From: Psychrobacter sp.
GTDB taxonomy: Bacteria > Pseudomonadota > Gammaproteobacteria > Pseudomonadales > Moraxellaceae
DNA length: 36,611 bases
Direction: 5' to 3'
NCBI RefSeq assembly: GCF_035469765.1
Contig: NZ_DATIRM010000119.1
Location: forward strand, 1-36,611
This document shows, one piece after another, positions 1-36,611 of this stretch. Position 1 is the stretch's first letter, and each line of letters begins with the position of its first letter. A model generated the notes under the pieces. That model was not told the origin of the DNA. It worked only from the letters and a program-made list of their open reading frames with translations, and ran no database searches. The translations under genes were made by a program, and so were the position numbers.

Positions 1-151
1 AGCCTCATAAACTGACACGTAAAATCAAACCTATATAAACCTCAACTCTGTATATATACCCTCTATCGCCCTAATACCATTGTTTTAATTAATATCGTGA
101 TTTGTGCTAATAATGGCATCTCTCATCTTATCAACTGCTAACGACCTATCT

Positions 152-1420
152 ATGAATCTTACTGAATTAAAGAAAAAATCAATCGCTGAGCTATTGGCCA
201 TCGCTAAAGAGATGGGTCTTGATAATATGGCGCGTAGCCGTAAGCAAGACATTATCTTTGCTATCCTAAAAACCCATGCCCGTAATGGTGAAGCCATTTA
301 TGGTGACGGCGTGCTTGAGGTTCTTCCTGATGGTTTTGGCTTTTTGCGCTCATCAGAAGGCTCTTATTTAGCAGGTCCTGACGACATTTATGTCAGCCCT
401 AGCCAAATTCGCCGCTTTAGTCTAAAAACCGGTGACAGTATCGCTGGTACGATTCGTCCACCAAAAGATTCTGAGCGTTATTTTGCGCTGCTAAAGGTTG
501 GTGAGATCAACTTTGATACGCCAGATCGCTCACGTCATAAGCTTATTTTTGAGAACTTGACACCCTTATTTCCAACTGAGCAGCTAAAGCTTGAGCTTGG
601 TAACGGTACCACTGAGGACTTGACTGGTCGTATCATCGACCTGATTGCACCGATTGGTAAAGGTCAGCGTTCTATCATCGTCGCACCGCCAAAAGCGGGT
701 AAAACGATGCTACTACAGACAATCGCTCAGTCGATTACACGTAACAATCCTGAATGTTATCTGATCGTACTACTGATTGATGAACGTCCAGAAGAAGTCA
801 CCGAGATGGTACGTACTGTACGCGGTGAAGTGGTTGCCTCTACCTTTGATGAACCGCCACAACGTCACGTACAAGTCGCTGAAATGGTCATCGAAAAAGC
901 CAAGCGCTTGGTTGAACATAAACAAGACGTGGTCATTCTGCTTGACTCAATTACCCGTCTTGCCCGTGCTTATAACACCGTTATTCCTTCATCAGGTAAA
1001 GTGTTGACCGGTGGTTTGGATGCCAATGCCCTTGAGCGTCCAAAACGTTTCTTTGGTGCTGCTCGTAATATTGAAGAAGGCGGCAGCTTGACCATTATTG
1101 CCAGTGCCCTTATTGATACTGGTAGTAAGATGGACAGCGTTATCTTTGAAGAATTTAAAGGTACCGGTAACCAAGAGATTACCCTTGAGCGCGACTTGGC
1201 TGAAAAGCGTGTCTTCCCTGCGATTAATATTAAAAAATCTGGTACGCGCCGCGAAGAGCGTCTACTGGACGAAGACAAACTGCGTAAGGTTTGGATTTTA
1301 CGTAAACTGCTTCAACCGATGGATGGTGTACAAGCAACCGAGTTCTTGTTGGACCGTTTAAAAGAAGCCAAAACCAACGACGAATTCTTTGAGCAAATGA
1401 AACGCAAGTCACAAAATTAA
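152..1420 (+). CDS. rho: Transcription termination factor Rho
   Basis: Typical MNLTELKKK start, DGFGFLR RNA-binding motif, APPKAGKT P-loop, [11 protein letters not shown] and [11 protein letters not shown]. Start moved from 104 to the ATG at 152. Confidence 0.98.
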
Positions 1421-1465
1421 TTTGTAATCATTCTGCTAAACTCATTCATATATTTGATTCATATT

Positions 1466-1490
1466 AAGACTGCCACTAGGCGGTCTTTTT
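1466..1490 (+). terminator. Intrinsic terminator after rho
   Basis: AAGACTGCC-ACTA-GGCGGTCTT stem (one G-U) followed by a T-run. Confidence 0.8.
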
Positions 1491-1740
1491 CGTTAATGAT
1501 TATCAAAATATTAGCATATCTATTTCCGATACAACTATCCAGTATCAGGCAGAATCTCGCTTGATGACACAGTGTGGCAACATCAATTACAGCTCGTTTG
1601 CAAAGTTTAGCGTTTCTACTACGAATATGTAGCCACTAACCGACTATTATGATGGATAGTAGGAATACATTTGAAAATATTATGGACATCATATTTTCAA
1701 GATATCGTATTTTAAATTTGATGAATTAATAGGTAATATT

Positions 1741-1980
1741 ATGAAATTTGCTAAAATGATCGCAATGACGGCAATTACTAGCTCTGCTCTTATCATGGGT
1801 GGCTGTGCTACTAACGGATACAACAGCGGTTTGAGCAATACCGCTAAAGCTGCCACCGCTGGTGCGGCTGCCGGTGCGCTTATTACAAGTAAAGGCGACA
1901 GCAAAGACATCGCTCGTGGCGCAATTGCTGGTGCAGTTATCGGCGGTACTGGTGGTTATATTTATGACCAAACCAGATAA
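1741..1980 (+). CDS. Small glycine-zipper lipoprotein (79 aa)
   Basis: Signal peptide ending LIMGG-C, GAAAGA and GAIAGAVIGG glycine-zipper segments, AGGT RBS and a terminator downstream. Confidence 0.85.
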   Translation: MKFAKMIAMTAITSSALIMGGCATNGYNSGLSNTAKAATAGAAAGALITSKGDSKDIARGAIAGAVIGGTGGYIYDQTR

Positions 1981-2048
1981 TCAGTTTTTAAGCAGCTATT
2001 TTGGCACATATATTTTAATTGAAGATATTACCTAGCCAACTAGCTGAT

Positions 2049-2080
2049 AAAAAAGCCTGCAACTAATTGCAGGCTTTTTT
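2049..2080. terminator. Bidirectional intrinsic terminator
   Basis: AAAAAAGCCTGCAA / TTGCAGGCTTTTTT perfect inverted repeat between convergent genes. Confidence 0.9.
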
Positions 2081-2141
2081 GTATCTAGTAGTTTTAATTT
2101 GATTAACAAGCAATCTTTCTAGATTAGCTTATAAAATCGAG

Positions 2142-3026
2142 CTATAAAGCACCACTAAACGTATCACAAGATTGGACGTTACCACTCTCTAGACCACGCG
2201 TAAACCACTCTACACGTTGTTGGCTAGTACCATGAGTAAAGTTATCAGGCACTACCGCGCCGCCGCCTGCACGTGCTAAGCGGTCATCACCAATTTGACC
2301 AGCCGCATTGATGGCTTCATCGATGTCTCCTGCTTCTAAAAATTGTACACGCTCTTGATTGCGCTGTGCCCAAACACCAGCAAAGCAATCAGCTTGCAGC
2401 TCTTGTAGTACAGACAATTTATTCGCTTGCGCACTCGTCACTTGACGACTGGCTTCATTCACTTGCTGAGTAATACCGAGTAAAGTCTGCACATGATGAC
2501 CTACTTCATGAGAGATAACATAGGCCTGAGCGAAATCTCCAGCCTTGTTTTGATTCTCGCTATCGCCCGAATTTTGAATATCACCAGAAATACCGAGCTT
2601 TTGGCGCATCTCTACAAAAAACGACGTATCTAAATAGACTGTCTGATCACCTGGACAATAAAAAGGACCGGTCGCTGAGCTGGCACTACCACAGGCAGAA
2701 CTGACTTGCCCATTAAACAAAATTAATGATGGCTCTTTATAAGTGCTACCGCCCTCATTGAATATCTGATGCCAGACTGCTTCAGTATCTGCCAACACCA
2801 CTTTGACAAACTGTGTATCCCGGTCGTCACTGGTTGCAGGCTCAGTGGATGTACTACCACCGCCTGCGACCTCTTGACCGGTCTGTAATGCGGTCATCGG
2901 GTTTACCCCAAATACTAGCCATAGAATACCAGCGATAATAATACCGCCGATACCGCCGCCAATTAATTTACCGCCACCACTACTGGTACGTACGTTAGAA
3001 CTGCCCCGTCTGCCTTGCCATTTCAT
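2142..3026 (-). CDS. ypfJ: Neutral zinc metallopeptidase, YpfJ family
   Basis: MKWQGRRGSSNV start, Gly-rich TM anchor, SACG...GPFYCP, HEVGH zinc motif and ELQADCFAG; GGGAG RBS. Confidence 0.9.
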   Translation of the reverse strand: MKWQGRRGSSNVRTSSGGGKLIGGGIGGIIIAGILWLVFGVNPMTALQTGQEVAGGGSTSTEPATSDDRDTQFVKVVLADTEAVWHQIFNEGGSTYKEPSLILFNGQVSSACGSASSATGPFYCPGDQTVYLDTSFFVEMRQKLGISGDIQNSGDSENQNKAGDFAQAYVISHEVGHHVQTLLGITQQVNEASRQVTSAQANKLSVLQELQADCFAGVWAQRNQERVQFLEAGDIDEAINAAGQIGDDRLARAGGGAVVPDNFTHGTSQQRVEWFTRGLESGNVQSCDTFSGAL

Positions 3027-3565
3027 AGTTTCACTCCCAAAAAATCCGATACTTTACGTTGTATGTACCAATTATTATTGATGTTATATAATTTTTAGCT
3101 CAGTCCTGTGATTCAACCCTTTAAGCAGCTAGCATAATGTGTAATAGATTAACCAATCACTTTTCGCTGATTCGTTGTGCTCCTAGCTTTCTTTATAATT
3201 GACTACTATTGTATGAATTTACTCATTCAATCCCTATGCCATTTATCCTAGAGTAAGAATACAGATAGATAAGAGTAAGAATATTAAGACATAGATACCT
3301 TATTTCAAATAGCCTGATGTCGTTGATTATACGTCGATTAATTTGATTTATTGTATTAAGAATTATGTAATATGAGTAAAGAAAAACCTCGTTTACAATT
3401 TTATTGTAACTTAATTGTACAACCTCTTTCCATGAAGAAAGAAATCATATAGAATGCGTGGAAGCTGAGTAGCTGTGACTAAGACTAGTTGAATATCTGA
3501 GACATCTCGGACATTCGACCTTTTTTTTGCTGCTACTGCTCATTCAATTATCCCGGAGAAAACCT

Positions 3566-3922
3566 ATGAACTTAAAATTACTTGCTCTAGCTGGTATCAT
3601 GACTGCAACTATGGGCTTAACTGCCTGTGATAGCAACAAAGAAAACGCTGCTGAAGATTTATCTGACGCGCAAGAAGAAGTGACTGACGCTTCTGAGCAA
3701 TTAGACGAAGCTGCTGCTGAAGGCGAAGCTGTTCCTGCTGAAGCTGAAGTTGCTGTTGATGCCGCTGCAGCTGACATCACTGAAGCACAAGTTGCTACTG
3801 CTACTGACGAAATGGACGCTGAAGTACCTGTAGACGGTACTACTACTAGCGTTGACGTAGCTAGCGAAACTCCAGCTGTAGACGCAGCTGACGAAGTTGT
3901 AGTTGAAGAACCAGCTCAGTAA
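3566..3922 (+). CDS. Highly acidic, Ala-rich low-complexity lipoprotein (118 aa)
   Basis: GGAG RBS before the ATG at 3566; lipobox LTA-C; mature part has 30 D/E in 98 aa; strong GCT/GAA codon bias; terminator follows. Confidence 0.85.
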   Translation: MNLKLLALAGIMTATMGLTACDSNKENAAEDLSDAQEEVTDASEQLDEAAAEGEAVPAEAEVAVDAAAADITEAQVATATDEMDAEVPVDGTTTSVDVASETPAVDAADEVVVEEPAQ

Positions 3923-3953
3923 TTTTTATTTTCATAAATAAAAATACTGCACT

Positions 3954-3984
3954 AAAAAAAAGAGAGCGTAAGCTCTCTTTTTTT
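3954..3984 (+). terminator. Intrinsic terminator after the acidic lipoprotein
   Basis: AAAAAAAAGAGAGC-GTAA-GCTCTCTTTTTTT. Confidence 0.9.
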
Positions 3985-4026
3985 ATGTCTGAAATTTATG
4001 TTTTATAAAACTAAAACGTCGTCGCA

Positions 4027-4085
4027 TAAAAAATGATGGCTATGACAGTCAATTTAACATATGACTGTCATAACCATCATTTTTA
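4027..4085 (-). terminator. Long hairpin terminator after ihfA
   Basis: Inverted repeat AAAAATGATGGCTATGACAGTCA / TGACTGTCATAACCATCATTTTT; the single mismatch becomes a G-U pair on the minus strand. Confidence 0.75.
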
Positions 4086-4102
4086 ATCACTAGCTATGAC
4101 TA

Positions 4103-4402
4103 TTATAGATCAAATAAACGCTCGTCGACCTGTTGGCGGAATTTCTGCCCTGTTTTAAAGGTCACCACACGGCGCGCCGATACCGCAACTGGCTCCCCTG
4201 TCTTAGGGTTACGACCTGGGCGGCTATTTTTGTCTTTAAGCTCAAAGTTGCCAAAGCCTGAAAGCTTGACCTCTTTGCCATCAATCAAACTCTCTGACAA
4301 TTCGTCAAAGAAATTCTCTACCAAACAGCGACCTTCTTGGCGCGTTAGGTTTAGATGATTCATCAAATGCTCAATCATGTCAGATTTGGTTAAGGTGCTC
4401 AC
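4103..4402 (-). CDS. ihfA: Integration host factor subunit alpha
   Basis: LTKSDM...VKLSGFGNF...[10 protein letters not shown]...ARRVVTF; GTG start with AGGAG RBS; canonical position after pheT. Confidence 0.96.
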
Positions 4403-4605
4403 AGTACGACTCCTATGCTATGTCGTGATGTCGAATATCATGGTTTAGCGGTATGAGAATTAATGTTAGCTATTATAAAGGTTTTTTCGCGTATTTTTAA
4501 TAAAGTCTACATTAAAATCCTTTATTAATAACCACTTAACTCATTTTTGAAAATTTATATAAAAAACAGTCGATATAAAAGATGGTTCTTGGCAATCATA
4601 AAATT

Positions 4606-4646
4606 AAAAACGCTCTATAGCCCTGTTTATATTAGGGCTATAGAGC
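4606..4646 (-). terminator. Intrinsic terminator after pheT
   Basis: GCTCTATAGCCCT / AGGGCTATAGAGC 13-bp stem with a minus-strand T-run. Confidence 0.75.
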
Positions 4647-4668
4647 ACGCATCTTTTATGATGAAAGG

Positions 4669-7083
4669 TTAACTGTCGCGCAGCTGTACTGAATGCTGAA
4701 CCGTTAGCGCTTGTACCACATTGTCAGTAGCCATTTTTACAACGTCATCTGATAGGGTTTGTGCTTTATCTTGCCATATCAAGGCAAAAGCTAACGAACG
4801 CTGACCCGTTGGTACTTTATCGCCTTGGTAAACATCGAATAACCATAAATCGCTCAGAAGCGCACCTGCCGCATTACGTATGGTTGACTCTAATGTCTGT
4901 AGGCTAATATCATTATCTACCAAGATGGCAATATCGCGGCGTACTTGCGGGAACTTACTTGGCGTTGCGATGCTATGCTGCTCACGAGCAAGCGTTAGCA
5001 ATGGTGCCAGTGACAACTGCGCAACCCAAGTAGCAGGTAGGTCTAGTTGCTTAGCCGTATTGGGATGCAATTGTCCAAGCCAGCCAATATATTGGTCATC
5101 AATATATAGCTTAGCGCTCTGTCCAGGATGAAGGAAATTTAGTCCACTACGCTCATAGCGAATACGTGAGCTCGCCATTTTCACCGGCAATAACTGCTCA
5201 ATATCATGCTTCAAGTCATAAAAATCTAGCGCACGGTTTTGATAAGCTTGCTCATCCCATACATCACCCACTGCCACTATGGCAATACTTGGCGTTTGTA
5301 CTAAATCACTAACACTATGACCGACAAAGCTCAGACCTGTTTCAAAGAAACGCACGCGTGACTGCTGGCGATTTAGGTTATATTGCACACATGGCAATAA
5401 GCTTGATAGCAAGGTACGACGCATCACCGCCAAATCGCTGGAAATAGGATTTGCCAATGCCAACACTGCACCCAATGCTTCATCATCAAGCAAGGCTTCT
5501 AGTTTGGCATCACTAAAGCTAAAGCTAATCGCTTCCATATAACCATTATCGACCAATGCTAGCTTCATCTCATGGGTCAAGTCTGCGGTATCGTCATAAT
5601 CCATACTGACTTGCAAATGCGGCAATATACTTGGAATATTGTCATAGCCATAGATACGAGCAATCTCTTCGATCAAATCTTCTTTGATGCTCATATCAAA
5701 GCGATACGATGGCGGCGTACAAATAAGGCTATCTACTTGCTGCTCTACTTCAAACCCTAACTGGGTTAAGATACGTACCATGATTGCTGGCTCAATCTCA
5801 ATGCCAATGACATCACGAACCTTAGCAATTGGTAATGTAATAGGCGCACGTACAGGCAAATGATCGCTATTTTCCACTACTAAAACTTGCCCTGCTTGGC
5901 TACTTGTAACGCTAGTAATCAAATCAACAGCACGCGCTAAAGCAAGCGTTGGCAATTCAAAATCGACACCACGCTCAAAACGTTGTGAGGCATCGGTATG
6001 CAGACCAAAACGGCGTGCGCGCGCAGCGATAGCCAATGGATTAAAGAAGGCACTCTCTAACACAATATTGGTGGTGCTATCGGTAACACTACTACGCTGA
6101 CCACCCATAATACCGGCAAGAGCAAGTACGCCTTTATCATCAGCAATGACCAATTCATCACCCGTTAAGCTAATGGTCTGCTCATTGAGTAAGGTAATGG
6201 TTTCTTCAGGCTGTGCCAAACGCACAACGATATCGCCCTCGATAGTATCAGCGTCAAACGCATGTAACGGTTGACCCAATTCCATCAACACATAGTTGGT
6301 CACATCAACTAAAAAGTTGTGCGAGCGTAGTCCTGACTGCACTAGTGCATCTTGCATCCATTTTGGCGTATCGATAGTACGATCGATATTGCTTATCGAC
6401 TGTAAAAGGTAGCGTGGACAAGCTTCTACCGCACTGACTGTCACAGCTGGCATATTTTGCATAGCTTCGTTTTGAGTAACATCGCTATTATCAGGGATAT
6501 TTGGCATTTGTAACGGCAAATCATTAATCACTGATATCTCGCGCGCCATACCACGTACGCTAAAGCAATCACCGCGATTTGGAGTAATAGAGATATCTAG
6601 GATTTGATTGTCTAAGCCCAAATATTCACGGATATCCATACCGATTGGGGCGTCAGCTGGCAATTCAAGCAAACCGTCTATGCTATCAGTTAAATCAATT
6701 TCAGAAGCACCGCAGAGCATACCGTTCGAGTCGACACCGCGTAAGTTGCCATTTTTAATGTGGAAGCCCGCACCGTTATCAGAAGGTAAAACAGCACCGA
6801 CGGTCGCAACAGGTGCTTTCATACCAACAGTCACATTGGGCGCGCCGCAAACGATTTGTAACGGCTCAGCTGCACCAATATTAACCTGCGTCACGCGCAA
6901 TTTATCGGCATCTGGATGCTGCTCGACGCTGATAACTTCACCGACGACCACACCACTAAAGGCACGAGCAACCGCATAGCGATCATCAATCTCAAGTCCT
7001 GCCATCGTTAGTTGGTCTGCCAACTGTTCACTGTTATTGTTGGGATTCACCCATTGACGTAGCCATTGTTCGCTAATTTTCAT
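4669..7083 (-). CDS. pheT: Phenylalanine--tRNA ligase beta subunit
   Basis: MKISEQWLRQWV, HPDADKL, IVCGAPNV, ITPNRGDC, RFERGVD, DLIEEIARIYGY and C-terminal anticodon-binding domain. Confidence 0.98.
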   Translation of the reverse strand: MKISEQWLRQWVNPNNNSEQLADQLTMAGLEIDDRYAVARAFSGVVVGEVISVEQHPDADKLRVTQVNIGAAEPLQIVCGAPNVTVGMKAPVATVGAVLPSDNGAGFHIKNGNLRGVDSNGMLCGASEIDLTDSIDGLLELPADAPIGMDIREYLGLDNQILDISITPNRGDCFSVRGMAREISVINDLPLQMPNIPDNSDVTQNEAMQNMPAVTVSAVEACPRYLLQSISNIDRTIDTPKWMQDALVQSGLRSHNFLVDVTNYVLMELGQPLHAFDADTIEGDIVVRLAQPEETITLLNEQTISLTGDELVIADDKGVLALAGIMGGQRSSVTDSTTNIVLESAFFNPLAIAARARRFGLHTDASQRFERGVDFELPTLALARAVDLITSVTSSQAGQVLVVENSDHLPVRAPITLPIAKVRDVIGIEIEPAIMVRILTQLGFEVEQQVDSLICTPPSYRFDMSIKEDLIEEIARIYGYDNIPSILPHLQVSMDYDDTADLTHEMKLALVDNGYMEAISFSFSDAKLEALLDDEALGAVLALANPISSDLAVMRRTLLSSLLPCVQYNLNRQQSRVRFFETGLSFVGHSVSDLVQTPSIAIVAVGDVWDEQAYQNRALDFYDLKHDIEQLLPVKMASSRIRYERSGLNFLHPGQSAKLYIDDQYIGWLGQLHPNTAKQLDLPATWVAQLSLAPLLTLAREQHSIATPSKFPQVRRDIAILVDNDISLQTLESTIRNAAGALLSDLWLFDVYQGDKVPTGQRSLAFALIWQDKAQTLSDDVVKMATDNVVQALTVQHSVQLRDS

Positions 7084-7151
7084 AAGTATCTCGGATCAGA
7101 ATTTTATAATAAATATTTTAGAATAAAGGGTGACGTATTATTAACGAAAAT

Positions 7152-8282
<1,131 letters not shown>

Positions 8283-8377
8283 TCATGTGACAATAATATT
8301 AATGATATGAATGGCTTGAATATTTAGACGACGATAATTTAGACAACAATAAATGCTGTTTTATAAAAGGGTATGTA

Positions 8378-8406
8378 ATTATAGCGCTAAAAAATTGGCT
8401 GTCCGA
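8378..8406 (-). promoter_or_regulatory. Putative sigma70 promoter for pheST
   Basis: Perfect TATAAT on the minus strand (8378-8383) just after the rplT terminator; -35 is weak. Confidence 0.45.
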
Positions 8407-8417
8407 CAATGTTATAT

Positions 8418-8447
8418 AAAAAAAGCCACCGACCAGCGGTAGCTTTT
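8418..8447 (-). terminator. Intrinsic terminator after rplT
   Basis: Minus strand AAAAGCTACCG...CGGTGGCTTTTTTT; the G-U pair and U-tract both favour the minus orientation. Confidence 0.8.
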
Positions 8448-8546
8448 ATTAATATCGTACTATTAATCAATATTATTCCTATCCATATAGATAACTACTT
8501 ATAAATAATGACTTAACAAGCAGCATACCTAAAGAAAGGTTAATAT

Positions 8547-8903
8547 TTATGCTAGTTCCGCTTTTGCTTTTTCAACCAATGCTGTGAAAGTCGCTGCATC
8601 ATGCATAGCGATGTCAGCAAGTACGCGACGATCGATTGCGATGTTGGCTTTTTTCATACCATTGATAAAGCGGCTATAGCTTAAGCCGTTTAAGCGTGCA
8701 CCAGCATTGATACGTGCAATCCAAAGACGACGGAAGGTACGTTTTTTGTTGCGACGGTCACGATAAGCATATTGACCAGCTTTGGTCACTGCTTGTACCG
8801 CTACGCGGTAAACACGTGAACGGGCACCGTAGTAGCCTTTTGCGCGTTTTAGGATTTTTTTGTGACGACGATTCGCCTGTACACCACGTTTTACACGGGC
8901 CAT
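8547..8903 (-). CDS. rplT: 50S ribosomal protein L20
   Basis: MARVKRGV...KGYYGAR...QYAYRDRR...LWIARINA; GGAG RBS. Confidence 0.99.
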
Positions 8904-9053
8904 AAATTACTCCAAGATTTCTTTAATTACTGTTAAACGAGTCACGATGCCATTGAATAATAGACATCGTTATCAGATTGCAAAGTCAGGAATTTTTAAT
9001 TCAGTCGCTATTAATTAAACAGCGCTTAATTAAAGATAAATGACGATAGCCTA

Positions 9054-9251
9054 TTAGATGTATGGGCACATACGACGAACTGCTGCTTCGTCAGACTTGT
9101 CCACCATCTTAAGACCGCGCAACTGGCGAATACGCTTAGCTGATTTCTTGGTCAAAATATGGCTTTTGTTTGCTTGCTTACGCTTGAAGCCGTTTGCTGT
9201 TTTTTTGAAGCGTTTAGCTGCACCGCTTCTGGTTTTCATCTTAACTTTCAT
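9054..9251 (-). CDS. rpmI: 50S ribosomal protein L35
   Basis: [15 protein letters not shown]...[15 protein letters not shown]; directly upstream of rplT. Confidence 0.98.
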
Positions 9252-9362
9252 GATGATTTGCCTCTTTGTCTTTGATAGAACCTGGTCGTCAAATAGTTAA
9301 AAGAGAATAGTCGCTGTAAAAACAAGCACTAAACCTCTATTTGCCTCGAGGTGGGAGGCGCT

Positions 9363-9392
9363 ATTTTAGCAGATAGGTCGCTGTTTTGCCAA
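9363..9392 (-). promoter_or_regulatory. Putative sigma70 promoter of rpmI-rplT with GC-rich discriminator
   Basis: Minus strand TTGGCA-18 bp-TAAAAT with an extended -10 TG, followed by AGCGCCTCCC. Confidence 0.65.
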
Positions 9393-9718
9393 GGAAAGTT
9401 TTGCTCCCTACTCTTACCGACTCTTCGTGCTGAAAACGAATAACCTTTAGCCTAGGTTATCTTCAAATATTATATAAATAAAAGCTTAAAAATAAAGTGT
9501 GTGTTCACAAATCTGTTATGACTAATTAACAATTATTGGTCTATCAAAATGCAGCTCAGGTATAATTGTCATTTATTGAATGTCATTAAAATATTGAATG
9601 TCAGTCTAAGCTATGTTTAAGTAGTGATTGCGTCTTAATAAAGCTTTAACATAGCGCATTCTGAATCCTGTTATTTAACAAACACTTTACTTCTTTCCAA
9701 TTATAAGACGACAGATAA

Positions 9719-10561
9719 ATGATGACTTTACCTGCATGGCTGACTGCCGTAAATTTTAATGCTGATGGTTTGATTCCTGCAATTGCGCAAGATCATGAGT
9801 CAGGACGTATTTTGATGATGGCTTGGATGAATGCTGAGTCGCTACAATTGACCGCGCAAACGCAGACGGCGGTTTATTTTTCGCGTTCACGTGCCAAGTT
9901 ATGGCACAAGGGTGAATCATCAGGACATACTCAACGTGTACATGATATTCGTCTGGATTGTGATGCCGATGTGATTGTCCTTAGCGTCACTCAAGTAGGC
10001 GGTATTGCTTGTCATACTGGTCGAGAATCTTGTTTTTATCAGCGTTTGAACTTGTCTGGGAGCATGCCTGAATGGCAAACGGTTGATAAAGTACTAAAAA
10101 ATCCTGCTGATATTTATCATTCAACTGAAGTAGCTAATAATCCACAAACCAACAATGCGACAGCTAATAGCTTAGTCAGTTCTGATGCTGATCAAGCCAA
10201 AGCAGATAAAACCTCAATTTTACAGCAGTTGGATCGGGTATTGGCAGAACGCAAACAGGCAGATGCTGATAGCTCTTATGTGGCAAGCTTATACGCTAAA
10301 GGTCTCAATAAAATATTAGAAAAAGTGGGTGAAGAAAGTACTGAAAGTATCATCGCTGCCAAAGATTTTGCTAATTGCGATGAAAATGTAGACAAAGCAC
10401 AATATGATGAAGCACGTTCTGAGCTTATCTATGAAGTCGCAGATGTTTGGTTTCATACCTTGGTGGGTCTAGCATGGTTCGATATCGAATCAGATGCCAT
10501 ATTAAACGAGTTAGGTCGACGTTTTGGTCTATCAGGTATTGATGAAAAGGCGGCTCGATAG
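9719..10561 (+). CDS. hisIE: Bifunctional phosphoribosyl-AMP cyclohydrolase / phosphoribosyl-ATP diphosphatase
   Basis: N-domain [34 protein letters not shown]; C-domain [23 protein letters not shown]; joined by a polar linker. Confidence 0.97.
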
Positions 10562-10659
10562 CTTTTATAAGCTGGGGCGATGCCCTGTTTGATTATTGTT
10601 GCTTTCACCTTTTTGTCACAAGTGCAGGTTATAATATAGCTCTGTTTCACTTCACATAG

Positions 10660-10717
10660 TATGCCGACTTTAAGTGTATGGAATATATCGCTATTCAATA
10701 CACTTAAAGTCGGCATA
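10660..10717. repeat. Long inverted repeat upstream of tatA
   Basis: 20-bp perfect arms TATGCCGACTTTAAGTGTAT / ATACACTTAAAGTCGGCATA, plus an inner 5-bp GAATA/TATTC stem and 6-nt loop; no U-tract. Confidence 0.9.
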
Positions 10718-10751
10718 TAAAGACTGAAAACCAAGACAAAAGGATACTTTT

Positions 10752-10994
10752 ATGGGTAGTTTTTCTATTACGCATTGGCTGATATTATTAGTGGTAGTGG
10801 TGGTCGTATTTGGCACCTCTAAGCTAAGAAACGCCGGTAAAGATTTGGGCGGCGCGGTCAAAGGTTTTAAAGAAGCGGTCAAAGACGAAAATACTGAGCA
10901 CGCTAAAAAGCAGGTGGTGCTCGATCACGATGGCAACGCACACACTGAAGAGCGCCCAACAACCACCAAGGTTGATGATAAGCATAATGTATAG
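10752..10994 (+). CDS. tatA: Twin-arginine translocase subunit TatA
   Basis: [42 protein letters not shown]; AAGGA RBS. Confidence 0.97.
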
Positions 10995-11020
10995 CATCTA
11001 GACAATGATACTGAGCCATT

Positions 11021-11698
11021 ATGTTTGATATTGGGTTTTCTGAATTACTCCTTTTTGGGGTTATCGCCTTAATCGTCTTGGGTCCTGAAAAGCTACCGCA
11101 AGCGGCGCGTACTGCTGGGCAATGGTATGCCAAAATTCGCCGTACCGTCTCTACCTTGCAGTCCGAAATCGAAGCTGAGCTTGATTTGGCTGAAACTCGC
11201 CAACTGATGCAAAAAGAGCTGGCTAAAATCCGCCAAACTGAAGCAGAAATGCGGCGTGAAATGGCAGAGATGCGTGGCAGTATAAAAGAGTTTGAATATT
11301 CGCAAAGTCAGAATCTTAAAGCCTCAGACAAAATTACCTCATCTATTAATCAAGAAAATAATGACAGTGCTATACAAAACAATAATGAGCCAAAAGTGTT
11401 TTCTTATGCTTATGATCAAGATGATAGCTTAACCGACAATCAACAGTCATCAAATCAGGATATGACTAGCATTAATAGTGATGCAGCAAAAGATACCTCT
11501 ATTAATAAGCAGCCGGTTCAGCCTTTAATAACTAAGCCGTGGGAAAATATGTGGTTCCGCCTTGGTGCTTATGATAAAGCACGTCGTTTGCCTGCCGCGC
11601 CCTATTTACCCAATTATAAAGCCGATATTTTATTAAACAGCTCTTTTGGTAGCCCTTTACATGCACAAGCTTCTGTAAATAAACAGGAGAATGAATAA
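11021..11698 (+). CDS. tatB: Twin-arginine translocase subunit TatB
   Basis: MFDIGFSELLLFGVIALIVLGPEKLP signature; long polar C-terminal tail. Confidence 0.96.
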   Translation: MFDIGFSELLLFGVIALIVLGPEKLPQAARTAGQWYAKIRRTVSTLQSEIEAELDLAETRQLMQKELAKIRQTEAEMRREMAEMRGSIKEFEYSQSQNLKASDKITSSINQENNDSAIQNNNEPKVFSYAYDQDDSLTDNQQSSNQDMTSINSDAAKDTSINKQPVQPLITKPWENMWFRLGAYDKARRLPAAPYLPNYKADILLNSSFGSPLHAQASVNKQENE

Positions 11699-12534
11699 TG
11701 GGTTTATTTAAACGGCAAAAAAGTCGCCTAGAAAAGGTAACGGATGCAGCGATTGAAGATAAGACAGAGACGGCAAAAAATGATGAAGCGGGCGACGTAT
11801 TAAGTCCGTTGGCTGATATGCCTATTACTGAGCATCTCATTGAGCTACGTCGACATCTGATTAAAATATGTGTTGCCGTGCTGGTGATATTTTTAGCGTT
11901 GGTCGGCTTTTCACGCGAGTTGTATGATTTTTTATCGGATCCATTGGTTGCCCAGTTACCTGCCAACTCGACGATGATTGCCACAGATATCACTTCAAAC
12001 TTTATGGCTCCGATACGCTTAACGATATTCGTCGCCGCGTTTTTTGCCATGCCTTATATCTTGTATCAAATTTGGTCGTTTGTGGCACCAGGCTTATATA
12101 AAAAAGAGAAAAAAGTCGCTATTCCAGTGCTGCTGTCCTCTATATTTTTATTTTACTCTGGGGTAGCCTTTGCTTATTTTATTGTACTTAAAGGTGTACT
12201 GAAGTTCTTTATCCTGTTTGCGCCGCAGAATGTCTTACCGATGACAGATATCGACAGTTATCTGAGTTTTGCGCTTAAGCTTTTTATGGTATTTGGGATA
12301 ACGTTTGAGATTCCAGTTGTCACTCTGCTGTTGATATTGGTCGGCATCGTCTCCATTCAGAGCTTACAAGATAAACGTCGTTATATCATTGTGGGCTGTT
12401 TTGCAGTTGCCGCCATTGTCACACCGCCAGATGGGGTGTCGATGTTGATGCTTGCCATTCCGATGTGGTTATTGTTTGAGCTGGGATTGTTTCTAGCAAG
12501 AATTTTAATCAAAGAAGATCGCGACCCTGTTTAA
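11698..12534 (+). CDS. tatC: Twin-arginine translocase subunit TatC
   Basis: MPITEHLIELRRHL, YQIWSFVAPGLYKKEK, FEIPV and TPPD; TAATG overlap with tatB. Confidence 0.97.
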   Translation: MGLFKRQKSRLEKVTDAAIEDKTETAKNDEAGDVLSPLADMPITEHLIELRRHLIKICVAVLVIFLALVGFSRELYDFLSDPLVAQLPANSTMIATDITSNFMAPIRLTIFVAAFFAMPYILYQIWSFVAPGLYKKEKKVAIPVLLSSIFLFYSGVAFAYFIVLKGVLKFFILFAPQNVLPMTDIDSYLSFALKLFMVFGITFEIPVVTLLLILVGIVSIQSLQDKRRYIIVGCFAVAAIVTPPDGVSMLMLAIPMWLLFELGLFLARILIKEDRDPV

Positions 12535-12594
12535 GTAGTAAATAAATACGGAATAACGCATTGTTATTCTTGTCAGCGATATATGCACAAAAAC

Positions 12595-12622
12595 AGCCAT
12601 TGTCTATGCAGTGGCTTTTTTT
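12595..12622 (+). terminator. Intrinsic terminator after tatC
   Basis: AGCCATTG...CAGTGGCT stem followed by a T-run. Confidence 0.7.
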
Positions 12623-12669
12623 ACCTCTCTTATTTTTTATAATCTTTTAGTTTTTTAGGTAGCTTTGCT

Positions 12670-14169
12670 ATGTCCGCATCTATGCCAGCTTATATGAGCG
12701 ATCCCACTGACGAGCAGCTCAGCGCCCTCAATATGGCGATGGATCACAAGTCGTTTAAAGTGGTCGCCTACGCCGGTGCCGGTAAAACAACCACGCTAAA
12801 ATTGATTGGTGAGCGTTTGCGTGGACGCGGTTTGTACTTAGCCTTTAATAAAACCATTGCCAATGACGCCCGCGCAAAATTTCCGCCTCATGTAGAGTGC
12901 CGTACCTTTCACTCACTTGCCTACCGTCATGTTGCCCGTGATATCACCGCAAAACTATCATTACCGCGCTTTTCGCCTAAGCGTTTAGGTGATGATTTGG
13001 GCTTACAACCCGTACAAGTACGCAGGCAGATGGACGGCGTCAATAAATATATTACGCTCACCCCAGCACGATTATCACGCTTCGTTAGTGATGCTATCAG
13101 TAATTTTTGTAGCACACATGCCAGCTACCCTGCGCCAAGGCACATATTATTCCCAAGCTGGCTTGATGGCTCGGATGCTGAACAGCTGCGCGAGATGCTT
13201 TATCCTGCTGTTGAGCAGCGCTGGCTACAGTCGATTGATGCACGCCATCCTGCTGGTATTGGTCATGATATTTATCTAAAACTTTGGGCATTATCAAAAC
13301 CCAGTATCCCAGCAGATTTTATTTTATTCGATGAAGCGCAAGATGCTGACCCGCTTATGATGGGTATTTTGACCCAGCAGCCACGCCAAGTCATCTACGT
13401 GGGTGACGCTCACCAGCAGATTTATGAATGGCGCGGTGCGGTTAATGCCATGAAAAAACTGCCATTGCCACAAACCTTATTAACCCAGTCTTTTCGTTTT
13501 GGCGAACCAATTGCTGAGATTGCCAATACACTATTAAAGGCACTGCAAGAAGATGTACCGCTTAAAGGCAATCCAAATAAGCAGTCCTCTACCGACAAAG
13601 GCATGGTACATAGTAAAAAAGATGCCATTCTTTGCCGTACCAATGCTGCTGCGATGTCGCAGTTACTAACGGGTCTAAAGCTTGGGCATAGAGTCGCTCT
13701 ACAAGCCGATACGGATCGCATGCTAAAATTCTGTCAGGCAGCCGAAAACTTAAAAAATGGTAAATCGGCATACGGTGTACCTGAGTTGGCATATTTTTAT
13801 AATTGGTCTGATGTGCAAGAGTACTCTGAAACCAATGAAGGTAGCGACCTAAAAACTTTAGTGAAACTGGTCGATGACCATGGCACTAATGTCTTAAGCC
13901 AAGCGGTCAATAGCCTATCGAGTATTGAAAATGCCGACTATGTCATCTCGACGGCTCATAAAGCCAAAGGACTTGAGTGGGGAAAAGTACAGCTCGATGA
14001 CGACTTTTATTATGATGTGACCACCAATGCGGTAAAGATAAGCCCAGAAGAACTGCGCTTGCTCTACGTTGCTTGCACACGTGCTCAAAGCAACTTAGAT
14101 ATTCATAATATTAAAGATTTGATATCAGGTTTGCAGACGGGTAAAAAGGTTATTTTTGGTAATTCTTAA
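12670..14169 (+). CDS. Compact UvrD/Rep-like superfamily 1 helicase (499 aa)
   Basis: Motif I AYAGAGKT, Ia LAFNK, TFHSLA, II DEAQD, III VGDAHQQIYEWRGA, IV LTQSFRF, V STAHKAKGLEW, VI EELRLLYVACTRA. Confidence 0.9.
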   Translation: MSASMPAYMSDPTDEQLSALNMAMDHKSFKVVAYAGAGKTTTLKLIGERLRGRGLYLAFNKTIANDARAKFPPHVECRTFHSLAYRHVARDITAKLSLPRFSPKRLGDDLGLQPVQVRRQMDGVNKYITLTPARLSRFVSDAISNFCSTHASYPAPRHILFPSWLDGSDAEQLREMLYPAVEQRWLQSIDARHPAGIGHDIYLKLWALSKPSIPADFILFDEAQDADPLMMGILTQQPRQVIYVGDAHQQIYEWRGAVNAMKKLPLPQTLLTQSFRFGEPIAEIANTLLKALQEDVPLKGNPNKQSSTDKGMVHSKKDAILCRTNAAAMSQLLTGLKLGHRVALQADTDRMLKFCQAAENLKNGKSAYGVPELAYFYNWSDVQEYSETNEGSDLKTLVKLVDDHGTNVLSQAVNSLSSIENADYVISTAHKAKGLEWGKVQLDDDFYYDVTTNAVKISPEELRLLYVACTRAQSNLDIHNIKDLISGLQTGKKVIFGNS

Positions 14170-14241
14170 CCTTTTTATCAGCTACTAGAGATGTTCCACG
14201 ATGCCAATTTATAATGACTTTATATTAATAAGTAATAAGCC

Positions 14242-15294
14242 ATGAATACCCAACAAACTGATATCTTACCGCACGCTTTATCTCAAGCAATGCAACAGCG
14301 TCAAACGACCATAAAGCAATTATTTGCTAGTCCCGTCCGTCTTCTTGCCCCTATGGAAGGTTTAACTGATCCATTAATGCGGCAAATTTTGACCCAAATC
14401 GCAGCGGATGTTGGTCGCCCTTATGATTGGTCGGTGAGTGAGTTTATTCGGGTTACTCAGCATGTCTTGCCTGCACATGTGTTTTATAAATACGTGCCTG
14501 AGCTGCATCATGATGCCAAGACCGCATCCGGTACGTCGATTCATATTCAGTTACTTGGTAGTGAAGCGCAATTGATGGCAGAAAACGCGGCCTATGCTTG
14601 TGAGTTAGGTGCGCCTGCGATTGATATCAACTTTGGTTGTCCTGCCAAAACGGTCAATAGCCATCGTGGTGGCTCAGTGTTGCTTGATGAGCCTGAAGTG
14701 ATGTACGACATTATTAGCGCGGTACGACAAGCCGTGCCTGCCAATATACCCGTATCAGCGAAGATTCGCTTGGGTTATACCGATACCAGTCGCATGGATG
14801 ATATTCGTGGCGCTATTGATGCGAGCGGTGCAGATTGGCTGACCATTCATGCGCGCACAAAAACCCAAGGTTATAAACCGCCTGCTTATTGGAATAAGAT
14901 TCAAAGCTTTAATATCCTTGATATTCCAGTGATTGCCAATGGTGAGATATGGAATAGTGAGCACGCACAAAACTGTATGGCACAGTCAGGAACAAGGCAT
15001 TTAATGCTGGGACGTGGGGCTGTGACCTATCCTGACTTGATCGCGCGAATTGATAAAGACGATAGTGAGATTTTGAATAATACGACGACATTATTATGGC
15101 AAGAGCTGATTGCGCATCAAATTAAGTTTCTGCAAGGCGAGGCAAAAAGTGATATCGTATTGGTTGGTCGTTATAAGCAGTGGTTAGCTATGCTAACCAA
15201 AGGCTATAGCGAGGCAAAGATATTATGGGATAGTATTAAAAGGGAAAAAAATAAAGCAGCTATCATTAGCGCACTACAAATGAGTGCACAGTAA
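14242..15294 (+). CDS. dusC: tRNA-dihydrouridine synthase, DusC type
   Basis: LLAPMEG, SEFIRV, QLLGS, DINFGCPAKTVN, VSAKIRLG, IHARTKTQGYKPPA and IPVIANGEIW. Confidence 0.9.
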   Translation: MNTQQTDILPHALSQAMQQRQTTIKQLFASPVRLLAPMEGLTDPLMRQILTQIAADVGRPYDWSVSEFIRVTQHVLPAHVFYKYVPELHHDAKTASGTSIHIQLLGSEAQLMAENAAYACELGAPAIDINFGCPAKTVNSHRGGSVLLDEPEVMYDIISAVRQAVPANIPVSAKIRLGYTDTSRMDDIRGAIDASGADWLTIHARTKTQGYKPPAYWNKIQSFNILDIPVIANGEIWNSEHAQNCMAQSGTRHLMLGRGAVTYPDLIARIDKDDSEILNNTTTLLWQELIAHQIKFLQGEAKSDIVLVGRYKQWLAMLTKGYSEAKILWDSIKREKNKAAIISALQMSAQ

Positions 15295-15343
15295 CGTTAG
15301 CTACTTTTATCTTATAAACATTAGTTTTTTCAATCAGCTGCTA

Positions 15344-15772
15344 CTACGCACTGACTCGAATTGCTAAATAAAAGAGCATGAGACAGCAGGCAATAGAAAG
15401 ACCCCAAAGAATGGAGCGGAACATCGCTAAATTTGTGATATAAGCAACGCAAAAACCAATACGAATGAGCACGTATAGCCAAGCCAATGTATTCACAATC
15501 ATCTGTGGCACAAAAAACAGCATCGCTGCCGAGACTGCGGCTAAGAATACCGGTAAAGTCTCATAGCTGTTCTGCTGCGCGGCATTAGCGCGTGCCGCTG
15601 CCCCTGTCGTAGCTTGTAAAAAATCTCGAGGATGGGCATTATCAGCCAAATTAAAACCGCCGAGCATTTTTGCAGTCAATGCCATCGTTAATGGCAACAG
15701 ACTCGCTACTACCATTGCCCAAATGGCTGATGCTGCGGTATCAGAGACCAATCCTAAGAATAAATTCATCAA
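15344..15772 (-). CDS. MAPEG family membrane protein
   Basis: DNAHPRDFL...ARANAAQQNSYETLPVF motif with hydrophobic helices. Confidence 0.88.
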   Translation of the reverse strand: MMNLFLGLVSDTAASAIWAMVVASLLPLTMALTAKMLGGFNLADNAHPRDFLQATTGAAARANAAQQNSYETLPVFLAAVSAAMLFFVPQMIVNTLAWLYVLIRIGFCVAYITNLAMFRSILWGLSIACCLMLFYLAIRVSA

Positions 15773-15783
15773 TATATTCGCCT

Positions 15784-16197
15784 TTATCCTGCGATAACTT
15801 CAAAGTCATGCGTCACATTGACCCCGCCTTGTACCAACATACGACTGGCTGAGCAGTATTTTTCTGCGGATAATTTAATGGCTTTTTCTACTTGGCTGTC
15901 TTTGACGTCTTGACCGGTCACGACAAAATGCATATGAATGTCGGTATAGACTGCTGGCACGGTTTCGGCACGTTGAGCAGTCAGCTCACAACGTACATCT
16001 GTCACATCTTGACGAGATTTCTGCAAAATCGCCACCACATCATAGCTAGCACAACCGCCCAGTCCCAACAAAATCAGCTCCATTGGGCTTGCGCCTTTTT
16101 CTTTATCGGCATCAATTTGTACATTATGCCCTGACGGTGATACGCCCATAAAAGCTTTGTCTTGTTGCCATGTAACGCTTGCTTTAGATTCTGACAT
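15784..16197 (-). CDS. OsmC family protein (YhfA-like)
   Basis: GASPMELILLGLGGCASYDVV and LSAEKYCSAS two-Cys signature. Confidence 0.92.
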   Translation of the reverse strand: MSESKASVTWQQDKAFMGVSPSGHNVQIDADKEKGASPMELILLGLGGCASYDVVAILQKSRQDVTDVRCELTAQRAETVPAVYTDIHMHFVVTGQDVKDSQVEKAIKLSAEKYCSASRMLVQGGVNVTHDFEVIAG

Positions 16198-16501
16198 TTT
16201 TAATATTCCTTGTTTTAATTAGTTCGATTTTTAATTGGCATGCTTTTTAGTTAATGCGATTTTAATTAACACGATCTTAAACAACATAGTGCCAATTCTT
16301 GTTTTCTAAAAAAACTCTTTCTGTCGCCAGTGTAGCATAAGCCAAAACGAGATTTTATAAAGCCAGTATCTTGTATGATTGATTATATGCCTGTGCGCTA
16401 TTTGCTCGTATACCACCATGCTAAAAGCTCATTCAAAGACACGACTTCAATCCTATGTTTATTCTAATAAATTTACAAAAGTTTGTTTAAATACTCGTTG
16501 A

Positions 16502-16514
16502 TAAACAATTGATT
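16502..16514 (-). promoter_or_regulatory. Possible IHF binding site in the osmC/rppH divergent spacer
   Basis: Minus strand AATCAATTGTTTA fits WATCAANNNNTTR; could be a chance match in AT-rich DNA. Confidence 0.3.
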
Positions 16515-16704
16515 TTAAATCATTAAAGCTGTGAAACATTTTATAGCAAAATACTGTTACACATTTTGCTTGTTTCTTGGTTTAATAACGGTAATGAATC
16601 TTATTTTGCCAAAATATCGATAACAGTTACCCTATAATAATTACGATTGCTGTTACTTTACATTGTTGAAATAAGCTATTTTGAACATTTTAAAAGGTTA
16701 AGTC

Positions 16705-17226
16705 ATGATAGATGCAGACGGCTTTCGTGCCAATGTCGGCATCATCTTGGCAAATACACAAGGGCAAGTTCTGTGGACAAAACGTATTGGTCACAACGCT
16801 TGGCAGTTCCCTCAAGGCGGTATCGACCGTGGGGAGACACCGATGGATGCGATGTATCGCGAGCTCTGGGAAGAGGTCGGTCTACATCCACGCCATGTCG
16901 ATCTGTTGGCGGTCACGCAAGATTGGTTGCGCTATCGTCTGCCAAAACGTTACGTGCGGCATGGGCAGTATCCTTTGTGTATTGGGCAAAAACAAAAATG
17001 GTTTTTGCTACGCTTAGATGAGTCGAATACTCAACACATCCGCTTTGATGAGGGGAAACCAGAGTTTGATAACTGGCAATGGGTCAGCTACTGGTATCCA
17101 CTTGGACAAGTGATTCACTTTAAACGCGGAGTATACCGTCGCGCCTTGCAAGAATTGGTGCCCGAACTACCGCTCCAACAAGGACTTATTATTCCAGAAC
17201 AAAACAATCATTTGTTGGTAGAATAA
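16705..17226 (+). CDS. rppH: RNA pyrophosphohydrolase (Nudix)
   Basis: [27 protein letters not shown]...RELWEEVGL Nudix box, [11 protein letters not shown]. Confidence 0.98.
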
Positions 17227-17262
17227 ATTCTTAGACTTATTGTTTATTATTTTTCAATAGCG

Positions 17263-17306
17263 AATACAAAAGAGCCTGTATCCAGTGATACAGGCTCTTT
17301 TGTATT
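17263..17306. terminator. Bidirectional intrinsic terminator
   Basis: 20-bp perfect inverted repeat AATACAAAAGAGCCTGTATC-CAGT-GATACAGGCTCTTTTGTATT between convergent rppH and ADH. Confidence 0.9.
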
Positions 17307-17320
17307 TATAAGTGCTAAAT

Positions 17321-18415
17321 TTATGGTTTGATAGCAATTTTCAAGACGCCATCACGCTGATGCATAAATAAGTCATATGCTTCTATGATGTCATCTAAAG
17401 CATAAGTATGAGTGACCATTTCTGATAAATCCACACGTCCTGTTTCAATGACATTCATTAAACGGCGCATACGCTCTTTACCGCCTGGACATAGAGCCGT
17501 CCGAATCGTGTGATCGCCAAGACCAGCAGCGAAATTCGCTATTGGAATGACTAAATCCTCAGAATAAACACCGAGGCTAGATAGTGTGCCACCTGGTTTT
17601 AGTACTTTAAGCGCCTGCTCAAAGGTGGATTTTAAACCAAGTGCTTCGATACTGCTATCAACACCGCGTCCACCTGTAAGTTTTAATACTTCATCCACTA
17701 CATCCACTTCATTGAAGTTAAGGGTGATATCAGCGCCCATCTTTTTAGCCATCGCTAAGCGTTGATTGTTGCCGTCAATGGCGATGATAGTAGAAGCACC
17801 TTTGAGCCTTGCCCCAGCAGTAGCACATAAGCCAATAGGCCCTTGTGCAAATACTGCAACGATGTCACCAATGTTAATATTGGCATTCTCCGCACCTTTG
17901 AATCCTGTCGACATAATATCAGGGCACATCAGTACTTGCTCATCGGTAAGACCGTCCGGCACTGGACATAGATTGGCCTGTGCATCAGGCACTAGCACAT
18001 ATTCTGCTTGCGTACCATCAATGTGATTACCAAAGCGCCAACCACCAGTAGCTTTATAACCATGACAAGAGCATTTGCCATCAGCATCAAGATAGCCGCC
18101 ATCTTGTGAGGGAAAGCCGTCTTGGCTAGCATAGGAGGTAAATGTTGGACAAATCGCGCCAGCGATGACTCGTTGTCCTTCTGTATAGCCTTGCACCGCC
18201 GAGCCTAATTTTTCAATAATGCCTACCGGCTCATGACCAATAGTCAGCCCTTTGGCAACAGGATACTCACCTTTAAAAATATGAATATCGGTACCACAAA
18301 TTGTGGTTGTCGTAATTTTTAATAGCGCATCATTCGGCCCTACATCAGGAATCTTTTTCTCTACAATCTCAATTTTACCTGGCTCAATAAAGATCAGCGA
18401 TTTCATCATGCTCAT
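17321..18415 (-). CDS. Zn-dependent alcohol dehydrogenase (MDR family)
   Basis: TICGTD and GHEPVG catalytic Zn ligands, CPDIMSTG, FAQGPIG Rossmann variant, CPGGKERM. Confidence 0.92.
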   Translation of the reverse strand: MSMMKSLIFIEPGKIEIVEKKIPDVGPNDALLKITTTTICGTDIHIFKGEYPVAKGLTIGHEPVGIIEKLGSAVQGYTEGQRVIAGAICPTFTSYASQDGFPSQDGGYLDADGKCSCHGYKATGGWRFGNHIDGTQAEYVLVPDAQANLCPVPDGLTDEQVLMCPDIMSTGFKGAENANINIGDIVAVFAQGPIGLCATAGARLKGASTIIAIDGNNQRLAMAKKMGADITLNFNEVDVVDEVLKLTGGRGVDSSIEALGLKSTFEQALKVLKPGGTLSSLGVYSEDLVIPIANFAAGLGDHTIRTALCPGGKERMRRLMNVIETGRVDLSEMVTHTYALDDIIEAYDLFMHQRDGVLKIAIKP

Positions 18416-18472
18416 TTCACATTCCTTGTATTGTCAATATTTGCTTAGCCAACGTAGACTTAGCAAGAGATA

Positions 18473-18502
18473 TATTCATAATAATCCATATTATTATGAA
18501 TA
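18473..18502. promoter_or_regulatory. AT-rich inverted repeat upstream of the ADH gene (possible operator)
   Basis: TATTCATAATAAT-CCAT-ATTATTATGAATA, 13-bp perfect arms. Confidence 0.45.
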
Positions 18503-18642
18503 GTAATAGTAATTTGCAGTAAAATCCATAATTAAATTAAGGTTTTAATTTCTATCTATTATTAACTGCTAAATATTGAGCATCGAATCTCTGATTTTAA
18601 CAATCATTAAACCTACACAAGGAGCGATAAAAAACTCATATG

Positions 18643-19503
18643 TTATTTGATCATACTATGTTGATGTTCTCGACTGTCTAATCGAACATAATGAGTCGCT
18701 TGTAATTCGGTAGATTGCGAATGATCGTTGCTTTTATTATACAACGTTAAAATACTTTGGGTCCGGGTACCATAAGTGGGTATATTTGTCTCAAGATTGG
18801 CTAAAGAAGTAGGCTCAATATAGATTGAAGACAAAGCCTGTTCGATTTCAATAGGCACTCCAGTATCTGGCAGCTTATCCGTCGGAGCTAGCGTGGTATC
18901 AGATAGAACGTTAAAAGCAGCCTCTTGCCAATATTCAGGAGTACTGTCCTCAGCTATGAGCGTTAGCACTTCTTGACGTAAACGACCACGCAAACGCTCT
19001 GTCTTAAACCAACCCTCTTCTGGCTGACCATTAGAAAATACGTGCAAGCCTGCATATAAGGGTGTCGGCGCATGACCACGATTATTAACGACAACCGCTT
19101 GTGCTGTGTCACCGATAATAAGATTAAACCCAGCGTAGTCTTGTAGACTGATTTGCCGTGCAAAATCCATCGGACTTAAGCAACTGGTCAAAAAGTCAGC
19201 GACCAATTCACCACGCGAGCGCTCATCGTTACTTGCCTGCACACCATCGCGAAAGTTCAATACTGCTGCCCAGCGACCGTTATGTTGATAAGTAGCTGAT
19301 TGTGCTTGCTGCGTTTCTGACCTCACTGCTTGATGAATACCTAACCACGTACCGCCACTTTGCTCATCGCGCCCTGCAAAAATAGGCTTATCCTCCCATT
19401 GATGTAGCGGTTCTGTCGGGCGCTGTAAAAACTCATCGCGATTGGACAATAACACTAAAGGCAGCTCATCAAACAACTGCCAAGCAACAGCGACAATACA
19501 CAT
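18643..19503 (-). CDS. NRDE (TANGO2-like) family protein
   Basis: MC N-terminus, SNRDEF motif, GRD..SGGTWLG, SRGELV, GFNLI and YGTRTQS. Confidence 0.92.
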   Translation of the reverse strand: MCIVAVAWQLFDELPLVLLSNRDEFLQRPTEPLHQWEDKPIFAGRDEQSGGTWLGIHQAVRSETQQAQSATYQHNGRWAAVLNFRDGVQASNDERSRGELVADFLTSCLSPMDFARQISLQDYAGFNLIIGDTAQAVVVNNRGHAPTPLYAGLHVFSNGQPEEGWFKTERLRGRLRQEVLTLIAEDSTPEYWQEAAFNVLSDTTLAPTDKLPDTGVPIEIEQALSSIYIEPTSLANLETNIPTYGTRTQSILTLYNKSNDHSQSTELQATHYVRLDSREHQHSMIK

Positions 19504-19544
19504 AGTTTTCCTTGATATTAGTATTTATATTAAAGTGTTAGCAC

Positions 19545-21215
19545 TTAGTTGGTGTTTAATTTTTTATCCGCAGGATAGCTAATCTGATAAGTAGATTGCA
19601 GCACCTGAGATTGTTTACTTGGTAAATCAAACTCCCACGCGACCATGCCTTTATTATCGTTCCAATCTTTTTTACTAATCGCTGGTGTATGCGTTGCGCT
19701 CACTTTAATGTTGTCATCGCTACTCACAGGTTCTGCGCCTAACACTTGCATACGCACACTACGATTGTGCTGATTAGTAAACTGATAAGCCTGAATGATA
19801 GTTTTGGTTTGTTGACGATTAAACACCCCTTTATCACCTTTTTTGTCTTCATCAGTCAGCTGTTTCACCAGCAGACTCGGGTCAATACCAAAACCAATGC
19901 CCTGCTCTTTTAGACTCTGATAATCATAGCGTGATTGACCAACATAATTATCGTCGCGATAGAGTTGCAATGAACCATCCGCCCAAGCTGGCGTCAAAAA
20001 CGGCGCAGATGCATACCAATAAGCAGCAGCTTCGGCACTCGGTGTACTACGTAGCCATAGCTTACTGGTGCCAGACTGCTCATCAATAATAGTGCGTACA
20101 CGCCTGCCATCACTAGGAATACTGACGCGCTGCGGTAAGCGATACTCGGTAATACCATTTTTATTTTGACTACTAACCGTAAAGCTTGGCAGCGGCGCCA
20201 TATTTTCTGCACCGCCATAACTGTCTCTCGCAGAAACGACCACTGGAGCACCTTCCATCATTGGTTGTGCATAACGGCTTAACTTAGCTTGCTCTTCTTC
20301 ATATAATGATAAACGCTCGACTCTTGGTAGCTGGCTGGTCGTCGTTTGATTGGGATTAACCGTACTTAAGATAACCGGCACGTTATTCCAATTCTCGCCC
20401 GTTTGTTGGGCGATGACGGCAGAGGCGGTGATATTGAGCTGTTTATTATCAGTATTTAAACGCGCTTGATACGTCGGCTCCCAACTGGCGCCACGTACTT
20501 GATAATGCAATTTCACACTACTGGCAGAACGGCTGGCGGTACGCACACTGACTTGAGTGACATTATTTTGTACCGAGGTCGTACTGCCAGCAACCAGCTG
20601 ATTTAAATCGTCTTTGGCACGGGCTTCTCGTTTTTGTAGCTCTACTATTTTTTTATTGATACTTGCCGCTTGCGTCTCTAAATCGCGTGCATTATTAGCA
20701 AGGGTGCCAGCAGTACTGATTTGCGTGACTTTGGTTAGGTTTTGCAAATAGGCTTTAGTCAGGCGTGCGGCTTCTAATTCAGCACTGATATCCGCTAGAT
20801 TATTCTGCTGAGTCTGTACGTTAGCTGCCCCTTGATACTGGCACTGCGCTGCCTGCTCACCACTCAAGGTTTGGATACTAACTTCACCGATATTGACATT
20901 ACCCAGTGCTTGCACACTAATACTGTCGGGTTCGATTGCAGGAGAAAGACAAGAAAAAATCAGTGTCTGCTCACCTGTGCCACTGATGGGCAATGCGCGA
21001 GTCACACTGGCTAAGCCTTGATAAATGGTAATTTGTTCGATACTACTGGTTGATGCTTGCGCCGTCACTGGCACAAAAAAACTGAAGCCTGATGCGACTG
21101 TACACAATAAGGATAATGATAATCTGTTTCGCTTAAGGTTTGTCGTTTGCACATCAACTGCGGTGATTAACCGTTTATCGTGCAAAAATGATCGTGATGA
21201 TACGGTAGCAGACAT
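19545..21215 (-). CDS. Exported DUF4140/DUF4139 (MuiA-like) protein
   Basis: Signal ending AQA, ITIYQGLASVTR, coiled coil, ASWEPTY, QQTGENWNNVPVILST, LYRDDNYVGQS, FGID and WEFDL. Confidence 0.85.
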   Translation of the reverse strand: MSATVSSRSFLHDKRLITAVDVQTTNLKRNRLSLSLLCTVASGFSFFVPVTAQASTSSIEQITIYQGLASVTRALPISGTGEQTLIFSCLSPAIEPDSISVQALGNVNIGEVSIQTLSGEQAAQCQYQGAANVQTQQNNLADISAELEAARLTKAYLQNLTKVTQISTAGTLANNARDLETQAASINKKIVELQKREARAKDDLNQLVAGSTTSVQNNVTQVSVRTASRSASSVKLHYQVRGASWEPTYQARLNTDNKQLNITASAVIAQQTGENWNNVPVILSTVNPNQTTTSQLPRVERLSLYEEEQAKLSRYAQPMMEGAPVVVSARDSYGGAENMAPLPSFTVSSQNKNGITEYRLPQRVSIPSDGRRVRTIIDEQSGTSKLWLRSTPSAEAAAYWYASAPFLTPAWADGSLQLYRDDNYVGQSRYDYQSLKEQGIGFGIDPSLLVKQLTDEDKKGDKGVFNRQQTKTIIQAYQFTNQHNRSVRMQVLGAEPVSSDDNIKVSATHTPAISKKDWNDNKGMVAWEFDLPSKQSQVLQSTYQISYPADKKLNTN

Positions 21216-21372
21216 GATAATTCCTTAGAAGTTGACGCGCTTTTTTTCATCTTATCGGTTTTTTTAACGCTTTGCTATTCATTCAATGAACCATACATTT
21301 ATCATAGTGTTCGCAAGGGATGAATTTTGCTATTATAGACAGCATTTAATTACCAATAATTATGATGCCCTT

Positions 21373-22257
21373 ATGATAATTCATCCTCAGTACAATCCTG
21401 TAGCGCTGTCCTTGGGTCCAGTAGAAGTACACTGGTATGGCTTGATGTATTTGCTAGCATTTGCTGCCGCTTTTGGTCTAGCTTGGTATCGCAGCAGCAA
21501 ACGTGACAATTGGACCACCGATATGGTGTCTGATTTGGTATTTTATGGTGCGCTTGGTGTGATTTTAGGCGGTCGTATTGGCTATGTGCTGTTTTATCAG
21601 TTTGGCGAGCTACTACAAAACCCTGCTTATTTATTAAAAGTTTGGGAAGGTGGCATGTCTTTCCATGGTGGCTTTATCGGTGTCATGGTAGGCATGTGGT
21701 TTTTTGCTCGTAAATATAAAAAAACAGCCTTCCAAGTATTCGATTTTATCGTGCCTTGTGTACCAACCGGTTTACTATTTGGTCGCATTGGTAACTATAT
21801 TAATGGCGAGTTATGGGGACGCGTATCAGACGGTGGCTATAACTGGCTGACTTATTTTCCGCAAGCCGCTGCCTTTGATATGGAGCAATTACAGAGTAAT
21901 CCACAATTGCAAGAGTTGATGATTGAGGTCAATGGTCAGTATGTGCTGCCTCGTCACCCATCACAGCTATATGAAGCTTTTGCCGAAGGTCTGCTACTAT
22001 TTATCTTCTTATGGTGGTATTCATCAAAGCCGCGTCCACGTATGGCAGCCTCTGCTGTGTTCTTACTAGGTTATGGTATCAGCCGCTTTATCATCGAATT
22101 CTTCCGCCAGCCAGACGTTGATCAAGGATTTATCCTATTAGGTTGGATGACCAAAGGTCAACTATTAAGCGCACCGATGATTATTGCCGGCTTGATTATG
22201 CTGATTTATGCTTATAAGCGTGGTATTTATGATTGGGGTAAGCAAGCAGCTTATTAA
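21373..22257 (+). CDS. lgt: Prolipoprotein diacylglyceryl transferase
   Basis: HWYGLMY, LGGRIGYVLFY, WEGGMSFHGG, GRIGNYINGELWGR and RHPSQLYE. Start moved to the ATG at 21373. Confidence 0.97.
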   Translation: MIIHPQYNPVALSLGPVEVHWYGLMYLLAFAAAFGLAWYRSSKRDNWTTDMVSDLVFYGALGVILGGRIGYVLFYQFGELLQNPAYLLKVWEGGMSFHGGFIGVMVGMWFFARKYKKTAFQVFDFIVPCVPTGLLFGRIGNYINGELWGRVSDGGYNWLTYFPQAAAFDMEQLQSNPQLQELMIEVNGQYVLPRHPSQLYEAFAEGLLLFIFLWWYSSKPRPRMAASAVFLLGYGISRFIIEFFRQPDVDQGFILLGWMTKGQLLSAPMIIAGLIMLIYAYKRGIYDWGKQAAY

Positions 22258-22327
22258 ACTGTACGTTTATCGGACACCTGTTAAGCATGATTTTGATGAG
22301 ACACTTTAAAGCGCAAAGAGTAATTTT

Positions 22328-23200
22328 ATGACCATGAACAGCTCTATAGTTAAAAACGAGCAAGCCTATTTAGACCTGCTTCGCCTTGTCATGAGTGAAG
22401 GCACTGAAAAAGGCGACCGCACTGGAACCGGTACGCTTAGCCATTTTGGCGCGCAGCTACGTTTTAATTTAGCCGATGGTTTTCCCTTATTAACCACCAA
22501 AAAAGTTCATCTTAAATCCATCACTTATGAGCTTCTATGGTTTTTAAGTGGCAGTACCCACGTCGATTATTTACAACAAAACGGCGTACGCATTTGGAAT
22601 GAATGGGCAACTAGCGAGCAAACCGCACGCTTTAATCGTCCTGCTGGCGACTTAGGTCCTATTTATGGTCACCAATGGCGTAATTATGGTGCTACTAAAG
22701 CTGATGACGGTGCTTATCATGCTGATGGTGTCGATCAAATCGCACAAGTGGTTGAGCAAATAAAGACTAATCCTAACTCGCGGCGCTTGATTGTTTCTGG
22801 CTGGAATCCAAGTGAAGCAGATCAAGTTGCTTTGCCACCTTGTCATACGATGTTTCAGTTTTTTGTCGCGGACAATAAGCTCTCCTGCCAACTCTATCAG
22901 CGCTCAGCGGATTTATTTCTGGGCGTACCTTTTAATATCGCAAGCTATGCCATGTTGACCCATATGGTGGCACAAGTTTGTCACTTAGAAATCGGTGAAT
23001 TTATTTGGACCGGTGGCGATTGCCATATTTATCAAAACCACCGTGAGCAAGTGGAGCTGCAGCTAACTCGTGAGCTTTATACGCTACCAACATTAGCGCT
23101 TAACCCTGATGTGAAAGATATCTTTGATTTCAAATACGATGATATCAGCGTCGATGGCTATGAGTCGCACCCAGCGATTAAAGCGCAAGTTGCAGTATAG
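22328..23200 (+). CDS. thyA: Thymidylate synthase
   Basis: [25 protein letters not shown] and [17 protein letters not shown]. Confidence 0.98.
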
Positions 23201-23243
23201 CGTCTGTTTCAAACCATATTTAAAAATTAGCAAAGGATAATTT

Positions 23244-23810
23244 ATGAGCTATGCTAACACCGAAGTTGCCCAAATCGCAGCTATTAGTAGCAATCGCTGT
23301 ATCGGCAAAGGAAATGCTCTACCGTGGCATATCTCAGCTGATTTGCAGCATTTTAAAAAGATGACGACCAAACCAAATGATGGCGCGATACAAGGTATCG
23401 TCATTATGGGTCGCAAGACGTTTGAGTCTATGGGCAGCAAGCTTTTGCCGAAACGTGTGAGCTTTATTATCAGTACCCAGCTGGATTATGCTGAGCAAAA
23501 AGGCTTAGTCGGCAGTGACAAAGCTTATGTTATGCATAATTTCGACGATGCCTTAACACAAGCAGCAAGCCTTGCTCATGGTGCGCATCTTGATACGATT
23601 TGGGTAATTGGCGGCGAGCGCGTGTTTAGTGATGCGTTGATGTACACGGATCGTATCGAGTTAACCCACGTAGATACTGAAATCACTGATGGCGATGCCT
23701 TTTATCCTGAATTGCCAAGTGAGTTTGCAGTAGCGGAAGAATCTGAGCAAATGCATGATGAAAAGAGCGCGTTAGATTTTAGATTTGTGACTTATAAAGT
23801 AGAAGCCTAA
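23244..23810 (+). CDS. folA: Dihydrofolate reductase
   Basis: IGKGNALPWHISADLQHFKKMT, IMGRKTFES, VIGG and GDAFYP; follows thyA. Confidence 0.96.
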   Translation: MSYANTEVAQIAAISSNRCIGKGNALPWHISADLQHFKKMTTKPNDGAIQGIVIMGRKTFESMGSKLLPKRVSFIISTQLDYAEQKGLVGSDKAYVMHNFDDALTQAASLAHGAHLDTIWVIGGERVFSDALMYTDRIELTHVDTEITDGDAFYPELPSEFAVAEESEQMHDEKSALDFRFVTYKVEA

Positions 23811-23878
23811 CGTCGTTTAGTCTTCTATTCAACTTTAATAAGATATAACTTAAGAGGAGAAGCCAAATATGGAAAATT

Positions 23879-23909
23879 AAAAAAGCTCAGCAAAATTAAT
23901 TGCTGAGCT
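23879..23909 (-). terminator. Intrinsic terminator oriented for a minus-strand transcript
   Basis: AGCTCAGCAA-AATTAA-TTGCTGAGCT 10-bp stem. The A-run 23879-23884 gives a U-tract only on the minus strand; on plus the stem is followed by CAAAAAA. Confidence 0.75.
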
Positions 23910-23990
23910 CAAAAAACTTTTAGATAAGACAACTATGGAGCTAGACTCCATTGTTAGCTGAAGCATAAAGTTTATTTACCTTGGTAGGGT
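23879..23990 (-). ncRNA. Putative ~110-nt small RNA divergent from the 43-aa peptide gene (candidate antisense regulator)
   Basis: Bounded by a predicted minus-strand promoter and minus-strand terminator; internal hairpin 23931-23955 whose arms are complementary to the peptide mRNA leader. Transcription is inferred, not shown. Confidence 0.5.
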
Positions 23991-23996
23991 TCATAT

Positions 23997-24025
23997 ATTT
24001 TATAGCAAATGCTAATAAACGTCTA
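23997..24025 (-). promoter_or_regulatory. Putative sigma70 promoter of the divergent sRNA
   Basis: Minus strand TAGACG (24020-24025)-17 bp-TAAAAT (23997-24002). Confidence 0.5.
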
Positions 24026-24027
24026 CG

Positions 24028-24065
24028 TCTCCATTGTTGTGATATTTTCATCATAACTATGGAGG
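24028..24065 (+). promoter_or_regulatory. SD-sequestering hairpin in the peptide 5' leader
   Basis: CTCCATTGTTGTGAT (24029-24043) pairs with ATCATAACTATGGAG (24050-24064): 14 of 15 positions pair, including one G-U, and the stem covers the GGAGG SD. Confidence 0.75.
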
Positions 24066-24070
24066 TCATA

Positions 24071-24202
24071 ATGGCCATTCAATGCGGTTATCCTAAAGCT
24101 GTGCACGTACGTTGGTACTGGAGATATAGATTTAATTGTTGGGAACACGTTTGCGAGCATTGCCGCAGTTATCCAAATCAGCAGTTGAGTTTTGATTTTT
24201 AA
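24071..24202 (+). CDS. 43-aa Cys/His/aromatic small protein with C-terminal QLSFDF motif
   Basis: GGAGG at 24061-24065, ATG at 24071, sequence MAIQCGYPKAVHVRWYWRYRFNCWEHVCEHCRSYPNQQLSFDF, and a terminator right after the stop. It is the C-terminal part of track ORF 23981..24202. Confidence 0.7.
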   Translation: MAIQCGYPKAVHVRWYWRYRFNCWEHVCEHCRSYPNQQLSFDF

Positions 24203-24223
24203 TAATTAAAATTTTCTAATACT

Positions 24224-24259
24224 AAAAAGACAACAGCCTAATGGTTGTTGTCTTTTTTT
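24224..24259. terminator. Terminator between the peptide gene and uvrC (bidirectional, better on plus)
   Basis: AAAAAGACAACAGCC-TAAT-GGTTGTTGTCTTTTTTT; the G-U wobble and longer T-run favour the plus strand. Confidence 0.85.
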
Positions 24260-24274
24260 ATGTTAAAAATAAAG

Positions 24275-26119
24275 CTACTCATGCAGCACTTTATAAACGG
24301 TTTTTGCGAGTACTGGTCCAATACCTTGTACGCCTGCCAGCTCTTGCTGCGAGGCACCAAGCAATTGCTGCAATCCGCCAAAATGATTGAGTAAATCGCG
24401 GCGGCGCTTTTCACCCAGCCCCGGAATCACTTCTAACACTGACGATGAACGACGCTTATCGCGCTTCTTACGATGTGCCGTAATCGCAAAACGATGCGCC
24501 TCATCACGAATGTGCATCAATAAATGCAGCGCTTTACTGTCCATAGGCAAATCAAGCGGCTCATGATCGATAAAATGCAGTACCTCAAGCCCCGCCTTTC
24601 GCCCTTCCCCTTTTGCTACACTAATAAGCAAAGTATCGCCAAGAATACCCAACTCGGTTAGTACTTCTTTTGCTATTCCAAGTTGACCTTTACCGCCATC
24701 TATAAGCAGCAAATCAGGCAGTGGTTGTTTTTTATAACGGCGTGTCAGCACTTGCTTCATCGCCGCATAATCATCGCCGCCGACAATGTCATGAATCGCA
24801 TACTGACGATAATCACGACGACGCGAACCACCTTGATCAAAGACAACACAGCTACCAATGGTAGCCTCGCCCATCGTATGCGAGATATCAAAACACTCGA
24901 TACGGTCAATGGTACGATCCGTGACTTCAGTCAAGACATCTTTTAACGCACCAAAACGCGCATGCAGCTCTAAGTAATCGCCAAGTTTGGTTTTTAGCGC
25001 ATTATTGGTATTGAGCTTCGCTAAATCTAACCATTCGGCACGGTGCTCACGAACGCTAGTTTTAATGACGACTTTACTGCCAAAATGGCTCGCCAGTGCT
25101 TCACTGACCGCAACCTGATCCGGTAATTCATGACTCAGCATGATTTCAGCTGGCAAGTCATCTGTCACCTGAAAATAAAATGAGGTAATAAATGCCGATA
25201 GATTATCAGCCAGCGGCTCACTGCTATCCACATCAGGGAAGTAGTTCTTACCACCTAGCACTCGCCCACCACGGACAGTCAATACGTTGACACAGGTCAT
25301 GCCTGCTTGACTGGCAATAGCAATCACATCTGCCTCCCCTTGCACGGTATAAACGGCTTGCTTCGCTTGTACTTCGCGCAGCATAGACAACTGATCGCGA
25401 TAAAATACCGCTTTTTCAAAGTCTAACTCTTCAGCAGAAGCTTCCATTTTTTCAATCAAAGCGCTATGAATATCGCTAGAATCGCCTTTTAGGAAACGAA
25501 TGGTATTGCTGACATCTTCTGCATACTCTTCGGCTGATACCAAGCCCACACAGGGCGCACGGCAACGCTTAATCTGATATTCAAGACAAGGGCGCTTACG
25601 CTGTTTAAAAAAGGTATTGGTACATTGACGCATTTGAAACATCTTTTGCATGAGCACCAGTGTTTCTTTTGCGGCATGAGCTGAGGGAAAAGGACCGAAA
25701 AAACGACCTTTTTGATGATTGCCTTTACCACGACTATAAGCCAATCTTGGATAAGGCTTATCCGCTGAAATAAACACATAAAGGTAGGATTTATCATCAC
25801 GCAGTAGCACGTTATAAGGCGGACGATGCTCTTTAATCAGATTTTGCTCGAGCAGTAACGCCTCGGTCTCACTACGGGTAATAATGGTTTCGATATTATG
25901 TATCCGCGCGACCAGCGCCCGTGTTTTTGGATGGTCAATCGTCTTAGCAAAGTAGCTGTTAACGCGACTCTTTAGCGACTTAGCTTTACCAACATATAGA
26001 ATATCGCCATTTTTACCCAGCATTTTGTACACCCCTGGCAAATTTGGCAGGCGCTGAATGAGATGCTTTAGACGGGATTTTTTATCGTCGACAGGACTTG
26101 ATGCGGAGACATTAACCAT
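24275..26119 (-). CDS. uvrC: Excinuclease ABC subunit C
   Basis: GIY-YIG LPGVYKM...LYVGKAKSL, Cys cluster, [29 protein letters not shown] and HhH tail. Start moved to the ATG at 26119. Confidence 0.97.
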
Positions 26120-26212
26120 AGAATTTATTGCTCTCAAGATACTGATATACAGATATTTATGGGGCGATAGTACGCGTTTTACAAGAATCGTTATCAGCTT
26201 AGCAATAACCAT

Positions 26213-26241
26213 AAAAAAAGCCAGCTCCGAGGCTGACTTTT
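26213..26241 (-). terminator. Intrinsic terminator after the DUF3360 gene
   Basis: Minus strand AAAAGTCAGC...GCTGGCTTTTTTT. Confidence 0.7.
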
Positions 26242-26273
26242 CGCAAAAATAATAATCACTCTTAATAATAACT

Positions 26274-27797
26274 CTAATGGCGGAAATTTGGCAATAGTGC
26301 CGGAATACCTGGCAACATACCGACGATAGCCATCACACCGGTTAATATGACAAAAGTAATTACCGGAATAATCCAACGGCTCATTTTAGTCAAATTGGCA
26401 CTACGTTCTTTAGAGCCAATCAAGCCCAAGTTATCAAGCAATAACGTGAGCGACCAACCAAAGGCTGGGTTAACCAATGCAGAAGCAAACACCACAATAG
26501 CAGCAGACTGCGTGGTTTTACCTTCGCGGGTCATCTCCATGCCAGCCTCTAATAGTGGGATAAACACACCCACAATCAATGCCACGCACATCACTGGTTG
26601 CCAAATGGCCAAATCCATCGGATAGCCCCAAACACCTGCGATGATACAGAATAGAGCCGTCAATAAAGCACCTGCAGGAATCGGACGCTTAGCAATCGCC
26701 GCAGGAACAATATACGTTCCCCAAGATGATGCAAAGTTCGCACCGCCCAACACAGATCCGACTACCTGACGAAATGAAGCACTGGTCATGGTGTCATCGA
26801 TATCCATCAGCACGCGCTCAGTACGTTTGGGATAGCTAATTTTTTGGAATACTTGATGACCCAAAAAGTCTGGTGACCACATAGCAACCGCCAAAATAGC
26901 AAACGGTAGTACTACGATAAAGCTTTCAACCGTTGGTAGCCCTAACATCCAACCTGTGTTCTCACCCCACCAATACATCGGGTTCATATGCGGTAGACCT
27001 GGTGCAGTTTTAAACGCAAAAGGTGCGCCTAATGCAAATGCGAGACCGCCACCTAAAAAACAGCTGAGCGGAACCGCAAGCCAGCGTTTTTGCCAGTGTT
27101 CAAGTAATGCATATAGCAGGATAGTCGCCAGAATAATAAAGAAAGCAATGTGCGACATGCCAATCCCTTCTGCCCAAGCAAAGAGGTTCTTGACCTGTGA
27201 AGTGGTACCGATAAAGCCCAAGTAAATCAAAAGACCACCGCACACACCTTTACTGGTTAAATTGGCAAGTAAGCTACCCCCTTTACTAATAGCAAGCAGT
27301 AGACCAAAAGCACCAATCATTAGGCCAAAAGCCATTGGATGCCCACCTGCAGCAACCACAATGGGAATCAGTGGAATAAGTGGCCCGTGAGTACCAGCAA
27401 GATTGGCTGTTGGTAGTAAGAATCCTGAAAACAAGATAATGAAGAACGAAACAATCAATAACTCATAACGGACGTTTTCTAAGATAAACGCATCACCCAA
27501 ACCAAGCGGCCCTGCAAAAGTTGCCGCGATGGCGCCCACCATTACCACTTTACCAATGGTTGCTGCCATCGCTGGGATAGTATCTTCATACTCAAAACGA
27601 TAATCGCGGAACGGCAGATTGGCACGCCAACGCTTCGGCTGCATGATTTGTAATTCATGATTGAGGTAAGCATTACGATTTTTAAAACTTGAACTGGGCT
27701 TATGTAAATCTACATAGCTATCTTGCAAATCGTTATCAGAAGGGGTTGGGTGTTGCGTATTGGACCCTGAGGCGGGAAGCTGTGTACCACTCATCAC
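26274..27797 (-). CDS. DUF3360 family polytopic membrane protein (probable transporter)
   Basis: [18 protein letters not shown]...IGKVVMV and [15 protein letters not shown] recognised as DUF3360-like; many TM helices; AAGGA RBS. Confidence 0.8.
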
Positions 27798-27863
27798 ATT
27801 TCCTTATGTCGACTAAGGTTTGAGCGGCTCTACTACCCTATCAGATGATACATAGAGATGCCC

Positions 27864-27886
27864 AAAACAAAATTGCGGCTATTGTA
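27864..27886 (-). promoter_or_regulatory. Putative -10, GC-rich discriminator and T-tract initial transcribed region for the DUF3360 gene
   Basis: Minus strand TACAAT-AGCCGC-AATTTTGTTTT; -35 is weak. Confidence 0.5.
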
Positions 27887-28216
27887 AGGCATCGATAAGG
27901 ATAATGCGAGGCTTTATATATTAAAAGATACCATACGTATCGTTATGAAAAAATTTATTATGGCTTACCGCGTAACACTTATAAAAAGGTAATGAATCTA
28001 TTTCAAGAATACGCGTTATCATACTCATTTTGCTTTTGTTACGCTTTAAAGCTGGTGAGCTTGGGTATTTTTCACTATGATAAATATCTTTTTACGGCTC
28101 ATTTTTTTATAACACGCATTTGAAAGCGGCAAGCACTGCCGTAAGGTCGACTTCATATAATAAGAACAACCCATATAATAAGATCAGCAAAACCGGAAAA
28201 CCAATAGGAAATATTG

Positions 28217-28774
28217 ATGAGTTTACTGCCCAAAAATCTTGAAATGCTAAAACGTAACGCCAAAAAAAATATCATGCCATTGCTGACGCCTTATTTGCTT
28301 AAGCTGCGTATCAATACCTACGCACCATATATAGGTGCCGGCATCAAGATTGAGCATATCAATCTTGACCAAGGCCTATGCGTAGTGAGCATGGGACTCA
28401 ATAGTCTCAATAAAAATATCGTCGGTACGCAGTTTGGGGGCAGCTTATATTCAATGGTTGATCCCTTCTATATGCTCATGCTCATGCACCAGCTGGGTAG
28501 CAGCTATGTCGTTTGGGATAAAAGCTCACATATTGAATTTATCGCGCCGGGCAATAGCAAAGTGACCGCCCGCATGAAAATTCCTAGCAATGAAATCAAG
28601 ACCATTCAAGAGTTAGCAAAAGAGGGTGAACCCGTCTTTCGCGAATACCAAGTAGATATCGTCGACGATCAGCAAAAGACGATCGCTATCGTCACCAAGA
28701 CGCTATACATACGTCTGCGTAAGTACAGCAAATCTAAAGACCAAAATAGCCGTATTGAAAATTTTGAGGATTAA
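28217..28774 (+). CDS. DUF4442 family hotdog-fold (thioesterase-like) protein
   Basis: PYIGAGIKI, NKNIVGTQFGGSLYSMVDPFYMLML and VVWDK; AGGA RBS before the ATG at 28217. Confidence 0.87.
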   Translation: MSLLPKNLEMLKRNAKKNIMPLLTPYLLKLRINTYAPYIGAGIKIEHINLDQGLCVVSMGLNSLNKNIVGTQFGGSLYSMVDPFYMLMLMHQLGSSYVVWDKSSHIEFIAPGNSKVTARMKIPSNEIKTIQELAKEGEPVFREYQVDIVDDQQKTIAIVTKTLYIRLRKYSKSKDQNSRIENFED

Positions 28775-28857
28775 AGGCAACTTTTAAAGCTGTCATTTAA
28801 ATTTTCGATTTAAAGCGCATTAATTAAAGCGTTTTATAATTTAAAGTAATACAAACA

Positions 28858-28894
28858 AAAACCCCAATCTGGCATACGCACAGATTGGGGTTTT
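28858..28894. terminator. Bidirectional intrinsic terminator
   Basis: AAAACCCCAATCTG / CAGATTGGGGTTTT 14-bp stem between the convergent DUF4442 gene and rplS. Confidence 0.85.
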
Positions 28895-29040
28895 GTCTTT
28901 TTTGGTATGACCCGCTTATTTATATGATAAACCTATGAATAAGGGCTTGTATCTGCTTCTTTATTACCGAATCGCATAATAACGGCTTGGCAATAAAGCG
29001 ATATTAAGCACAATGCTTAAAACCAGATACTGGATATAAT

Positions 29041-29433
29041 CTAAGCGTTAGCTTTTGGCTTAACAACTTTAGGTGCACGCGGAGCAAGCTTCTCGCGGAT
29101 ACGTGCTGATTTACCAGAGCGCTCACGTAAGTAGTATAGTTTCGCACGGCGAACAGCACCACGGCGTTTCACTTCAATGCTATCGATGATTGGTGAATGC
29201 AATTGGAATGCACGCTCAACACCAACGCCGCTTGAGATTTTACGTACGGTAAACGCTGAGTTTAAACCGCGGTTACGCTTAGCAATTACAACGCCTTCAA
29301 AAGCCTGTAAACGCTCACGCTCACCTTCACGTACTTTTACTTGAACCACAACGGTATCGCCGGGTGCAAAGCTTGGGCGCTCAATCAATTGAGCATTTTC
29401 GATGACCTGAACCAATGGATGCTTGTTGCTCAT
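29041..29433 (-). CDS. rplS: 50S ribosomal protein L19
   Basis: FAPGDTV...[10 protein letters not shown]...FTVRKIS.GVGVER...[10 protein letters not shown]. Confidence 0.99.
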
Positions 29434-29615
29434 GAGAGTTATCTCCTCACATTAGATAATAGAGGCTTGACGCATATCACCTGTTTGTAATAATGGATCG
29501 TATCTTTTTAATGAGACACAACGTAAGTGGGTTATGACAAACGGCCATTATGCTATGACTCGTTTTGTTGTTGCTCAAAATTTTATTACTTAACTGCTTA
29601 TCTTTTTAACCGCTA

Positions 29616-30386
29616 TCAACGCTGTTTTTTATCTGCTTTTGCCAATGCTTTTAGCCATTTTGCTTGCTCTACCGTCGGCGTAAACGCTTGCCATAAGTCA
29701 GGACGCCGCGTTTGCGTACGTTCGACTTGCTGACGAAAGCGCCACTGAGCGATATTGGCATGATGACCTGAAAGTAACACTTCAGGCACTGCCATACCCG
29801 CAAACTCATGCGGCTTAGTATAGTGTGGACAATCAAGCAAGCCATCGACAAACGAGTCTTGCTCAGCTGACTTGTCGTCGCCCATAATATCCGGCAAACG
29901 ACGTATCACACTATCCATTAGCACCATTGCTGGTAGCTCACCACCGGTAAGCACGTAATCACCAAGCGATATCTCCATATCGACATATTGCGACAGTAAG
30001 CGCTCATCAATGCCTTCGTAACGACCACATAATATAATCATGCCGTCATACTCAGTCATATCAACCACACTACTTTCGCTCAGCGTCTGTCCTTGTGGTG
30101 ACATATAAATCACCGGACAATGCGCTTTGTCGACACGGCAACCATGCTGACTGGCTCGCAGGCGCGCATTCTCAATTGCTTGTGATAATGGCTCAGCCAT
30201 CATCACCATGCCAGGACCGCCACCATACGGACGTTCATCAATACGGCGATAATTATCACTGGTATAATCACGCGGGTTAATGCATTCAATCGTCACTTTC
30301 TTCTGAGTGACTGCCCGACCTGTGATTCCAAACTCACGAATCGTAGCAAACATCTCAGGAAAAATACTAATAACGGCAAAATACAT
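29616..30386 (-). CDS. trmD: tRNA (guanine37-N1)-methyltransferase
   Basis: [23 protein letters not shown] and [11 protein letters not shown]. Confidence 0.98.
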
Positions 30387-30473
30387 CGAATGTCTACTTG
30401 CGCAGTGGCTAATATTGGCTAAATAAATCGGTGTTATTACTGATAAAGCTTAACCGCAAAGTTAAAACTATTA

Positions 30474-31007
30474 TCAATAATCACTTGGCCATGCCACCAG
30501 CACTGTTTTTTCAGTCAGATCGACCTTCACTACAGTTTGCTTGTGCCATGGAATCAGACGTTCTTCTTTATCCAAGCTGTCTGAAGTTGCCGCAACCCGC
30601 ATGATCGCGTGGGCGCCAGTCTCAAACATCTCAGTAATATCGCCTAGATACTCAGCCTGCTCGTTAATAACGCGCAGAGTGACCAAATCCGACCAGTAGT
30701 ATTCATCTTCAGCAGGTTCTGGCAAGATGTCTTGCTCGACCCAAAGAGTTACCCCGTTCATGGTCTCAGCAACATTGCGATCAGGAATCTGCTCAAACTG
30801 AGCCACAATTCCTGTGCCTTGCTCACGCCAAGCCTTTACTGTCAAAGGTTTCATACCGGTAGCGGTTTTCATCCACCAAGGCTTGATGTCAAATATCGCC
30901 GGACGATCGTCTGTTTCACTAAATACCCAAAGCCAACCTTTGATGCCATAAGGCTTTTTGAGCTGACCAATTTTCATAAGGGCACTAGCGTTTGGAGCAG
31001 AAGACAT
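30474..31007 (-). CDS. rimM: Ribosome maturation factor RimM
   Basis: IGQLKKPYGIKGW, DRNVAE, EDEYYWSDL and ETGAH; sits between rpsP and trmD. Start moved to the ATG at 31007. Confidence 0.95.
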   Translation of the reverse strand: MSSAPNASALMKIGQLKKPYGIKGWLWVFSETDDRPAIFDIKPWWMKTATGMKPLTVKAWREQGTGIVAQFEQIPDRNVAETMNGVTLWVEQDILPEPAEDEYYWSDLVTLRVINEQAEYLGDITEMFETGAHAIMRVAATSDSLDKEERLIPWHKQTVVKVDLTEKTVLVAWPSDY

Positions 31008-31187
31008 AACAGCTAACCTAACAATGATGAAAACAGCGATGATAAATAAAAAGCCATTAAAAACGATAAACGTAGTCAAAAGCGATAAACAGTTAATGGC
31101 GTACCCTGGTTAGACCAGTTACGCTAGGTATTCTTAAGCCAACTGATTGACGCAGCAAATGCGCTATCAGTATGTTGCAGCCAAAAC

Positions 31188-31457
31188 TTAAGCAGTAGCT
31201 TCAGTTTGAGCAGCAGACTTATTATAAGCTTTTGCTAATGAAGCAACGCGATCAGAAGGTTGTGCACCTTTTGCGACCCACGCATTATACGCTTCCATGT
31301 TCAAGCGCACTGCTTCTTCAGAATCTTTAGCGAGTGGGTTAAAAAAGCCGATGTTTTCAATATAGCGACCGTCACGCGCGCGGCGTTGATCAGCAACAAC
31401 TACTTGATAAAATGGGCGTTTCTTGGCACCGCCCCGTGCTAAACGAATAACAACCAT
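31188..31457 (-). CDS. rpsP: 30S ribosomal protein S16
   Basis: [17 protein letters not shown]...RDGRYIE.IGFFNP...GAQPSDRV. Confidence 0.99.
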
Positions 31458-31496
31458 GTGAATTCTCTCTTTCGCAGGTATACCAAAAAGGGCATA

Positions 31497-31525
31497 ATTA
31501 TACCACAGTCTTATTTTATTGAAAA
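31497..31525 (-). promoter_or_regulatory. Putative sigma70 promoter of the rpsP operon
   Basis: Minus strand TTTTCA-17 bp-TATAAT with an extended -10 TG. Confidence 0.65.
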
Positions 31526-31753
31526 CATAAACTGTGCTTATTTAATTATTTATTAACAATAGCTTAAATCGTTATGACTGTAAATAAGATTCATCATTCA
31601 CGCTGCTAATATGATGGCTACTTCTCTATCATATGCCTTTATCTTGAGCGGATGATATTGCCAGCGTTGGCGATGAAAGCTAGCAGCGTCATTAGTCGAT
31701 TATGCTATTCTAGTAGTCATATTTATCGCCGCATCACACTACCTTGGACTCCT

Positions 31754-33208
31754 ATGACCACGCCAAACCCACCATTGCCTCATAAAAGCTGGTTACCCCG
31801 CTCTTACTCTAATAGTCTGCTGACCACTTTAATGGTGGCTTTTATTGTTCTCATCAGCGTTGGGGTGTCTATTTTATTTTTTTGGCGCAGTCTATATTTA
31901 CCAGAGCTCAAAAGCCATGCGCGCTATTTGACCAGCGAATTAAGGCTGATGAACAGCGCCAATCGAGACTGGCGGGACAATCCTGAAGTCCGGCAGTGGA
32001 TTTATCAGCACTCACATGTAGTAGTGGTGGATAATCCAAGCGACTTTCCAGAAGTTGCTGACAAAGCTTTTGTTAGTGTTTTTACGGATGTATTGCAACG
32101 TGAAATTGGTGCACAGTTAGGACGACCAGTTGAAGTGTATTTTAAGTTTAAACCGACTCCGCAGCTTTGGGTACAAGACAGTCGTGATAGCAGTTTTTGG
32201 ATACGCGAACCGGTGGTCTATTATTCGCAGTACAGCCCAACTTTATTAATATTGTTTTTATTTGGACTACCAATTTTGACACTGCTGACGATTATTTTAT
32301 TGGCGCGTCAGTTAAATCGTCCCCTGCGTTACCTGCAACGAGCTGCCACCAATTATATCAGCTTAGGTCATGCGACAACGCTACCGACCCGTCATGGTCC
32401 TACCGAAATTCGCCAAGTAAACATGGCTTTTAACCGTCTGTTTACCACGCTTAACCAAGCACAAAAAGAGCGTACGATTATGCTAGCGGGTATCTCACAC
32501 GATTTGCGTACGCCGTTAACTCGTATGCGACTGACCGCTGAGATGCTGCCAGATGATTTTTTTCGTGAAGGGTTGATTTACGATATTGAAGATATGGATG
32601 CGATTTTAGAGCAATTTATCTCATTTATGAAAGATGGCTCCGATGAGCCTGTACGCCTCACCAATTTGGATACCATATTTAATGAAATTATGGTGCAGTT
32701 TGCGCCCTTAGAGTTTATTTATCAGTCAGAATGTAGCAAGCTTGTGCCCGTACGCCCAATGTCGATTAAACGCTTGATTATCAATCTAGTCAATAATGCC
32801 AAGCGTTATGGTGAGCCGCCTATTTATCTTTCCGCTGTTGTCATGCCAACCTTTGTAGAAAAAGAGGTGATAGAGTACAGCGACGTCGTGACTGAGAATA
32901 CGGTCAATAAAGAAGCAAAAGAGCAATTAGTTATATGTGTGCGAGACTGTGGTAGCGGGGTGGCAGAAGACCAACTTGAGCGCGTTATGCAGCCTTTTGA
33001 GCGTGGCGAGTCAGCGCGTACCACTCAAGGCAGTGGTCTTGGCTTAGCAATTGTCGACCGTATCGCACGCTTACATCATGGAACAGTTGAGGCTATCAAC
33101 CATCCAGATGGTGGTCTACAGGTCTGTATTCGAATTCCGCTTATCTCCAAAGTTACCGGAGAACAGCCTGTGGATATTAATCCCGCTACAAAGCCCGTTA
33201 TTGAATAG
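31754..33208 (+). CDS. EnvZ-like sensor histidine kinase (no adjacent regulator)
   Basis: Two TM helices, HAMP domain, H-box MLAGISHDLRTPLTRMRL, N-box NLVNNAKRYG, DCGSG and GSGLGLAIV. Start moved to the ATG at 31754. Confidence 0.9.
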   Translation: MTTPNPPLPHKSWLPRSYSNSLLTTLMVAFIVLISVGVSILFFWRSLYLPELKSHARYLTSELRLMNSANRDWRDNPEVRQWIYQHSHVVVVDNPSDFPEVADKAFVSVFTDVLQREIGAQLGRPVEVYFKFKPTPQLWVQDSRDSSFWIREPVVYYSQYSPTLLILFLFGLPILTLLTIILLARQLNRPLRYLQRAATNYISLGHATTLPTRHGPTEIRQVNMAFNRLFTTLNQAQKERTIMLAGISHDLRTPLTRMRLTAEMLPDDFFREGLIYDIEDMDAILEQFISFMKDGSDEPVRLTNLDTIFNEIMVQFAPLEFIYQSECSKLVPVRPMSIKRLIINLVNNAKRYGEPPIYLSAVVMPTFVEKEVIEYSDVVTENTVNKEAKEQLVICVRDCGSGVAEDQLERVMQPFERGESARTTQGSGLGLAIVDRIARLHHGTVEAINHPDGGLQVCIRIPLISKVTGEQPVDINPATKPVIE

Positions 33209-33225
33209 TGCCAATCAATAATACT

Positions 33226-33256
33226 AAAAAAGCAACAATGAGCTATCGTTGTTTTT
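33226..33256. terminator. Weak bidirectional terminator
   Basis: AAAAAAGCAACAAT...ATCGTTGTTTTT imperfect stem between convergent genes. Confidence 0.55.
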
Positions 33257-33287
33257 AAAAAATAAGAAATTGCTCACGTTATAATAC

Positions 33288-33467
33288 TTATTCCTTACTA
33301 CCGATGACAGGTGGAATATACTCAGCACTGTTAGCGAACGCTAGAGGCTGGGTAATCTCATCCTGTGCCGCTTTTAGCGTCTGAGTGGCACTTGGCTGCT
33401 GTAAGAATAAATAATATCCTAGCATTACAGCATTTAATACCACTAAAACCCCAAATAAATACGGCAT
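33288..33467 (-). CDS. 59-aa single-pass membrane protein downstream of bfmS (not in the ORF track)
   Basis: Hand translation MPYLFGVLVVLNAVMLGYYLFLQQPSATQTLKAAQDEITQPLAFANSAEYIPPVIGSKE; GGAGGAGG RBS 7 nt upstream of the ATG; 38 nt after the bfmS stop. Confidence 0.8.
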   Translation of the reverse strand: MPYLFGVLVVLNAVMLGYYLFLQQPSATQTLKAAQDEITQPLAFANSAEYIPPVIGSKE

Positions 33468-33505
33468 CTTATGCCCTCCTCCATTAAAGAATATATCAAC
33501 GGTGC

Positions 33506-35191
33506 TTAAGCATCAAAATCACGTTCGCTCTTTTCTTGCGTCAATTCATCAGCTGCAAGGATTTGTGTCAATGGCTTGATAGGCCATGTCATCACAAAGC
33601 GCGCGCCGCCAAGATCACGGCTCTCATCCACCTTCATACGACCATTAAACCAAAAAGCAATACGAGACACGATAGACAAGCCCAAACCATAGCCACCTGA
33701 CGCACGCGTGCGACTGTCATCCAAGCGCGAGAATGGAATAAAGACTTTTTCTCGATCAGCTTCTGGAATACCATGACCATCATCTTCAACACTGACGAAG
33801 GCATTGCCCTTTTTTACTCCAGCACTGATGATAATAGTGCTCTCTGCATAGCGTAAAGCATTACCAGCCAAATTCTGAATCACACGGTGTAAATAGCGTC
33901 TATCTGCTATCGCCTCTACTTTAGCATTTGGCAGCTTAGTAACAATTTTAATCGGTTTGCCCAAGGCATTGGTTTCACGCTCAATCTGCTCAAGTAAATC
34001 TCGAAGATTGACTGGCTCCAAATCTAGTTTTGGCGAGCCTTCTTCAAGCTTAGCATAGGTCAACATCTCATCAATCAGCCCATTAAGCGACTCAATATCT
34101 TCATCGATATAGTCACGCTGCATAAAGCGTGAGTCTTCGTCATCAGTATCAGCCAGCAGATCTACCGCAAATCGAATACGAGCCACCGGTGTACGAAGCT
34201 CATGTGACACCGCACGTGTCAACTCGCGCTGCGACTCAATCAGACGCTTAATATGAGAGGTCATAGCATTAAAAGTCGCGGCCAAACGAGCAATTTCATC
34301 TTGACCAATAACCTGTACTTGACTGTCTAAATTGCCCTTACTGACCTCATTAACACCGACTTGAATCAGTTGTAGCTTACGTTCGAGTGGGAAAATTAGT
34401 GCATACACACCCAAACTGATTAAAAACATGCTAATCAGAATCATACTGACAATCAAGTTTAGTGGGAACCAATTAAATAAAGGTACTGGACCGATCAAAA
34501 TTGCCATATCACTAATTTCAGACGGTACAATCACTTTGATAGATGAGTTTTTTGTGCTGGTATTGGTATCTTGCAACAAGATCACCACTTCATCACGGCG
34601 CAAGCGTGCCATCTGATCAGGATCTAAATCGAGCGCAGTTACCGCTTTAAATGCTAAAGGGAACGAGAATTTTTCTTCTAACTGCGCCAAACGTGTGCGT
34701 TTATCGGACAAGGTAATATAATAAGACAAATCATCTAGCAAAAATATGGCAATGGCTCTGACTTGCTGTTCAGTCACTTGCGATATACGAGCAGTCAAGA
34801 CACCTTGATTGTCTGGCAAACGATAATAGACATCAGCATAGGTTGGCTGACTAAAATAGCGAACGACCGTGTTTTCTTTTTCAAAACGGCGCAGCTCACT
34901 GGCAGTAAAGTCAATCTCATTGATAGGAACAATCTTAAACTCTGAACCAAACAAACTGCTGGCATCAGACAGCCAATAATCACGTTGCGCTTCATTTTCT
35001 TGATGAGCTAAGCCCTCACTTACGATATGAAACGCTCCGGTCGCCATATTTTCGCGATAAGATTGCACACGCTCCTTATTGATCGTATCCATCAATAATT
35101 GGGCAAATAAAGCCACACATAAGCAGACTATCAATAGACCTGCATAAATACGAACAAAAATACTGTGTTTAAGAGAAGAAACTAATGACAT
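33506..35191 (-). CDS. bfmS: Sensor histidine kinase, BfmS/RstB-like
   Basis: KHSIFVRIYAGL N-terminus resembles Acinetobacter BfmS; HAMP domain, AVSHELRTPVARIRF, NLAGNALRY and GGYGLGLSIV. Start probably the ATG at 35191. Confidence 0.85.
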   Translation of the reverse strand: MSLVSSLKHSIFVRIYAGLLIVCLCVALFAQLLMDTINKERVQSYRENMATGAFHIVSEGLAHQENEAQRDYWLSDASSLFGSEFKIVPINEIDFTASELRRFEKENTVVRYFSQPTYADVYYRLPDNQGVLTARISQVTEQQVRAIAIFLLDDLSYYITLSDKRTRLAQLEEKFSFPLAFKAVTALDLDPDQMARLRRDEVVILLQDTNTSTKNSSIKVIVPSEISDMAILIGPVPLFNWFPLNLIVSMILISMFLISLGVYALIFPLERKLQLIQVGVNEVSKGNLDSQVQVIGQDEIARLAATFNAMTSHIKRLIESQRELTRAVSHELRTPVARIRFAVDLLADTDDEDSRFMQRDYIDEDIESLNGLIDEMLTYAKLEEGSPKLDLEPVNLRDLLEQIERETNALGKPIKIVTKLPNAKVEAIADRRYLHRVIQNLAGNALRYAESTIIISAGVKKGNAFVSVEDDGHGIPEADREKVFIPFSRLDDSRTRASGGYGLGLSIVSRIAFWFNGRMKVDESRDLGGARFVMTWPIKPLTQILAADELTQEKSERDFDA

Positions 35192-35368
35192 ACGTGCTGT
35201 GACCAACCTGATGAATAAAAGTTATGGATAGAAGGATGCCTATCCTAACGAATATAGGATAATATTTGCTACGTTATTTACCAAATGGTGATTAAACTGG
35301 ATATAAAATTATCGCTTAATTAAACCACATAACGTAGTAATTAAGGTTAAAAACTTAAAGTTTAAACC

Positions 35369-35399
35369 ATAAAAAACCAGCTTTACGCTGGTTTTTTAT
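35369..35399 (-). terminator. Intrinsic terminator between bfmR and bfmS
   Basis: ATAAAAAACCAGC / GCTGGTTTTTTAT perfect stem ending in a T-run. Confidence 0.8.
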
Positions 35400-35442
35400 C
35401 AAATAACGATAAACGTTAAGGGCTGACAGCAGAAATAGGCTA

Positions 35443-36159
35443 TTAGTTGCCTTCTTTTACAAACAGATAGCCCTTGCTACGGACAGTTTTGATACGTTTT
35501 GGATTTTCTGGATCATCGCCGATTTTTGGACGGATACGTGAGATACGTACATCAATAGAGCGATCCTGACCGTCATATTCGATACCACGTAGGCGCTCAA
35601 AGATATCTTCACGTGACAAGATACGTCCAGCATTAGAAGCAAGTAACCATAGTAGATCATATTCAGCACTGGTGAAATCAACCAACTCATCACCTAAATT
35701 CACTGAACGACCACCATTATCGATGACTAATTCACCAAACTCTAAGCGCTGCGGCACATCTTCTGATGGGACATTTTCTGAGCGACGTAATAAAGCGCGA
35801 ATACGCGCTAATAAAACACGCGGCTGAGCAGGCTTAGCAACATAGTCATCCGCACCCATCTCAAGACCCAATACTTGATCCATGTCTTCGGTGCGCGCAG
35901 TCAGCATCAAGATAGGGTTTTGGTAATGTGGACGGACTTCACGGCAGACCGTCAAGCCATCGCTACCTGGAAGCATGACATCAAGTACGACCAAATCTGG
36001 CTGCTCATTGACAATACGACGAATGGCACGATTACCATCTGTTTCAATCGCCACTTCTAGACCGTTCTTGACCAAATAATCTTGGGTCAACATGGCCAGA
36101 CGCTCATCGTCCTCAACAATCAAAATTCGGGGGGTGTTGTCATCATCATTCGTTGTCAT
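35443..36159 (-). CDS. bfmR: OmpR-family response regulator, BfmR/RstA-like
   Basis: ILIVEDDERLA...ETDGNRAIRRI...PDLVVLDVMLPG...CREVRPHY...IGDDPENPKRIKTVRSKGYLF, very close to Acinetobacter BfmR as I recall it; GAGG RBS. Confidence 0.9.
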   Translation of the reverse strand: MTTNDDDNTPRILIVEDDERLAMLTQDYLVKNGLEVAIETDGNRAIRRIVNEQPDLVVLDVMLPGSDGLTVCREVRPHYQNPILMLTARTEDMDQVLGLEMGADDYVAKPAQPRVLLARIRALLRRSENVPSEDVPQRLEFGELVIDNGGRSVNLGDELVDFTSAEYDLLWLLASNAGRILSREDIFERLRGIEYDGQDRSIDVRISRIRPKIGDDPENPKRIKTVRSKGYLFVKEGN

Positions 36160-36611
36160 TGTTATATCCTCTAATACATCTCATTTAAAAGTAGTCAAAA
36201 TAAGAGCAGTAAAATGAATAGCACCATAAAACAGTGCCATTGCTGTTCGTATAGCTGTTATAAACTTCGCAGCACAGTATACTATTAAACCTGCAGCTTC
36301 CTATACTATAGCTTATAATCGTTAACAAAACCTATAAACTACGACCATCAAAACTTTAGTTTACGTCCAAAAATCATATCTTTTATCATAGTCAAAAAAC
36401 ATCAAATAATTTTTATTCACTAGCGAATGCCTTGTTGTGGCTGAAGCTCTAGATCGTCGATCTCATCATTGAAGGAAGCACATAAAATGGCTCACCTCTA
36501 TAACTTATCAAACCAATTTCTAACCCTTAATATAACCATATATTGCTATTGTTACTAGTGGCTTTTCCACTAAAAGCTAAAATCCGTTGCTTGCAGATAA
36601 AAGCATCAGCC

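Follow-up and report, generated by a model that had tools for sequence, protein, structure and literature searches.

Almost all type I toxins are membrane peptides, with SymE and RalR as the accepted non-hydrophobic exceptions (PMC4147584, available portion). Those of the tisB/istR type are mostly hydrophobic, and tisB needs 5' processing and a standby site (PMC4147584, same portion). In timP, long-range pairing with an upstream site opens the SD stem-loop without processing, and the TimR sRNA favours the locked fold (PMC13000454, available portion). TimP targets the membrane (PMC7667032, available portion). The locus described here belongs to a Psychrobacter sp. (contig NZ_DATIRM010000119.1) and lies in a window of 36,611 nucleotides, which is the whole stretch of DNA that was analysed. 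Judged from its sequence, it likely works like a type I toxin-antitoxin system of the timP kind, with a soluble product that is non-classical and a toxin role that is putative. The reading favoured here, at a little less than an even chance, is that a read-through message, an SD opened by an upstream element (A), an antisense RNA that locks the SD again and a clamp-binding peptide together form a type I toxin-antitoxin-like brake on replication.

The small ORF of the module runs on the plus strand from an ATG at 24071 to a TAA at 24202 and encodes 43 amino acids. It was identified from the ORF list, its translation, a match to the PHROG 21154 profile and its pattern of substitution. A comparison of 19 distinct coding sequences gives a pN of 0.06 and a pS of 0.65 (pN/pS 0.09), and by this measure the ORF is a real gene under purifying selection; the ORF and its GGAGG SD (24061-65, plus strand), both proposed in the initial annotation, were confirmed. 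Upstream lies folA (23244..23810, plus strand), the end of an lgt-thyA-folA run taken from the ORF list, with gene names read from the translations. An intrinsic terminator follows right after the ORF, as had been claimed, at 24224-24257 on the plus strand. Its hairpin is kept in relatives despite changing sequence, and because A's are present on its left side too, it is probably bidirectional and common to the convergent uvrC (stop 24275). Terminators are more frequent than chance (4 found, 1.1 expected), and all elements of the module exceed chance once their conservation in relatives is counted.

Among the 25 genus genomes first examined, the folA-uvrC site was found with the module in 5 and without it in 18, and it could not be parsed in 2. 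The module is an insertion into an otherwise empty folA-uvrC site. In L011 and L019 the same intergenic region holds a different short lipoprotein-like ORF, so that it appears to be a spot for small insertions. Other candidates in the region were rejected: a 73-aa TTG-start extension of the ORF is interrupted by stops in relatives, and a minus-strand 29-aa ORF carries a frameshift in L005. A role as leader peptide was also rejected at this locus, because the ORF is followed by a terminator and then by no same-strand gene; the copies of the module at nrdA-nrdB may have such a role.

On the minus strand, a sigma70-type promoter match (TAGACG-17-TAAAAT, 24025-23997) is followed by hairpin 1 (23910-23878), a predicted intrinsic terminator whose U-tract is found on this strand only; the terminator match itself is at 23910-23883. 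Together they would define an antisense RNA of about 113 nt (23878..23990, minus strand, its 5' end placed from the -10 box), fully complementary to the read-through leader, element A included, and with a fold z of -4.43. The promoter match by itself is at chance level (5 found against 3.7 expected). Across the genus, 13 of 19 leaders have TAGAC[AG]-17-TAAA[AG]T as their best match, five more keep the -10 with another -35, and one does not; the motif recurs in L053, which is unrelated in sequence. Moreover, hairpin 1 varies in 8 cells across the 18 distinct leaders compared, and all of these variants still pair, as G·U, when read on the minus strand but are mismatched on the plus strand. The promoter and the terminator that the initial annotation had placed on the minus strand are therefore conserved elements, and an antisense RNA made from them likely exists. 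RNA-library contigs cover the module in X1, and a contig of X3 spans 23721-24073; these contigs are strandless and may be DNA. The raw reads of four runs do not cover the locus. In the wider family, 26 of 62 groups have a hairpin with an A-tract upstream, compared to 10 of 88 control genes, and strictly minus-only hairpins were not enriched (12/62 groups against 10/88 controls, p = 0.24). Rfam gave nothing at gathering score in the window, where its 27 weak matches are all far below the cut-off, and in 20 family loci it gave two matches, neither inside the module. The spacer of the antisense promoter contains a 12-nt near-palindrome (window 24003-24016), which is tandemly duplicated in L059, L065, L073, L074, L076 and L078, where it replaces the -35 box. 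On one strand, the loops of the upstream A-tract hairpins of L165, L195, L122, L170, L148, L046 and L069 are often GUUGGCGC, GUUAGCGC or GUUGCAGC; we take these loops to resemble the U-turn kissing loops of antisense systems.

The SD of the small ORF is predicted to be buried in a plus-strand hairpin (24029..24065), in which the anti-SD arm B (24029-39) pairs with the SD arm (24054-64). The hairpin of 24029-24064 has a z of -3.98, and none of 200 shuffles was as stable. It is conserved in relatives, and the burial of the SD that had been proposed at first was upheld. Across the family the SD has a median accessibility of 0.32, compared to 0.48 in neighbouring genes (p = 2e-5), and SD sequestration in mRNA structure, a type I trait, is accordingly found in silico. 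Further upstream on the plus strand lies element A (23930..23940), a predicted anti-anti-SD activator, which also pairs locally with 23946-55 as the left arm of a weak hairpin. The right arm of this hairpin 2 is element A' (23946..23955), which is poorly kept and is deleted in L078. The initial annotation had described two 10-mers shared between the divergent RNA and the peptide leader. These are present (23931/24055 and 23946/24029), but in each place they are the two arms of one hairpin.

Four pairings between the upstream hairpin and the SD hairpin are possible, and in the window all are similar in strength. The first interpretation of the locus was built on pairing in trans: a divergent sRNA would bind the SD arm of a separately promoted leader mRNA, as in tisB/istR. 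In the window genome the sRNA matches the SD arm at 10 of 10 positions, and the two trans pairings (-17.0 and -17.3 kcal/mol, the latter for the SD arm) are stronger than the plus-strand A:B duplex (-14.8 kcal/mol). Among 20 genus leaders, however, the A:B duplex reaches -12.4 kcal/mol or lower in all 20, whereas sRNA:SD arm is above -10 kcal/mol in 4 (-5.9 to -9.9) and sRNA:B in 9; in this comparison B was not placed automatically for L051 and L055, nor was it for some non-Psychrobacter leaders. Counted by paired cells, A:B holds in 174/180, and sRNA:SD arm comes near to it with 169/180. In L051 and L055 a change in A goes with one in the SD arm, which speaks for trans pairing. The other sRNA arm holds against B in 148/172 cells and is broken in the remaining 24, and its pairing would open the hairpin, not close it. 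A:A' is paired in 141/172 cells with 8 gaps. Moreover, the trans pairing is not above shuffles in L053, L060, L063 and L081, its target SD arm is already paired, and a suitable plus-strand promoter for a separate leader was not found. A free-standing divergent sRNA acting in trans was therefore given up as the main reading, since A:B is better kept and the leader promoter is missing from the matches. We judge it improbable overall; in the window it could still apply, because there the trans pairings are perfect and slightly stronger.

The preferred cis reading draws its strongest evidence from distant leaders. Perfect 12-bp A:B helices are found in L081 and L063, which are unrelated in sequence, and a strong helix is found in L060. 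When all 11 Moraxellaceae groups are combined, p is 0.002 for the plus strand and 0.76 for the minus strand, with the A:B signal absent in 4 of the 11. By these comparisons, plus-strand A:B is the best-kept pairing through sequence turnover in Moraxellaceae, and this turnover is stronger evidence for A:B than are changes within the close set. Among the 18 close leaders no two-sided compensatory change was found in A:B, only one-sided G·U changes; the shuffle control for compensatory change was uninformative, and these leaders are kin rather than independent observations. That lack of compensatory change, together with the lack of a family-wide signal, would fit a further explanation in which the gene is real and its upstream hairpins are passengers of a mobile cassette, hairpin 1 stopping stray antisense transcription and A:B being a by-product of duplication. 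In the window A equals the SD arm, from which the pairing with B follows by duplication. The persistence of A:B in leaders of unrelated sequence and the conservation of the promoter, the uORF and the strand-specific G·U pairs argue against this explanation, which we regard as very improbable.

Folding of longer transcripts is consistent with the A:B switch that we prefer. In the window, the RBS opening cost is 16.1 kcal/mol for the leader alone and, with the upstream part included, falls to 7.7 kcal/mol in the comparison with shuffles and to 9.5 kcal/mol in the masking series. Masking the antisense footprint returns it to 14.9 kcal/mol (against 9.5), and masking A alone has nearly the same effect (14.7 against 9.5), whereas masking A' alone gives 10.0. 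In all 19 genus leaders the cost with the true upstream sequence is lower than the mean of the shuffles, and in 18 of them it is lower than in each of the 8 shuffles. Masking of the antisense footprint raises the cost by at least 3 kcal/mol in 24 of 25 leaders. At equilibrium, the long transcript of the window is predicted to be 95% locked and 4% in the A:B form. Over 61 other groups the upstream opening effect was not significant (38/61, p = 0.19). The switch signal is, on this evidence, limited to Moraxellaceae and not significant outside, and it is in Moraxellaceae only that long-range opening of the SD stem-loop of the timP type was found in silico.

A plus-strand RNA that contains A would need read-through from folA, because no plus-strand terminator was found between the folA stop and the 43-aa ORF and no usable internal promoter was found at 9/12 matches, in a consensus scan that may miss one. 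folA is thus the likely source of transcription into the module. Along this path lies a feature absent from the initial annotation, a plus-strand mini-uORF (23855..23880) with the SD AGGAG at 23855-59, an ATG at 23869, the codons for M-E-N and a TAA at 23878-80 that runs into the A-tract of hairpin 1, the antisense terminator. Its SD, ATG and TAA are invariant in 18 of 18 leaders, while the flank (0.60) and spacer (0.83) vary. Different mini-ORFs occupy the same spot in L050, L053, L063 and L081, the start is lost in L102, and many other groups have a long gene that stops 150-260 nt upstream of the small ORF. We infer that a ribosome finishing at hairpin 1 belongs to the design. The possibility that MEN* is the relic of a longer gene was rejected, as the mini-ORF of L050 is separate from the 166-aa gene there and L053, L063 and L081 have their own. 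An unannotated 165-aa protein precedes the module in L060 (1825-2319, minus strand) and in L050 (802-1299, plus strand); the two are 45% identical, and no Pfam or NCBIfam match was found for them. The acidic C-terminal codons of this gene supply the SD of the mini-uORF.

The 43-aa protein matches the PHROG 21154 profile with an E of 1.3e-6, as do 31 of 31 alignment members. This PHROG is unnamed and has no assigned function, and its members are found on phages, plasmids and chromosomes. The protein was found in 22 of 154 genus, 24 of 301 family and 9 of 401 phylum genomes (counts that include the window genome), in line with the patchy distribution named beforehand as support. Homologues at E<=1 are present on 66 plasmid and 55 phage records, and a genome scan that demanded an HCRS-type motif gave further ones in alpha-, beta- and gammaproteobacterial and Bacteroidota genomes. 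At E<=0.001 there were 36 matches, of which 33 were judged family members and 3, to repeat proteins, were left out; 8 profile matches without a parsable core or start were also left out, and 155 loci were collapsed into 62 groups. Family members are mostly unannotated, or the annotation is on the wrong strand. No credible family model was found in Pfam or NCBIfam, and nothing credible in the PDB by sequence or by fold. The ESM Atlas, queried with homologue P0002, returned three unnamed clusters at 0.85-0.86, which serve as leads only. The top BFVD structural match (E 0.23, 56% identity) is UniProt Q9KXF6, the uncharacterised H0092 of phage VT2-Sa, which belongs to the same family as the window protein; the VT2-Sakai member, unlike the window protein, has no tail. 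The libraries searched link neither PHROG 21154 nor Q9KXF6 to a function, to RNA control or to a clamp motif. The open literature gave no published description of the family, subscription papers and bioRxiv supplements being outside the search, and no papers were found for the family motif strings; the supplements of the Sakai small-gene paper, which may give coordinates only, contain none of the three strings (PMC5597208).

Some copies lie close to each other or to other small genes. Two different family members are about 2.2 kb apart on one viral contig (L168:2665 and L168:4854), and genome G396 also holds two. In L117, L128, L161, L174 and L188 the family gene adjoins an IS1595-family transposase gene, which suggests that these members are carried as passengers. 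Other tiny conserved-looking ORFs lie 150-250 nt upstream of the family ORF in L043, L044 and L046, and another, at L040:3120-3332, flanks a family member; one such flanking ORF is annotated as DUF3892. These tiny ORFs and family members may form small-gene cassettes.

The 43-aa protein is modelled as an extended beta-hairpin whose tail is loose (mean pLDDT 83). It is Arg-rich, with a GRAVY of -0.65 and a best 19-residue hydropathy of -0.34; the window peptide is therefore not the hydrophobic transmembrane peptide of classical type I systems, and the soluble effector suggested at first is supported by this value and by the beta-hairpin model. The tail ends in QLSFDF (residues 38-43), a clamp-type motif. 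Among 149 distinct proteins, 67 have a tail of at least 5 residues, and 56 of these 67 carry a clamp-type motif compared to 3 of 1635 long-ORF ends in the window genome, by a loose pattern written after the tails were seen. The strict motif is Q-aliphatic-x-[LM]-[FL] or Q-aliphatic-x-[LM]-x-[FL] (PMC11139829, available portion). It is found in 12 of 18 tailed groups and not in the window QLSFDF, which has F at position 4 instead of L/M. A model of the peptide in complex with DnaN of the window genome scored 0.67 against 0.00 for the best control; of the solved pairs 116 of 157 attained the mark, of the mismatched pairs 2 of 215. The runs agree in at least 92% of contacts, with a partner pLDDT of at least 66, and residues 38-41 contact DnaN 175-180 and 385-391, the pocket that an alignment of motifs equates with that of H175 and M362 in E. 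coli. The tail is thus predicted to sit in the canonical DnaN pocket; since solved clamp-peptide structures exist, the pass may reflect memory of these complexes and show likeness only. With this qualification, the tailed homologues and the model support a clamp-type C-terminal motif in the putative effector, for which a possible clamp target had been suggested at first.

The remaining 82 of the 149 proteins have no tail, which implies a function for the core itself. All invariant residues of the family (V, V, Y, R, R, E, V, R, P) lie in the core, and Cys5 and Cys31 co-occur (both in 129, neither in 17, discordant in 3, in a sample skewed to proteins with the HCRS motif), a pattern that points to a structured core with a task of its own. 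These observations would fit a non-toxic stress accessory under the same RNA switch, whose core binds nucleic acid or protein and whose optional tail tethers it to the clamp. The position of the module within or after housekeeping units (thyA-folA and nrdA-nrdB, for example) and the lack of a PADLOC match among 31 members are in keeping with such a role. Layered translational locks with an antisense RNA are, however, typical of harmful products (PMC13000454, available portion), and the distribution is patchy and mobile. We consider the accessory role possible and, on balance, unlikely.

The gene neighbourhood points to replication stress, by association only and from a scan limited to the HCRS-type motif. 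Of the 20 distinct genus leaders, 18 have folA upstream, one has nrdA and one the unknown 165-aa gene, and nrdA is also upstream in three other groups (L053 by Pfam; L063 and L068 read from sequence). The module follows nrdA in L063, L068, L102 and L133, and lies between nrdA and nrdB in several Moraxellaceae. Behind these nrdA-nrdB copies comes a hairpin that lacks a U-tract, and L063 and L068 have a further short ORF there. In 9 of 48 groups the gene directly upstream is HExxH IrrE-like, and in 3 of these its protein has a clamp-type tail of its own. HTH-peptidase pairs regulate defence operons after DNA damage (bioRxiv 10.1101/2022.04.27.489752, available portion). IrrE/ImmA-like HExxH proteins that end in clamp-type motifs were observed at L100:3290-3769, L124, L165:359-841, L171 and L195:3296-3769, and in the L165 and L195 groups the tail is on the upstream HExxH protein and the small protein has none. 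Other copies adjoin phage repressors, IS1595 transposases or DUF3800 genes.

In the favoured brake reading, the message for the 43-aa protein would arrive by read-through from folA, and its element A would pair with the anti-SD arm B, so that the SD hairpin opens. The antisense RNA would cover A, and the SD would be locked again. The peptide would be made when transcription of the host operon outruns the antisense RNA, as under replication stress or DNA damage, or when the antisense RNA decays after transcription shut-off. The mini-uORF may park a ribosome at hairpin 1 and thereby protect or refold the leader, which is the weakest step. The peptide would then compete with polymerases for the clamp pocket and slow replication. 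The module is likely a type I toxin-antitoxin-like brake because binding of its product to the beta-clamp is predicted and would likely slow replication; we infer the existence of both transcripts, the conditions of peptide release and the competition with polymerases. A more far-reaching version, which we hold to be doubtful, describes a widespread, promoter-less cassette on DNA-precursor and DNA-damage operons, a uORF-primed switch between a constitutive antisense RNA and host transcription that would release a clamp-blocking beta-hairpin of 4-5 kDa. Its target operons would be thyA-folA, nrdAB, HTH plus IrrE-like pairs and phage repressor regions, and, if true, it would be the first family of clamp inhibitors under the control of an RNA antitoxin.

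If an antisense RNA does control a soluble clamp ligand of 43 residues here, the type I systems would gain a new target class, and a minimal inhibitor of natural origin would be at hand for an antibacterial target that has been much studied. Although common, the family escapes annotation, as it has no Pfam, NCBIfam or PADLOC model, and the switch gives clear predictions for mutation and rescue.

Compared with timP/TimR, the locus shares, as predicted features, an SD in a stem-loop, opening by a long-range upstream pairing and an sRNA that favours the lock (PMC13000454, available portion). It differs in that TimP targets the membrane whereas the window peptide is soluble with negative GRAVY (PMC7667032, available portion), and in that the antisense RNA is predicted opposite the leader itself and a promoter of the module's own was not found. 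With tisB/istR-1, shoB/ohsC, zorO/orzO and dinQ/agrB it has in common a small protein with a locked 5' leader, and an sRNA gene that points away from the ORF and does not overlap its start (PMC4147584, available portion). Unlike in these systems, the target with the best support here is an activator element carried by a read-through message. Its likeness to beta-clamp ligands lies in a terminal QLxLF or QLxLxF-like motif, here with a predicted place in the canonical pocket (PMC11139829, available portion). The known ligands are large enzymes or regulators, and the one predicted here has 43 residues. The SocB toxin, which is also comparable, is controlled by proteolysis and not by RNA. In inc/repZ of ColIb-P9, which controls a plasmid replication initiator, a cis antisense RNA blocks an activator pairing that translation needs, and a short upstream ORF is involved. 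The locus resembles this system, compared by logic only, in the antisense block of an activator pairing and in its short uORF.
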